Source: Candidatus Dormiibacterota bacterium
GTDB lineage: Bacteria; Chloroflexota; Dormibacteria; Aeolococcales; Aeolococcaceae
Reading direction: 5' to 3'
Length of the DNA: 64,000 nucleotides
NCBI GenBank assembly: GCA_963709585.1
Contig: CAVPXI010000004.1
Coordinates: 288,001 to 352,000 of the forward strand
The stretch's first letter is position 1, and the number at the start of each line of letters is the position of its first letter. Positions 1 through 64,000 of this stretch are shown here, piece by piece. Below the pieces are notes generated by a model. It made no database searches. It was given only the letters and a program-made list of their open reading frames with translations, and was not told the origin of the DNA. Made by a program: the position numbers and the translations under genes.

Positions 1-1
1 G

Positions 2-370
2 TGGGCCGGCCTGAACATCTACCGGATGCTGCAGCAGCGCCGGCCGGACCACCCCATTGTGAGCGAGCGCAATCAGGAGGTCGTGCTGGTCGCGGGGATG
101 GCGGTGATCATCATCGCCGCGTTCCTGACGGCGCTGTTCTGCTACCTCGGCCTCTCCAACTACAACGATCTGCCCAATGGGCTGACCTTCTTCACCGGGG
201 TGTTCTCCGCGGCGGTGCCGATCCTGCTGCGGGCTGCATTCCACCGGGGCGTGCCCAAGGGACGCGGCCGCGGCGGCACGCCGGTCTCGACGATCTCGGC
301 GCTGCCGCCGGGCGGGGCTCCCTCGCCGCCGACATCGGCGACGATCCGGCAGTCGATCCCTCGCCAGTAG
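2..370 (+). CDS. Membrane protein, 5'-truncated by the window edge
   Basis: Open frame from base 2 to TAG at 370; two hydrophobic segments and a Pro-rich tail. Confidence 0.6.
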   Translation, partial: WAGLNIYRMLQQRRPDHPIVSERNQEVVLVAGMAVIIIAAFLTALFCYLGLSNYNDLPNGLTFFTGVFSAAVPILLRAAFHRGVPKGRGRGGTPVSTISALPPGGAPSPPTSATIRQSIPRQ

Positions 371-464
371 ATCGACCGGCTTTCGGGCGCCGCGGCGGTG
401 ATCGATGCCGATGCCACGGGCGAGGCGCACTGCGCGCCCCGCACCACAGCATCTTTACGAGGAG

Positions 465-2394
<1,930 letters not shown>

Positions 2395-2493
2395 GTTGGG
2401 GTCCTCCGGGACTGAAAACAGAATGTTCGATTACGCGCCTGCGGGACGCCCTTATCGAATACCTCGCGCCACCGACATGCTAAACGTAGGGGG

Positions 2494-2877
2494 ATGGGTG
2501 ATTCTCGATCGATCGAGGAGCAGCTGCTCGATCTCCGCCGCCGTGCCGACGAGGATTTCCTCCACCCCGACGCACTCCGCGAGCCCGGGCGGCACCAGCT
2601 CGATCTCCCCGAGCTCGGTCTGCGCGTCAGCGTCACCCGATCCCGGTATCCGAACCGGCCGGACGGGGTCGATCAGTACGCGGTGACCCTGTCACGGCCC
2701 GACCTGGACCGGCGCCCCGGCGAGCAGGAGGTCGGTCTGGTGCTCGCCTCGGCCTTCGGCGACGCCTCGACGCAGGCCGTCGAGCGATCGGCCGGTGCCG
2801 CCCGGATCAGGATGTTCCGCGTGCCTGCCGGCGATCCTGCACCGCCGGTCGGTCAGCCCACCTCGGCGCCCGCGTAG
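2494..2877 (+). CDS. Hypothetical protein, divergent from dnaK
   Basis: 127-aa ORF with GC3-biased codons filling the gap between dnaK and pcm. Confidence 0.6.
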   Translation: MGDSRSIEEQLLDLRRRADEDFLHPDALREPGRHQLDLPELGLRVSVTRSRYPNRPDGVDQYAVTLSRPDLDRRPGEQEVGLVLASAFGDASTQAVERSAGAARIRMFRVPAGDPAPPVGQPTSAPA

Positions 2878-3479
2878 CCGTCGGCGCCGATCAACGGCAC
2901 GAAGCGACACGGCCCGAGCGACTCCGTTTCCCAGTGTCCGTTGACGAGGCGCAGACGGGTGAGCTCCTCGCCATTGGGGCCGTCGCTGATCGGCACGACG
3001 AGCCGCCCACCTTCGACGAGTTGGCGGGCAAGCGCCACAGGGAGGCGGGGTGCGGCCGCACCGACCGCGATCGCGTCGAACGGCGCCCGTTCGGGAACCC
3101 CGAGTGTGCCGTCACCCTCGATGACCTCGACGTCATAGGCGAGGCGATGCAGACGCTCCGCGGCCGTCCGCGCGAGCGAAGCGACCCGCTCGATGCTGAC
3201 CACCCGAGCGCCGCAGGCGGCCATCACCGCGGCCTGGTACCCCGAGCCCGTCCCCACGTCGAGCGCTCGGTCGCCGTCGTGCAGCTCGAGCGCCTCGACC
3301 ACCACCGCGACCATGAGCGGCTGGCTGATGGTCTGCCCCGGGGCGTCGATGGGCAGCGCCCGGTCGCTATATGCGCGCTCCCGATCAGCCTCGAGCACGA
3401 ACTCCTCCCGGGGCACGCCCGCCATCGCATGGAGCACGGCCGGCGACCGGATTCCGTGCTCGATCAGCGACGCCATCAT
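2853..3479 (-). CDS. pcm: Protein-L-isoaspartate O-methyltransferase
   Basis: VPREEF, QTISQP, LDVGTGSGYQAA, PFDAI, GGRLVVP, CRFVPL motifs; start uncertain. Confidence 0.93.
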   Translation of the reverse strand: MMASLIEHGIRSPAVLHAMAGVPREEFVLEADRERAYSDRALPIDAPGQTISQPLMVAVVVEALELHDGDRALDVGTGSGYQAAVMAACGARVVSIERVASLARTAAERLHRLAYDVEVIEGDGTLGVPERAPFDAIAVGAAAPRLPVALARQLVEGGRLVVPISDGPNGEELTRLRLVNGHWETESLGPCRFVPLIGADGYAGAEVG

Positions 3480-3502
3480 GCGATCACGATCCGACGTAGC
3501 GG

Positions 3503-3928
3503 TTAGCCTCTGGGTGTGAGATCCAGGTCGGGCGGCGGAGCGTCGGGAAGCTTCCAGACAATCCACTCTTTCTGCCAGCGGCGGTGCAGGTCGTTCGCGG
3601 AGTCGACCGCCTCGTGATAGAGCTTCTCGAACGCCCCGAAGTCATGGGCGTCGAGCGCGGCCATGAGCGGGTCGAGGTCATCGAGCATCCAGGCCTCGAT
3701 GTCGGTCGTGTACTTCGGGCGGGTCACCTCGCAGAGGCGGAGCAGCTTGCGCATCTCCCGAAGCTGCCAGCTTGCGAGCGGCCAGTTGGTGGCTCGGGCG
3801 GCGTAGAAGGCTTTCCAGAATCGCGCGCCGATCTCGGGCATCAACCGCGCCAGCCCGGGCTGGAGGGCGGTGAGCTGCTCGAGCTCGAGGCGTTCGGGGT
3901 TCTTGGGCTGCGCGCCGACCTCGGTCAT
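3503..3928 (-). CDS. Helical hypothetical protein, cytochrome c'-like family without CxxCH
   Basis: 141 aa; NWPLASWQLRE and ANDLH...WIVWKLP pattern. Confidence 0.65.
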   Translation of the reverse strand: MTEVGAQPKNPERLELEQLTALQPGLARLMPEIGARFWKAFYAARATNWPLASWQLREMRKLLRLCEVTRPKYTTDIEAWMLDDLDPLMAALDAHDFGAFEKLYHEAVDSANDLHRRWQKEWIVWKLPDAPPPDLDLTPRG

Positions 3929-3995
3929 ACCAGGTTCAAGTCTACGGACGAGGCGCGGCCGGGAACCTGCCCTGCATCAAGCGCGTCTCAGAACC

Positions 3996-5519
3996 ATGAG
4001 TACTGAAGTGCTGCGCGCGCGCTGGTCGCGTCCGCTCGCCGGGATCGCCTTGGTCGCAGTCGTCGGAGCCGGGCTCGGCGCATATTTCGGGATCCGAGCG
4101 GTCCAGGGAGCCGGCTCCGCCTCATCAGCTGGACAGCCACCCGCTCGCAGCGGCGCGGCCATGGCCTTTGACGCGGCGAATGGGTCGGTGGTTCTCTTCG
4201 GCGGTCAGAGCAGAACCCGCAGCCTTGACGACACCTGGACGTGGGACGGCACGGGGTGGACGCAGGCGCATCCCGCGACCTCGCCGCCCCTGCTGGACAA
4301 CGCTCAGATGACCTATGACCCGATGAGCCGCGATGTGCTCCTGGTTGGCCTGCGGCACGTCACGGGGTCGACCGGTCCGATCGCCTGTTCCGGAGGCTCC
4401 GGATCGGTGTCGTCGGGTTCCTCGGGCGTGACGACGCCGGTCGTCCCGCCGGTGCAGCCACTCCCGGCAATCGCGCCGACCCCACGGGCCGCGGGGAGGG
4501 TGGCGCCTGCCTGCAACACCTCGATTTCGCCGAGCGCGGTGACATGGCTGTGGAACGGCAGCGACTGGTCGAAGGCCTCGGGCTCGACGCCGTTCGTCTT
4601 CTTCGGGAGCGGGGCCCTGGCCACCGACCCGGTGTCCCATCGGGTCGTGCTGCTCGAGCTGGGCCCATTTCCGGAGCCGATGCTCGGCGCCGCGCAGCCG
4701 GCAATCGCGTGCCCGGTGCAACGCGGAACCCCGGCAGCACAACCGTCATGCCCCCTGCCCTTCCGCGTCACACCTGGCTGGACCTGGAACGGGCGCGCTT
4801 GGACGGCGATGGCGTCAAGCGTCAACGCGTCGTCATTCGGTTGGTACGGCTCGTCGATCGTCGACGACGCGGTCACCGGCAAGCTCGCATCGTTCGGCAA
4901 TGAGTTCATCGCGCCGACGCCCACGCCACCGACCTGCCAGACCTGCGCCACCGGGCCACCCGTGAAGCAGTCCGCCTGCTGCACCGGCACCGAGAGCATC
5001 TGGAACGGCGCCACCTGGAAGCGCGTCGCCACATACAAGGGCGGACCGCCCACGCCGGGCGCCGTCTTCGTGGGCGATCCAGCAACGCACAGCGATATCG
5101 TGCTGACCAGTGACGGGCAGACCTGGCGCTGGACCGGGGTCTGGACGCGGGTGCACCCCGGCACCACGCCCCCGATCGCGAGCGGGGTTTCCGCGGCGTT
5201 CGACACGGCTACCGGAAAGGTTGTGGTGTTCGGCGGCTTTGGCACCACGTCGCGCCAGACCGGGCTCTACGACCAGACCTGGACGTGGGACGGCTCCACC
5301 TGGACACAGCGCGGAGGCAGTGCCGGCCCCAGCGTGACCATCCCGGTCCCATCCCCCGTGAGCGTTCCCCCGAGTTTCGCGTGCACCCCGGTCCCGTCGC
5401 CGCCGGTCCAACCACAGACGGTCTGCAACGGCAAGATCGGCGGCGGTTCTGGAAGCACCGGAGTCAGCACTGGGGTCAGCAACAGTGCCGGCACCAGCAG
5501 CGGGGTCGTCGCGCCCTGA
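3996..5519 (+). CDS. Secreted or membrane-anchored Kelch-like (TWxWDG) repeat protein
   Basis: N-terminal hydrophobic segment; repeated AFD...VVLFGG...DTWTWDG motifs; Pro/Ser/Gly-rich linkers. Confidence 0.8.
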   Translation: MSTEVLRARWSRPLAGIALVAVVGAGLGAYFGIRAVQGAGSASSAGQPPARSGAAMAFDAANGSVVLFGGQSRTRSLDDTWTWDGTGWTQAHPATSPPLLDNAQMTYDPMSRDVLLVGLRHVTGSTGPIACSGGSGSVSSGSSGVTTPVVPPVQPLPAIAPTPRAAGRVAPACNTSISPSAVTWLWNGSDWSKASGSTPFVFFGSGALATDPVSHRVVLLELGPFPEPMLGAAQPAIACPVQRGTPAAQPSCPLPFRVTPGWTWNGRAWTAMASSVNASSFGWYGSSIVDDAVTGKLASFGNEFIAPTPTPPTCQTCATGPPVKQSACCTGTESIWNGATWKRVATYKGGPPTPGAVFVGDPATHSDIVLTSDGQTWRWTGVWTRVHPGTTPPIASGVSAAFDTATGKVVVFGGFGTTSRQTGLYDQTWTWDGSTWTQRGGSAGPSVTIPVPSPVSVPPSFACTPVPSPPVQPQTVCNGKIGGGSGSTGVSTGVSNSAGTSSGVVAP

Positions 5520-5538
5520 GCCGCCACAATGGCTGGGC

Positions 5539-6015
5539 ATGGGAGATCTCGAGGACGTCCGCATCGAAACCCTCGAGGATCATCAGAACGCTCAGGTCCG
5601 GGCGATGCTCGTCGACCTGGCGCTCGCCGAGCAGCGCCACTACGACCACCCCGAGGAGACCTCGGAACAGCTGAGCACCCGCCTGACCACCGCTCCGCGG
5701 TTCGCCGGTGAGAACCACATCCTGGTGGCGCGCACGTCCAGCGGAGACACGATCGGGCTCTGTTGGGTGGTGCTGTTCGATCCCGGGACTGGTCTCGAGG
5801 CCGAGATCGCGGAGCTGTACGTCCGCCCCCACGAGCGCGGTCAGGGCGTCGCCCATCGCCTGATGGCCGAGGCCATGCAGCTGATCCGCAGCCGCGAGGT
5901 CACCTTCGCATGCGTCTGGACTCGAGGTGACAATCAGGCGGCGCTGTCCGCATACATCGCCGCCGGATTCGCGCCGACCGAGCAGACCGTGCTCACCTGG
6001 CTCCCGCTCGAATGA
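5539..6015 (+). CDS. GNAT family N-acetyltransferase
   Basis: LYVRPHERGQGVA acetyl-CoA motif; N-x-A-x-x-x-Y-x-x-x-GF. Confidence 0.88.
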   Translation: MGDLEDVRIETLEDHQNAQVRAMLVDLALAEQRHYDHPEETSEQLSTRLTTAPRFAGENHILVARTSSGDTIGLCWVVLFDPGTGLEAEIAELYVRPHERGQGVAHRLMAEAMQLIRSREVTFACVWTRGDNQAALSAYIAAGFAPTEQTVLTWLPLE

Positions 6016-6043
6016 GTCGAGAGGTCGGGATAATGGCGGCTCC

Positions 6044-6346
6044 ATGACCCTTTCTCGTGCTGACGTCGATCACGTCGCGACCCTTGCGCGGCTGGGCTTG
6101 AGCGACCCCGAAAAGGACCGTCTCCTCGGCGAGCTGGAGGCGATCCTCGATCACATCGCACGGCTGCAGACCGTCGATACGTCGGCGCTCGCGGCGACCG
6201 CGCAGGTCGGTGATCTCGTCAACGTGATGCGCGCTGACGAGACGGAGGAGCCGATCGGCGCCACGGCCGCGCTGCGCAACGCACCCGCGTCGGACGGCAG
6301 CCACTTCGTGGTCGGGGCGATCCAGGGCGCCGAGCTTGACGCCTGA
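6044..6346 (+). CDS. gatC: Asp/Glu-tRNA amidotransferase subunit C
   Basis: [18 protein letters not shown]; directly upstream of gatA. Confidence 0.93.
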
Positions 6347-7799
6347 CACGATCACCGGGCTGGCCGCGGCGCTCCGCGACGGAAGCACGACGCCTCGCGC
6401 ACTGCTTGCCGTCGCGCTTGCGCACGTCGAGGGAAGCGACAAGGACCTGAACGCGTATCTCACAGTCACGCGTGAGCTCGCCGAACAGCAGGCCGACGCC
6501 GCGGCGCGCACGCTCGAGGATCATCCCGACACGGCGTCGCCGCTGTGCGGCATCCCGATGGCGCTCAAGGACGTGCTCTGCGTCGACGGGATCGAGACCA
6601 CCGCCGGGTCGAAGATCCTGCGCGGGTTCAAACCGCCGTACACCGGAACGGCGGTACAGCGCTTGTTCGATGCCGGTGCGGTGTGCGTCGGCAAGACCAA
6701 CTGCGATGAGTTCGCCATGGGATCGTCGACCGAGAACTCCGCGTACGGACCGGTCGGCAACCCGTGGGACATCGAGCGGGTTCCGGGAGGGAGCAGCGGC
6801 GGCAGCGCGGCGACGGTCGCCGCCGGCTCGGTCCCGTACTCGCTCGGCAGCGACACCGGCGGCTCGATCCGGCAGCCCGCGGCCCTCTCCGGCGTGGTCG
6901 GCTTCAAACCGACGTACGGGCGGGTTTCGCGGTACGGGCTGATCGCATTCGCGTCGTCGCTCGACCAGATCGGTCCGTTCACGCGCACCGTCGAGGACTG
7001 CGCGCTTGTCTACGCCGCCATCGCCGGTCACGATCCGCGCGACAGCACGTCGGAGCCGCGCGCGGTCGACGACCCGCTCGCTTCGCTGCACGCCGGCGTT
7101 GCGGGGATGCGCCTGGGGATTCCCCGCGAGTACATCGGCGAGGGCACCGAGCCGGGTGTGCGTGCGGCGGTGGAGGCGGCGTTTCGCGTTCTCGAGGCTC
7201 AGGGAGCGACGCTCCGCGAGGTCTCGCTGCCGAGCACCGACGTTGCGCTCAGCGTGTACTACATCATCGCTCCTGCGGAGTGCTCGTCCAACCTGGCGCG
7301 GTACGACGGTGTGCGTTTCGGCAATCGCGTGGAGCGTCCGTCGGTCACCGACATGTACATGCAGACACGTGGCGCGGGCTTCGGCAACGAGGTCAAACGC
7401 AGGGTCATGCTCGGCACGTACGCGCTCTCAAGCGGCTATTACGACGCCTACTACCGTCAGGCGCAGAAGGTCAGAACGCTGGTGGGCCAGGAGTTCGAGG
7501 CCGTCTTCAAGGAGGTGGACGCGATCGTGTGCCCAACCTCTCCAAGCGTGGCCTTCACCATGGGATCGCGCGCCGACCCGCTGTCCATGTACATGTGCGA
7601 TGTGGTGACACTACCGGCCAACCTCGCGGGTGTCCCGGGGATCTCGGTGCCGTGTGGGTTCGTGGACGGACTCCCGGTCGGGCTGCAGGTGATCGCACCG
7701 CGATTCGAGGACTCGCGCGTTCTCAGGGTGGCGCACGCGTACGAGCAGGCGACCGACTTCCACACGGTGCGCTCGCCGTACGCGCGGGAGGCCGCGTGA
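6336..7799 (+). CDS. gatA: Asp/Glu-tRNA amidotransferase subunit A
   Basis: Amidase signature [19 protein letters not shown]; SSNLARYDG. Confidence 0.97.
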
Positions 7800-9280
7800 C
7801 CGAGGCGGCCACGATATCGGCGGCGGCACTCGGTCGCTACGAGGTGGTGATCGGGCTCGAAGTGCACGCGCAACTGCTGACGCGCAGCAAGATGTTCTGC
7901 TGGTGCCCTGCGGACTACACAAGCGCCGCCCCGAATGAGAACACCTGCCCGGTGTGCCTCGGTCTGCCCGGTGTGCTGCCGAACATCAATGAGCAGGCCG
8001 TTGAGTACACGCTGCGCACCGCGCTCGCGCTGCAGTGCGACATACCCGCCTTCACGAAGTTCGATCGCAAGAACTATTTCTATCCGGATCTCCCCAAGGG
8101 CTACCAGATCTCGCAGTACGACCTACCGTTGTCGGTCAACGGGTTTCTCGCGTTTCCGCTCGGCGGCGAGACCGTCCGTTGTGGGATCACGCGCGTCCAC
8201 CTCGAGGAGGACACCGGGACGATGCACCACGCCGGCGACGTGCTCCAGAGCGCGACGTCCTCGCTGATCGACCTCAACCGGGCCGGCGTGCCGCTCATGG
8301 AGATCGTCGGCGAACCCGACCTGCGCACCCCTGAAGCGGCACGCGAGTACCTGGTGCGCCTGCGTCAGATCCTCATGTACATCGGCGTCAACGACGGCAA
8401 CCTCGAGAAGGGCTCGTTCCGCTGCGACGCCAATATCTCGCTCCGCCCGCGCGGCGCCCGGGAATTGGGTGTCAAGGTCGAGATCAAGAACATGAACTCG
8501 TTCCGGGCGGTGCACCGCGCCCTCGAATCGGAGATCGAGCGGCAGACCGGCGTGCTCGACGCCGGCGGGACGCTCGTGCAGGAGACGCGTGGGTGGGTGG
8601 AGACACAGGGGCGCACGATCTCGCAGCGAAGCAAGGAGCAGGCTCACGACTACCGCTATTTCCCCGAGCCCGATCTGCCACCGCTGCGCCCGGACGCCGC
8701 GTTCATCGAGCGGGTGCGCGCGACCCTGCCTGAGCTTCCCGAGGCCCGAGGGCATCGCTTCCAGGAGCAGTTTGGATTGACCGCCTACGACGCCGCGGTG
8801 CTCACCGATACGCGCGAGGACGCGGACACCTACGAGTCACTCGTCGCCGCTGGTGTTCCCGCCAAACTTGCCGCCAACTGGCAGAGCGGCGATGTCGCGG
8901 CGCTGGCGAACGAGCACAGGATGGCGCTGCAGCACAGCGGTCTCGGCGTCGACGGGCTCGCGAGCCTGCTCCGCCTTGTCGACGCGGGCACGATCAACGG
9001 CCCGACCGCGAAGGAGCTGCTCGCCGAGCTCTATGTGGGCGGCGGCAATCCGGAGGCGCTGGTGCGGGATCGTGGTCTCGCCCAGGTCAGCGATACCACC
9101 GAGCTGAGCGCGCTGGTCGACGCCGCTATCGCCGCAAATCCTGCCGCCGCCGCCGACTTCCGCGCCGGCAAGCAGCAGGCGCTCGGGCAGCTGATGCGTG
9201 CCGTCAAGGACGCGACCGGCGGGAAGGCCGACATGCCGCTGGTGAACCGCCTGCTCCGCGACCGGCTGTTGGAGCAGTAG
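7796..9280 (+). CDS. gatB: Asp/Glu-tRNA amidotransferase subunit B
   Basis: [36 protein letters not shown]; GTGA overlap with the gatA stop. Confidence 0.97.
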
Positions 9281-9300
9281 CCCTGGTTCGTCTCGGACGC

Positions 9301-10563
9301 ATGGTCCACGGTGGGCTGTGTCTCGCCCGCGACGACCAGGGCGCGACCATGCTCGTGGAGGGCGGCATTCCCGGCGAGGATGTCGAGGTGTCGGTCCGCT
9401 ACCGAAAGGGCGCGACATCATTCGCCGAGGTCGTGCGCGTGGTCGAGGCGTCGCCGCACCGCGTCGTCCCACCGTGCCCCTACGTGCCCCGATGCGGCGG
9501 CTGCCAGCTTCAGCACGTTGCGTACGCGCACCAGGTGGAGCTGAAGCGGGACATCGTCCTCGACGCGCTGCACCGCCAGCGTATCGAGCACCCGGCGCCG
9601 CGCATGCACGCGGTCGACGATCCGTGGCGGTACCGCCTTCGCGGTGAATTCCATGTCATCGCCGGCACCGAGGGCACGCCTCCCGCGCTCGGGTTCAACC
9701 GAGCGCGCAGCTGGCGGCCGATCGCCGTCGACGACTGCCTGATCCATCACCCGCGGATCACCACCGCGCTGCCCGCGCTGCGCGGGCTCCTCAACTCGAG
9801 CGCGACCAACGCGCTCGGCACGCTGCACCTCACCGTCGGCGAGGACGGGCAGGAGCTCCTCGTCCACGCCAAGCCCGCGCGAGGACTGGCGAGCGGCGCG
9901 CTCGACGGGGGCCTCGACCTTCCCGACGGCGGGCGCGTGAGCACGACGTCGACGACTCTGCGCTGGCGCGGGATGACCTTTCGGGTAACTCCCGACGCGT
10001 TCATCCAGGTCAACTGGGCGCAGATGGACGTGCTCTATCAGTGCGTCATCGACGCGCTCGGCGGTCACGCCGGTCTCAGGGTCGTCGACGCCTACGCCGG
10101 GATCGGCGTGCTCGCCTGCCACCTCGCCGGCGAGGCGCGCGAGGTGGTCTGCATCGAGAGCAACCGCGGCGCCGCCCAACTCGGTGTGCTCAATGCGCGC
10201 GTGAACGACGTCGCCGACCGCATGCACTTCGTGCTCTCGCCCGTCGAGGACGCGTTGCCGCGTGCCGGCGCCGCCGAGATGGCCGACGTCGTCATCCTCG
10301 ACCCACCCCGGGCAGGCTGCTCGGGCCGCGTCACCGGGTGGCTCGCGCTCGCCGGGCCGGAGCGCATCGTCTACGTCTCCTGCGATCCCGCCACGCTCGC
10401 CCGCGACCTCCACACGCTGGTTGCTTCAGGGCCCTACCGCGTGGACGGACTCGACGTCGTCGACATGTTTCCGCAGACGTATCACGTCGAAAGCGTGGTC
10501 AGCCTCACACGAGCCGGCGCGCCCCCCATCGGCGACCTGCCGGAGCCCTCGGTGGCCGGCTGA
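9301..10563 (+). CDS. rlmD: 23S rRNA (uracil-5)-methyltransferase, RlmD/TrmA family
   Basis: TRAM domain, CPYVPRCGGC Fe-S motif, FIQVN, DAYAGIG, DPPRAG, YVSCDPATLARD, DMFPQTYHVE; true start may lie a few codons upstream. Confidence 0.9.
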   Translation: MVHGGLCLARDDQGATMLVEGGIPGEDVEVSVRYRKGATSFAEVVRVVEASPHRVVPPCPYVPRCGGCQLQHVAYAHQVELKRDIVLDALHRQRIEHPAPRMHAVDDPWRYRLRGEFHVIAGTEGTPPALGFNRARSWRPIAVDDCLIHHPRITTALPALRGLLNSSATNALGTLHLTVGEDGQELLVHAKPARGLASGALDGGLDLPDGGRVSTTSTTLRWRGMTFRVTPDAFIQVNWAQMDVLYQCVIDALGGHAGLRVVDAYAGIGVLACHLAGEAREVVCIESNRGAAQLGVLNARVNDVADRMHFVLSPVEDALPRAGAAEMADVVILDPPRAGCSGRVTGWLALAGPERIVYVSCDPATLARDLHTLVASGPYRVDGLDVVDMFPQTYHVESVVSLTRAGAPPIGDLPEPSVAG

Positions 10564-10651
10564 GCGGTACGCTCACTACCCGCGGCGGTGGGCTGCTGCG
10601 GAGTGGTAGCGTACGTCTGTTCGTTGTCATCGACCGCAGCCAGGAGCCAGA

Positions 10652-13600
10652 GTGCAACAGCCATCCTCGACCGGCAGCGAGATCGAGTCGGGAGGCTTTG
10701 TCCACCTGCACACGCACAGCGAGTTCTCGCTGCTCGACGGCGCCTCACGTGTCAGGGAGCTCGTCGACAGTGCGAAGGCAATGGGGCAGACGGCCATCGC
10801 CGTCACCGACCACGGCGTGCTCTACGGAGCTGTCGATTTCTACGCCAGCGCGCGTGCGGCAAAGATCAACCCCGTCCTCGGTTGCGAGATGTACATGGCG
10901 CCGCGCTCGCGCCACGATCGTGAAGGAAGGACGGATCGCGACCCCAACCACCTGATCCTGCTCGCACGCAATGACACCGGCTATCGCAACCTCATCAAGT
11001 TGGTCAGCACCTCGCACCTCGAGGGGTACTACTACAAGCCCCGCATCGATCGCCAGTTGCTCGCGGAGCACGCCGAGGGCCTGATCTGCCTGTCCGCGTG
11101 CCTCGGTGGCGAGTTGCCCCAGGCGATCCTTCGCGGAGACATGGCCGCCGCCGAGACGGTGGCTCGCGAACATGCCGAGATCTTCGGTACGGACGGCTAC
11201 TTCCTCGAGCTCCAGGACCACGGCATCCCCGAGGAGGACACGGTTCGCGCCGGTCTGGTCGAGATCGCGCGTCGAACCGGCCTACCGCTCGTGGCCACCA
11301 ACGACTCGCATTACATCAAGCCCGAGGACGCCGAGGCCCACGACATCCTGCTCTGCCTGCAGACCGGCGCGCGCCGCGAGGAGGAGAAGCGATTCCGCTT
11401 CTCTGGACCCGACTACTACCTTGCGAGCACGCAGCAGATGCGCGATCGCTTCGCTGCGTACACGGAGGCCGTCGCCAACACGGTGGCGATCGCGAATCGC
11501 TGTCACGTCGAGATCCCACTGGGGCAGAACCTGCTGCCGACGTACTCGCCAATCCCCGAGGGCCTCGACGCCGACACCTACCTCCGCGAGCTCTGCGAAG
11601 CGGGAGTGCAGGAACGCTATGCGGACGCGGTGACCGCGGAGGTCCGCGAGCGCCTCCACATGGAGCTCGACGTGATCCGTGAGACCGGGTTCTCGGCGTA
11701 TTTCCTGATCGTCTGGGACCTGATCAGGGCGGCGAGGTGTGACGGGGTCCGGGTCGGCCCCGGCCGCGGCAGCGCCGCGGGGTCACTGGTCAGCTATGTG
11801 CTCCACATCACCGACATCGAGCCGCTCCGCTACGGGCTCATCTTCGAGCGGTTCCTCAACCGCGAGCGCGTGCAGATGCCCGACATCGACATCGACTTCG
11901 ACGACAGGGGACGGGATCGCGTGCTCACGTACGTGCAGGAGAAGTACGGTCGCGATCGTGTCGCGCAGATCATCACCTTCGGTACCATGGCGGCGCGGGC
12001 GGCGATACGTGACGTGGGTCGCGTGCTCAACGTGCCCCTCCCGGACGTCGACCGGCTCGCGAAGCTGGTGCCGCAGGTGGTGAACATCACGCTCGACCGA
12101 GCACTCTCGGAGAGCCGCGAGCTGAAAGACCTCTACGACCACGAGGACTGGGCGAAGCACATCATCGACAACGCGCAACGGCTGGAGGGGATCTGCCGCA
12201 ACGCATCGACGCACGCGGCAGCCGTGGTGATCGGATCCGAACCGCTCGCCAATATCGTGCCGCTGCAACGCTCGACTGCCGGTGACGGCACCGCCGTGAC
12301 CCAGTACGACATGAACGGCGTGTCCCAGATCGGACTCCTGAAGATCGACCTCCTCGGGCTGTCCAACCTCACCGTCATCGCCGAGGCCGCTGACATGGTG
12401 CGTGCGCACCGGGGGGTCGACCTCGACATCGACAAGCTCCCCCTCGACGACGCCAAGACCTACGAGCTCCTCGGCAAGGCCGACACCCACGGCATCTTCC
12501 AGCTCGAGGCGACATTCGCCAAACGGATCCTCATCGACATGCAACCCAAGTCCCTCGAGGACCTCGGGGCCGCGGTTGCACTCAACCGTCCAGGGCCGAT
12601 CGAGGGCGGAGCCACCGCAACGTGGATGCGGCGCAAGCGCGGCGAGGAGCCGGTCACGTACATGCTCCCCGAGCTCGAGCCGATCCTCAAGGACACGTAT
12701 GGGGCGATCCTCTACCAGGACCAGGTGATGAAGATCGCCTCAGCGGTCGCCGGGTTCACGCTCGGCGAGGCCGACATCCTGCGAGCCGCGATGGGCAAGA
12801 AGGACAAGGTGAAGATGTCCAAGCAGCGCGAACAGTTCCTGAGTGGTGCCGCGGCGCGAGGAGTTGCGCCGGAGACTGCGCTGCAACTGTTCGAGCTCAT
12901 TGCGCTCTTCGCGGGGTACGGGTTCAACGGCGCGCACAGCATCTCCTACGGGCTGATCGCGTACCAGACGGCGTACCTGAAGGCGAACTTCCCCCGAGAG
13001 TACATGTGCGCGCTGCTCAACAGCAGGGCGGACAACTTCGACAAGCTGAAGCAGTCGATCCTCGATTCGCACGCGCGTGGGCTCGTCGTCCGCCCCCCGG
13101 ATGTCAACCGGAGCGCATCGGACTTCAGCCTCGGCGATGAGGCGCAGGGCGAGATCCTCTACGGGTTGCGGCACATCAAGACCGTCGGCGAGCGCGTCGC
13201 CGCCGAGATCGTTGCCGAGCGCGAGGGCGAGGGACCGTTCACCTCGCTCTTCGACCTCTGCCTCCGAGTTGCGAGCCGCGACCTCAACCGTCGCGTCGTC
13301 GAGGCCCTGATTCGCAGCGGAGCCTGCGATTCGCTCGGGGAACGCGGGGCCATGCTCGCCGTGCTCGACCGTGCTCTCGACCGCGCCGCGACGATCCGAC
13401 GCGAACGCGAGTTGGGCCAGACCTCGCTGTTCGGCGATATCGTCGTCCTGGTCGAGCCGGTTTCGCAGCCGGCGGACGAGCTCGACGGCCGCGATGTCAA
13501 CGGGCCGTTCGCGATCGCGGCCGACGAACGGCTGAGCTGGGAACGCGAGTTCCTCGGCATGTACCTGAGCGATCACCCGCTTCGCAGGATTGCGGGCGAG

Positions 13601-14266
13601 CTACAGCAGCGTGTCGACACCACCATCAACGAGCTCGGCGCGCATCTCGACGGTCTCATCGTGCAGGTGGGCGGTGCCATCCGGGACATGCGCACGTTCG
13701 TGCCGCGCAGGAGCACGACCGGCCAGCGGATGGCCGCGCTCCAGATCGAGGATCTGACCGGGAGCGTCGAGGTCGTGGTGTTCGCACGGGTTTTCGAGGA
13801 GTGCGTCGCCGCGCTGCGCCCCGATGCGGTGATCGTGGTCCGCGGCAAGGTCGAGGCGGGGCGGACGACCAGCGGTGCCACGACCACGCACGCGGGTGAG
13901 GATGAGGATCGCGTCGACCTCGAACCCCCGCAGATTCTCGCCGAGGCCGTGTACGCCTACGACGATCCCCGTCTTGCCACCTGGCGGCGGGACAGCACCG
14001 TGCACATCAGCGTCAATGCGTCGCAGATCGCCACACTCGGCGCGCTCCGGCACGCCTTCGAGGAGCACCGGGGCGACTGCCCGGTGGTGCTGCACGTCGA
14101 CTCGGGGACGAGCGTCGACGAGATCACGCTCGCCGTCGACTTCACTGTCGAACCATGTCCGGCGCTCGAGCGCGCCGTGGAGTACCTGGTCGGGGACAGC
14201 GCGTATCGCGTCGAGATGCGGCGCGTCCGTGCCCCCGAACGCGAGCGCACTGGCGCACGGCGCTGA
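10652..14266 (+). CDS. dnaE: DNA polymerase III alpha subunit
   Basis: PHP domain HLHTHSEFSLLDG, GRGSAAGS, PDIDIDF, C-terminal OB fold. Confidence 0.98.
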   Translation: MQQPSSTGSEIESGGFVHLHTHSEFSLLDGASRVRELVDSAKAMGQTAIAVTDHGVLYGAVDFYASARAAKINPVLGCEMYMAPRSRHDREGRTDRDPNHLILLARNDTGYRNLIKLVSTSHLEGYYYKPRIDRQLLAEHAEGLICLSACLGGELPQAILRGDMAAAETVAREHAEIFGTDGYFLELQDHGIPEEDTVRAGLVEIARRTGLPLVATNDSHYIKPEDAEAHDILLCLQTGARREEEKRFRFSGPDYYLASTQQMRDRFAAYTEAVANTVAIANRCHVEIPLGQNLLPTYSPIPEGLDADTYLRELCEAGVQERYADAVTAEVRERLHMELDVIRETGFSAYFLIVWDLIRAARCDGVRVGPGRGSAAGSLVSYVLHITDIEPLRYGLIFERFLNRERVQMPDIDIDFDDRGRDRVLTYVQEKYGRDRVAQIITFGTMAARAAIRDVGRVLNVPLPDVDRLAKLVPQVVNITLDRALSESRELKDLYDHEDWAKHIIDNAQRLEGICRNASTHAAAVVIGSEPLANIVPLQRSTAGDGTAVTQYDMNGVSQIGLLKIDLLGLSNLTVIAEAADMVRAHRGVDLDIDKLPLDDAKTYELLGKADTHGIFQLEATFAKRILIDMQPKSLEDLGAAVALNRPGPIEGGATATWMRRKRGEEPVTYMLPELEPILKDTYGAILYQDQVMKIASAVAGFTLGEADILRAAMGKKDKVKMSKQREQFLSGAAARGVAPETALQLFELIALFAGYGFNGAHSISYGLIAYQTAYLKANFPREYMCALLNSRADNFDKLKQSILDSHARGLVVRPPDVNRSASDFSLGDEAQGEILYGLRHIKTVGERVAAEIVAEREGEGPFTSLFDLCLRVASRDLNRRVVEALIRSGACDSLGERGAMLAVLDRALDRAATIRRERELGQTSLFGDIVVLVEPVSQPADELDGRDVNGPFAIAADERLSWEREFLGMYLSDHPLRRIAGELQQRVDTTINELGAHLDGLIVQVGGAIRDMRTFVPRRSTTGQRMAALQIEDLTGSVEVVVFARVFEECVAALRPDAVIVVRGKVEAGRTTSGATTTHAGEDEDRVDLEPPQILAEAVYAYDDPRLATWRRDSTVHISVNASQIATLGALRHAFEEHRGDCPVVLHVDSGTSVDEITLAVDFTVEPCPALERAVEYLVGDSAYRVEMRRVRAPERERTGARR

Positions 14267-14274
14267 GCTGCCGC

Positions 14275-14841
14275 TCAGATCGATGGGAGCAGCAAACCGA
14301 AGACGATCCTGATCACGATGATCAGCACGATGTACATGATCAGTGCCGCGATGGCCGGGTAGTCGATCCCGGCGGTCACGCGCCCGCGGTGCAGGCCCGC
14401 GAACGGGGCGACGAGCGGGTTGGTCATGGTGCGAACCATTTGCACCATCGGATGCCACGGGTCGGCGTGGAACACGGCGAGCAGGATGCGGATGAACACG
14501 ATGATGGCGATGGCGATCGCGATGTCGACCACCAGCGTCTCGATGAGCGCCACGATGGTTCCAGCGGTATCCACGCCACCGCCGGCAACGAGCGTCTGCA
14601 GGATCTGCGCGACGAAATTGATGACCACGATCGCCAGAATCGGCGAGAAGTCGATGCCGCTGAACGTGGGGAGGATGCGGCGGAAGGGCGCGAGGATCGG
14701 GTCGACGATGATGCGCAACCAGCGCACCACCGGATGCCACGGGCTGAGCCCGATCCACGACACGGCGATCCGCGCGATGATCAGGACGGTCAGCGCCACC
14801 TCGACGAAGCCGATGACGTTGAAGAGCAGCAGTTGTGTCAC
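14275..14841 (-). CDS. yggT: YggT family membrane protein with two YggT repeats
   Basis: Two copies of PWHP...P.L.PF...IDxxP.I motifs. Confidence 0.85.
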   Translation of the reverse strand: MTQLLLFNVIGFVEVALTVLIIARIAVSWIGLSPWHPVVRWLRIIVDPILAPFRRILPTFSGIDFSPILAIVVINFVAQILQTLVAGGGVDTAGTIVALIETLVVDIAIAIAIIVFIRILLAVFHADPWHPMVQMVRTMTNPLVAPFAGLHRGRVTAGIDYPAIAALIMYIVLIIVIRIVFGLLLPSI

Positions 14842-15746
14842 CGGGCGGCGGCGGGCTCCTTGGCGGCGGCGGGTTCGTCCGGTGAGCGCTTCTCGAACCG
14901 GGTGATGGTTCGCCGCCACAGCAGGTAGAGCAGCGGTACCGCGAACACGAGCATCGCAATCGACGTCCACTGTGCCTCGCGCAGCCCGAGCGGACCGGGC
15001 GGTTCACTCGCCCGAAACTCGAAGAGGATCAGCTGGCTCACCGCATAGAGGGCGACGTAGGTGATAGCGAGCACGCCGGGGCGCACGTTGCGGCGCATCA
15101 GCAGAAGCAGCACGATGCCGATACAGATGGTGCCGAGCGCCTCGTACACCGCCGCGGGCTGATACGCGATGCAGTGCGCCGGCGTGCAGATGCTGAAGCC
15201 GCTTTGCAGGATCGCGTGTTGATTCGAGTACGCGGTCGCCCACGGTAGCGTGCTCGCCGCACCAAGGATGTCGCCGTTGATCACGTTGCCGATGCGTCCG
15301 ATCGGCTGACCCACCACAGCGAAGAGCACACCGCCGTCAAGCGCGAGCCACGGGTTGTATCCGTACCGCCAGGCGCAGATGGCGAGGGTCACGAAGCCGA
15401 CGATGATGGCGCCGAAGAAGGCCATCCCACCCTGCCAGAAGGCAATGATGTTGATCGGGTGGAGCACGTAGTTGTTCCACAGGTCCGGCTGCTGCAGCAC
15501 GTAATAGAGACGGCCCCCCAGCAGCCCGAAGATGATCGTCCAGACGCAGATTTTCTCGGCGACCGGCTTTGGCAGGCCGCGCTTGATCGCGTAGGGGAGC
15601 ACCCCGAACTGATAGGCGGCCAGGAACGCGACCGCATACATCACGCCGTACCAGTGGATCGGCAGGGGACCCAGGTTCAGGACCGGGTCGATGTTGATCG
15701 TGATGAAGCCGACGGGGCCGGCGCTAGCGGGCACGGCTGTCATCAT
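14838..15746 (-). CDS. lgt: Prolipoprotein diacylglyceryl transferase
   Basis: IHWYG, GGRLYY, GGMAFFG, GRIGNVING, YE, EFR motifs. Confidence 0.93.
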   Translation of the reverse strand: MMTAVPASAGPVGFITINIDPVLNLGPLPIHWYGVMYAVAFLAAYQFGVLPYAIKRGLPKPVAEKICVWTIIFGLLGGRLYYVLQQPDLWNNYVLHPINIIAFWQGGMAFFGAIIVGFVTLAICAWRYGYNPWLALDGGVLFAVVGQPIGRIGNVINGDILGAASTLPWATAYSNQHAILQSGFSICTPAHCIAYQPAAVYEALGTICIGIVLLLLMRRNVRPGVLAITYVALYAVSQLILFEFRASEPPGPLGLREAQWTSIAMLVFAVPLLYLLWRRTITRFEKRSPDEPAAAKEPAAAR

Positions 15747-16356
15747 GCGGACTTCCCGCGGCCGGATGCACCTCGAGGACGCGATAGCCGCCCTTGGAGC
15801 GGACCCGCTCGACGCGATGACCGAGGCCCGCCAGCCACGCGGCCAGGGAGTCGGCACCGAGATGGCGATGCACCACGAGCAGTGCCACAGCCTCCGGCTC
15901 GAGCCGCCCAATCCAGGCGAGCAGCAGCTCGTGGAGCGCCGGCTTGCCGAGCCGGACCGGTGGGTTGGAGTAGACGGCCGCAAACCTGCCGCGGTCGGGA
16001 ACGGCGTCGGGCTCGGCGGGGACCACGTTCTGGGCACCGGCGCGCTCGGCATTGCGCACACACAGGTCGAGCGCGCGGCGGTTGACGTCCACCGCCCACA
16101 CCCGGGCGTCAGGATTGCGCAGCGCGAGAGTGATGGCGATCGCGCCGTAGCCGCAGCCGACGTCGACCAGCTCTCCCGCGGGTACCGGCGGCAGGCTCCT
16201 CAAGAGGAGGTCGGTTCCGAAGTCGAGGTGACCGTGGGCGAAGACGCCGCGGTCGGTGTCGAGCTCGAAGCTCAGATCCGGGAGGCTGACCCGGATCGTG
16301 CGCGGACGCGACGCGACCTTCGGCTCGGCGCTGAAATAGTGATCCTGGCTCACCAT
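15724..16356 (-). CDS. Small class I SAM methyltransferase (RsmC/MTS-like)
   Basis: HYFS, GVF..LDFGT, DVGCGYG, SNPP motifs. Confidence 0.88.
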   Translation of the reverse strand: MVSQDHYFSAEPKVASRPRTIRVSLPDLSFELDTDRGVFAHGHLDFGTDLLLRSLPPVPAGELVDVGCGYGAIAITLALRNPDARVWAVDVNRRALDLCVRNAERAGAQNVVPAEPDAVPDRGRFAAVYSNPPVRLGKPALHELLLAWIGRLEPEAVALLVVHRHLGADSLAAWLAGLGHRVERVRSKGGYRVLEVHPAAGSPHDDSRAR

Positions 16357-16378
16357 CTCAGGGTAGTAGGCTGCGGCG

Positions 16379-17551
16379 GTGAGCACCTATGACGTCGCCG
16401 TGGTCGGCCTGGGCGCGGCCGGTGCGGCGACGTTGTACCAACTCGCCCGGCGCGGGGTGAGCGTCATCGGTATCGATCGATTCTCGCCGCCGCACATCTA
16501 CGGCTCGACCCACGGGGACACGCGGATCACCCGCGAGGCAATCGGGGAAGGCGAGGCCTACACCCCGCTTGTGCAGCGTTCGCATGCCATCTGGCGGGAG
16601 CTCGAGGCCGACACCGGCCAGGATCTCCTCACCCAGTGCGGCGGTCTGATCATCGAGGCCGCCGGCGGCGGGGCCGCGGGTCACCATCGTCATGAGTTTC
16701 TCGCCAGCACGATCGCCTGCGCGAACCGGTACGGCATCAGGCACGAGCTGCTCAGCGCCGCGGATGTCACCGGCCGTTTCCCGCAGTTCACACTCGACGG
16801 CGACGAGTCCGCCTTCTACGAGCCGACCGCCGGCTTCGTCCGTCCGGAGCGATGCGTGAATGCGCAGCTGACTGTCGCTGCCCGCCTCGGTGCCGAGATT
16901 CACCGCGACGAGCGCGTGCTAGCAGTTGAATCGTCGGAAAGCGGCGTGCGGGTGCGCACCGACGGCGGCGTCCACGAAGCCGCGCGTGTGGTCCTGGCGG
17001 TGGGGCCGTGGGTGCGCGATTTCGTCGAGCCGGAGCAGCTCCGATTGTTCAATGTCTACCGGCAGGTGATGGCCTGGTTCGAACTGAAGCCGAACGCCGT
17101 GGATCACACGCCCGGCGCGATGCCGGTGTTCATCTGGGGCCTGAGCGACGGCAACGCGTTCTATGGATTGCCGGCGATTGATGGGTGCCGCGAGATCAAG
17201 GTCGCGACCGAGGAACTCGACCATCCCACCAGCGCGGACGAAGCCTCACTCGATGTCGATCCCGGCGAACCGCGTTCGCTGCATGACTCGCTGATCCGCA
17301 CACGTTTCCCGGGCGTCTCGTCCCGGTGCGTCCGGGCGGCGCGATGCCTCTACACCGTCACCCCGGACGCGAACTTCGTCATCGACGATCACCTGGACCT
17401 CCCCGGGGTTCTGCTCGTGTCGCCCTGTTCCGGGCACGGGTTCAAGCACTCGGCCGGCCTCGGCGAGGCGATCGCCCAGCAGGTCACGACGGGGACGAGC
17501 GACGCGGACCTCTCGCAGTTCAGGCTCGACCGGTTTGGAGCGGTCGTTTAG
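16379..17551 (+). CDS. solA: N-methyl-L-tryptophan/sarcosine oxidase family FAD oxidoreductase
   Basis: VVGLGAAG, GSTHGDTRI, CLYTVTPD, CSGHGFK. Confidence 0.9.
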   Translation: MSTYDVAVVGLGAAGAATLYQLARRGVSVIGIDRFSPPHIYGSTHGDTRITREAIGEGEAYTPLVQRSHAIWRELEADTGQDLLTQCGGLIIEAAGGGAAGHHRHEFLASTIACANRYGIRHELLSAADVTGRFPQFTLDGDESAFYEPTAGFVRPERCVNAQLTVAARLGAEIHRDERVLAVESSESGVRVRTDGGVHEAARVVLAVGPWVRDFVEPEQLRLFNVYRQVMAWFELKPNAVDHTPGAMPVFIWGLSDGNAFYGLPAIDGCREIKVATEELDHPTSADEASLDVDPGEPRSLHDSLIRTRFPGVSSRCVRAARCLYTVTPDANFVIDDHLDLPGVLLVSPCSGHGFKHSAGLGEAIAQQVTTGTSDADLSQFRLDRFGAVV

Positions 17552-17687
17552 CGTTTCCCGGTCCCAGGACTTCGCTGATCTCGTAGCCGAACAGGTCGTG
17601 GACATGACGGACGGTCCCAAAGGCTGACCGGTTCTTAACCCCACCTTCATCAAGGTCCAAATACGATGGCCTTGACCCAACCCCCTT

Positions 17688-17718
17688 AGAGACCTTCGGC
17701 ATCTCGCCGAGGGTCTCT
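17688..17718. terminator. Stem-loop between convergent genes
   Basis: AGAGACCTTCGGC-atctc-GCCGAGGGTCTCT, 13-bp stem with one G-U pair. Confidence 0.6.
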
Positions 17719-17774
17719 CGCTATGTGGGGTTTTCTCGCGAGAAGAGCCAGGGCCCTCGGCCCACGTGCTCTAT

Positions 17775-17957
17775 TCAGACGTTTTCTTCGGTGTGGCTCT
17801 CATCCGGGGCCGCCGCCGGGTGGACGTCGAGTTGCCGGTTCGCGAAATCCGGATCGCTTGTGGCGTTGGCGAACTTGTGGCCCTTGGTGTCATCGTCCTC
17901 GGTCTCTCGGGTGCGAGCTTCCGGGGCTTCCTGCTCGTCGTTCGTGTCCGTGGTCAT
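17775..17957 (-). CDS. Small acidic hypothetical protein (60 aa)
   Basis: ATG preceded by AAGGAG RBS. Confidence 0.6.
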   Translation of the reverse strand: MTTDTNDEQEAPEARTRETEDDDTKGHKFANATSDPDFANRQLDVHPAAAPDESHTEENV

Positions 17958-18177
17958 TGGCGTTTTCTCCTTGGCGGTTGGGACCGCGCTCTCACTGTTG
18001 GCATGATTCTTTCACTTGCCACGCGTTGAGTTAGTCGGCCACACGACAACTCCCTGGTCGCCGATCTGACAGCAGAGGAGGGCGGCGCATCGCGCAGCCT
18101 TGAACCGACCACGCGGCGACAACGCTCATCTCGTTTTGACGCTCTTGATAAGCACCAACTGAGTCGGTGGAAGCTCC

Positions 18178-18756
18178 TCAGAGTTGGATGAGGTTGACGC
18201 CGGCGAGCGGGTGGTGGATCTGTTGCATCGCTCCGCCTGTCGCAAGGTCGCCGAGGTCGATGGTGGCGAAGCCCGCGTCCTGGAACAGTCCTGCGACCAC
18301 GGACTTGGCTTCGACGTCGTCGCCGGAGATGAAGAGCACGCGCTGGCCGCCGGACTCGTGGGGATCCGAGGCGAGCACTTCGGCGCTCAGGGTGTTGGCG
18401 GCTTTGACGACACGCGCGCCGGAGACGAGGCCGGCGACGATCTCGCTCGATGTCCTCCCGTTGAGGTCGTCGGCGCCCCAGTCGTTGGTCGCGTCGATGA
18501 CGACCTGACTGTTCCACTCAAGACCGTTGACAGCGGCGGGCACGCGGTCTCACACGACGGCGATCACGACGATCGCTGCTGCCGCAGCGTCGGCCGGCCT
18601 GCCCGTGGAGATTCCTTCGCCCAGGGCAGAGGCGAGTGAAGTAAGTGACTCAGGGCCGCGGCTGTTGGCGATCACTACCGAGCGACCGGCGCGAACGGCG
18701 ACGCGCGCCATAGCCTGGCCGAGCCGCCCGGCGCCGATGATGCCGATGTCGGTCAC
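18178..18756 (-). pseudogene. NADP oxidoreductase (F420-dependent family) with in-frame TGA at 18550-18552
   Basis: IGIIGAGRLG, NSRGPESL, IDATN, VVKAANTL; both halves in the same frame, stop replaces the Trp of the AV-x-W motif. Confidence 0.8.
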
Positions 18757-19415
18757 CGTGGCTCCTCGTACTCGGAGGCGAAAAGGTAGCTGACCGCCAG
18801 GCTGCGGTACGGCCGCCAACGTTCCGACATCTCAATCAGCTCTGCTTCGGAGGGAACGTGGTCGAAACCATAGACCCGTTGGATCGCGCGACGCAACGCG
18901 ATATCGCCGGTGAGAAACACGTCTGGTCGGTTCAGCGCGACGAGCAAGAAGCCGTGCGCCGACCACGGTCCGATGCCTGAAACGTCGGTCAGGGCTGCCT
19001 CGACCTCTTCGTCCGTCATGCGCTCAAGCGCCGCATCGCTCAGCCGCCCATCCACGAATCGCTCCGCGAGCGCCCGTAGCGTCGCGCCCTTGCGAGCCGA
19101 GAGCCCGGCGGCCCGAAGCACCTCCGGAGCGGCAGCCAGCAATTCGGCCGGCGACGGCAAACGACCGCCAAACCGCTCCTCGATGCGAGACACGATCGTG
19201 CGTGTCGCAGCGACTGACAACTGCTGACCGACGACCTGGAAAATGAGTGTCCCGAACGCATCGAGCGGCGGGAGCTCGTCCAGCCACGCTCGCGGACGAA
19301 AGGCTGGATGGGCGTCGATGACGGCCGCGAGCACCGGATCGGCCTTGCGAAGGAACTCACGAGCCTTTCGGTCGGCGAGGGCGGCGCGTTGCCGCGGACG
19401 AGCACCCACGCTCAC
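18753..19415 (-). CDS. DNA-3-methyladenine glycosylase (AlkA/HhH-GPD family)
   Basis: VGQQLSVAA, GLSARK, GIGPWSA HhH motif, WRPYRS. Confidence 0.9.
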   Translation of the reverse strand: MSVGARPRQRAALADRKAREFLRKADPVLAAVIDAHPAFRPRAWLDELPPLDAFGTLIFQVVGQQLSVAATRTIVSRIEERFGGRLPSPAELLAAAPEVLRAAGLSARKGATLRALAERFVDGRLSDAALERMTDEEVEAALTDVSGIGPWSAHGFLLVALNRPDVFLTGDIALRRAIQRVYGFDHVPSEAELIEMSERWRPYRSLAVSYLFASEYEEPR

Positions 19416-20026
19416 GCCTTGAGCAGGCGCTCCGTGAGCACGATCTCGATGACATCGGCGACCGTATCCTCGCGAGCCCAGTCGCGCTGGAGCTCGACGG
19501 CGAGCGCCACCCAGGTAACCGGCTGCGCACCTGCCTGGACGACACGCTCGATGCCCGTGCGATGGGCCTCCTCGCTCGTGCCGCCGATCGCGTCGACGAC
19601 CGGGTAGACGTCATAGCCCTCTCTCATGGCATCAAGGGCGGGGAAGGCCATGCAGATCTCGGTCCAGAGCGCGCACAGGAGCAGCTTGCGCCGCCCGGTC
19701 GCGCGCACGGCGTCCAGGAACTCGGCGTCCTCCCACGCGTTGGTCGACGTCCTGTCGATCGCGGGGAAGTCGTCCAGCAGGTCAGCGAGCTCCGGAACCG
19801 TTGGCTGCCCGCGTCCTGACGCGACGTTGATCGTGGAGTGAACGATCGGCATGTGGAATGCCTTCGCGGTCTTCACGGTCGACACGATGTTCTCCAGCAA
19901 GAGGTCACGGTCCATCGACTGGACGGCGGCGAACTGAGACGCCTGGTAGTCGATCACGACGAGCGCAGCGTTTTGCGGCGTCAGCAGGTGATCGCCGATC
20001 GGATCCCGTATCGGCAGGCTGGCCAT
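19412..20026 (-). CDS. Isochorismatase-family hydrolase (YcaC-like)
   Basis: LLTPQNAALVVIDYQ, NAWED, LWTEIC. Confidence 0.9.
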   Translation of the reverse strand: MASLPIRDPIGDHLLTPQNAALVVIDYQASQFAAVQSMDRDLLLENIVSTVKTAKAFHMPIVHSTINVASGRGQPTVPELADLLDDFPAIDRTSTNAWEDAEFLDAVRATGRRKLLLCALWTEICMAFPALDAMREGYDVYPVVDAIGGTSEEAHRTGIERVVQAGAQPVTWVALAVELQRDWAREDTVADVIEIVLTERLLKA

Positions 20027-20979
20027 CAGGGGTGCACCTGCGAGCCGTAACCCAGGTCCAGCCGGATCGATTCCATCACCCAGAAGGTTGTGCTCTCGGT
20101 GAACACGTCGGCGGCGGCCAGCACGCCGGTGTACTTCTCGATCACAGGTGCAGCTGCGGCCGCGGCAGTCGCGTCGAGATGAGCCTTCACTGCGGCCCAG
20201 GTGTTCTCACCGTACTTCACGTAATAAGGGGTGGGATCGAGAGTGTCGATGGCGGTCCTGACGCTCGCAGAGATATCCGCCATGTACTGCTGGTGCAAGG
20301 TCACGTCGTCGCGGGTGCCGATCCTGCCGAGATGGCCGCCGATGAAATGCTTCCACGAGTACGCAAGGGCATTCGCGGGCGCCTCGATGTAGCCGGGGAT
20401 GTCCTCGGTCAGGTTGGAGATGTAGACCGGCGCCCAGCCAGCGTTGACGATGTCGACCAGCATCAGCGTGTCGTGGTCCGGCAGGTGGATGACGATGTTG
20501 TCCGGCGTGTGGTTGGCACCGTGCCAGGCGAGGTCGATCCGCTCGCCGCCGATCTCAAGGGTGCGGCGGTCCTGGAACGTCTCCTCGTTGGGTGGCTTGG
20601 CCGGGTCGTCGTCGCGCAGCATCAGACGCCGGGTCTCCTCATGTCCGATGCGGGTGATGTTCTTGTCGAAGAGGAACGACGCGCCGGCGTGGTCGGCGTG
20701 GTGATGCGAGTAGATGAGGTGTGTGACCTTGCTGCTGACGCCGTTCGCGGCGGCGATCTCGTCGACCGCCCGCTGAATGTTGTGGCCGATGGTCGGGGGC
20801 GCGTCGAGCAGGACGACGCCGTCGGACGTGGTCAGGAACGCCGACTGGTAGGTGCCGTCCGTGATCCAGTACAGGTTCCGCTCGACGCGGCCAACATAGT
20901 AGCCCTGCTCGTTGAGCGCGGGGCCGATCGCGGAGCGTGGGACGGGTGCGTAATCGGGGAGGGCTTCCGGGCTCATCAC
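20026..20979 (-). CDS. MBL-fold metallo-hydrolase
   Basis: YSHHHADHAG, NHTPDN, GGHLG motifs. Confidence 0.9.
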   Translation of the reverse strand: MMSPEALPDYAPVPRSAIGPALNEQGYYVGRVERNLYWITDGTYQSAFLTTSDGVVLLDAPPTIGHNIQRAVDEIAAANGVSSKVTHLIYSHHHADHAGASFLFDKNITRIGHEETRRLMLRDDDPAKPPNEETFQDRRTLEIGGERIDLAWHGANHTPDNIVIHLPDHDTLMLVDIVNAGWAPVYISNLTEDIPGYIEAPANALAYSWKHFIGGHLGRIGTRDDVTLHQQYMADISASVRTAIDTLDPTPYYVKYGENTWAAVKAHLDATAAAAAAPVIEKYTGVLAAADVFTESTTFWVMESIRLDLGYGSQVHP

Positions 20980-21094
20980 CAGCCCGCCGATGGATCGAGG
21001 GTGGTTGTGTTGTTCATGCCCGGATCGTGGCCTTTGCCGCCGGCGATCGAATCCCGAAAACCCGTAGTCCTGACCCCAGTGGCATGCTGCCTGG

Positions 21095-23840
21095 ATGGTC
21101 GTGAGGGCTCGTGCTGAGCAGTTGGTTGGCAGGAAGCGCGAGCGCGCGGTGCTCGAGCGGCTGCTGGATACCGCCCGGGGCGGTCACGATGCCGTCCTCG
21201 TGGTGCACGGAGACCCCGGCGTCGGCAAGACCGCGCTGCTCGAGTACACGATCGAGGCGGGCCAGGATTTTCGCGTCGTTCGGACTGCGGGTGTCGAGGG
21301 GGAGATGGAGCTCGACTACGCGGCGCTGCAACGGCTCTGTTCGCCGATCCTCGAGTTCATCGACCGCCTTCCCGATCCCCAGCGTGATGCGCTGGGCGTC
21401 GCCTTCGGACTCAACACCGGACACGCGCCGAGCCCATTCCTCGTCGGGCTCGCGGTTCTCGGCCTCCTCTCCGAAGCTGCCGAGCAGCAGCCGCTCCTGT
21501 GCGTGGTCGACGACGCGCAGTGGCTCGATGGCGCAACCGCCCAAGCGCTCGCGTTCGTGGCTCGCCGCCTGCTGGCCGAGCGGATCGCGCTCGCCTTCGG
21601 GACGCGTGAGGTGGGCAGCGGATTGGCGCGCTTCCCGGAGCTTCGCGTCGAGCCGCTGGGCCGCCGGGATTCACGAGCGCTCTTGGAGTCCGCCCTGGCT
21701 GCGCGGCTGGACGAGTCCGTGCTCGAGCGGATCATCGCCGAGACGGGCGGGAACCCGCTCGCGCTCCTCGAGCTCCCGCGCGGGCTGACGCCCGCCCAGC
21801 TCGCCGGTGGTTTCGGCCTGCCTGCGGCACTTCCTCTGTCGACTGGGATCGAACAGAGCTTCACGCGCCGGCTGGCGCGCCTTCCACGCGACGCACGGCG
21901 GTTGCTGCTCCTGGCGGCGGCAGAGCCGGTTGGCGACCCTGCGCTTCTCTGGCGGGCGGCGCACCAGCTTGGGATCCCGGAGACGGCCGCGCAGGCCGTG
22001 GAGTTGGACGGCTTGCTGATGGTCGATGGAGGAGTCGTGTTCCGTCATCCGCTGGTGCGCTCAGCGGTGTACGGGGCCGCCGAGCCCAGCGAGCGGCGCG
22101 AGGTTCACCGCGCGCTGGCGGACGCAACCGATCCGCTGACCGACCCCGATCGCCGCGCGTGGCACCGTGCGCAGGCGGCGTCGGTACCTGACGAAGCGGT
22201 GGCCACGGAGCTCGAGCACTCCGCCGCGCGTGCGCAGGCGCGGGGCGGCTTCGCTGCTGCTGCTGCCTTCCTCGAACGCGCTGCCACACTGACACCCGCT
22301 CCGGCACGCCGTGCGCGCCGTGCGCTGGTCGCAGCTCAGACGAAGTTCCGGGCAGGCGCTCTCGACGACGCACTTGGTCTGCTCTCGTCAACGGAGATCG
22401 GAGCGCTCGACGAGCTCGATCGCGCCCGAGTTCGAGTTGCTGCGCGCGCAGATCGCATTCGTCTCCACGCACGGCAGCGACGCGCCCACGTTGCTGCTTG
22501 CGGCCGCGCGCCGGCTTACGCCGCTGTCTCCGAGTTTTGCGCATGAGACGTACCTCGAGGCTCTGTCGGCAGCGATGTTCGCGGGACGCCTTGCGGCGCC
22601 GGGTGCGAGCGCGCTCGAGGTCGCGCAGGCCGTCAAGCGCGCACCGAGGCCGCCCGTCCTCGGCGGTCCCGAGTTGTTGCTCGATGGACTTGCGACCCGA
22701 TTCACTGAGGGCTATGAGGCTGCTGTCCCGATCCTGCGGCGTGCACTTCAGGCGTTCGACGTCAGCGGCCTGGCCGTGAGCGAGCAACTGCGCTGGAAGT
22801 GGCTCGCGACCGTCTCGTCGGTCCACATGTGGGATGACACGGGCTGGGAGACCCTGTCCCAACGGCACGAGCAGATCGCCCGGGAGACCGGCGCCCTCGG
22901 GGAGCTTCCGCTCGCGCTGACCCAGCGCGTCTACGCGCATCTTTTCGTGGGCGCGCTGACGACAGCGGTGTCGCTGGTCGATGAGATCCGGGCGGCGATA
23001 GAGGTCACCGGCAGCAACCTCGGGCCGTACGGTGCGGTCGGACTCGTCGCGCTTCGCGGCCGCGAGCTCGAGGCGGTCGCTCTCATCGACGAAAGCCGCC
23101 GGGACGTGGCTCTCCGAGGTGAGGGAATCGGTCTCTCGATCCTCGACTGGGCTGAGGCGGTCTTGTACAACGGCCTCGGCCGCTACGAGCAGGCATGCGC
23201 CGCGGCGCTGCGGGTTGCTGAGCATCCGCACGATCTCGGCACCTCGAACTGGTGCATCGCCGAGTTGATCGAGGCCGCGGTCCGAGCCGGAAGACCTGAG
23301 CTGGCAGCGGGTGCCCGTTCGCGTCTCGCGGTGATGGCCAAGGTGAGCGGGACGGACTGGGCCCGCGGGATCGCGGCTCGCTCGGACGCGCTCTGCGCGG
23401 AAGATGAGGGGGCCGAGGAGCTCTACGCCGAGGCCGTCAATCGACTCGGTCGATCCCGCATTGCGGTCGATCTCGCTCGCGCTCACCTCCTGTACGGTGA
23501 GTGGCTGAGACGTCAACGCCGACGCCTTGATGCACGCAGGCAGTTGCGGTCGGCTCACGACCTCTTCTCCGACTTCGGCATGGATGCATTCGCTGAGCGC
23601 GCACGCGTCGAATTGGAAGCGACCGGCGAGCGTGCTCGCAGACGCACCGTTGATACCCTTGATCAACTCACTCCGCAGGAGGCACAGATCTCGCGCCTTG
23701 TGGCGCAGGGGAACAGCAACCGCGAGATCGCCGCTCAACTGTTCATCAGCCCCAGCACGGTCGAGTACCACCTGCGCAAGGTGTTCGGCAAGCTCGGCGT
23801 CAAGTCGCGCACGCAACTGGCCAGGCGCCTGCTGGGTTAG
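21095..23840 (+). CDS. LuxR-family AAA-ATPase transcriptional regulator, frameshifted at ~22428-22433
   Basis: GDPGVGKT Walker A, VDDAQWLD, GGNPLAL; C-terminal LTPQE...HLRKVFGKLG HTH in the next frame. Confidence 0.9.
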
Positions 23841-23872
23841 GCGCGGGGCGCTGGTCTCACAGCAGCTTCAAA

Positions 23873-23927
23873 CTGCCGGGAGAGGGAGTTCGAACCCTCA
23901 CGAGGTTGCCCTCGGCGGTTTTTGAGA
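23873..23927 (-). repeat. att site: duplicated 3' part of tRNA-Leu
   Basis: CTGCCGGGAGAGGGAGT(T)CGAACCCTCACGAGGTTGCCCTCGGCGGTTTTTGAGA matches 31782-31835 except for one extra T. Confidence 0.95.
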
Positions 23928-24260
23928 GCCCGGCCGCAGCGTTTTCGCGTGCCGGCGCGGGCCAAGTTGGCTCGTCGCGTATTCGGCTGACACGATGATC
24001 GTGACTCCGCGTGCTGCTGCAGGGTACGGGTTGACACTCCTGTAGGGGTACGCGCAGGGGTCCCGATCGCGCCGGATTTCTACTGATGGCGTCCGCCTTG
24101 CATGTCGCCGCCGGAACGCCAACGACACACCGAGGCACTCTTGCCTTGCGCGCTTCAGTGATCGCCGGTCGCAGTCGTGGCGGGGCCACCGGAGTGAGCG
24201 ATCACTTCTGCAAGTCTGGGGCTCGTCGACTTTCTGGCTGTGTAGCGATAGTGTGGCTGA

Positions 24261-24521
24261 GTGAGGCGCAACATCGCGATGGTGCTGGTGGCGGTAGCCG
24301 TGGGGGTGGGGATCTGGGTCGGTACTTGGGAGGCGCACTTTTGGGTCGTTAGCGGCGGCGAATGCCCTCCCGGCGGTATCCCCACGTATTGTGCGCCGCC
24401 GATTCGAGAACCCCAGTTCGCGTGGTGGCTGTGCGCGCTGCTGGGAGCCGGGGCAGCGGCCCTAATCGCCCTGATTGCCTTGGCCGTAGATCGCTGGCCT
24501 TCCGCGCCGGATTCAAACTGA
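24261..24521 (+). CDS. Small two-TM membrane protein
   Basis: 86 aa; two hydrophobic segments flanking a Cys-containing loop. Confidence 0.55.
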   Translation: MRRNIAMVLVAVAVGVGIWVGTWEAHFWVVSGGECPPGGIPTYCAPPIREPQFAWWLCALLGAGAAALIALIALAVDRWPSAPDSN

Positions 24522-24884
24522 CCCGCTACGAAAACGGTCCAGATCAACTTCTGCGACCGTTGCTGGACCCGCGCCTGCGGGCGGAATCGTTTCATACCCG
24601 AGATTGGGGCCTACGTTTGGTACTCCTAGACTTGCCCGGGTGTGCATGGCGGCAGCCGAAGCGCGGCCACTTGAACACTCGATCCCGCAACTGGCGGGGC
24701 GCCGCAATTTGCACGTCCGCTGCCTTTAGCGCATACGTGATTTGGTGGGCTGAGGAATTCCTACTTGGCCCTGCCACGCTGGATTTGCGGCGCATTTGGT
24801 CTCAGTCCTTGAGGACTTGCAAAGGGATCAAACCGGCCCGGCGGAAAGCTCGCGGGCTGCCGGTGGCACAGTTAGCCCACACGC

Positions 24885-25310
24885 TGAGGCCCCCGGGGTT
24901 TCGTAGACACTCGCCCCGTATCGATCGCGCTCGGCGTCGATGTCGGTGGTCATCGGGGTCCTCGACCGCCGAGCTCGGTTCCGAAGAAACTGAGCCCCTT
25001 GAGAATCTCGTTGGCCCCGCGCAGCTCACGGTTCTCACGCTCCAGCTGCTTCAAGCGCTCGCGCCACTCGTGGTCAGGCCGAACTCGCTGCCCGGAGTCA
25101 ACCTCGGCTCGCTTCACCGACTCATGCAGCATCACCGGATGCATGCCGAACCTGCCCGCGATCGAACTGCGTCGCCTGCCACTCCGAATGTACTCGCGGC
25201 TGTGCTCCTTGACCATCCGCGCTGCCCGCTCCCTCAGCTACTAGGGATACCTTCTTGACCATTCCTTGCTCCGTCCACCGTGAGGGCTCCAGGATTCCCC
25301 GGGAGGTTCA
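24885..25310 (-). mobile_element. Degenerate IS3-family (IS6110/IS51-like) remnant, orfA only
   Basis: Ends TGAGGCCCCCGGGGTTTC and CCCCGGGAGGTTCA; OrfA-like ERLKQLERENRELRGANEILK with stops; no DDE orfB. Confidence 0.75.
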
Positions 25311-25412
25311 TTCACCCCGCGGGGCGCGCCTGGGAACATCGCGTAGTCGTCTGCGTGATATAGGCATGACACTGGTCGATTTTCATCGCGAAGACGTGCT
25401 AAGGTCCCGGCT

Positions 25413-26252
25413 GTGGGCGAAGGTCGGGGTTCGCGAACGAGCGGCAGCATCCATCTCGTTCGCAGTCGACGTATCGGAGTCGTGGCGATAGTGGTGACGC
25501 TCGTCGTGGTGTTAGTCGAACCCATCTCAAGGGTTGCTTGGCGTCCGGCGGTGGCGATGGGTGCAACCCAGGGCTTCCGAGTAACCAGGCGAACCGTCAC
25601 GACGGTGAGAGCCGTTATCTCGGCGCAGGGGTGCCCGACGGTGTCATGGCGGTCGAGAAGAACTATTCGCCGTGGGTGGATCCGTCTCAGCCGATCGCTG
25701 ACGCCTCAGGTTGGGTAATGCTCGTCGACAACACCGGCAAATTGTATTCCCAATTTGGGTGGATTGAATTTGCCGGTGGCGTCAGGCACCTGTTCTCTGA
25801 GGTAGGTAACGCTACCAATCCTCTCGGCCATGACTTTAACCGTCAGTTTTACTACCCAACGCCGGCTATAAACTCGCAAACCACAGTTGAGGTTTCATAC
25901 CAGCCGAATAACTCGTACAAGTATGACTACTATGCCAATGGGGCACGCGTTGGCGGGGACAACGATTCATATTCCCAATTTGTCCCAGCTCAAGCTCAAA
26001 TCTCCGGCGAAATATGGTCTGACGATACTCAGATGCCAGGTGGGTATGCGGTCGACAATTCGACGTATCAATCGTGGACAGGTGAGCGCGTTTGGTATCC
26101 CGGAGACTCCTGGAGGGAACTGGCACTACTTCAATGAAAACTTCGATACCGCTGTCGTTCGCGACGACAACACTACTTTCTACGGTTATTCGAACTATCC
26201 GAATGCCTACCTTGACTCGCAATACATATGGGATTGGGGATGTCCCTACTGA
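25413..26252 (+). CDS. Secreted neprosin-like (glutamic peptidase-like) protein with apparent frameshifts near 25535 and 26100
   Basis: Signal-like RSRRIGVVAIVVTLVVV, then CNPG...SQFGWIE...ISGEIWS..QMPGG, then WHYF...WDWGCPY in successive frames; low GC. Confidence 0.5.
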
Positions 26253-26770
26253 CTCGGACTCGGGCTGCGGCAGTTCTAGGCTTGACCCTCATCACCGCGA
26301 TGAGCCTTACCTCTTGCCGAGCACTCGACGGCGCCTCAGCCACCTCTGTTGCTACACCTACCGTCCAGGCTTCGCCTCCGCCCATCCCGGTTGCCGTACT
26401 CGCGGCTAACGGTATTGTCGTAACCCCCGCACCGCCCGGCACGCAGGCGGCGGTGCCTGAGGATGACGCTGAGAAACTCGCCGTCCAGCAGTTCGCGCCC
26501 GGCAGCGTTGTCCTGATTGCGGCCCTGATGAACGTCACTAGAGACGGCACGCCCCGTGGTATCTGTTGGGTCGTGTCGATCAATCCCTTAGGCGACGTAG
26601 GGTCGAATCCTGTCCCGAATGGAGCGGAAACTACGACGGTTCCCCCTAGCTTCGCGAACTTCGCGATCGTTGCCATTGACGCGACCACCGGGGCAATCGT
26701 CCTTGCTGACACCGGGCGCGATTCGAGCCTTCCAGACTTGCCGACCCTGGTGCCGGCAGCGGCTCCCTAA
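26240..26770 (+). CDS. Lipoprotein with PepSY-like domain
   Basis: Lipobox LTSC; A...A helix, CWVV, IDATTGAIV pattern. Confidence 0.65.
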   Translation: MSLLTRTRAAAVLGLTLITAMSLTSCRALDGASATSVATPTVQASPPPIPVAVLAANGIVVTPAPPGTQAAVPEDDAEKLAVQQFAPGSVVLIAALMNVTRDGTPRGICWVVSINPLGDVGSNPVPNGAETTTVPPSFANFAIVAIDATTGAIVLADTGRDSSLPDLPTLVPAAAP

Positions 26771-27195
26771 CGAGAAGTCGCGCCCAGGCAGGATCGAGTG
26801 CCAGGTCGGGCATCCGGCTGGGCGCCACCGGTTGACGGACCTGAAAGCGGCCGCATTGCGGTCCAATGGGCTGCCAATCGGGGAGGAGGTGTGTCGAACT
26901 GTTCGGGCTTCGCGGCGGACAATCCGTCCCTCGCGCCGGTCTGTTGGCTGCACCGCCCGGGGACGCATAACACGAAGCGTAAGGCTCGACGCTAACTGGC
27001 CTCGAGGCGAGCGCATCACGCTCGCACCACACCGACGCGGTGGCCAAAGAACTCAACGAGCGCCCTCGACAAACCCTCGGCTGGGTGACACCCTTGCAGA
27101 CGCTCGCCGAGATTGTCGCAGCGACCGGCTGAAATCCAAGCGCGAACGCTTCGATCTAGGGGTCTTTGCTCAGCGTTGGATGTTTAGGCGAGTCC

Positions 27196-28870
27196 CTACC
27201 ACGGCTCCAGCTCCGGTGACATGCCCTGTTCGCGCTCGAACTCCAGTTGCGCTGCTTCCAGCTGCGCATCGATCTCGGGGGTGAGCCAACCGGCGACGGT
27301 CATCCCCTCGAGGTGGTTGTGCGGCCCGCCGCCGGCGTCCTCTGCGTCGATGCGGTCCAGCGCGCGGGCCACCATTTCGTGCGCGGCGTCGTCGGACATG
27401 CCCATCTCACACAACCAGCCTTCCACCTGGTCGTAGGCGCGCTGAGCCACTAGGCGGTCAATCTCCTCCCCGGCCTCCACCCCGGTCGCCTCCTGGGCCA
27501 GCTCGGGTCCGCCGAGCATCTCGACCAGGGCGCGCTGCCGATCGGTGGCCAGCGCGTCGAGGCCGCTCCGCTGGGGCGTCTCGTAGCGCTCCGGGTAGTC
27601 GAGCGCCGACTCCTTCAACTCGCTTCGGGTCCATGCCTGCACGGTGCGCTCCTCGGCAGATCGGTTTGTTTCCTTCCAGTGCTCAACGCCGAGGGTGTCC
27701 CGCTCGGGCGGGGTGAACACCTCGTAGTAGTGGGTGGCGAGAGTGGCGCGCGACATCGCGGTGTACGCCCATTCCCGGGAGGCGCCCTCGGATCCCACCA
27801 CCAGGGCGATGTCGGCGGTCATCCCCTGTGCCTTGTGCACGGTCAGCGCGTAGCCGCGGTCGATGGCGTCGTAGTGCGTGGTGTCGAGGGTCAGCTGACG
27901 CTTGTCGGGACGCTCCAGGGTCAGCGTGTGACGCTCGACATCGATCGCCGTGACCACGCCACGGGTGCCGTTGCTGACCGCGCCACTGCGCTCGTTGGCG
28001 AGGCAGATGACCCGGTCGCCAACCTGGTACTCCTTGTCACCGACCGTGAGCGCCGGGCCGTGGACTCTTCCCTCGGCCACCGACCGGGCGTGGGCCAGCT
28101 CGTTGAGCGCGGCCACCTCATCCCGGCGCAGGGCGAGGATGACCGTGTTGAGGCCCCCGGCCTCGAGCCGGGCGTGATCCTCGATCACGTCGACCCGGCG
28201 CTCGGCCACCGAGTGGGCGTCGTGGATGCGCCCGTAGCGCATATACTCGCGGTAGGCCGTACGAGCCTCGCCGTCGCGGAGCAGCTGCAGGGTCGCCCGC
28301 TCCCAGCCGCTGCACCCAGGTGGGGACGGTGATGTGCGTGTGCAGCTGCGGATCGACGGTGACCGCACCTGTGGTGGGATCGGTGACCGGGCGGGCCGTG
28401 CGATGCACGAACTCGGGCATGACCAACTTTGCGCGCACCGCCTCGGTGGTCTTGGTGTCCGGGTTGTACTGGCGCGCCCAGCCGGCGCTGGCCTGGAGAT
28501 ACTCGGCGGCGGCCTGGACTCCCTCGCCGTGGATGCGCAGGATGGTCGACCTGGTGCGCTCGTCACCGAGCGCGTAGAGGATGCTCATGTCCTTGGGTGC
28601 GGATACGGTCACGTCGAAGGCGACGACCGTCTGCCTTCGCCAGTGCTTGCCGAGCTCCTCGCCCGTGCGCGGATATGTGCCGCTGAGTATCGCGGCGAAG
28701 TCGGTGTCGATCACCTCGCCGCGCAGACCCAACACTTCAGCGCCGGGTCCAGCCCAGCGTCCCGGCAACTCACCGCGGGCGGTGTAGTACTCGAGCTGCT
28801 GCTGCGCAACCGCCTCGCGCAGGTACCGCACCGCCTGCTCGACGCTGGTGAGCTTGCCGATGGAGATCAT
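27196..28870 (-). pseudogene. MOBF (TrwC) relaxase-helicase with internal deletion
   Basis: N-terminal EYY, FDVTVSAPK, HRTAR, DPQLHTH; abrupt out-of-frame junction at ~28305 to the C-terminal helicase part (GYALTVHKAQG, YTAMSR); Walker A region missing. Confidence 0.85.
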
Positions 28871-29197
28871 CGCGGAGACCCGTCCTGCACAGGCCTCAGC
28901 GTACGGAGAAAGCGCCTACAGAGCGCTTACTTTTTCGGAACGTTTGATCTGGAAGAAATCAGCGATGCAACTGTGTGCGTGTCAGGGTCGGCGATGCGTG
29001 TGCGCGAGGCAATGATGGCGGTGAGGGACGGACGCGTGAAGCAGGCGTGCGTCTGTCGAAGGTGAGAGGAGATGGCCGGCGGGCGGAGGACCGAAAGGTG
29101 AGCCGAGGGAGCCGCGGGTGCGAGCAGCGAGGACCGAATGCGCGCAGCGACCGACACGGGCGCTGACCCTGAGGGGGAGTTCACAGCACGAGCGGAC

Positions 29198-29344
29198 GCG
29201 ACGTTCGCGAATAGCGCGACGTTCGCGAATAGCGCGGTGCGCGCGAACCTCGCGAAGTGCGCTGGACGCGCGACGTCTGCCGAAAGCGCGATGTGCGCGG
29301 GAATCGCGATGTGCGCGGGAATCGCGCGATCCGCTCCATTCGCA
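29198..29344 (+). repeat. Degenerate 9/18-bp tandem repeat array
   Basis: GCGACGTTCGCGAATAGC x2 (29198-29233) and GCGATGTGCGCGGGAATC x2 (29288-29323), with a GCN triplet every 9 bp. Confidence 0.75.
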
Positions 29345-29789
29345 TGACACGTGGAAGGCGCGAATGCCGCTAAGCAGCTTTCACCATAGGAAGCGTGTCA
29401 ACGTAGTGCGTACGCTCCCGGGGCGGATGCGTCCTGAGCTGTCTGTCGCCCACGTCCTGGACCCGCGGTGTCAAGTATCTGCCGGACTTTCACATGCCAA
29501 GGCTTGCTGGAAAAGTGTAGGCGCTACGTAAGCAAATACATGGCATGCTCGTGCCATGGCTATCGCCGACGTGTCGCCGGGTACCGGCAATGTGCGCGGG
29601 AAGCCTCGCGCGCATCAGACGAAACTTCCTTGGGGTGCCGATGAGCTGGTGTCGCCTCAAGGAACACCCGGGATCCATGCCGACCGGGACCCACGACGCC
29701 GACGAGCAACGCCCACCGCACCAGCGCCCTTGCTCGAGTCGGCCGCGCCGACACCTGTTGAGATTCCGCCTGGATCGACGCGCACTCCG

Positions 29790-29951
29790 ATGCTGCTCAC
29801 CGTTCGCGACGTGGAAGCTGAACTGCAACTCGGTCGCACGCGAACCTACGAACTCTTACGCTCAGGCTCCATCCCCGTTATCCGCGTCGGTCGCGCGCTC
29901 CGCGTGCCGCGCGATGCGCTGCGCCACTGGGTCGATGAGCAGACCGCGTGA
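29790..29951 (+). CDS. Excisionase / HTH_17 DNA-binding protein (start may lie upstream, up to 29556)
   Basis: LLTVRDVEAELQLGRTRTYELLRSGSIPVIRVGRALRVPRDAL. Confidence 0.85.
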   Translation: MLLTVRDVEAELQLGRTRTYELLRSGSIPVIRVGRALRVPRDALRHWVDEQTA

Positions 29952-29971
29952 CCATTGCGGAGCGAGCGGCG

Positions 29972-30223
29972 TCAGCTCGCCCGCTGTACCGGTCGCACCA
30001 TGGTGTGGAGTCCTTCCGGATCGAGGTCCGCACCGTTGGGCCACATCAGTGTGCCCAGCTCCGGATCCACGCGGACGCGGTCGAACTGAATCGGGTCTCG
30101 GAGCGGCTCGAACATCTCACCCCACAGCTCGGCAGCCAGGTCGATGTCACCGACAACCCCGTCGCTGAACGTGAGCCGGAGCCGGTACTCACCGAGGCGC
30201 TCTACGCGTGTGACCTTGACCAT
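29972..30223 (-). CDS. DUF2442 protein (putative antitoxin)
   Basis: V..V...YRLRLTFSDG...F..V...GTL.WPNGADLDPE. Confidence 0.88.
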   Translation of the reverse strand: MVKVTRVERLGEYRLRLTFSDGVVGDIDLAAELWGEMFEPLRDPIQFDRVRVDPELGTLMWPNGADLDPEGLHTMVRPVQRAS

Positions 30224-30232
30224 TCCCCAATC

Positions 30233-30502
30233 CTATGCGAGCGGCTCGATGGATGCCAGCGCCGTGCGTTCGATCACACGTTGCCAGTTGTCTCGCAGCT
30301 CCTGCTCGTGCAGGGCCGCCCATTCCATGACATGCCCAAGCGCCCGAGCAGGCAGCGAACCGTCGAGCACCACCAGCGGCTCTATCCCGATCGAGGCCTC
30401 ATGCTCCCCGTAGGTCGCGTGAAAGTGGGCCGCATGGTGTTGCCCGCCGGTCTCCCAGTACATGGTGATGACGATGCCGTAGAAGGCGCTGATCCGCGGC
30501 AT
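30233..30502 (-). CDS. DUF4160 protein (putative toxin)
   Basis: MPRISAFYGIVITMY...H...HFHA.YG...W...H..EL..NW. Confidence 0.9.
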   Translation of the reverse strand: MPRISAFYGIVITMYWETGGQHHAAHFHATYGEHEASIGIEPLVVLDGSLPARALGHVMEWAALHEQELRDNWQRVIERTALASIEPLA

Positions 30503-30503
30503 G

Positions 30504-31670
30504 TCAACCCGTGGTGATCAGTCGGGTGAGGCGGTCGGCCGCGTCGTCGTGCAACTCCTGGAGAACGTCGGCGTACGTGTCCGCCGTGATGCCGATCGTG
30601 GAGTGTCCGAGCACAGTGCTGACCACCTTCAACTCCGTCCCGCTCGCCAGCATCAGGGTCGCGGCGGCGTGGCGCAAATCGTGGAAGCGACGCACGGTCA
30701 GGCCGGCTCTGCGAAGGCCTGTCTTGAACCGATGGGTCATCCCGGTTGGCTCCACCGGATGACCGGTGGGGCGCGTGAACACCAGCCCGGCGATCGGCTC
30801 GTGCCAGGCGGATCCGATGTGGAGGCGAGCCTCGCGCTGCCGCTGTCGCTGGACTGCGAGCAGCTCGACCAGCGGATCGGGAATCCGCAACGTCCGCCGA
30901 GACCGCTTCGTCTTTGGCTCGAGGATCTTGAAGAGCACCTCCGGGTCGGATCGCTGGTCACGAGGGATGCGGTGCAGTGCGCCAGTGACTCGCAGCACCT
31001 TGCGCTCCAGGTCGACATCGTCCCAGCGCAGTCCGAGGATCTCGCCCTGACGCATGCCGAGATACAGGGCCGTGCCCACGACCGCCTCGAGCTCGGTACC
31101 GCGAAAGGCGTCGAGGATCGCACGCGCTTCCTCGGGTCGAACCGACGCCGCCCGGGTCGCGGACACCTCGAGCGGCTCGGCGAGAGCTGCGGCGTTGCGA
31201 GCCACCGTGCCCCATCGCTGCGCGTCAGCCAGGGCCGAGCGAAGGACCGCGCGGGCATGGTTGACGGTTCGCGGTGCCAGGCCGCCGGCGACCGCCTGCC
31301 GCATGGCGATGTTCACCTGCTGCGGGGTCAGCTGCGCCAGCTTGACCCTCCCCAAGAGAGGAATCAGCTGGTACTTGATGAGGCTACGGTACCGCCGCAT
31401 GGTGGTCGGGCGGATGTTCGTTTGCCCCTCGATCCAGGTGCCGAGAAAGTCACCCACCGTCTGCCGGTCGGAGGCGGGTGCCACTCCGAGAGCGAGCCCG
31501 CGGATTGCCGCATTCATCTTCGCGATCGCATCGGCGCGGCTCTTGCCATACAGGCTGCGCCGGACCTGGCGACCTCTCGCATCAAAGCCGACCGTGACGC
31601 GCGCCTCCCACTGGCCCGGGCGTCGCTCCCGGATCGTCCCTTCGCCAAGGCCTCGGCGCCTGCTCGTCAC
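30504..31670 (-). CDS. Tyrosine recombinase/integrase
   Basis: GEGTI N-terminal arm, GMRQGEILGLRW, FHDLRH, LGHS, TY; GTG start with GGAGG RBS. Confidence 0.95.
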   Translation of the reverse strand: MTSRRRGLGEGTIRERRPGQWEARVTVGFDARGRQVRRSLYGKSRADAIAKMNAAIRGLALGVAPASDRQTVGDFLGTWIEGQTNIRPTTMRRYRSLIKYQLIPLLGRVKLAQLTPQQVNIAMRQAVAGGLAPRTVNHARAVLRSALADAQRWGTVARNAAALAEPLEVSATRAASVRPEEARAILDAFRGTELEAVVGTALYLGMRQGEILGLRWDDVDLERKVLRVTGALHRIPRDQRSDPEVLFKILEPKTKRSRRTLRIPDPLVELLAVQRQRQREARLHIGSAWHEPIAGLVFTRPTGHPVEPTGMTHRFKTGLRRAGLTVRRFHDLRHAAATLMLASGTELKVVSTVLGHSTIGITADTYADVLQELHDDAADRLTRLITTG

Positions 31671-31782
31671 CCTGTCCTCCCTGAATCTGTAGGGGTACTG
31701 TAGGGGTATTAGCGTCCTGGCGTCAACGGGATGGGTGGCTTCCGGGGCCGGCAACGGCAGCGATTTGAATTCAAAACCGGCC

Positions 31783-31865
31783 TGCCGGGAGAGGGAGTCG
31801 AACCCTCACGAGGTTGCCCTCGGCGGTTTTTGAGACCGCTGCGTCTACCATTCCGCCACCCCGGC
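31783..31865 (-). tRNA. tRNA-Leu(CAA)
   Basis: GCCGGGGTGGCGGAATGGTAGACGCAGCGGTCTCAAAAACCGCC...GGTTCGACTCCCTCTCCCGGCA; long variable arm. Confidence 0.96.
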
Positions 31866-31929
31866 CGAATGGACAGCGTACCGGCTCCGCCGGGAACCGG
31901 AGCGCCTGCCGGCGCGTACTCTCAAGTGC

Positions 31930-32504
31930 ATGGACGACGAGGCGCTCCTCGAGCGGGCACGCCGCGGCGACCGCGATGCGTTTGCAGCAATTGTCACTCG
32001 TCACCAGGATGAGCTCTACACGATGGCACTCCGGATTCTCGGGTCCCCGGCCGACGCGGCAGACGTTGTTCAGGAGACCTTTCTTCGCGCGTACGTCAGG
32101 ATCCCGGTGCTTCGCGGGCAGACAATCCGGGCCTGGCTGTTTCGGGTCGCCATCAACTGCAGCCACGACGTCCAGCGCCGGACTGTCCGCGGCCCGCTGA
32201 TCCGCTCGAGGACGCGCAGGGCAACATCGTCGAGCTGCCCGACCCGGCACTCGGACCGGAGGCCAGTGCGCTCGCGCGAGAACGCCTTGCCGCAATCCGC
32301 GGGGCGCTGCTCACCCTTCATCCCGACTTTCGAGCCGTGGTCGTTCTCAGAGACGTCAACGAACTGAGCTACGAGGAGATGTCCGCAGCCCTTCGCGTCC
32401 CGATCGGCACCGTCAAGTCGCGGCTCAATCGCGCCCGCTCGATGCTCGCCAAAGCCCTGCGCGGGACAGCCGCCGCCCCCGGCTTCGCCGAGGAGAACGC
32501 ATGA
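31930..32504 (+). CDS. ECF RNA polymerase sigma factor, frameshifted near 32190
   Basis: Region 2 DVVQETFLRAY, WLFRVAIN; region 4 LSYEEM...GTVKSRLNRAR in another frame, ending in an ATGA overlap. Confidence 0.88.
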
Positions 32505-33430
32505 GCCCGCGCCGCCATCTCGACGACCTCTTCTCCGCCGCCTACGAGGACGAGCTCTCGCCGATCGACGAGGCGCGCTTCCGGGCGCACATGCAGTCGT
32601 GCGCGCCCTGCGCGGCAGCATATGCGGAGTTCAGAGCGACCATCGAAGCTCTCCACGAGATGCCCCGGGCGCGCATGCCCCACGTCGTCCATCTCCCTTC
32701 GACACCCCCTGTCGCGGAACGTGTGTCACGGCCTCGCATCGGGCTGAGCTGGTTCAACCTCGGCCTGGTCCGTCGCTTCCCGGCGACGGCGATCGCCGGC
32801 GCAGCTGCCGTGGTCCTGGTCGTCTTCGCGCTCACGCACAACGGCGTCAGCCCTCAAAACAGCACCGCCGGCAGGTCGGCGTCGTCCGTGCCGGCAGCGG
32901 CGCCGGCTGACGGGTCCGTTGCCGCGTGCACCTCGATCGCCGACATCACCGCTGCCGCGCTGCCATCCAGCTTCACCCAGGAGGCTCTGGCGACCGATCC
33001 GGCGCAGCCGGCACTGCATCTGGTGCTCGCCGCACCGACACTCGTCGTCGTCCCGGGCCGGCAGGCGGTCGTCTACGCGCAGCTGTCGGTGCCGGTCGCG
33101 GCGATCTCTGGCCCGGGTGCCGCGGCCACGCCGCCGACGGCCCGAGCGTTGCTGCCCTGCGTGTCGATTGGGGTCGGCAGCACGGGCGAACGCCTCGCCG
33201 CGAGCGCGGCCGGCATCGCGTCGCTCGACGTCCCTCGGGCCCCAGGCGCGACCCCATCCGCCGGCCTGGGCTTCCAGATCGGTGCAGGAGTTGGCCCGCT
33301 GCTCACCTTCCAGGTCCCCGCCGGTCTCGCCCCCGGGACCGAGATTCATGTCACCGCAACCATCCCCGCCGGCGATGTCAGCGCTGGCAGCCCGCCGCTC
33401 GCAGCGGAATTGACCCTCACGACTCGCTGA
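32501..33430 (+). CDS. Zinc-binding anti-sigma factor
   Basis: HMQSCAPC (HxxxCxxC), one TM helix, extracytoplasmic domain; coupled to the sigma gene. Confidence 0.85.
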   Translation: MSPRRHLDDLFSAAYEDELSPIDEARFRAHMQSCAPCAAAYAEFRATIEALHEMPRARMPHVVHLPSTPPVAERVSRPRIGLSWFNLGLVRRFPATAIAGAAAVVLVVFALTHNGVSPQNSTAGRSASSVPAAAPADGSVAACTSIADITAAALPSSFTQEALATDPAQPALHLVLAAPTLVVVPGRQAVVYAQLSVPVAAISGPGAAATPPTARALLPCVSIGVGSTGERLAASAAGIASLDVPRAPGATPSAGLGFQIGAGVGPLLTFQVPAGLAPGTEIHVTATIPAGDVSAGSPPLAAELTLTTR

Positions 33431-33481
33431 CCACCGCGTCCGCGCAGTCTATGGCGCAGGTCCTTGACTAGACTGGGGGCA

Positions 33482-35050
33482 ATGCACCGCCGGCTGGCGT
33501 GCCTGGCTGTGGCGCTGCTGGTCTCCGGCTGCGGCTTCAGCGGGCTCGGCTCACCTCCGAACTACGGCTACGTCGTGATCACCGCGGGCGGAGTTGGCCT
33601 CCGCTCCGGCTCCCAGGACGTGCCCCCCAACCTCAACCTCCGGCTCCACGCCACCGGCGCGGCTCTGCAGGCCTCGGACGTGACCGCGACCCTCGATGGG
33701 AACCAGCTCTCGCTCGCCACCCAGGATCAGGACCTGCTGGCGACGGTGAAGCCGCTGCCGCTCTCATCGAGCCACCACCTCTCGGTCGCGGTGGCGGGGA
33801 TGAGCACCCAGAACTTCGCGTTCACGGTCATCTCGCCGACCGCCGCGATGCTCGCCGCCCACGTCGATCCTGCGAGTGGGCTGGTCGTCGATGCCGTCTT
33901 CGACGATGCTCCCGACCAGGCCGCAGTGGCCGCCGCTCTTCCCGGCGGGACGCTGACCTGGGTCGACGGAACCCATGCTCGGATCACCTGGAGCGCCAAG
34001 CCGCCGGCATCGATCGCGCTCCCCGCCACCATCGCCACCGCCGGCGGTGCACACCTGGACCCGGGCATCAGCCTTTCGCTCGTCGGCATTGCTCGTCACA
34101 CCATCCGGCGGGTGACCGTGCCGCCGCCACCCCAGGTCGCGGGCATCCCGGTTGACGCGTTCGTGATCAACACCGGAGCGTCGAACTCGTCACTCGCCTT
34201 TCACCTCGGCGCGGTTGCGCAGGTGACCCCGACCGGTTGGCAGGCACAGGCGGACGGCTCGATCCTGGGCACTCCGGATCAGTCCGCGACCGGCCGTGCA
34301 GCTGTCGCGGGTCTGCCCATCTGGCCGTCGCTCGCCAACGACTTGACGAACCCGCCCGCCACCGACCAACTGCTCAACGATCCCAGCGCGACCAAGGTGC
34401 TCGTCAACGAGATGGTGGCCGCGATCCGCTACGACGGCTATCGCGGCATCAACCTCGACTTCGAGGGGATGCTCCCGACCGACAAGGCTCCGTTCACCGC
34501 GTTCGTGGAGCAGCTGGCGACTGCGCTCCATGCCCGAGGGGCCAAGCTGATCGTCGACGTGGTCCCCCACGACTTTGCCGGGGTCAATGCGTACTCCGCC
34601 GCATACGACATCGCCGCGATCGGCAAGGTGGCCGACTACGTGGATCTGATGGCCTACGACGAGCACGGCGATGGGGGAACGCCTGGGCCGGTGGCTGGTC
34701 TGGACTGGGACCGGGCGGTCCTGCAGGCGACCCTGCCGGATCTCAACCCCGCGCACGTCCTCCTCGGTGTTCCCCTCTACGGGCGCGCTTGGGGCAGCCT
34801 CGGCGGCGCGGCCGCATATTCGAACGTCATCTACAACGCGCTCTTGATACCCGGAGCTCGCGTCGACTACGACTTCAGCGCTCAGACCCCCTTCATCGTC
34901 TCCCCGGACGGCTCGCTCACCACCTACTTCGACGACCGGGACAGCCTGGCCCGCAAGGTCGCGCTGGTCCGGACCGACGGCCTCGCCGGGATCGCCGCCT
35001 GGCGGCTCGGTTTCGAGGACCCGGGCTTCTGGTCGCTCTTCCGCGCCTGA
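33482..35050 (+). CDS. Lipoprotein with GH18 (chitinase-like) domain
   Basis: Lipobox VSGC; GINLDFE, LMAYD, LGVPLYG, AWRLG. Confidence 0.88.
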   Translation: MHRRLACLAVALLVSGCGFSGLGSPPNYGYVVITAGGVGLRSGSQDVPPNLNLRLHATGAALQASDVTATLDGNQLSLATQDQDLLATVKPLPLSSSHHLSVAVAGMSTQNFAFTVISPTAAMLAAHVDPASGLVVDAVFDDAPDQAAVAAALPGGTLTWVDGTHARITWSAKPPASIALPATIATAGGAHLDPGISLSLVGIARHTIRRVTVPPPPQVAGIPVDAFVINTGASNSSLAFHLGAVAQVTPTGWQAQADGSILGTPDQSATGRAAVAGLPIWPSLANDLTNPPATDQLLNDPSATKVLVNEMVAAIRYDGYRGINLDFEGMLPTDKAPFTAFVEQLATALHARGAKLIVDVVPHDFAGVNAYSAAYDIAAIGKVADYVDLMAYDEHGDGGTPGPVAGLDWDRAVLQATLPDLNPAHVLLGVPLYGRAWGSLGGAAAYSNVIYNALLIPGARVDYDFSAQTPFIVSPDGSLTTYFDDRDSLARKVALVRTDGLAGIAAWRLGFEDPGFWSLFRA

Positions 35051-35076
35051 GCCGAGCTAGATCCCATAAGTTGTTG

Positions 35077-36279
35077 TCAAGCTAATCCGGCGCTGCCATG
35101 CGCCGGATCGAAGTCCTTGTCGCCGCGCCACACGCCCCAGACGATGGCGAGCGCCTTGCTCATGCAGTGACCAAGGGAGTTCATCGCTGACTTGCCCGCG
35201 GCCCGCTTGCGAGCGTAGTGGGCGCGGATGATCGGGTTGTGTTGCACGCCGACCACCGCCATCCGGTACGCCGCCGCACGCAGATACGAGTTGCCGGTCT
35301 TGGCCATGGTCCAGCTCGTCTCGGGGTTCGCACCCTTCTTCCCTGAACTCTGCTCCTTGGGATGCACGCCTGCGTAGGCGAGCAACTGGTCGACATCGCT
35401 GAAGCGCCAGATGTCGCCGATCTCGGCCATGAGTGTGGCCGCGGTGGACGGCCCGACACCGGGAATCGAGAGCAGCCGCTGCGACACCTCGCCGTCGAGC
35501 AGGGAGGCGACCCGGGTGTCCGCGCTGGCGATCTGCTGGTCGAGCAGGTCGTGCTGCGCAATCAGGAGGCGCATCTCGAACCCGACCTGCTGCGCGAGTT
35601 CCGGCGCAGCCACCGAGGTCTGAGCCAGCTGCTTGAGCTGGCCGGCCTTGAGCGGTCCGATCGCACGGCCACCACCGCCCGGACGCTTGAGCCGAGCCAG
35701 GCGGTCCTGGTGCATGCGCGCCACGGCCGCGGCGGTCGGCGCGTGGCGGAGCACCGCCAGGGCGCTCACGCAGGTCGGGTCGTCCCAGACCTCGCGCAGC
35801 TCAGGAAAGCCGATGTCCACCAACCGCTGGATGCGCTGGCAGACCTGGGCCTGCTCACGCACCAAACGCATCGCGAACCGCGCCGCCTCCTTGAGCTCGG
35901 CCCCCACCAGGGGCTCGCTGATCCGCGGCTGGTCGTGCGTTCCCAACGCCGCCAGTGTGCGCGCGTCGGCCGGGTCGCTCTTGCTCCGCTGCAGCCGGCT
36001 CTTGGCGAAGTACTTGGCCTGCAACGGGTTCACCACCGCCACCGGATACCCCTGGCGACGCAGGTGGCTGGCCAGGTTGAACCAGTAGTGGCCGCTCGAT
36101 TCCATCACCACCACCTCGATCGGCGCTTCCTGCTTCGTCATCCACGCGTCCAGTTCGCCGAAGCCCTTGCGCTTGGTGGTGATGGTGAGCACCTTCCGAT
36201 CCGCCTCGCGCTCACCCTGGCGACACACCGCCGCCGCGCACTTGTATGCCCCCACGTCGATCCCCACCGCCAGGCTCAT
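35077..36279 (-). CDS. IS110 transposase (DEDD recombinase)
   Basis: GIDVG, MESSG, KSDPADA (DEDD); SIPGVG, AEIGD..RF, QSSG catalytic Ser; AGGAGG RBS. Confidence 0.96.
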   Translation of the reverse strand: MSLAVGIDVGAYKCAAAVCRQGEREADRKVLTITTKRKGFGELDAWMTKQEAPIEVVVMESSGHYWFNLASHLRRQGYPVAVVNPLQAKYFAKSRLQRSKSDPADARTLAALGTHDQPRISEPLVGAELKEAARFAMRLVREQAQVCQRIQRLVDIGFPELREVWDDPTCVSALAVLRHAPTAAAVARMHQDRLARLKRPGGGGRAIGPLKAGQLKQLAQTSVAAPELAQQVGFEMRLLIAQHDLLDQQIASADTRVASLLDGEVSQRLLSIPGVGPSTAATLMAEIGDIWRFSDVDQLLAYAGVHPKEQSSGKKGANPETSWTMAKTGNSYLRAAAYRMAVVGVQHNPIIRAHYARKRAAGKSAMNSLGHCMSKALAIVWGVWRGDKDFDPAHGSAGLA

Positions 36280-36289
36280 ACGCACCTCC

Positions 36290-36498
36290 TGTGTCGGGTT
36301 GCGACCCCAGGGGTCCTCGCCTTGCTTCGTCGCCGCGTGGGCTGATGCTCCATCACCGGTCACCGCCGTCGGATCCCAATCACCGCTCGAAGACGAAGCA
36401 CGAGGGCCGGTCACTAGCTCCATCGGTCCCGTCGCCGGATAGCTATGCGCCGGTCTCCCCGTCGAGGTCAGATTCCCCGCGATTCTGACCCTGCCAGG
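36290..36498 (-). ncRNA. Putative IS110 bridge RNA
   Basis: 5' hairpin GGTCAGA/TCTGACC followed by two internal-loop hairpins whose loops match the target and donor junctions. Confidence 0.7.
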
Positions 36499-36505
36499 AG
36501 ATATA

Positions 36506-37036
36506 TCAGCTTTCGGAAGCGCCGGTCCCGAGATCGGGGAGGTTGAGGGTGTTGACCCAGTCGCGAATCTTGGCGAGCCGCTCCTCGCTCTCCGGATCCG
36601 TCTCGGTCAGGTCGCCGTCCTTGTCGGCCTCGGGGAGGACGCCGGCCTTGTCGAGCACCTCATCGGCGACGAAGATGCCCGCTCCGACCCGCACGGCGAC
36701 GGCGATGGCATCCGAAGGTCGGGAGTTGATCTCCAGGCGGCGTCCGTCGACCTGCGCGAGGATCCGTGCGTAGAAGACCTCGTTGCTCAGGGATGTCACC
36801 ACGATCCGCTCGACGGTGACCTCCACCGCGCTGAGCAGGTTGGCAAGCAGGTCGTGCGTGATCGGCCGCTCGGGGGTGATCCCGGTGATCTTCAGCGCGA
36901 TCGCGTTGGCCTCATTGATGCCGATCCAGATGGGCAGGTAGCGGTCGGCCGACTTTTCTTTGAGGATGACGACGTGCTGGCCGGTCGGCATGTGCACCCT
37001 GATGCTGTCGACGGTCATTTCCACCAGGTCGGCCAT
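36506..37036 (-). CDS. Bifunctional nuclease family protein (DUF151)
   Basis: LPIWIG..EA..I, RPITHDL, FYARI, SRPSDAIA. Confidence 0.9.
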   Translation of the reverse strand: MADLVEMTVDSIRVHMPTGQHVVILKEKSADRYLPIWIGINEANAIALKITGITPERPITHDLLANLLSAVEVTVERIVVTSLSNEVFYARILAQVDGRRLEINSRPSDAIAVAVRVGAGIFVADEVLDKAGVLPEADKDGDLTETDPESEERLAKIRDWVNTLNLPDLGTGASES

Positions 37037-37103
37037 GCCTCGATCATAACCCCGGGAGTGCGCGAGCGAGGACATCCACGCCTCGCCGCTACCATGGATC
37101 GCT

Positions 37104-39875
37104 GTGGCTCGCGAGACTTTGCTGCTGGTGGATGGGCACAACCTGGTGTACCGCGCCTTCCACGCGATGCCCGCGTTGAGCAACAGCCGGGGCGAGATGA
37201 CCAACGCCGCGTATGGCTTCACGTCGATGCTCTTCAAGGCACTCAACGACACAACCCCGACGTATGCCATCGCCGCATTCGATCCCCCGGGACCGACCTT
37301 CCGGCACGAGAAGTTCGCCGAATACAAAGCGCAACGGTCGCGCGCGCCGGAGGAGCTCCGCGCCCAGTTTCCGTGGGCGCGTGAGGTCGTGGAAGCGCTC
37401 GGCATTCCGATCGTCGAGATCCCGACATTCGAAGCCGATGATGTCATCGGCACGCTGGCGCAGAAGGCAGAAGCCGCGGGACTTGACGTCATCATCCTCA
37501 CCGGCGATCTCGACGTGCTCCAACTCGTGACCGAGCACATCCGGGTTTTCGCGAGTCGCCGCGGTCTCAGCGACACGATCATCTACGACGTCGACAAGGT
37601 TCGCGAACGCTACGGCTTCGAGCCGCCACTGGTCGTCGATTTCAAGGCGCTGCAAGGCGATCCGAGCGACAACATCCCCGGTGTCCCGGGCATCGGCGAG
37701 AAGACCGCAATGTCATTGGTGCAGCAGTACGGGCCACTCGAGAACGTGCTCGCTGCGGTGCCGACGATGCCGCCCGGGCGTGTTCAGCGCGCGCTGGAGA
37801 GCCACATGGAGCAGGCGCGGTTGAGCAAGTGGACGGCGACCATCAAGGTCGACATCGATGTCGACCTGCCACTGGAGGGCGCACGCCTCTTCAACTACGA
37901 CGAGGCGGCAGTGCGCGAGTTGTTCGACCGCCTCGAGTTTCGCAGTCTGCTGCCGCGACTGCCCGGACGCGCGGTGGTCGACGGCGCGGCGCCGGCGTCC
38001 GCTACGCCGGCAAGCGAACCAGCCCCGTTGCCCGGCGACCTGCAATCGCCGGCGACCGACGTCGAGACCGTCATCGACGCGCATCAAGCAGCCGACGCGA
38101 TGCGGCGAGTTCGCGCAGCCGGCGCGATCGCGGTGCGCACCGTCGTTGACGGCAGCCCGAGGACCGGCGACATGATCGGCGTCGCCTTCGCGCCAAAGGG
38201 TGAGGACATCGCCTACTACATGCCCGTGTGGCACGCCGGGCTGGAGCGCAATGCGGATCCGGCGGCAGTTACCGCACTGGAGGAGGTGCTTGCGGACAGC
38301 ACGATTCCGAAGCGGGGGTACGACCTCAAGCGCGAGCTGCTCGCCTGGCGGCGGCGCGGCATCGCGATACAGGGGCTGCAGTTCGATGCCCTGCTCGCCG
38401 CCTACCTCACCAACTCGCGCCTCAAGGTTCCGACGCTGCCTGTCCTCGCGCACGACCTTGCGTTGCTGAGCGTCGAGGCCGAGGAGACGCTCCTCGGCAG
38501 CGGCCGTGGAAAGCGCGGGATCGCCGATGTTCCGGTGGAGGAGGCCGCCGCGTATTACGGCGTCTGGGTCGGCCTGCTCGACCCGGTGGGCGAGAAGTTG
38601 ATTCGCGACATGGAGCGGGCGAACGCCACCCGGCTCCACGACACCATGGAGCTGCCGCTCGTGCCGATCCTCGCCGCGATGGAGATCGAGGGAGTCGCGG
38701 TTGACTGCGACCTCCTCGGGTCGATCAGCGCCGAGATGCACACACGGGTCACCGAGATAGAGCGCGAGGTCCAGGAGGTCGCCGGATACACGTTCAACCC
38801 CGGCAGCACCCAGCAACTCGGACGCTTCCTCTACGACGACCTCGGCCTCGCCAGCGGGCGCAAGACCAAGACCGGACGCAGCACCGACGCCGACACGCTG
38901 GAAGCGCTGCGCGGCGAGCACCCGGTGGTCGACCAGATCCTGGAGTGGCGCCAGCTCACCAAGCTGAAGAGCACCTATGTCGATGCGCTGCCGTTGCTGT
39001 GCACTGCCGACTCGCGCGTGCACACATCCTTCAACCAGGCGGTGGCGACCACCGGCCGGCTGTCGTCGTCGGACCCGAACCTGCAGAACATCCCGGTGCG
39101 CACGCAGTGGGGTCAGCGAATCCGCCGCGCCTTCCATGCCGACAAGGGCCAGCGCCTGGTCAGTGCCGACTACTCCCAGGTGGAACTGCGCGTGCTCGCC
39201 CACGTGACCGGTGAGACGGAGCTGATCGAGGCATTTCAGCGCGGTGAGGACATCCACCGGCGCACCGCCGCCGAGGTATATGCGGTCGCACCCGAGGCGG
39301 TGACGCCGGACATGCGCCGCATCGCCAAGGTGGTCAACTTCGGTGTGGTGTATGGGTTGAGCGACTTCGGGCTCGCCCGCGACACGGGCATGAGCCGCGA
39401 GGAAGCGCATGCGTTCATCGATGCGTACTTCCGCAATTTCCCCGCAGTCACCGCGTACCTCGAAGGGGTGCGCAACCATGCCCGGGAGTACGGCTGGGTC
39501 GAGACCTTCATCGGCCGGCGCCGCTACATTGCGGACATTCGCGCCGCCAACCGGCAGCTGCGCTTCGCGGCCGAGCGCATGGCCGTGAATATGCCGATCC
39601 AGGGGGGCGCGGCCGACATCATGAAGCAGGCCATGATCCTCGTCGATGCGGCGCTGCGCGAGCGGGGGTTGCGCAGCCGGATCCTCCTCCAGGTGCACGA
39701 CGAGCTCCTGCTCGAGGCGCCGGCGGAGGAGGTCGACGACCTGATCGTGCTCCTCCGGGATCGCATGGGCGCGGCCGAGGCACTCAAGGTGCCCCTCGAC
39801 GTTGACGTCAAGGTCGGCGACAACTGGGGGGACATGACGCCCATTGCGAGGACTGAGGGTGCCCGAACTTCCTGA
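37104..39875 (+). CDS. polA: DNA polymerase I
   Basis: 5'-3' exonuclease EADD, GDPSDNIPGVPGIG; TGRLSS, ADYSQVELR, LQVHDEL. Confidence 0.98.
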   Translation: MARETLLLVDGHNLVYRAFHAMPALSNSRGEMTNAAYGFTSMLFKALNDTTPTYAIAAFDPPGPTFRHEKFAEYKAQRSRAPEELRAQFPWAREVVEALGIPIVEIPTFEADDVIGTLAQKAEAAGLDVIILTGDLDVLQLVTEHIRVFASRRGLSDTIIYDVDKVRERYGFEPPLVVDFKALQGDPSDNIPGVPGIGEKTAMSLVQQYGPLENVLAAVPTMPPGRVQRALESHMEQARLSKWTATIKVDIDVDLPLEGARLFNYDEAAVRELFDRLEFRSLLPRLPGRAVVDGAAPASATPASEPAPLPGDLQSPATDVETVIDAHQAADAMRRVRAAGAIAVRTVVDGSPRTGDMIGVAFAPKGEDIAYYMPVWHAGLERNADPAAVTALEEVLADSTIPKRGYDLKRELLAWRRRGIAIQGLQFDALLAAYLTNSRLKVPTLPVLAHDLALLSVEAEETLLGSGRGKRGIADVPVEEAAAYYGVWVGLLDPVGEKLIRDMERANATRLHDTMELPLVPILAAMEIEGVAVDCDLLGSISAEMHTRVTEIEREVQEVAGYTFNPGSTQQLGRFLYDDLGLASGRKTKTGRSTDADTLEALRGEHPVVDQILEWRQLTKLKSTYVDALPLLCTADSRVHTSFNQAVATTGRLSSSDPNLQNIPVRTQWGQRIRRAFHADKGQRLVSADYSQVELRVLAHVTGETELIEAFQRGEDIHRRTAAEVYAVAPEAVTPDMRRIAKVVNFGVVYGLSDFGLARDTGMSREEAHAFIDAYFRNFPAVTAYLEGVRNHAREYGWVETFIGRRRYIADIRAANRQLRFAAERMAVNMPIQGGAADIMKQAMILVDAALRERGLRSRILLQVHDELLLEAPAEEVDDLIVLLRDRMGAAEALKVPLDVDVKVGDNWGDMTPIARTEGARTS

Positions 39876-40683
39876 GGTGGAGACGGTCGCCCGCGATCTT
39901 CGCGTCGCGATCAACGGACGGCGCATCGAGCACGTGACCGTCGACCGCCCCGACATCGTCCGCGTCCCCGACGGGCGGATGCTGCCCGGCTTGCTCACCG
40001 GGCAGCGTTTCGAGAACGTGGATCGCCGGGGTAAGTACCTGCTGCTCGAGCTTGATTCCGGTGACGAGCTGATGGTGCATCTCGGGATGACCGGGCACCT
40101 GCTGGTCTGTGATGCGGATGCCCCGGTCGCAAAGCACACTCACATCCGCGCCTCGCTGGACGACGGGAATGAGCTCCGTTTCGACGACGCGCGTCGCTTC
40201 GGCCGTGTGGCCTACGGTTCGCGCGAGGCGCTGACGGCTGCGCGGGTGCTGCCGAGGCTCGGCGTCGAACCGCTTTCCGATGCGTTCTCACAGGAGCGGC
40301 TCGATGCGGTATTGGGCAAAACGACGCGGACCGTGAAAGCCGCCCTGCTCGATCAGAAAGGTGTGGCTGGCCTCGGCAACATCTACATCGACGAGGCGTG
40401 TTTCCTCGCGGGCGTCCGGCCCACCCGGCGCTGCCATCGCCTGACGCGCCGCGAACGAGCAGCCCTGCTCGATGCCATCCCACGCGTGCTCACCGCAGCC
40501 GTCGCCAACCGGGGCAGCAGCGTCGACGACTACCGCGATGTCTGGAATGCGCGCGGGAGCAACCAGGAGCGCCTCCAGGTGTACGGGCGCGGCGGCCTGC
40601 CCTGCTTTGTGTGCGGCACGACGCTGCGCCGCACCGTCACCGCCGGCCGCACCACCGTGTACTGCCCGCACTGCCAGCGATGA
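39859..40683 (+). CDS. mutM: Formamidopyrimidine-DNA glycosylase
   Basis: PELPEVE N-terminus, HLGMTG, GNIY.DE, C-terminal zinc finger. Confidence 0.96.
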   Translation: MPELPEVETVARDLRVAINGRRIEHVTVDRPDIVRVPDGRMLPGLLTGQRFENVDRRGKYLLLELDSGDELMVHLGMTGHLLVCDADAPVAKHTHIRASLDDGNELRFDDARRFGRVAYGSREALTAARVLPRLGVEPLSDAFSQERLDAVLGKTTRTVKAALLDQKGVAGLGNIYIDEACFLAGVRPTRRCHRLTRRERAALLDAIPRVLTAAVANRGSSVDDYRDVWNARGSNQERLQVYGRGGLPCFVCGTTLRRTVTAGRTTVYCPHCQR

Positions 40684-41723
40684 CCCGGGTCACCATCGCG
40701 AGCTACGATGACGATCCACCGCTCGGCGGGCAGGGCGTCGTCGTGCACGGCATGCGTGCTGCACTCGAGCGCCGCGGGGTGCGGGTGCACACCATCTCCG
40801 GCCGCGGCGAGCACGCGATCGCGTTCGCGCGGCGGACCGGGCGGGCGCCGCTCGACTTCTCCATGGAGCTCAACCGATATCCGCGGATCCTGCTCCGCGC
40901 CGCGCCGGACGTGATCCACGCTCAGGGCGGCCCCGGGGGCGTGCTGCTCTGGAAGCAGCTCGGTGCGCCGCTGGTGTACACGGCGCATCACACCTACCGT
41001 CAGGCGCACCGGCGCGGGTCGGTCAAGCGGTTGCTCAACGGCCTCGAGGCGCGCTCATACCGCGGTGCCGCGATGGTCCTCCCGGTCTCGCGTTCCACCG
41101 CGAACGCCCTGCTCGAGATGGGAATCCCGGCAGCACGCATCGAAGTGCTCTCCAACGGTGTTGACGCGGTCGACCTCCCCGGCGTCGAACACGAGGACGG
41201 CCGGGTGTTGTTCGTCAGTCGCATGGAGCGCGAGAAGGGCGTGCTCGACGCGATCTCCGTGCTCCAAGCGCTCGCCGGCGCGGATCCGCGGGTGCACGGC
41301 GTCATGGTCGGGGGCGGCAGTCTCGAAGCCGACGTGCGCCGTGCGGCAGAATCGAGCCGGGGCAGGATCGAGTACCTGGGCGCGCTCGGTCGCGAAGCGC
41401 TCAACCACGAGTACGCGAGGGCTGCGATCGTGGTGATGCCCTCGCGGTTCGAGGGGCTGGGGATGGTCGCGCTGGAAGCCCAGGCCGCCGGGACGCCGGT
41501 CGTCGGCTTCGATGTCGACGGGCTGCGTGACGCGGTCGGTGCCGGCGGGGTCCTGGTTCCCGCCGGCGACCTGCTCGCGCTGCGCGCCGCGGCGAGCGAG
41601 TTGCTCGCCGACCCCGCCCGTCGCGCCGAGGCGGGCGCGCGCGGACGTGAGGTCGTGCTCGCCGAGCACTCCTGGGACGCGATCGGCGCGCGCCTCGAGG
41701 AGATCTATCGCACCGTGATCTGA
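40680..41723 (+). CDS. GT4 family glycosyltransferase
   Basis: REKG, PSRFEGLGMVALEAQAAG; ATGA overlap with mutM. Confidence 0.9.
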   Translation: MTRVTIASYDDDPPLGGQGVVVHGMRAALERRGVRVHTISGRGEHAIAFARRTGRAPLDFSMELNRYPRILLRAAPDVIHAQGGPGGVLLWKQLGAPLVYTAHHTYRQAHRRGSVKRLLNGLEARSYRGAAMVLPVSRSTANALLEMGIPAARIEVLSNGVDAVDLPGVEHEDGRVLFVSRMEREKGVLDAISVLQALAGADPRVHGVMVGGGSLEADVRRAAESSRGRIEYLGALGREALNHEYARAAIVVMPSRFEGLGMVALEAQAAGTPVVGFDVDGLRDAVGAGGVLVPAGDLLALRAAASELLADPARRAEAGARGREVVLAEHSWDAIGARLEEIYRTVI

Positions 41724-41764
41724 GCCGAATTCGGCGGCAGTTCGGCAGCGACTAGACTCAAAGG

Positions 41765-43798
41765 GTGCCCGCCTTCGAGTTGCTCGCGCCCTTCGAACCC
41801 GCCGGTGATCAGCCCACCGCCATCACGGCGCTCAACCGTGGGCTGACCGAGGGCCAGCGCGAGCAGATCCTGCTCGGGGTGACCGGGTCTGGCAAGACCT
41901 TCACCATCGCCAACGTGATCGCCGAGCAGCAGCGTCCGACGCTGGTGCTCTCGCCCAACAAGACGCTCGCCGCCCAGCTCTGGGCGGAGTTCCGCGAGTT
42001 CTTCCCCAAGAACGCTGTGGAGTACTTCGTCTCGTACTACGACTTCTACCAGCCCGAGGCCTACATCCCGCGCACCGACACCTACATCGAGAAGGATTCG
42101 TCGCGCAACGACGAGATCGACCGGTTGCGCAACAGCGCGACCCGCGCGCTGCTCACCCGGCGCGACGTGGTCGTGGTGGCTTCCATCTCGTGCATCTACG
42201 GCATCGGCTCGCCGGAGAACTACCTGGGCGAGTCGATCACCGTCAAGCGCGGCGAGTTGTGGCGCCGGGACATCCTGCTGCGCAAGCTCTCCGACCTGCA
42301 GTACGCGCGCAACGACATGGACTTTGGACGCACGCGCTTTCGGGTGCGCGGCGACGTCGTCGACGTCCAGCCCGCGTATGAGGAGATCGCGACCCGCATC
42401 GAGTTCATGGGTGACACCATCGAGTTGATCAAGGATTTCGATGCGCTCACCGGTGAGATCCTCACCATGCGCGACGAGCTGACGGTCTTTCCCGCCACCC
42501 ACTACGTGACCCCCCAGGAGCAGATGGAACGAGCGCTCGTCTCCATCGAAGCTGAGCTCGAGGAGCGCGTGAAGCTGCTCGAAACCCGCGGGCGTCTGCT
42601 CGAGGCGCAGCGTCTGCGCCAGCGCACCAACTTCGACATGGAGATGATGCGCGAGACCGGCACCTGCGCCGGCATCGAGAACTACTCGCGTCACCTGAGC
42701 GGTCGCGCGGAGGGCCAGCGCCCGCACTGCCTGCTCGACTTTCTGCCCGACGATGCGCTCCTGATCGTCGATGAGTTGCACGTCGCGGTTCCCCAGATCG
42801 ACGGCATGAACAAGGGGGATCGCGCTCGCAAGATTCCCCTGGTGGAGTATGGGTTTCGCCTTCCGTCGGCGCTCGACAACCGGCCCCTGACCTTCGCCGA
42901 GTGGGACTCGATGATCGGTCAGATCATCTACGTGAGCGCGACCCCCGGTCCGTACGAGGAAGGACGCGCGACCCAGGTGGTGGAGCAGATCATCCGGCCC
43001 ACAGGCCTCGTCGATCCGACCATCGAGGTCAAGGAGTTGCACGGGCAGATCGACGATCTCATCGCCCAGATGCGACGGCGTATCGAGCGGCACGAACGCT
43101 GCCTCATCACCACGCTGACCAAGAAGATGGCCGAGGACCTGACCGACTACCTGCGCGAGGCCGGGATCAAGGTGCGATACCTGCACAGCGATATCGACAC
43201 GCTTGAACGCGTCGAGATCATCCGCGACCTGCGCCTCGGGGTCTTCGACGTGCTGGTGGGTATCAATCTGCTCCGCGAGGGCCTCGACCTTCCCGAGGTG
43301 TCGTTCATCGGCATCCTCGACGCCGACAAGGAAGGCTACCTCCGCGGCTACCGGTCACTGATCCAGACCACCGGACGCGCCGCCCGTAACGTCCTCGGGC
43401 ACGTGGTGATGTACGCCGACCGGATGTCGGACGCGATGGAGAAGGCGATCGCCGAGACCGACCGGCGCCGGGCGATCCAGGTCGCCTACAACGTCGAACA
43501 CGACATCACGCCGCTCTCGATCGTCAAGGCCGTGTACCAGATGGAATCGCACCGCGATCAGCAGTCGCTCCGCGCCGCGGCATTCCAGGAGGCGTCCGGG
43601 TTGCCGCCCGATGAGGTGCTGCGCCTGGCCAAGGACGTGGAGAAGGAGATGCTTCGCGCGGCACGCGACCTCGAGTTCGAGCGCGCCGCGGAGCTGCGCG
43701 ATCGCCTGGTCCAGTTGCGCCGCCGCCTCGAAGGGGAGGAGGAGCCGGAACCGGCGCAGACCCACCGCGGCAGGGGGCGCCCGGTCCACTCCCGATAG
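41765..43798 (+). CDS. uvrB: Excinuclease ABC subunit B
   Basis: [27 protein letters not shown]-terminal UVR domain. Confidence 0.98.
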
Positions 43799-43800
43799 GC

Positions 43801-43824
43801 GGCTCTTCCGGAGCGAGGAGAGCC
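43801..43824 (+). terminator. Stem-loop after uvrB
   Basis: GGCTCTTCC...GGAGAGCC. Confidence 0.45.
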
Positions 43825-43866
43825 CAGCACACCTTCCGTGTAGCTTTCAGACGCGAACACACTCGC

Positions 43867-43896
43867 TTGACAGAGCGTACATCTGTTCGGTAGGAT
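43867..43896 (+). promoter_or_regulatory. radA promoter with LexA (SOS) box
   Basis: TTGACA-18-TAGGAT with CGTAC-ATCT-GTTCG (near CGAAC-N4-GTTCG) in the spacer. Confidence 0.7.
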
Positions 43897-43905
43897 GCGT
43901 CGCCC

Positions 43906-45274
43906 ATGGCAACCGACCTGCAGCGCGCCGCGCCTCGCCTTCACTACGTGTGCTCCGCCTGCGGGGCCGAGGCGCCGAAGTGGCAGGGGCGGTGCCCCTC
44001 GTGCGAGGCCTGGAACAGCCTGAGCGAAGACGTGGTGCGCTTGACCAGGCGAGGGCCGGCGGCGCTCACGGCCGCCGCAACCACCACGCCCATGGATGCC
44101 GTGATGGCGGCACCCGCGCACATCCAGCCCACCGGATCGTTCGAAGTCGACCGCGTCCTCGGAGGGGGGATCGTCCCCGGCAGCGTCGTGCTGCTCGGTG
44201 GTGACCCTGGCATCGGGAAGTCGACCATCGCGCTGCAGATGTCGCACAGCTGCGGTGCCGAGGTCTCGCCAGCGCTGTACTGCACCGGCGAGGAGTTGCT
44301 TGAGCAGCTTGCCCTGCGAGCTCGGCGGCTTGGATGTACCGGTGCCAGGGTTCGCCTGCTCGTCGAATCCGACGTCGACACCGTGGTCGCGACCATCGAG
44401 GCGGAGCATCCGTCGCTGGTCGTGGTCGAACTCAGTGCAGACCCTTCGGGACGCCGCGACCCCCGGCCCGCCCGGCAGCGTTTCGCAGGTCCGAGCCGCG
44501 GTCCTGCGCATGAGCGAGGTCGCCAAGACGACTGGCGTCCCCGTGCTCCTGGTCGGGCACGTCACCAAGGAGGGTGCGATCGCCGGGCCGCGCACCCTCG
44601 AGCACATGGTCGACGTCGTCCTGTATCTCGAGGGAGAACGGCTCGGCGAGCACCGCATGCTCCGGGGCATCAAGAACCGGTTCGGCGCGACCGGCGAGGT
44701 GGGGCTGCTCACCATGGAGCTCGACGGCATGCGCGACGTGGCCGCACCGAGCCGGGGCATGCTCGACGCCGCATCGCTCGGCGCCTCCGGCAGCGTCCTG
44801 ACCATCACCTGCGACGGGCTCCGCCCGATGGCTGTCGAGGTGCAGGCACTGGCGGCGGCCTCGCCATTCGAGTTCCCCAGGCGAACGGCGTCCGGGTTCG
44901 AGCTCAACCGGCTGCATCTCATGCTCGCGATCCTCGCCAAGCGCGCTGCGATTGCCGTTTCCAAGCTGGACGTCTTCGTCAACGTCGCCGGGGGCATACG
45001 CCTCGCCGACCCCGGCACCGACCTCGGGGTGGCGCTCGCCATCGCCGGATCGACACGCGACCAGGCGGTGTCAGCTGACTGCGCGGTCATCGGAGAACTC
45101 GGGCTTGGCGGCGAGGTCCGCCGGGTCTCGCGGACCGAGGTGCGCCTGGCGGAGGCGGCGGCGGTCGGGATGGAGGCGGTGATCCTGCCCGAGAGCTATC
45201 GCGGGGGAGTCCCCGGCAGCCTTCGCTGCCATCGGGTCGCCACCTTGATCGAGGCGGTTGCACTACTCGGGTGA
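43906..45274 (+). CDS. radA: DNA repair protein RadA, frameshifted at ~44428-44433
   Basis: C4 zinc finger, GDPGIGKST, KNRFG; removing one A gives VVDSVQ. Confidence 0.95.
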
Positions 45275-45327
45275 CCGTCGTGTCGCGCCGCCTGCCGGCG
45301 CGAAGGTCGTGTGGTTCAATCGCTGAG

Positions 45328-46491
45328 ATGCACACGCACGCCGATCGGACCATTCGACGGGCGCGGAACGTCTCGCGGATCATCGGCGCCGGCGTCGGTT
45401 TCGTCTTCGGCGTGCTCTACGGCGTGTTCATCCTCTCGGGGACCCCAGGCGTGCTCACCCAGAACACGACGATCGCGGGAGCGGCGCTGCTCGCCGCCGG
45501 CGCAGCCGGAGCCGCATCACTGGCACTCGCGGCGCCGCTGCTCACCGTCGAACCGTATCTCTGGCTCGAGCGCAACCTCGAAGAGGCCCCGGCGGCCCAG
45601 GTCGTCGGCGCCGTGATCGGCCTGATCGCCGCATTGCTGATCGCGACGATGGTCGCGATCCTCCTCAAGCCGCTCCCGTACGGCGCCGGCGTCCTGCTGT
45701 CCCTCGGGCTCGCGGCCGTCCTCGTCTACGTCGGTGTGCGCACCGGCAGCCGGCGGCGGGACGCCCTCGGGGTCGTCTTCGGCCGGGGTGCGGCCGCGGC
45801 CGGCGTGAATATCGACGACGGAGGCCCGGGGCCACTCGACGGCCAGCCGGTGATCGTCGACACAAGTGTGCTCATCGACGGCCGTATCGTCGACGTCGCC
45901 GCCGCCGGCTTCGTCCCCGGACGCCTGCTCATCCCGGGTTTCGTCCTCGAGGAGCTGCAGCGCGTCGCCGATTCCGCCGATCCGTTCCGCCGCCAGAAGG
46001 GCCGTCGCGGGCTGGGCGTCGTCGACGCGCTCCAGAAGGCAGAGGACGTCGTCTGCGAGCTGGTCGATCTCGACTTTCCGGGCACCCCCGACGTCGACGC
46101 CCGCCTCGTCAAGCTCGCCCGGGCCCGCAACGCCTCGTTGATGACCCAGGACTACAACCTCAACCGGCTGGCGCAGATCGAAGGCGTGCGCGTGCTCAAC
46201 CTGAACGACCTCGCCAATGCCGTCAAGCCGATCGTGGGCGCCGGCGAGAGCATGGCGATCACCATCATCAAGGAAGGGAAGGAGCCTCACCAGGGCGTCG
46301 GGTACTTCGAGGACGGCACCATGGTGGTCGTGGAGAATGGGCGCAGCCACGTCGACGAGACGGTCACCGTCACCGTGACCACCGTGCTCCAGACCACCGC
46401 GGGCCGGATGATCTTCGCGACCCTCGCCGACGAGGAGTCGGTCAAGCCTCGCGTGCTCCGGCCGGTCCGCTCCAAGGTAGCGCAGCGCTGA
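45328..46491 (+). CDS. Membrane PIN/TRAM domain protein (YacL-like)
   Basis: TM helices; VDTSVLIDGRI, DYNLN, GVGYFEDGTMVVVE. Confidence 0.92.
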   Translation: MHTHADRTIRRARNVSRIIGAGVGFVFGVLYGVFILSGTPGVLTQNTTIAGAALLAAGAAGAASLALAAPLLTVEPYLWLERNLEEAPAAQVVGAVIGLIAALLIATMVAILLKPLPYGAGVLLSLGLAAVLVYVGVRTGSRRRDALGVVFGRGAAAAGVNIDDGGPGPLDGQPVIVDTSVLIDGRIVDVAAAGFVPGRLLIPGFVLEELQRVADSADPFRRQKGRRGLGVVDALQKAEDVVCELVDLDFPGTPDVDARLVKLARARNASLMTQDYNLNRLAQIEGVRVLNLNDLANAVKPIVGAGESMAITIIKEGKEPHQGVGYFEDGTMVVVENGRSHVDETVTVTVTTVLQTTAGRMIFATLADEESVKPRVLRPVRSKVAQR

Positions 46492-47159
46492 GCAGCGCAC
46501 TGATCGTCCCCGCCTTCGGGCGCGGCGTACGGACGGGGGAGGACAAGCTCTGGGCCTTCGTCTCGGGGCGGCCGGTCCTCGCGATCTCGCTCGAATCGAT
46601 CGCCGCCGCAGGGTGCTTCGACCTCATCGTGATCGCCGCCCCTACGTCGCGATGGGATGCGATCCGCACCATCGCCGCCGACCATCAGCTCGCCAATGTC
46701 GTGCTCGTCGAGGGTGGTGAGCGCCGCCAGGACAGCGTCGCCGCCGCGATCGCCCGGTGCGACGGCCAGGATTGGATCACCGTCCACGACGCTGCCCGTC
46801 CGCTCACTCCACCCGAGGTCTTCCGGGCTGTGCTCGAGGCCGCGCGCGCGGATGGAGCGGCGATCGCCGGGGTACCCTGCGTGGACACTGTGAAGCAGGT
46901 GCAGAACGGCCGGGTCGCGGCCACCCTCGACCGCTCCTCGATCATCGCGGCGCAGACGCCGCAGTCGTTCAGCGCCGACCTTCTGCGCCGCGCACATCAG
47001 AACGCCGCGACCCACCGCATCAGCGCCGGCGATGATGCCGCGCTGGTCGAGGCGATCGGCTCGCCGGTGACGGTGGTCCCGGGAGATGCCCGCAACTTCA
47101 AGGTTACGTTTCCACAGGACCTCGTCCTGCTCCGCTCACTGCTCGAGGAGAACCGATGA
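46488..47159 (+). CDS. ispD: 2-C-methyl-D-erythritol 4-phosphate cytidylyltransferase
   Basis: IVPAFGRGVR..DK, GGERRQDSV, VHDAARP, QTPQ, NFKVT; apparent CTG start. Confidence 0.9.
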   Translation: MSSALIVPAFGRGVRTGEDKLWAFVSGRPVLAISLESIAAAGCFDLIVIAAPTSRWDAIRTIAADHQLANVVLVEGGERRQDSVAAAIARCDGQDWITVHDAARPLTPPEVFRAVLEAARADGAAIAGVPCVDTVKQVQNGRVAATLDRSSIIAAQTPQSFSADLLRRAHQNAATHRISAGDDAALVEAIGSPVTVVPGDARNFKVTFPQDLVLLRSLLEENR

Positions 47160-47635
47160 CCCCGAGGATCGGTCATGGCATCGACGCGCACCGGTTCATC
47201 CCGGGGCGGCCGCTGATGCTCGGAGGCGTGCTGGTTCCCTACGGCCGCGGTCTGCTCGGTCACTCGGACGGCGACGCCGTGGTGCACGCGCTCGTCGACG
47301 CGATCCTCGGCGCATCCGGGCTCGGCGACATGGGCAGGCACTTTCCCTCCGGCGACCCCCGCTGGAAGGACACCTCGGGCTGCGAGTTCCTGAAAATCGT
47401 CGCCGAGAAGCTCCGCGAGGAAGGCTGGACGATCAGCAGCGCCCACGTCATCGCGATCGCCGAGGAGCCGCGGCTCGCCGCCCATCTCGGGCCGATGTCC
47501 GACGCGATGTCGATTGCGTTGGGTCTCGAGCCCGGGACGATCGCGGTCGGCGCCACGACCACCGACGGCATGGGCTTCTCCGGTCGGAGTGAAGGGATCG
47601 CCGCCTCGGCGACGGTGCTGCTGGAACGGCGGTGA
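47156..47635 (+). CDS. ispF: MECDP synthase
   Basis: GIDAH, GHSDGD, DAILGA, DMG..F. Confidence 0.95.
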   Translation: MTPRIGHGIDAHRFIPGRPLMLGGVLVPYGRGLLGHSDGDAVVHALVDAILGASGLGDMGRHFPSGDPRWKDTSGCEFLKIVAEKLREEGWTISSAHVIAIAEEPRLAAHLGPMSDAMSIALGLEPGTIAVGATTTDGMGFSGRSEGIAASATVLLERR

Positions 47636-49072
47636 CCCTCCAGCTGCACGACACGATGAGTTGGGAGCTGGTCAGCGTGGAACCCATCGAGCCTGGCCAT
47701 GTCCGGCTGTACACCTGCGGCCCCACGGTTTGGAACCGGGTCCACATCGGCAATTTCCGTACCTTCATCTTCGAGGACGTCCTGCGTCGCTGGCTCGACC
47801 GTCGCTTCGCGAAGGTAACCCACGTGATGAACCTCACCGACGTCGACGACCGGATCATCAAGAACGCCGTCGCCAACGGCCATACCCTCGCCGAGGAGAC
47901 CGCGCCGTGGATCACCGCGTTCGAGGAGGATCGCGACACGCTCGGTATCCGGCCGGCGCAGCACTATCCGCGCGCCACCGAGTACATCGCGCAGATGGTC
48001 GACCTGATCGAGCGTCTCGAACGAGCCGGCGCGGCCTATCGGGCCGACGGCAGCTACTACTTTCACATCGCCGCGTTTCCCGCCTACGGGAAGCTGAGTG
48101 GCGCTCGCGCCGAGGGCCTGGTGTCCGGCGCAAGCGGCAGGATCGATGCCGACGACTACACCAAGGAGGACGTCCGAGACTTCGCGCTCTGGAAGGCGGT
48201 CGGACCCGACGACATCGGCTGGGATACACGCATCGGGAGGGGCCACCCGGGCTGGCACATCGAGTGCTCCGCGATGAGCATGGCACTGCTCGGCGAGAGC
48301 TTCGACATCCATTGCGGCGGCATCGACAACATCTTCCCGCACCACGAGAACGAGATCGCCCAGTCCGAGGCGGCGACCGGCAAGCGCTTCGTGCGCATCT
48401 GGTGCCACAGCCAGCACCTGCGGGTGAGTGGCGAGAAGATGGCCAAACGGCTCGGCAACTTCGCCACCGTACGCGAGGTGCTCGATGAGGGCGCGAGTGC
48501 CGCGGCACTGCGCTACCTGCTCGCGGCGCGCACCCACTACCGCAAGCAGCTCGACTACTCGGACGAGCTGCTTGCCGACAGCAACGTGGCGGTCCAGCGG
48601 CTCGTGGACTTCCAGGCGCGCGTTGCCGGCCTGCGAACCGTCGAGGCCGAGGACACGACACGCGACGAAACCGTCCTCGCCTCGGTGCGCGGGATGCGGA
48701 TCGGTTTCGACGAGGCGATGGACGACGACCTCAACCTCCCCGAAGCGATGGGCATCGTCTTCTCCGGATTGCGCGATGTCAATCGCGTGCTCGACACCGG
48801 ATCCGTCGGCGCCGAGACGCAGCGCACCCTGCAGCATCTGCTCGAGGAGATCGACGGCGTGCTCGGCGTGCTCACGCTGGACGCGCGTGATCGCCAGGCG
48901 GCGCCGGACGCGGAGGAGCAGCGATGGCTCGACGAGCGCGCTGCCGCGCGAGCGGCTCGTGACTTCGCGCAATCCGACCATCTCCGCGTGCAGCTCGCGA
49001 GTTCGCGGGATCGAGGTGGAGGACACGCCCCAGGGTCAGCGCTGGAAGCGGACGTCGCCGCACCGCGGCTGA
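47632..49072 (+). CDS. cysS: Cysteine-tRNA ligase, frameshifted at ~48999-49004
   Basis: CGPTV, HIGN, PGWHIEC, FPHHENE, KMAK; true C-terminus RGIEVEDTPQG in the next frame. Confidence 0.95.
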
Positions 49073-49076
49073 GCGT

Positions 49077-49811
49077 TTGGACATCCTCTACGGGCGCAAC
49101 CCGGTGCTCGAAGCGCTGCGCGCGGGTCGACCGGCGCGCAAGATCGTGGTCGCGAGCGCGATCCGGCCCGAGGCACGCCTCGCCGAGATTCTCGAGCACG
49201 CTGAAGCACGGGACATCCTCGTGGAGGAGGTGTCGCGCCAGCGACTCGATGACATCGCCCACACCGAGCATCACCAGGGCGTCGCCGGATACTTCCATGC
49301 GCGCGCGGCGCTCACGCTCCACGACGTGCTCGACCGGGCGCGCGCGCCGGCGCTGCTGGTTGTGCTCGACGGCATCCAGGATCCGCAGAACGTCGGCGCC
49401 ATCGCGCGCAGCGCTGAAGCGTGTGGCGCGGATGGGATCGTGGTGCCGCGCCACCACGCCGCACCGCTCACCGCCGCGGCCGTCAAGGCGTCCGCCGGGG
49501 CGACCGAGCACCTGCCGCTGGTGACCGTGCCCAACCTCGCCCAGGCACTTGAGGTCATCGGCACCGCCGGGATCTGGCGCGTCGGTCTCGATGCTGACGC
49601 GCGGGATCGATACGACACGGTCGATCTCTCATCGCCGGTCGCGATCGTGGTCGGCGCCGAGGGCGCGGGGATGCGCCGCCTGACCCGCGAGCACTGCGAC
49701 CTCCTCGTGTCGATTCCGATGATGGGGCACGTCGCGTCCCTCAACGCCGGTGCGGCCGCAGCCGTCCTGCTCTTCGAGGTGCAACGCCAGCGCGGATTCG
49801 CGCCGCGTTGA
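49077..49811 (+). CDS. rlmB: 23S rRNA Gm2251 methyltransferase
   Basis: YGRNPV, HQGV, DPQNVGAI.R, GAEG, IPM...SLN. Confidence 0.94.
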   Translation: MDILYGRNPVLEALRAGRPARKIVVASAIRPEARLAEILEHAEARDILVEEVSRQRLDDIAHTEHHQGVAGYFHARAALTLHDVLDRARAPALLVVLDGIQDPQNVGAIARSAEACGADGIVVPRHHAAPLTAAAVKASAGATEHLPLVTVPNLAQALEVIGTAGIWRVGLDADARDRYDTVDLSSPVAIVVGAEGAGMRRLTREHCDLLVSIPMMGHVASLNAGAAAAVLLFEVQRQRGFAPR

Positions 49812-49827
49812 GAGGAGCGCCCCACCG

Positions 49828-50361
49828 TTGCACACGCTGATCGTCGACGGCTACAACATCATCCATGCGTGGCCCGCGCTGCACGCGACGCTGCGCGAGC
49901 GGGGCCTCGAGGATGCGCGCCGCCAGCTGGTCAGCCAGCTTGCGGAGTACGCCGCCCAGACCGGGGTCGCGGTCACGGTCGTCTTCGACGCGCACGCGCG
50001 TCCGGGCGCCATCCCGTCCACCGAGACGTTCGCCGGCGTCACGGTGCTCTTCGGGTCCAAGCGCGCGACCGCAGACCATGTCATCGAGCGCGTGGCGTAC
50101 AGGGCATCGCAGCGTGGCGAGGGCGCGGATGTGGTGGTCGCGACCGACGATCGCCTCGAACGCGACGTCGTCGGCGCGATGGGGGTCGCGACCATGGGCG
50201 CGCGTGCTCTCGAGGCCGAGGTTGGCCGGATCGCAGGCAGCCTCAACGCCGAGACCAGGCGGATGCGCGACGACAGCCGACGGAGCACGCGCGTCGAGGA
50301 TGGTCTCGACCCGGAGATCAGGCGCCGGCTCGAACGCATCCGTCGCGGCGAGGATCGATAG
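49828..50361 (+). CDS. NYN domain protein (YacP/Rae1-like)
   Basis: VDGYN, VVFD, TAD..IE, VATDD; conserved position after rlmB. Confidence 0.88.
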   Translation: MHTLIVDGYNIIHAWPALHATLRERGLEDARRQLVSQLAEYAAQTGVAVTVVFDAHARPGAIPSTETFAGVTVLFGSKRATADHVIERVAYRASQRGEGADVVVATDDRLERDVVGAMGVATMGARALEAEVGRIAGSLNAETRRMRDDSRRSTRVEDGLDPEIRRRLERIRRGEDR

Positions 50362-50401
50362 GCGCGGGCTCCGATCAGGGGTTCGGTACGCTTACGGCAC
50401 C

Positions 50402-51658
50402 ATGGCTGATTCCGCACCCCGCCGGGTCGTCGTCACCGGCATGGGCGCGGTGTCGCCGGTCGGCATGGGCGCGCCCCAGAGCTGGGAATCGCTTCGCACC
50501 GGCCGCAGCGGCATCGCCCCGATCACGCACTTCGACGCCTCGCGCCTTCCGGTACGAATCGCCGGCGAGGTCAAAGGCTTCGACGCGGCCGCGATCTTCG
50601 GGACCAAGGAGGCTCGCCGGGGAACGGCGCACGTGCATTTCGCCATGGCCGCGGCCCGCGAGGCGGTGGGCGACTCCGGTCTCGATGTCGCCGCAGAGTC
50701 GACGGATGTCGGTGTCCTGATCGCATCGGGCATCGGAGGCCTCGAGGTCATCGAGAACACCACGCGCATCCTCGACGCCCAGGGTGCGCGCCGGGTCTCA
50801 CCGTTCGCCGCGGCGATGGCGCTCGTCGACATGGCGCCGGGCATGGTCTCGATTGATCTCGGCGCGCGCGGACCGAACATGGCGGTGGTCAGCGCCTGCG
50901 CTTCGGGGGCCGACGCGATCGGCCAGGGCGCCAACTGGATCCGGCAGGGCGACGCCGTGGCCGTGCTCGCGGGCGGCACCGAGGCCGGGATAACGTCGAC
51001 GGGGATCGCGATGTTCGCGGCCGCGCGCGCTCTCTCGACGCGGAACGACGACCCTGAGCATGCTTCGCGGCCATTCGAGCGTGATCGCGACGGCTTCGTC
51101 GCCGCGGAGGGATCGGCGGTGCTCGTGCTCGAGGAACGTGAGCACGCGCTCGCGCGGGGCGCGACCATTCACGGCGAGCTGCTCGGCTATGCGGCGGCGG
51201 CGGACGCGTACCACATCACCGCGCCGGAACCGAGCGGCGACGGTGCCATCCGCTGCGTGCGGCGCGCTCTCGAGCGCGCCGGGGTGCGACCGGAGGACAT
51301 CGAGTACATCAACGCGCACGGCACCGGGACGCCACTCAACGATCTCGCCGAGACGCGGGCGATCAAGGAGGTGTTCGGTGAATCCGCCTACTCTGTCCCG
51401 ATCTCGTCGACCAAGTCGATGACCGGGCACATGCTCGGCGCCGCGGGGGCGTTCGAGGCGATGGTGACCATTCTCGCGATACGCGACGGGTTCCTCCCCC
51501 CGACCGTGAACCTCGAGAATCCCGACCCGGAGTGCGATCTCGATTACGTGCCCAACGTCGGCCGCGCGGTGAGCGCGCGACTGGCGATGACCACGTCGTT
51601 CGGGTTCGGCGGCCACAACGCCTGCCTGGTGTTCACGGGAGGCCCGAACCCGGGCTGA
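50402..51658 (+). CDS. fabF: Beta-ketoacyl-ACP synthase II
   Basis: RRVVVTG, SACAS, NAHGTGT, KSMTGH, SFGFGG. Confidence 0.95.
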   Translation: MADSAPRRVVVTGMGAVSPVGMGAPQSWESLRTGRSGIAPITHFDASRLPVRIAGEVKGFDAAAIFGTKEARRGTAHVHFAMAAAREAVGDSGLDVAAESTDVGVLIASGIGGLEVIENTTRILDAQGARRVSPFAAAMALVDMAPGMVSIDLGARGPNMAVVSACASGADAIGQGANWIRQGDAVAVLAGGTEAGITSTGIAMFAAARALSTRNDDPEHASRPFERDRDGFVAAEGSAVLVLEEREHALARGATIHGELLGYAAAADAYHITAPEPSGDGAIRCVRRALERAGVRPEDIEYINAHGTGTPLNDLAETRAIKEVFGESAYSVPISSTKSMTGHMLGAAGAFEAMVTILAIRDGFLPPTVNLENPDPECDLDYVPNVGRAVSARLAMTTSFGFGGHNACLVFTGGPNPG

Positions 51659-51702
51659 TTGACTGCCGGGCAGTCGCGCGAGGGTCCTCCTGGCGTTGGA
51701 CG

Positions 51703-52423
51703 TCAGGCGGCGGCCGTCACCACCCGATCGAGCGCCGCCTTGATGATCCCGTAGCACTCGCAGGCGACCGAACTCGAGACCCTCCCGATCGACGATGGTC
51801 ACCCGGCCTCGGTGATAGCGGATGAGCCCGGCCGACTGCAGCAATCCCGCGGACAGGGTCACGGTGGCGCGTCGCGAGCCGAGCATCTGCCCGAGGAACT
51901 CGTGCGTGATCGGGAACGTGTCAGTGCCGACGCGGTCGTGGCTCATCAGCAGCCAGCGGCTCAGACGCTCCTCGTTCGAATGCAGCCGGTTGCACGCGGC
52001 CGCCTGCGAGATCTGCCCGAAGAGGGCCTGGACGTACTTCTGCACCAGCCCGCGGAATCCGGGCAGGCCCTCGAGGCCCTTGATGAACTCACCGGCATCG
52101 ATACGCAACGTGCGCCCGCCGACCTGGGAGATCGCGCGCACGGCGAGGGATCCACCCGGAACCAGTGGCACCCCGACGATGCCCTCGTTGCCGATGGTCG
52201 CCACCTCGACGATGTTGCCGTCGGCGAGCGGCGTGACCAGCGAGATCACGCCGTCGATGGGGAAGTGGACGAAGGGGATGGGCTGGCCAGGGTCGAAAAG
52301 CACCGTCTTCACCGTGAGGTGCGCGGGACGAAGATGCTCCATCAGCGCTTTCCGCTCCACGTCTGGTAGCGCATCGAGGAGGTGGTTGGCCGCTGGCGCC
52401 GCCAGGACGCTTCCCTTTGCCAT
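51703..52423 (-). CDS. Crp/Fnr family regulator, frameshifted at ~51770-51775
   Basis: NHLL, IGNEG, ACNRLH..EERL.RWLL, THEFL..MLG.RR; removing one base gives LESVACECY. Confidence 0.9.
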
Positions 52424-52500
52424 AAGACCCTTTGTGAGGTTACCTCAGCGCCCCCATTGTGGCAACTTCAGCGAGCCCCCATGGGAGAATCGGTGGCCCA

Positions 52501-52572
52501 GCCGATGTAGCTCAGGGGTAGAGCAACCGCCTTGTAAGCGGTTGGTCGGGAGTTCGAATCTCCCCATCGGCT
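52501..52572 (+). tRNA. tRNA-Thr(TGT)
   Basis: GCCGATGTAGCTCAG...CTTGTAA...GTTCGAATC..CATCGGCT cloverleaf. Confidence 0.95.
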
Positions 52573-52627
52573 CCGAGGGGAGCGATCCCATCGGGCTTGT
52601 CATCAGACCCACGGTGTTGGAGGTGCC

Positions 52628-53296
52628 ATGGACGCCGACTTCGTCAACCAGGTGATCGATGTCGCTCAGCGTGTGGTGGCCAGCGGGGCTATCTCGGCCA
52701 ATGGACATGGCAACGTCAGCATCCGGGTACAGGGCGGCGACGAGATGTACTTCACGGCCGGCCCGTCGCTGCGGAATCATGCAGCGTCGGCGGTGGTGCG
52801 AATCGGCCTCGACGGCACGCTGCGCGAGGGTGAGTTGCCGCCGATCCAGGGAGCCGTGGTTGCGATGCACACCGCGATGTATGCGGACAGCCCCGATGTC
52901 GGGTGTGTCCTGCACACGCACTCTCCGTTCGCCACCGCATTCGCGGCGGCACATCGCCCCATCGGGTGTTGGATCGAAGCGCTGGCGATGTTCGGTCTCC
53001 CGAACGGCGTGCCCGTGGCCGGCTACGGCCCGCGCGGGTCCGACCAGGCGGTGGCCAACATCCGGGCCGCGGTCACCCCTGGAGTGCCCGCGGTGCTGCT
53101 CGCCAATCACGGCGTGCTCGTGTTCCACCGCACCCCCGACCTTGCCATCCTCGTCGGCGGCGTCGTCGAGGAAGCTGCTCAGGCAGGGATCAGGGCCGGC
53201 GGCATCGGTGAGCCGGTGGAGATCCCTGAAGAGCTTCGTGCCGCAGCGCTGCAGCGAGCGATGGCGTTTGTGGCGAAGGGCACCGCCCGCGCATAA
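52628..53296 (+). CDS. Class II aldolase/adducin family protein
   Basis: GNVS, MH, HTHS, LLANHG. Confidence 0.9.
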   Translation: MDADFVNQVIDVAQRVVASGAISANGHGNVSIRVQGGDEMYFTAGPSLRNHAASAVVRIGLDGTLREGELPPIQGAVVAMHTAMYADSPDVGCVLHTHSPFATAFAAAHRPIGCWIEALAMFGLPNGVPVAGYGPRGSDQAVANIRAAVTPGVPAVLLANHGVLVFHRTPDLAILVGGVVEEAAQAGIRAGGIGEPVEIPEELRAAALQRAMAFVAKGTARA

Positions 53297-53333
53297 CTGA
53301 GTTCATACCGCGGCTGCAACCTCACCCTCGCGA

Positions 53334-53642
53334 TCAGCTGAACGCGTCTGTGGGTTCCCACCGGTAGGTCACGTGAATGGACGGCACGCGCCGGTTGATG
53401 GTTCGGCTGAGCTGACCAAAGCCACCGCCGGTGTTCGCCGGGTAGGTCGAACTGATATACGCGTCGTTGTCCGCCTCGGACTCGACGAGGTAGCCGAGGG
53501 CTTCGAGCCTCGCCGAGTCCCTGGCGAAGGCGTCCTTGTGCCAGTACGGCTTCTCGATCAGATCGGGAAGCTGCTTGCGGCGACGCAGCCGTCGCGCGTC
53601 CACCTGATTTGCGTAATCCTCAAGCCAGCTCCCGATGCCCAC
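53334..53642 (-). CDS. Hypothetical protein
   Basis: 102-aa ORF downstream of the HAD gene. Confidence 0.5.
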   Translation of the reverse strand: MGIGSWLEDYANQVDARRLRRRKQLPDLIEKPYWHKDAFARDSARLEALGYLVESEADNDAYISSTYPANTGGGFGQLSRTINRRVPSIHVTYRWEPTDAFS

Positions 53643-53675
53643 GACACCCCAGATGCTAGTCGCTTTGCGCGACCG

Positions 53676-54524
53676 TCAGCGCGCCGACACCGCCTCGGGA
53701 TCGGCGTCGTCGATGGTCCATCCGGTCGCGGCAAGGTCGGCGATCTTTCGTGCGAAACCATCCTCCTCGACGCTCGCGAGCACCTCGTTCGCCGCGCTCA
53801 TCACCGCTGGATCGCCGTCGCCGACGGCGTAGCTCCGGCCCGTCGCTCGGAACATCGCCAGGTCGTTGGGCATGTCGCCGAAACTGATCGCGGCCGACGG
53901 CGCGAGACCCAGCTCGTGCAGTGCGCGACATGTCCCCGAACCCTTGTCGACCCCTGGCGCGGTCACGTCCAGGACTGTCGTGCGTCCCACGTGACTCAAC
54001 GCCGCGGAATCCGCTTCCGCTGCAACGAGAGCGGCGATGCGACCGAGATCGCCATTGCCATGTCGCAGCGCCATCGTGCAACACGGTGTCTCGGCGATGA
54101 CGGCGCTGTCCACAACGACGCGGGTTGGGCCGTGCGGCTGAATCGGACTCAGGCGGAAATACTCCTCGGTCATCCGCCACACCGTCCCGTCAAAGCTCGC
54201 CACCCCTGCGTCCGCGGCGAGTGCGATGTCGACAACCCGACGGATCACGGGCGGCGTCATCACGTCCATCCATGCAAGCGTTTTCTCACGCGACGACCAC
54301 CCGATCGCACCGGAGCAGCACACCGCCATGGCGGTTCGCTGCGCGAGCACCTGAAAGTGCTCGAGACCCTGAGGCGTTCGCGCGGTGGCAACCACGAACG
54401 CGATGCCGGCTGACCTGATGAGATCGAGGGCCTCGAGCGTGGCCGGCGAGATCGAGAAGTCCGAGCGCACGACGGTCCCGTCGAGATCGGTCACGACAGC
54501 CTCGATTCTCACGACCAGCAGCAT
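53676..54524 (-). CDS. Cof-type HAD hydrolase
   Basis: DLDGT, ATAR, DKG, FGDMPND. Confidence 0.9.
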   Translation of the reverse strand: MLLVVRIEAVVTDLDGTVVRSDFSISPATLEALDLIRSAGIAFVVATARTPQGLEHFQVLAQRTAMAVCCSGAIGWSSREKTLAWMDVMTPPVIRRVVDIALAADAGVASFDGTVWRMTEEYFRLSPIQPHGPTRVVVDSAVIAETPCCTMALRHGNGDLGRIAALVAAEADSAALSHVGRTTVLDVTAPGVDKGSGTCRALHELGLAPSAAISFGDMPNDLAMFRATGRSYAVGDGDPAVMSAANEVLASVEEDGFARKIADLAATGWTIDDADPEAVSAR

Positions 54525-54586
54525 GATTGCTCAGGCCCATCCTGCCGGCGGTCGCGGCGGCGACGACCGCCGCGACCCACCCGGCG

Positions 54587-54796
54587 TCAGAGGAGGTCGA
54601 GCGCCGCGGAGGTGACGCGGAGGCGCGCCTGCGCACGAACCCGGGCGTCGATCACGTGAGCAGCACGGCCGGAGAGGAGCACGTCCTCCGAGGCGAGCCT
54701 GGCGGCGTCGGCCCCCCGTCGGCGGCGGGCGGCGTCATCCAGCAAATCGCGGCGTCGTTCGCGGGCGAGGTCCATCAGCGTGTTCGGATTCATCAT
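54587..54796 (-). CDS. Small Arg-rich hypothetical protein
   Basis: MMNPNTLMDLARERRRDLL..., divergent from the WYL gene. Confidence 0.45.
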   Translation of the reverse strand: MMNPNTLMDLARERRRDLLDDAARRRRGADAARLASEDVLLSGRAAHVIDARVRAQARLRVTSAALDLL

Positions 54797-54819
54797 GGTC
54801 CGGATGCTACAAGGCAATA

Positions 54820-54836
54820 AGGACAGTATCCGTCCT
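54820..54836. promoter_or_regulatory. Palindromic operator candidate for the WYL regulator
   Basis: AGGAC-N7-GTCCT adjacent to the -10 TATGAT (54838-54843). Confidence 0.55.
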
Positions 54837-54849
54837 ATATGATGCTGAA

Positions 54850-55842
54850 ATGGATCTTTCCGTCGGCCGGCTCCTCACCCTCATCGAGCTGCTCCAGGTT
54901 TATCGCCAGCTCAACGCTGAGGAAATCGCGAGCCGGCTCGAGGTGAGCCCGCGCACGGTGCGTCGTTACATCACCGGCCTGCAGGAGATGGGCATCCCGG
55001 TGGAGACCGAACGCGGGCCCGCCGGCGGTTACCGGCTTCGGCGTGGCTTCAAGCTTCCTCCGCTGATGCTGAGCAACGAGGAGGCACTGGTCATCATCAT
55101 CGGTCTCCTGGCAGCCCAGCGACTTGGGCTTTCAGCATCCGGCTCGCCGGTCCAGAGTGCCCTCACCAAGCTCGACCGCCTCCTGCCCGAAGCGCAGCGT
55201 GCTCAGGTCCAGGCGATGCAGGATTTCGTCAGTCTCGGGCTCTCTCCGGTCGCCAGGGACCACGCCGATGCCGCCACGATTCTCCGTCTGGGCACCGCCG
55301 CACGGGATCGCACGGCGATTCGTCTGACATACCGCTCGGCAGCGGGTGAAGTGACGGAGCGCGTCGTTGATCCGTATGGGGTCGCGTTCCAGAGCGGCCG
55401 TTGGTATCTGGTCAGCTGGGACCACTACCGGAGCGCGATGCGAACGTTCCGCCTCGACCGCATGCTGGCGACCGAGGCTATGACCGACACCTTCCAGCGG
55501 CCCGAGAATTTCGACGTCGTCGCCTACCTGCACCAGGCGCTCGCGGAGGCGGTGTACGGAACGCGCTGCGAGGTCCTGCTCTCCCTCACCCTCGAGGAGG
55601 CGAGGCGTCGCGTTTCACCGACCGACGGCACGCTCGAGGAGGCTGAAGAAGGCACGGTGCTCAGCTTCAGCGCAGACGACTTCGACTGGGCGGCCGCGTA
55701 TCTGGCCGGCCTTGAGTGCGACCTGGTGGTTCTGCACCCCCCCGAGCTTCGCGCGTCGTTGCGCACGATTGCGGGACGGTTGCGAGCGGCAGCTCGCAGT
55801 CCGAAGCGCCGTCGCGCCGGTGTTCTGCCTGGTTCAGGGTGA
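54850..55842 (+). CDS. HTH-WYL-WCX transcriptional regulator (YafY-like)
   Basis: HTH VSPRTVRRYI, GGYRL, LPPLM, WYL, RTFRLDR. Confidence 0.93.
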   Translation: MDLSVGRLLTLIELLQVYRQLNAEEIASRLEVSPRTVRRYITGLQEMGIPVETERGPAGGYRLRRGFKLPPLMLSNEEALVIIIGLLAAQRLGLSASGSPVQSALTKLDRLLPEAQRAQVQAMQDFVSLGLSPVARDHADAATILRLGTAARDRTAIRLTYRSAAGEVTERVVDPYGVAFQSGRWYLVSWDHYRSAMRTFRLDRMLATEAMTDTFQRPENFDVVAYLHQALAEAVYGTRCEVLLSLTLEEARRRVSPTDGTLEEAEEGTVLSFSADDFDWAAAYLAGLECDLVVLHPPELRASLRTIAGRLRAAARSPKRRRAGVLPGSG

Positions 55843-55921
55843 CCCCGTCATCCATCAGAGGACAAATGCACAGTGCTCCTAAGGGGGGTTCTCAGAACGT
55901 CCACACACAACAAGAATTTTC

Positions 55922-55950
55922 TTGACTGGGCGCCGGATGCGTGGTATTGT
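55922..55950 (+). promoter_or_regulatory. Sigma70-type promoter
   Basis: TTGACT-17-TATTGT with extended TG. Confidence 0.6.
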
Positions 55951-56118
55951 TGTTGCTAACGTTCGATCTCCGGGGTGAAAGCCCGTCCGCTGGGATCGAG
56001 CGACGCAGTTGGAGAGAAGTTCGCGCGGGTAGTGCGTTTTAGCTGGGCTTGCCCCGCCATCGCCCATACTGCGGATCCGGCCGTGAGCCGATTGCGGCAA
56101 CCGCTGACGAGTGAGCAC

Positions 56119-56361
56119 ATGACTGATACGCCACCTCCCGACAAGCCTCCCGAGCACGAGAAGAGTTGGCTGCGTCGCTTCGAGGACGCAGTCCACGACC
56201 GCCTGCTCGCGGCCGAGGTCGCGGCTGAGGAGGCCGCAGGATACGGCTCCCTCACGGCGGCACGAGAGGCTGCCGAGACCGCCGCCAACCCGGAGCACGA
56301 GCTCGGTGGCGATGACGAGGCCGACGCCGCCGATTCAGGCTCCGAGCACCCCGCGGAATAG
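56119..56361 (+). CDS. Small acidic hypothetical protein
   Basis: 80-aa ORF MTDTPPPDK... Confidence 0.55.
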   Translation: MTDTPPPDKPPEHEKSWLRRFEDAVHDRLLAAEVAAEEAAGYGSLTAAREAAETAANPEHELGGDDEADAADSGSEHPAE

Positions 56362-56372
56362 AGCCCCCGCCC

Positions 56373-57218
56373 GTGTGGTGGGACGAGCGCAGGCCCGGCG
56401 GGACGATCCGGTCGCTGGTTTTCCTCGGCCACCCCGGTCCGTCATTGCTGGTGGCCGGGGTGCTGGTGGCAATCGCCGGTCTGGCTGGTCACGGCCTGCA
56501 GGAGGGCACGCGGGTCCTGCAGTTGGTGGGTGCAATGCTGCCGGTCCAACTCTGCATCGGCGTCATCAACGACGTTGTCGACCTGCCCGCCGATGCCGTC
56601 GCAAAACCCCACAAGCCGCTGGTGCGGGGGGTGGTCAACCGATCGACCGCGATTGGCATCGGGGTGGTGCTCGGCGCGATTGGGCTCGGGATCGCGGCCA
56701 CCATCAACACAGCGACCCTCGGGCTGGACGCCCTCGCTCTCGCCGCGGGTCTCGCCTACGACCTGGGATTGCGCCGGACTCCACTCTCGTGGGTCCCCTG
56801 GTGGGGCGGAATGGCCGTCCTCCCGCTCGAGGGATACGCCTCGGTCGGGTCAATCCCATCGCGGCTGCTCGTCCTGCTTCCGCTGTCCGGCCTGATCGCG
56901 ATCGGGCTCCATTTCGCCAACGCGCTGCCGGACATCAACGACGACCGGCTCGCGGGCCGCCGCAGCCTCCCGGTCGTGGTGGGGGTGGACCGCTCGCGAT
57001 CGGCCGGGCCGATCGTCCTCGCCGCCGCCGGACTGCTCGCGCTCCTCATCGCCGGTCCCCTGGGCCAGGCTGGAATCGTCTTATTCAGTGGTGTCGGGGT
57101 GCTGGCCATCGGCGTCTTAGCGGTCGTCGCGACACGCTCGCCGAGGCCGTTTCCGATACTGGCTGTGACCACCGCAGTCTTTGCGATCGCATGGCTGGCG
57201 TCACTGCCACGCGCCTGA
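56373..57218 (+). CDS. UbiA family prenyltransferase
   Basis: NDVVD..AD...K.HKPL..G and second motif N...D...D...G; multiple TM helices. Confidence 0.85.
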   Translation: MWWDERRPGGTIRSLVFLGHPGPSLLVAGVLVAIAGLAGHGLQEGTRVLQLVGAMLPVQLCIGVINDVVDLPADAVAKPHKPLVRGVVNRSTAIGIGVVLGAIGLGIAATINTATLGLDALALAAGLAYDLGLRRTPLSWVPWWGGMAVLPLEGYASVGSIPSRLLVLLPLSGLIAIGLHFANALPDINDDRLAGRRSLPVVVGVDRSRSAGPIVLAAAGLLALLIAGPLGQAGIVLFSGVGVLAIGVLAVVATRSPRPFPILAVTTAVFAIAWLASLPRA

Positions 57219-57253
57219 TCCCGGTGCGACGCCTTGGTACCATCGCCCGGCGT

Positions 57254-57325
57254 GCCCAAGTAGCTCAGTGGTAGAGCAACGCCTTGGTAAGGCGTAGGCC
57301 GTGAGTTCAATCCTCACCTTGGGCT
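57254..57325 (+). tRNA. tRNA-Thr(GGT)
   Basis: GCCCAAGTAGCTCAGTGG...TTGGTAA...GTTCAATC..CTTGGGCT cloverleaf. Confidence 0.95.
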
Positions 57326-57386
57326 ATACGGAATCAGCTTTGTGAGGCCTTGACGTACCCCCGCTGGCACCCCCACACTACCCGCT

Positions 57387-58448
57387 ATGGGGCGTTCAGC
57401 AGACGGCTCGGGGCACCTACGCAAGCGCAAGGACGGCCTCTACGAAGTCCGTGTGCGGCGTGACGGAAAGCGGATCAGCTACTACGGTCAGACCCAGGGT
57501 GAGGCGCTCAGGAAGGCTGTGGCTCCGAAGCAGTCCCGCGAGCAACTTCACGCGTTCCTGCGTGAATGGCTTGAGAAGAAACGAGGCACCATCCGGGCGT
57601 CCACGTGGAGACGATATGAAACGACGGTTCGTTGCTCCTTGCTCCCGAACCTGCCCGACATCCGGCTCGGCGCCCTGACAACCTCGCACGTCGAGGACCT
57701 GAATGAAGAGACACTCGGGAGCGCGTCCCTCGCCCGCAAAGCTCGCGTCGTCCTGCACACGGCGATGGAGTACGCGGTGGACACGCACCGCATCCCGGCC
57801 AACCCCTGCCACTCCCGCGCGCTGCGCCTATCCGTCACCGGGCGCGACTGGGTGATCCTCGACCGCGATGAAACCCGCCGACTGCTTGAGGCCGCGAAGA
57901 CCCAGCCCGCGTACGAAGCCCTGTACGTGCTCGCGGTCACCATCGGGGCACGGGTGGGCGAACTGTGCGCCCTACGCTGGCGGGACATTGACCTTGACGC
58001 CGGAACGCTCAAGGTGAACGCCACCGTCAACAGGGGTGAGGACAATCGACTCGCTAGGCTGACGGTGAAGACGGAGCGGGCACGACGGACGATTCGGCTG
58101 CCGGACATAGCCGTCGAAGCCTTGCGGCGGACTCCACGCGATCAGGGCGGGACGCTCGTGGGTCATCGTGATCTCGTGTTCAAAGGTAGCGACGAGTACC
58201 TTGACCCGAGCGAGGTGACAAAGCGCCATTTCGCGGACGTGCTTGACGCCGCTGGACTGCCGCCGATGACCATGCACGACCTTCGCCACACCTACATCAC
58301 GAACGCCCTTGAGGATGGAGTGATGCCGCACACCGTCAGCGAGATCGTCGGGCACAGCAGCGCGGCCTTTACTTTGTCTCGCTATGCCTCAGTCACTCGC
58401 GGGATGCACGAGACGGCGGTAGAGGCGACGAACCGCCGCTACTCGTGA
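57387..58448 (+). CDS. Tyrosine integrase
   Basis: GSG..RKDG arm, GARVGELCALRW, HDLRH, VGHS, RY. Confidence 0.94.
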   Translation: MGRSADGSGHLRKRKDGLYEVRVRRDGKRISYYGQTQGEALRKAVAPKQSREQLHAFLREWLEKKRGTIRASTWRRYETTVRCSLLPNLPDIRLGALTTSHVEDLNEETLGSASLARKARVVLHTAMEYAVDTHRIPANPCHSRALRLSVTGRDWVILDRDETRRLLEAAKTQPAYEALYVLAVTIGARVGELCALRWRDIDLDAGTLKVNATVNRGEDNRLARLTVKTERARRTIRLPDIAVEALRRTPRDQGGTLVGHRDLVFKGSDEYLDPSEVTKRHFADVLDAAGLPPMTMHDLRHTYITNALEDGVMPHTVSEIVGHSSAAFTLSRYASVTRGMHETAVEATNRRYS

Positions 58449-58568
58449 GCTAGGCATGCATCCGCCACTGGCGCTGATGCCGTCGGACCCAGCGGCCTGT
58501 CATAAGGCTCCCGGATCGTTACGGCGGCCTCTGTGTGAGGGCTGGGGCGAAGAGGGTATAACGGTGGC

Positions 58569-58817
58569 ATGGCACTGGAACAGGAAGCGGCGTACTTTGA
58601 CGCCCATAAAGACGAACTCCTTCAGCACTACCGTGGCCAGTACGCGCTCATCCACGGCGATGAACTTCTTGGCACGTTCACGCAGTTCCAAGAGGCGTTC
58701 GAGGCTGGTATTTCGAAGGTCGGGAACACGGCTTTCCTGATCCGGCAGGTTCTCGATGACAACCCAACTGTCCAATTCCCCGCGTTGGCCGTTGGGATGA
58801 TCAGTGCCCACCCATAA
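58569..58817 (+). CDS. DUF5678-like small protein
   Basis: YF.....LL..Y.GQYALI.G...G.F....A...G. Confidence 0.75.
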   Translation: MALEQEAAYFDAHKDELLQHYRGQYALIHGDELLGTFTQFQEAFEAGISKVGNTAFLIRQVLDDNPTVQFPALAVGMISAHP

Positions 58818-59289
58818 CCACTTCCTCTCATCGGCTGCTTCTGGCGGCAAACCGGATGCCGAGGCCCTGGCGGTGGTCGGGGCGTTTCTGATCATGGACG
58901 TACAGGTGCCGCCTGTTGTCGCGACCGCACTCACAGATGCGGGCGAGCCTGTTCCCCCCTCTTCATCCGGGGTGGCGCTGGTCGATACAGGCGCGACGTT
59001 TACGTGCGTAGACGAACCGATCCTGACTGGCCTGGGCCTTCACCCTGTGGGCACCGTGGCTTCTGGCACAGCGGCGGGGCCGGTTCAGCAATCGCTCTAT
59101 GTGGCCCGCATTACCTTTCCGATATGGGCCTGGACTATGGACATACAAGTCGTAGGGGTTGATCTGAGCGGCCAAATCCTTCTCACCGATCCGCCGCAAC
59201 GGCCGATTGCGCTGCTGGGACGCAACCTGCTCAAGTTCTGCGTTCTCATCTGGAACGGACCGGGCGGGTTCTGGACCATCACCCAGTAG
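58804..59289 (+). CDS. Retropepsin-like aspartic protease
   Basis: ALVDTGA and LLGRNLL motifs. Confidence 0.88.
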   Translation: MPTHNHFLSSAASGGKPDAEALAVVGAFLIMDVQVPPVVATALTDAGEPVPPSSSGVALVDTGATFTCVDEPILTGLGLHPVGTVASGTAAGPVQQSLYVARITFPIWAWTMDIQVVGVDLSGQILLTDPPQRPIALLGRNLLKFCVLIWNGPGGFWTITQ

Positions 59290-59316
59290 CGGTGCGGGTG
59301 ATCCGCTAGCCGAGGA

Positions 59317-59484
59317 CTAGCCGCGCTTGCGCAGATCCTCGACCTGTTCGGCCAGCGTCTTGACTTGCGCCTCTAGCGGTCGAATGACATTGCGGACGAG
59401 TTTCGCGATTTCGCGCTCGACCAGATCCTTTATGGCTTCAGCTACGTCCTCGGGACCAGCAGCATCGGGTTCTTGATCTGTCAT
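59317..59484 (-). CDS. 55-aa coiled-coil protein (absent from the ORF track)
   Basis: MTDQEPDAAGPEDVAEAIKDLVEREIAKLVRNVIRPLEAQVKTLAEQVEDLRKRG. Confidence 0.5.
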   Translation of the reverse strand: MTDQEPDAAGPEDVAEAIKDLVEREIAKLVRNVIRPLEAQVKTLAEQVEDLRKRG

Positions 59485-59708
59485 GCGGTCGATTGTAGGC
59501 GTGTCAGATTCTCAGGTCTGACTGCTCGCCCGGTCCCTCTTGCTCGCGGCGCCCGGCTGTGGGTGACGGGAGAGCAATTCGGTCATCCGCCGAGGCGCGG
59601 TATAGTGACCCACGCGCCGCCGCACATGGCAACATATGGGACCGAACAAATGATCGGACCACATCATGTTGTGGTGTCTTAGACGGGAATCTTTGGTAGG
59701 AGCGCACC

Positions 59709-60704
59709 TTGGCGGGTCAACTCAGCGTTCTTGAACTCTGCGCTGGAGCAGGCGGTCAGTCCCTCGGACTTGAACAAGCCGGATTTACCCACGCGGCCGC
59801 CGTCGAGATTGAACCTATCTACGCTGAAACCCTGCGCGACAATCGGCCAGCTTGGCGCGTTCTCACCGCCGACATACGAGAGTTGAGTGGTCGTGCCTTC
59901 AAGGGGGTCGATCTCCTAGCGGGCGGCGTGCCGTGCCCGCCCTTCTCGATTGCCGGGAAGCAGCTCGGCGCCGATGACGACCGCGACCTGTTCCCTACCG
60001 CCCTTCGCCTTGTCGCTGAGGCAAGACCCCAGGCTGTGATGCTGGAGAACGTGCGCGGGCTCAGCGGGGCACGGTTCATCGACTACCGCCAACGGATCCT
60101 CGCCAAGCTCTATCAGCTTGGCTACGACCCGCACTGGCAGGTCCTCAATGCCTCGCAATTCGGGGTCCCCCAGCTCCGACCTCGTTTCATCCTCGTAGCC
60201 CTTCGCCAGAAGCACGCAAGGCACTTCCACTGGCCCGACACTCAGGGACCGCCCCCCACTGTTGGGCAGAAAGTGGGCGACCTGATGGCCGAGCGGGGCT
60301 GGCCAGGAGCGACGCGTTGGGCAGCTCAAGCGAACGGGATAGCCCCTACTATCGTCGGCGGGTCCGTCAAGCACGGCGGACCCGATCTCGGTCCAACGCG
60401 TGCCCGTGCCGAGTGGCTTCGGATGGGTGTGGACGGACTGGGACTTGCGAACGAGGCTCCGGGGCCTGAGATGCCGTCCAGTTTCATCCCCAAGCTGACG
60501 CTCCGTATGGTGGCCCGCTTGCAGGGGTTCCCCGATGACTGGCGCTTCGCCGGGAAGAAGACCGCCGCATACCGACAAATCGGAAACGCCTTTCCCCCGC
60601 CGGTTGCCGCTGCTGTGGGTCGCAGCATCTCCTCGGCGATTTTCGGTCTGCATACTCCCGTCGTAACTGAGGCTCAGGACACGCGCGAGCTAGTCCTCAT
60701 CTGA
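59709..60704 (+). CDS. DNA (cytosine-5)-methyltransferase, M.NaeI/M.NgoMIV-like
   Basis: CAGAGG, GGVPCPPFS, ENV, PQLRPR, TRD HGGPDLGPTRA, QIGNA. Confidence 0.93.
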   Translation: MAGQLSVLELCAGAGGQSLGLEQAGFTHAAAVEIEPIYAETLRDNRPAWRVLTADIRELSGRAFKGVDLLAGGVPCPPFSIAGKQLGADDDRDLFPTALRLVAEARPQAVMLENVRGLSGARFIDYRQRILAKLYQLGYDPHWQVLNASQFGVPQLRPRFILVALRQKHARHFHWPDTQGPPPTVGQKVGDLMAERGWPGATRWAAQANGIAPTIVGGSVKHGGPDLGPTRARAEWLRMGVDGLGLANEAPGPEMPSSFIPKLTLRMVARLQGFPDDWRFAGKKTAAYRQIGNAFPPPVAAAVGRSISSAIFGLHTPVVTEAQDTRELVLI

Positions 60705-60707
60705 GAA

Positions 60708-61575
60708 ATGCCGAGCCTCAAGGACAGAGCGTTCGTCACCCGCGCGTTCTACGACGACTGCATCTGGCCGCAAGGTAGTCCGCGATTGGAAGACGCCTGG
60801 CTAGGGATCTACCAGATGTTGCTCTGGTACGCGCACGGTTACATTCACATCCGCGAAGCAAACGATCTGGCACGCAACGCAACGTGGCAGCAGCGTGCCA
60901 CCCGAGCAGAGGCGTATATCGCCAGCGCGTTGAGCCTTCCGCCCGACAGCCTGCCAGCGCACGTGGACAAGATGATGCAGTTGCCACGGTGGCAGGATGT
61001 TGTGAAGGACAAGGGCACAACGATGACCTGCCCGCATTGCGGCAAGGACTTCTTGGTGCCGAAAGAAGGGCAGCGGAATAACCCGCTAGGAAATGGTCTC
61101 CGAATATTGACAGCAGAGATACTCCGCAAGTGGGGTGACGAGCGATTCACCTATGAGGAAGAAGTCAAAGCCACCAACTGGTTTCCTGGGATCCAGATGC
61201 CGGGGCGCAGCACGGATCCCAAGATCGATGTGATGGCGCACACCCGGACAAGCGTGCGGGTGATCGTTTCCTGCAAGTGGAGCGGGCGACACGACCGCAT
61301 GAGTGACGTTACAAATGAGTGCCAGCAGTACCGAGCAGCAGCGATGCAACTTCAGAACACAGATCTTCAGCACTTCGTGATCACTAACGAGCTGGATGGT
61401 CAGCGGACGGACAAGATACTCAACCAGCGATGCATCAGTGGACTGGTGATGGTTCACCTGCCCTTGGCTCAGGTAATGGGCACGACAACGCAGATGATGG
61501 AGCAAGAGATCGCCAGCGGACGGCTCCTCGATCTCACTGACTTCGTGAAGCTCGACGCGCACCTGGACGGTGTGA
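60708..61575 (+). CDS. Putative type II restriction endonuclease (NgoMIV/Cfr10I-like); reads through into vsr as assembled
   Basis: KIDV...SCKWSGRHDR motif; located between the MTase and vsr; 3' end uncertain. Confidence 0.7.
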
Positions 61576-61577
61576 TT

Positions 61578-62000
61578 GTGGCCGACTGGCTCACGGCCGA
61601 ACAACGCACACGCAACATGGCGGCAATCAGGTCTTCCGGCACCTCGCCGGAGAAACGACTAGGCGTTGCGCTTCGCGTCGCGTTTCCACGGCGACACATC
61701 GTGAAAAATGCATCGCAGCTTCCGGGTCGACCGGACTACTACCTTCCCGGCTTGCGACTGGCCGTGTTTGCCGATGGCTGCTTCTGGCACTGCTGTCCCA
61801 CCCATGGGCGTCTACCAAGCGACAACCGCGACTATTGGGAGCCGAAGCTGAGCCGCAACGTTTCTCGCGACCGAGAAGCTGCGACAGCCTTGCGCAACAT
61901 GGGCATCCAGCCAATGCGACTGTGGGAGCACGAACTCGGGAAGCGAACAATGGACGCAACTATTCACCAGATCCAGGTAGCGGCAGCGGAGCGTCTGTAG
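61578..62000 (+). CDS. vsr: Very short patch repair endonuclease
   Basis: RNMAAIRS..TSPE, LPGRPD, FADGCFWH, YW..K...N..RD, WE. Confidence 0.93.
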   Translation: MADWLTAEQRTRNMAAIRSSGTSPEKRLGVALRVAFPRRHIVKNASQLPGRPDYYLPGLRLAVFADGCFWHCCPTHGRLPSDNRDYWEPKLSRNVSRDREAATALRNMGIQPMRLWEHELGKRTMDATIHQIQVAAAERL

Positions 62001-62008
62001 GTAGAGCG

Positions 62009-62797
62009 ATGGAGCGGGAGCAGGCATGGGCCACTGCCACCTTCGGTGTGGCTGCCGCGCTGGTCGTGGCGGCAATCGCCGTTACGAGCTATGGATTGCC
62101 GCTGATCATTGCAGCGGCAGTGCTCTTGGCAGTCTCCGGACTTCTCTTCCGTCGCGACCTACGCTCGCGTCCCCGCTTGGTCATTGGTGAACCCACCGCC
62201 GAGATCAGAGGTGTAACTCATGAGCCAAGCGGCCGTCAGAGCCAGATGATGAGTACGACTACAACCACCGTCTACATGAGCAGCATCGACGTGAGCGAGA
62301 TGGCTCTGACGGGGTTCGACCCAACGCGGCAGGGTAAGCGACGCGACAGTAGTCTCTTCGGCACTTACGTCCGCATATCCAACCAACCGCAGGTCGCGGG
62401 GCGCGATGCCGAGAACGTCGTTACAAGGCTGCGCTTTGAGGCATCCGATGGAACCGTCACGGAGATGCATGGACGTTGGTCGCAACTACCGCAGCACGGC
62501 GATCCCGAGCGCACCTTGGAAGCTGAGGGGATCACGATACCGAGCAATGGCGAAAGGAAGTGGCTTGACGTCGCTATCAAGTACCAGGACGACGAGATTT
62601 GCTATGCCTTCAATGACGAAAACCGCTTCCGCAGCCGCGACCTTCGCTATCGCCCCTTGGGACCATCACCGATCCGGGTTGAGGTCACTGCGAAGGGCTC
62701 CAATTGCAGGCCAGCTAAGGCCAATTTCACCTTGACGCACTCAGGAAGGAAAAGCGGCCTTTCGATCCGGGCGGGTACCCTGGCGTTGAGCGTCTAG
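62009..62797 (+). CDS. Membrane-anchored hypothetical protein
   Basis: Two N-terminal TM helices followed by a beta-rich domain. Confidence 0.6.
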   Translation: MEREQAWATATFGVAAALVVAAIAVTSYGLPLIIAAAVLLAVSGLLFRRDLRSRPRLVIGEPTAEIRGVTHEPSGRQSQMMSTTTTTVYMSSIDVSEMALTGFDPTRQGKRRDSSLFGTYVRISNQPQVAGRDAENVVTRLRFEASDGTVTEMHGRWSQLPQHGDPERTLEAEGITIPSNGERKWLDVAIKYQDDEICYAFNDENRFRSRDLRYRPLGPSPIRVEVTAKGSNCRPAKANFTLTHSGRKSGLSIRAGTLALSV

Positions 62798-62845
62798 TGC
62801 GGCCTCACAGCGTGTGCGTCCGCACGAGGGTGATGACACTCTGAG

Positions 62846-63154
62846 CTAGGCGGGCGTCCTCGGATCAGGGTCCCTCACCCTTGCCCTGTTGATGAGAATG
62901 TCGTCGTCGGGCGAGCCGACCCAGTACATCCACTCACCGCTGGGATCGTCCCAGTAGCGCGTCACCATCGTGGTGCCGCCCTTCCAGTGCATCGGGGTGC
63001 CATGTGCCCACACGTGTCGAGCAAACGCCGTCCAGGCCGCCTCATCGGCAGCATCAGCCCGACGCGTGTACCAGTGCTCGGCCCACTTGCGGTATGTCCA
63101 TGCATATCGCCATCTGGCCGTCGCTATGAACTCTCTGGTCCCATCCTCGTCCAT
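62846..63154 (-). CDS. Trp-rich hypothetical protein
   Basis: FIATARW..A.T....HWY...YW...INRA; TAGTCT -10 six bases upstream of ATG. Confidence 0.7.
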   Translation of the reverse strand: MDEDGTREFIATARWRYAWTYRKWAEHWYTRRADAADEAAWTAFARHVWAHGTPMHWKGGTTMVTRYWDDPSGEWMYWVGSPDDDILINRARVRDPDPRTPA

Positions 63155-63313
63155 CCCTAGAGACTAACACTCGGAAGCCCGAAGGCCAAAGATGGGACAG
63201 GGTATGGACCTGTTGCACGTTCGTTGTTGCCATCCTTGACAGAATAGCCCATGCTAGTACCCATAAGATGCGCGGCACGGTGTAACCCACCGGCCCGCAC
63301 CGGAGAGACAACC

Positions 63314-63736
63314 GTGGAAACGAACACGCCCCGACCCGAGGTGCGCTCCACCTTCCAGAACCGGCCCGCGTACAGGTACCTTCGAGCGAGCGACAGACTG
63401 CCCACCTACGCCGAACTCCCCGAAGATGACGGCTCAGTCCTCTGCCGTGTACGGCTCTTCAACCCAACCGGGATCGGAACGTGGTGGGTGGCCGCGTATG
63501 ACCCGGACACTCACATCGCTTGGGGTGTCGCGGAGCTACACGAACGGGAGATCGGGAACGCGATAGCCCTGAGCGTCACTGGCCGGTAGTGAAGATCCCG
63601 CTCTATCGGGAGCTTCTCGATGGACGAGTTGACCGAATACCGAGGCCGGTTCGGACTCCCGATGGAGCGGGATCTTCACTACCGGCCAGTGACGCTCAGG
63701 GCTATCGCGTACGGCCGGGAAGGGTTCGTGAGATGA
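63314..63736 (+). pseudogene. DUF2958 protein interrupted by an inverted duplication
   Basis: LFNP.G.GTW...E.E.G / FSMDEL...GLPMERDLHY, with a 54-bp in-frame insert containing TAG TGA. Confidence 0.8.
63558..63710. repeat. Perfect 46-bp inverted repeat with 61-bp spacer
   Basis: 63558-63603 is the reverse complement of 63665-63710. Confidence 0.93.
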
Positions 63737-63887
63737 GCATGACTAGCGTTCTCTTCCACTGCGCGAGAATGTCGGCGGACGGGCGCGCCTGTCGGAAACA
63801 CAGGGTTGTCCATAGGGTGCGGTCACACGTGATCGGTCGCTCGCTGGCACTCGGCGGATTCTGGCGGATGCTTTGGGGTGGATGGCG

Positions 63888-64000
63888 ATGAGGGCGGCCC
63901 TGTGGTGCCGCGTCTCCACCACGCAACAGGACACCGAGAACCAGTTGATCGCCCTTCGGGCATGGGCAGAGCGCCGCGAAACGCCTGTCGTAAAGACGTT
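63888..64000 (+). CDS. Serine recombinase/resolvase, 3'-truncated by the window edge
   Basis: MRAALWCRVSTTQQDTENQLIAL with catalytic RVST. Confidence 0.85.
   Translation, partial: MRAALWCRVSTTQQDTENQLIALRAWAERRETPVVKT

Follow-up and report, generated by a model that had tools for sequence, protein, structure and literature searches.

Does this bacterial genome carry an insertion sequence that brings along the guide for its own insertion, and where exactly does that element begin and end? The question is raised by a 64,000-nucleotide stretch of DNA (the window; all positions below refer to it), for which a preliminary description had proposed an intact IS110-type element with a two-loop RNA encoded in its left end. 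The DNA comes from an uncultured soil bacterium of the Dormibacterota. Our results support the proposal and revise the anatomy that came with it. We put the probability that the locus is an intact IS110-group insertion sequence with a bridge RNA encoded in its own left end at nearly nine in ten. This estimate covers the explanation as a whole: an insertion sequence from 36507 to 35061, its recombinase and a bridge RNA that reads both the target and the circle junction. The element is a fresh and clean example of a known mechanism, one that was described in 2024 and whose understanding it does not change. We establish here the ends, the copies and the empty sites, the covariation of guides with flanks and with termini and, for the protein, its domains and catalytic residues.

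Ends, copies and empty sites

We set the ends from three copies in the same genome, from orthologous sites that are empty in related genomes, and from the conserved termini of homologues. The element spans 1,447 bp on the minus strand (36507..35061) between two copies of a CT core (36509-36508 and 35060-35059). Its left end (LE) is 228 nt long (36507-36280), and its right end (RE) consists of the 16 nt past the stop codon (35076-35061). Over 1,451 bp there is no difference between two of the three copies; the third carries two substitutions (R199C and E235A). All three share ..AG-CT as left flank, then GATATAT...TGGGAT-CT, then AGCT as right flank. The same CT dinucleotide is present at both junctions of each copy. 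In the genome G443, the empty site of copy 2 contains it a single time, and nothing else is duplicated. Homologues from Dormibacterota MAGs, at 61–95% amino acid identity, have the left terminus CT-GATATA... and the right terminus ...TATGGGNN-CT in common, next to unrelated flanks. A phylum-wide protein search (E ≤ 1e-60) gave matches in 3 of 401 sampled genomes, the window's own included, and added two loci.

The locus of the copy in the window is empty in all 11 orthologous loci of the genus, which read GAAAGCT-AG-GCTCGG without GATATAT; the joined empty form was also found in one contig each of runs X2 (soil DNA) and X11. At the locus of copy 2, G443 has the left flank, a single CT and the right flank (GGATAG-CT-AGCTGTTC). 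For the other two copies, the empty sites of the nearest relatives are one base off the filled sites in the right target, at +3 for the window copy and at +1 for copy 3. Hence, the exact preinsertion sequence is confirmed for copy 2 only. G443 is the closest genome, with flanks 93–99% identical; it is empty at two of the three insertion places and holds no copy of the element at E ≤ 1e-20. It follows that the insertions are younger than the split from G443. The ends of an IS110 element cannot be fixed from a single copy by means of a repeated dinucleotide; empty sites are required.

The recombinase

The protein matches the Pfam families PF01548 (E = 3.9e-26) and PF02371 (E = 3e-23), and it reaches 205.4 bits (cut-off 140) with NF033542, the NCBIfam model named "IS110 family RNA-guided transposase". 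A search of the PDB returned ISCro4 (E = 2.7e-26) and IS621 (E = 4.2e-24). The residues D8, E60, D102, D105 and S312-G313 align with D11, E60, D102, D105 and S241-G242 of IS621. The coordinates of all features are collected in Table 1.

Table 1. Features of the element and its junctions, in window positions
Feature	Position	Strand	Remarks
Left target (LT) -4..-1, window copy	36510..36513	-	AAAG; guide predicts AUAG, sole mismatch at -3
Left CT core copy	36508..36509	-	T36508, G36507 and A36506 now make up the TGA stop of the bifunctional-nuclease gene upstream
True left terminus GATATAT	36501..36507	-	Right donor (RD) GAT, then ATA, inverted-repeat partner of TAT at 35068-35066; doubles as -10-like box of the predicted junction promoter
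RNA 5' stem-loop GGUCAGA ... UCUGACC	36466..36490	-	Hairpin here in 11 of 12 homologues
Target-binding loop domain	36407..36453	-	Stems invariant in 12 sequences, loop hypervariable; both target guides in internal loop
Target-binding outer stem CCGG/CCGG	36453-36450 with 36410-36407	-	
Target-binding inner stem-loop CGG..CCG	36437-36435 with 36426-36424	-	
Left target guide (LTG), effective AUAG + CU	36441..36446	-	
Right target guide (RTG) GAGCUAG	36414..36420	-	Reverse complement of CT-AGCUC
Donor-binding loop domain	36316..36404	-	Outer stem 36404-36393 with 36330-36316; GCG/CGC stem; compensatory changes in both
Left donor guide (LDG) UGGGAUC	36372..36378	-	Equals LD TGGGAT plus first core base; C36371 mismatches core T
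Putative right donor guide (RDG) AUCAG (36346-36342), then CC (36341-36340) at the handshake-guide position	36340..36346	-	Reverse complement of CT-GAT
Shine-Dalgarno AGGAGG	36285..36290	-	ATG 5 nt downstream
IS110-family recombinase, 400 aa	35077..36279	-	D8, E60, D102, D105, S312-G313
Predicted -35 box TTGACA	35075..35080	-	Overlaps stop codon; 14 nt from core; would face LE in circular form only
Right terminus = left donor (LD) TGGGAT	35061..35066	-	
Right CT core copy	35059..35060	-	
Right target (RT) +1..+5 AGCTC	35054..35058	-	Exact match to RTG

Structure of the RNA

The preliminary description saw a 5' hairpin followed by two hairpins with internal loops. The 5' hairpin and two stem-loop domains are indeed present. 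The internal loops, however, are absent from the fold of the single sequence, which pairs LTG with RTG, and the two-loop shape emerges only when 12 homologues are folded to a consensus. The single-sequence minimum free energy is not distinctive (z = -1.64), since 13 of 200 shuffled sequences fold as well or better. In the structure that we chose, 96.1% of 334 cells pair, compared to 24–48% in slid controls. Its covariation score is 0.208 versus 0.110 in shuffled alignments, none of which reached it (0 of 500), and seven pairs show double changes (20 cells). All seven pairs with compensatory changes sit in the donor domain. Because the stems of the target domain are invariant in the 12 sequences, covariation is neutral on them and conservation is all that they display. 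An Rfam scan of 34500-37000 (E ≤ 10) returned two chance-level matches to unrelated families (E = 7.6 and 9). Rfam 15 may hold no bridge-RNA model, so we do not count the missing match against the bridge-RNA reading.

Target guides follow the flanks

The four motifs of the preliminary description lie on the minus strand as reported: GCATAGCT (36448-36441), GAGCTAG, TGGGATC (Table 1) and GGAG (36351-36348). We assign the first to the left target guide, GAGCTAG to the right one and TGGGATC to the left donor guide. With corrected ends, the three copies occupy the target sites AAAG-CT-AGCTC, ATAG-CT-AGCTG and ATAG-CT-AGCTC, and the guides predict ATAG-CT-AGCTC, which had been put forward as the preferred target. 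Over 11 specificity positions, the window copy has one mismatch and the other two copies have one and none. Since this is what the guides predict, the three occupied sites are not poor ones, and the earlier view that the window copy had inserted at an imperfect site does not survive the correction of the ends.

Do guides follow flanks beyond this genome? We compared 24 insertions of Dormibacterota homologues, which fall into 13 guide classes, and permuted the guide classes 50,000 times. The guides track their own flanks above chance. RTG matches RT in at least six of eight positions at 20 of the 24 sites. The score for RT (six noncore nucleotides) was 102, with a null of 65.1 ± 7.9 that did not reach it in any of the 50,000 permutations; for LT (seven nucleotides) it was 76, with a null of 56.9 ± 5.4, reached by 32 of 50,000. 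When each class is represented by one site, RT is reached in 0 and LT in 569 of 50,000 permutations. The result of the full test on 24 sites does not change if the unpublished genome is left out. The signal is located at LT -2..-4 and RT +3..+5. At these variable positions the match is 0.50–0.96 for cognate and 0.19–0.44 for noncognate loops. The CT, the G preceding it and the AG following it are near-constant over classes.

The left guide appears to be shorter than proposed. AUAG plus CU of GCATAGCT is effective, whereas its distal GC has no match in the flanks. LTG positions -5..-7 vary by class, yet they match their own flanks no better than noncognate guides do (registers -2 to +2), and a longer left guide gave no signal at -5..-10 in the same registers. 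On the right side there were misses at 4 of the 24 sites (L027 with 2/8, L029 with 1/7, L033 and L037 with 4/8 each). In a scan of the genome for the guide-predicted 14-mer, the best among the matches listed have two mismatches. There are 150 matches at up to three mismatches versus 914 for the reversed control, which means that the motif is depleted in the genome and not repeated. One match with three mismatches, at C14:54680-54693, has ATAGCTAGCT intact.

Donor guides follow the termini

The donor junction is TGGGAT-CT-GATATAT, read by UGGGAUC and AUCAG. On the left side, LDG GGGAUC, GGGACC or GGGUUC pairs with LD GGGAT, GGGAC or GGGTT, respectively. The two are consistent in 25 of 26 loci, the exception being L033 with one LD mismatch. 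On the right side, locus L043 has RD CT-GAC together with RDG GUCAG, and every other locus has CT-GAT together with AUCAG. One compensatory event (L043) and conservation thus point to AUCAG as the probable RDG. In every class except one, LTG(-1) is G and RDG is followed by C; in L043, LTG(-1) is C and the base after RDG is G. With this one change, it appears consistent with the handshake model of IS621. The UG after RTG cannot pair with the donor's AT, and a TBL handshake is not evident in this element.

A possible promoter in the circle and a proposed cycle

TTGACA is a perfect -35 box, and the spacing between TTGAC and the core is 14 nt in every one of 15 loci. The -10-like box, TATATC, matches at four of six positions, with a position 6 that is not T and a spacer of 18 nt; the consensus may not be that of this phylum. 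A search for sigma-70-like promoters in the integrated (linear) form found none. The assembled contigs of runs X2, X3, X11 and X16 contain no circle junction (assembly drops rare forms), and neither a discrete RNA nor an RNA 5' or 3' end was seen in them. Part of the stretch has no coverage in X16, and for that part the run is uninformative. One RNA-library contig spans 36233-36510 of a relative; it continues into flanking DNA and is therefore uninformative on a discrete RNA.

Homology to IS621 and ISCro4 suggests how transcription of the bridge RNA, circle formation and catalysis would proceed. Excision as a circle would join TTGACA of the RE to GATATAT of the LE, creating a promoter that drives the RNA. 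The first internal loop would then bind the target: to the left of the core, AUAG-CU would pair with the bottom strand, and to the right, GAGCU-AG would pair with the top strand. The second internal loop would bind the circle junction, UGGGAUC with TGGGAT-C and AUCAG with CT-GAT. Finally, a recombinase tetramer would exchange strands at CT.

Alternative explanations

One could argue for the anatomy as first described: an element from 36500 to 35059, an empty site GATATAT-CT-AGCTC, a circle junction ATGGGAT-CT-CC read by GGAG and a poor match of the left guide. A CT is indeed found at 36500-36499 besides 35060-35059, GGAG complements CTCC, and the right end at 35059 is correct if the core CT is included. 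We nevertheless give this anatomy practically no credence. In all homologues GATATAT (36507-36501) goes with the element, although the flanks are unrelated. None of the 11 orthologous empty sites contains it, nor does the copy 2 site of G443, nor do the empty-site contigs of metagenomes. GATATAT is part of the element, and other copies and empty alleles place the left end 7 nt away from 36500. The genome has no exact match to the reconstructed empty site and one at three mismatches, versus four for the reversed control; the empty sites refute this anatomy. GGAG varies in homologues (GGGG, GGCG, GGTG, CGGA), CTCC is not conserved there, and it is AUCAG that complements CT-GAT and shifts to GUCAG in the sole CT-GAC homologue. 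Moving the left boundary by 7 nt makes the main inference stronger.

Even with the ends corrected, the protein or a DNA structure (e.g., a CTAG-containing palindrome) could pick the target, and the similarity between loop and flank would be a by-product. The near-constant CT, preceding G and following AG make the target partly readable by a protein, and there is no covariation in the stems of the target loop. We consider this very improbable, because the variable positions follow the loop of their own class and not those of others, which none of 50,000 permutations reproduced for RT. Furthermore, IS621 and ISCro4, whose recombinases are homologous, are structurally solved, and PMC11208158 describes IS621 guides pairing with both DNAs. 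A somewhat larger, though still small, chance goes to the idea that the matches record past RNA-guided insertions and that the copies in this genome are now immobile. The lack of a circle junction or discrete RNA in the contigs of the four runs, of a detectable promoter in the integrated form, and the two amino acid changes in one copy would all fit a silent relic. Against it stand two copies identical over their whole compared length and a third only two bases different, insertions younger than the split from G443, and an element whose reading frame is open, with all five catalytic residues in place and no damage to either guide loop or either terminus. We therefore retain the intact RNA-guided insertion sequence as the best explanation.

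Comparison with known systems

The closest well-described system is the bridge recombinase and bridge RNA of IS621 from Escherichia coli, as presented by Durrant et al. (2024; PMC11208160) and Hiraizumi et al. (2024; PMC11208158), with PDB entry 8wt6. The two Pfam domains and the catalytic residues (DEDD and Ser-Gly) are common to both elements. Both encode the RNA in a long left end opposite a short right end, with the 5' stem-loop first, then the target loop and then the donor loop. LTG reads in the same sense as LT plus core, RTG complements core plus RT, and LDG ends after the first core base, as it does for IS621 (PMC11208158). The CT core is shared as well, as are a 3-bp inverted repeat around the donor (TAT..ATA here, ATA..TAT in IS621) and a predicted right-end -35 box that would meet the left end in the circle only.

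The two elements also differ. Sequence similarity to IS621 is distant (E = 4.2e-24) and confined to the two domains, and our protein has 400 aa instead of 326, with a longer middle region. Judged by its natural sites, RTG is 7 nt long here and LTG effectively 6 nt, whereas IS621 has a 4-nt RTG and a 9-nt LTG; a longer right and a shorter effective left guide may interest engineers of such systems. RDG is contiguous here (AUCAG), the split 9-on-7 pairing of IS621 is not recognizable, and its TBL handshake is not evident given the UG after RTG. The host, too, is different, an uncultured member of the Dormibacterota. The best match among solved structures is the ISCro4 transposase (PDB 9t56; E = 2.7e-26), which aligns over both domains; this comparison uses the PDB title and the alignment. 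The IS1111 group with its seekRNA belongs to the same recombinase family and also chooses targets by RNA (PMC11208160). Members of that group encode the RNA in a long right end and have subterminal inverted repeats of 7–17 bp. Here, the RNA lies upstream of the gene, the right end extends 16 nt past the stop and the repeat has 3 bp, which places the element in the IS110 and not the IS1111 group.

The element and its relatives form a well-delimited natural family of bridge recombinases from a phylum known only via metagenomes. At least 13 target loops sit on one conserved scaffold and donor loop, each beside matching DNA, and hence constitute a natural reprogramming series.

Possible insertion at gene ends

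A further idea, which we put forward tentatively and think unlikely to be right, is that the bridge RNAs of this clade may have CTAG, a rare palindrome, at the ends of genes as their preferred target, which would be a built-in safe-harbor rule. The core CT and the near-constant AG would put the crossover inside a TAG stop on either strand. The initial GA of the element would restore a TGA stop to the left gene, and a convergent right gene would keep its TAG through the duplicated CT. If this were true, insertion would leave both neighboring coding sequences untouched. Open-frame lengths alone failed to separate the frames at the junctions in this GC-rich DNA, and a GC3 criterion was added for that reason. 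By this crude test of open frame plus GC3, 11 of 18 CTAG sites have a likely gene whose end coincides with the target TAG, compared to 269 of 1,213 CTAG sites genome-wide. At the window copy, GAA AGC TAG of the relatives has become GAA AGC TGA.

Element ends and distribution

As far as can be read from sequence, the insertion sequence in the window has the defining features of an IS110-group bridge system, with a promoter-like arrangement where the predicted circle would close. The source genome carries three copies, two identical and the third with two substitutions (R199C, E235A). The left side of each reads ..AGCT GATATAT CTCC..., the right side ...TGGGAT CT AGCT. In all 11 same-genus genomes examined, the locus bounded by the two neighbouring genes of the window copy is empty (GAAAGCT-AG-GCTCGGCTCA, without GATATAT), and the same joined form occurs in one contig each of the sequencing runs X2 (DNA) and X11. 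For copy 2, the empty site in the genome G443 consists of the left flank, one CT and the right flank (..GGATAG-CT-AGCTGTTC..), with flanks 97-99% identical. Twenty-odd homologous elements from Dormibacterota MAGs (61-95% protein identity) start with CT-GATATA and finish with TATGGGNN-CT beside unrelated flanks; one distant homologue starts with CT-GACATA. Since GATATAT is common to the ends of the three copies, absent from empty sites and conserved in homologues beside unrelated flanks, it is part of the element. Hence, the left end lies at 36507, not at 36500 as in the preliminary description, whose reconstructed empty site wrongly kept GATATAT. Its right end stands, and the four motifs it listed were correctly located.

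The nearest empty alleles of the window copy and copy 3 are each one right-target base off the filled site (one G more at +3; G in place of A at +1), and the filled sites match the right target guide perfectly. With a flank identity of 93%, we read these differences as ordinary polymorphism. The exact pre-insertion sequence is confirmed for copy 2 only.

Counting the window's own genome each time, 11 of 42 members of the genus and 3 of 401 genomes sampled across the phylum were found to have the element. In G443, the closest genome, two of the three sites are empty and nothing matches the element at E <= 1e-20, so the insertions are recent.

Coordinates and parts of the features discussed (window positions unless a locus or contig is named)
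Feature	Position	Strand	Details
Element	36507..35061	minus	1,447 bp
CT core, left end	36509-36508
CT core, right end	35060-35059
Recombinase open frame	36279-35077	minus	400 aa; AGGAGG box upstream
Neighbours of element			convergent genes on either side: bifunctional-nuclease-domain gene and GH18 gene
Segment with altered stop codon of nuclease-domain gene	36506-36513
Consensus fold, part 1			CCGG/CCGG stem around internal loop with two target guides and short CGG/CCG stem-loop
Consensus fold, part 2			long covarying stem
Consensus fold, part 3			GCG/CGC stem around donor guides
Candidate free target	G000:C14:54680-54693	minus	source genome
Homologue lacking target loop	L025:519-700		JAFALX010000238.1
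C-depleted homologue	L036:1200-1500		CAWHLW010000003.1
Homologue with replaced left end	L027:1200-1500

Recombinase

The recombinase matches both IS110 recombinase domains (Pfam PF01548 and PF02371) and the NCBI model NF033542, 'IS110 family RNA-guided transposase' (205 bits, cut-off 140). Its closest solved relatives are the transposases of ISCro4 (E = 2.7e-26) and IS621 (E = 4.2e-24). In the alignment, D8, E60, D102, D105 and S312-G313, all confirmed as residues, face D11, E60, D102, D105 and S241-G242 of IS621, described as its composite active site (PMC11208158). Residues 214-364, in the Tnp-domain region, also gave a sub-threshold NCBIfam match to NF052498, 'TIGR-Tas system RNA-guided endonuclease' (E = 8.2e-10, 39 bits, cut-off 100).

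Compared with IS621, this element has a longer protein, a 7-nt natural right target guide, a short effective left target guide and a contiguous right donor guide, and handshake pairing after the right target guide is not evident. A full-text literature search under the phylum name Dormibacter alone returned no paper on IS110.

Target guides

With the true ends, the targets of the three copies are CGAAAG-CT-AGCTC, GGATAG-CT-AGCTG and TTATAG-CT-AGCTC. Under the rule described for IS621, the left target guide is the sense of left target and core, and the right target guide the complement of core and right target (PMC11208160). Applied to the loop strings GCAUAG-CU and GAGCU-AG, this predicts GCATAG-CT-AGCTC. 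The preliminary description had proposed the same target, and the corrected ends give a far better fit than could be seen then.

Homologues provided 24 insertions with 13 classes of loop sequence. At 20 of the 24 sites, the right target guide and its own flank agreed at 6 or more of 8 positions; the misses were the loci L027 (2/8), L029 (1/7), and L033 and L037 (4/8 each). When loop classes were permuted among sites, none of 50,000 permutations was as good as observed on the right and 32 of 50,000 were on the left; flank and guide thus covary across the classes. Restricting the test to one site per class gave 0 (right) and 569 (left) of 50,000. Windows chosen post hoc, after the position signal was seen, gave 0/50,000 for either side, whether an unpublished genome was included or not. 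Matches at left-target positions -2, -3 and -4 were 0.91, 0.68 and 0.50 for cognate and 0.26, 0.19 and 0.25 for non-cognate guides; at right-target positions +3, +4 and +5 they were 0.71, 0.96 and 0.79 against 0.21, 0.23 and 0.44. Left-target -1 (G) and right-target +1 and +2 (AG) are near-constant. Position by position, +6 showed no guide match, and -5 to -7 of the left target guide vary between classes yet match the flanks at no register tried. On this sample, the natural specificity is about 4 + 2 + 5 = 11 bp.

Three insertions in two genomes (L017, L018, L019) have right flanks that are alike well past the target (CT-AATACATCCTC..) and left flanks partly alike (..CCTCGTAT(A/G)TCG-CT). The sites therefore do not count as independent; a repeat or another mobile element may be what this class targets. 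L033 and L037, independent insertions of the same class, have the right junction ..GGGAT-CT-C-AGCCC..; their guide predicts CT-AGCCC. The additional base separating the core from the right target would be consistent with tolerance of a 1-nt bulge, and on its left side L033 carries a further T in front of the core. In the source genome, the unoccupied CGATAGCTAGCTGC, which keeps ATAG-CT-AGCT and is similar to the target that copy 2 occupies, is a candidate free target.

Given the near-constant CT-AG, the crossover falls in CTAG, which is rare in the source genome (1,213 sites in 3.5 Mb, 66.6% GC). At the window copy, the stop codon of the nuclease-domain gene, TAG in relatives, has become TGA, in which the core contributes T and the element GA; protein length is unchanged. 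By a crude count, 11 of 18 CTAG sites have a likely gene whose last codon is exactly the target TAG, on either strand, against a background of 269 of 1,213; a gene here means an open frame of 60 codons or more whose GC3 is the highest and not below 0.75. Because several MAGs contributed the sites but only the source genome the background, the apparent enrichment at gene-end TAG is a lead only.

Donor guides

Judging from the termini, the junction in the circle has to read ..TATGGGAT-CT-GATATAT.., which replaces the one first proposed. In the second loop, the 5' side (UGGGAUC) reads TGGGAT plus C and then differs from the core T; the IS621 left donor guide is described as pairing to the first core base only (PMC11208158). 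Left donor guides GGGAUC, GGGACC and GGGUUC accompany the termini GGGAT, GGGAC and GGGTT in 25 of 26 loci, L033 having one terminus mismatch. The 3' side of the loop holds AUCAG, the complement of CT-GAT, which is invariant except in L043, where terminus CT-GAC goes with loop GUCAG. With this single compensatory event, the case for AUCAG as right donor guide is well grounded, though the sample is thin. GGAG, previously assigned that role, varies freely and matches no terminus. A 3-bp inverted repeat (TAT before GGGAT, ATA after GAT) is also present; IS110-group elements are reported to have such a repeat (PMC11208160, legend of Extended Data Fig. 10).

RNA fold

A single-sequence fold of the left end was unremarkable. 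A consensus fold computed from 12 non-redundant left ends, one of them (L042) from a genome flagged as unpublished, has three parts. In the chosen structure, 96.1% of 334 cells pair, compared with 24-48% in slid controls. Seven pairs (20 cells) change on both sides, and the covariation score of 0.208, against 0.110 in shuffles, was reached in 0 of 500. Compensatory changes are confined to the donor domain; the target-domain stems are invariant among the aligned left ends, which is neutral evidence. In 11 of the 12 left ends, a 5' hairpin forms at the same position.

Expression and aberrant copies

The recombinase stop codon overlaps with a TTGACA, and each of 15 loci compared has TTGAC at a distance of exactly 14 nt from the core. 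A circle would bring TTGACA to face TG-A-TATATC at 18-nt spacing, an arrangement that is promoter-like only, because the -10 box is imperfect. The IS621 promoter is described as being reconstituted likewise across the circle junction (PMC11208160). A pattern search found no promoter or terminator in the integrated element. Neither a discrete RNA nor a circle junction was seen in the assembled contigs of four runs, and contigs drop rare forms.

In L022 and L024 (L078 and L082 in the genome G003), the last ~33 bp of the element are tandemly duplicated (GCGCCGGACCTGCTTGACCAGAACCTATGGGAT twice), which doubles the -35 box and the left-donor site; L023, the third copy in the same genome, has a single set. 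L025 (75% protein identity) keeps a donor-binding domain between normal termini, and its left end runs from GATATAAGCC directly to GGGCGCCGGCCCTCG, so that the 5' hairpin and the entire target-binding loop are absent. Either this copy is dead or it would need a target loop in trans. L027 has intact bridge-RNA domains, but other sequence stands in place of the first ~40 nt of its left end, GATATA included, and its right flank mismatches the guide; it is probably a rearranged copy. In L036, the left end is recognisable, with most C replaced (G/A/T-rich, GAGGGTGATTGGGATGAGGAGGAGG..) and no recognisable termini, which may reflect strand-biased hypermutation or an assembly artefact.
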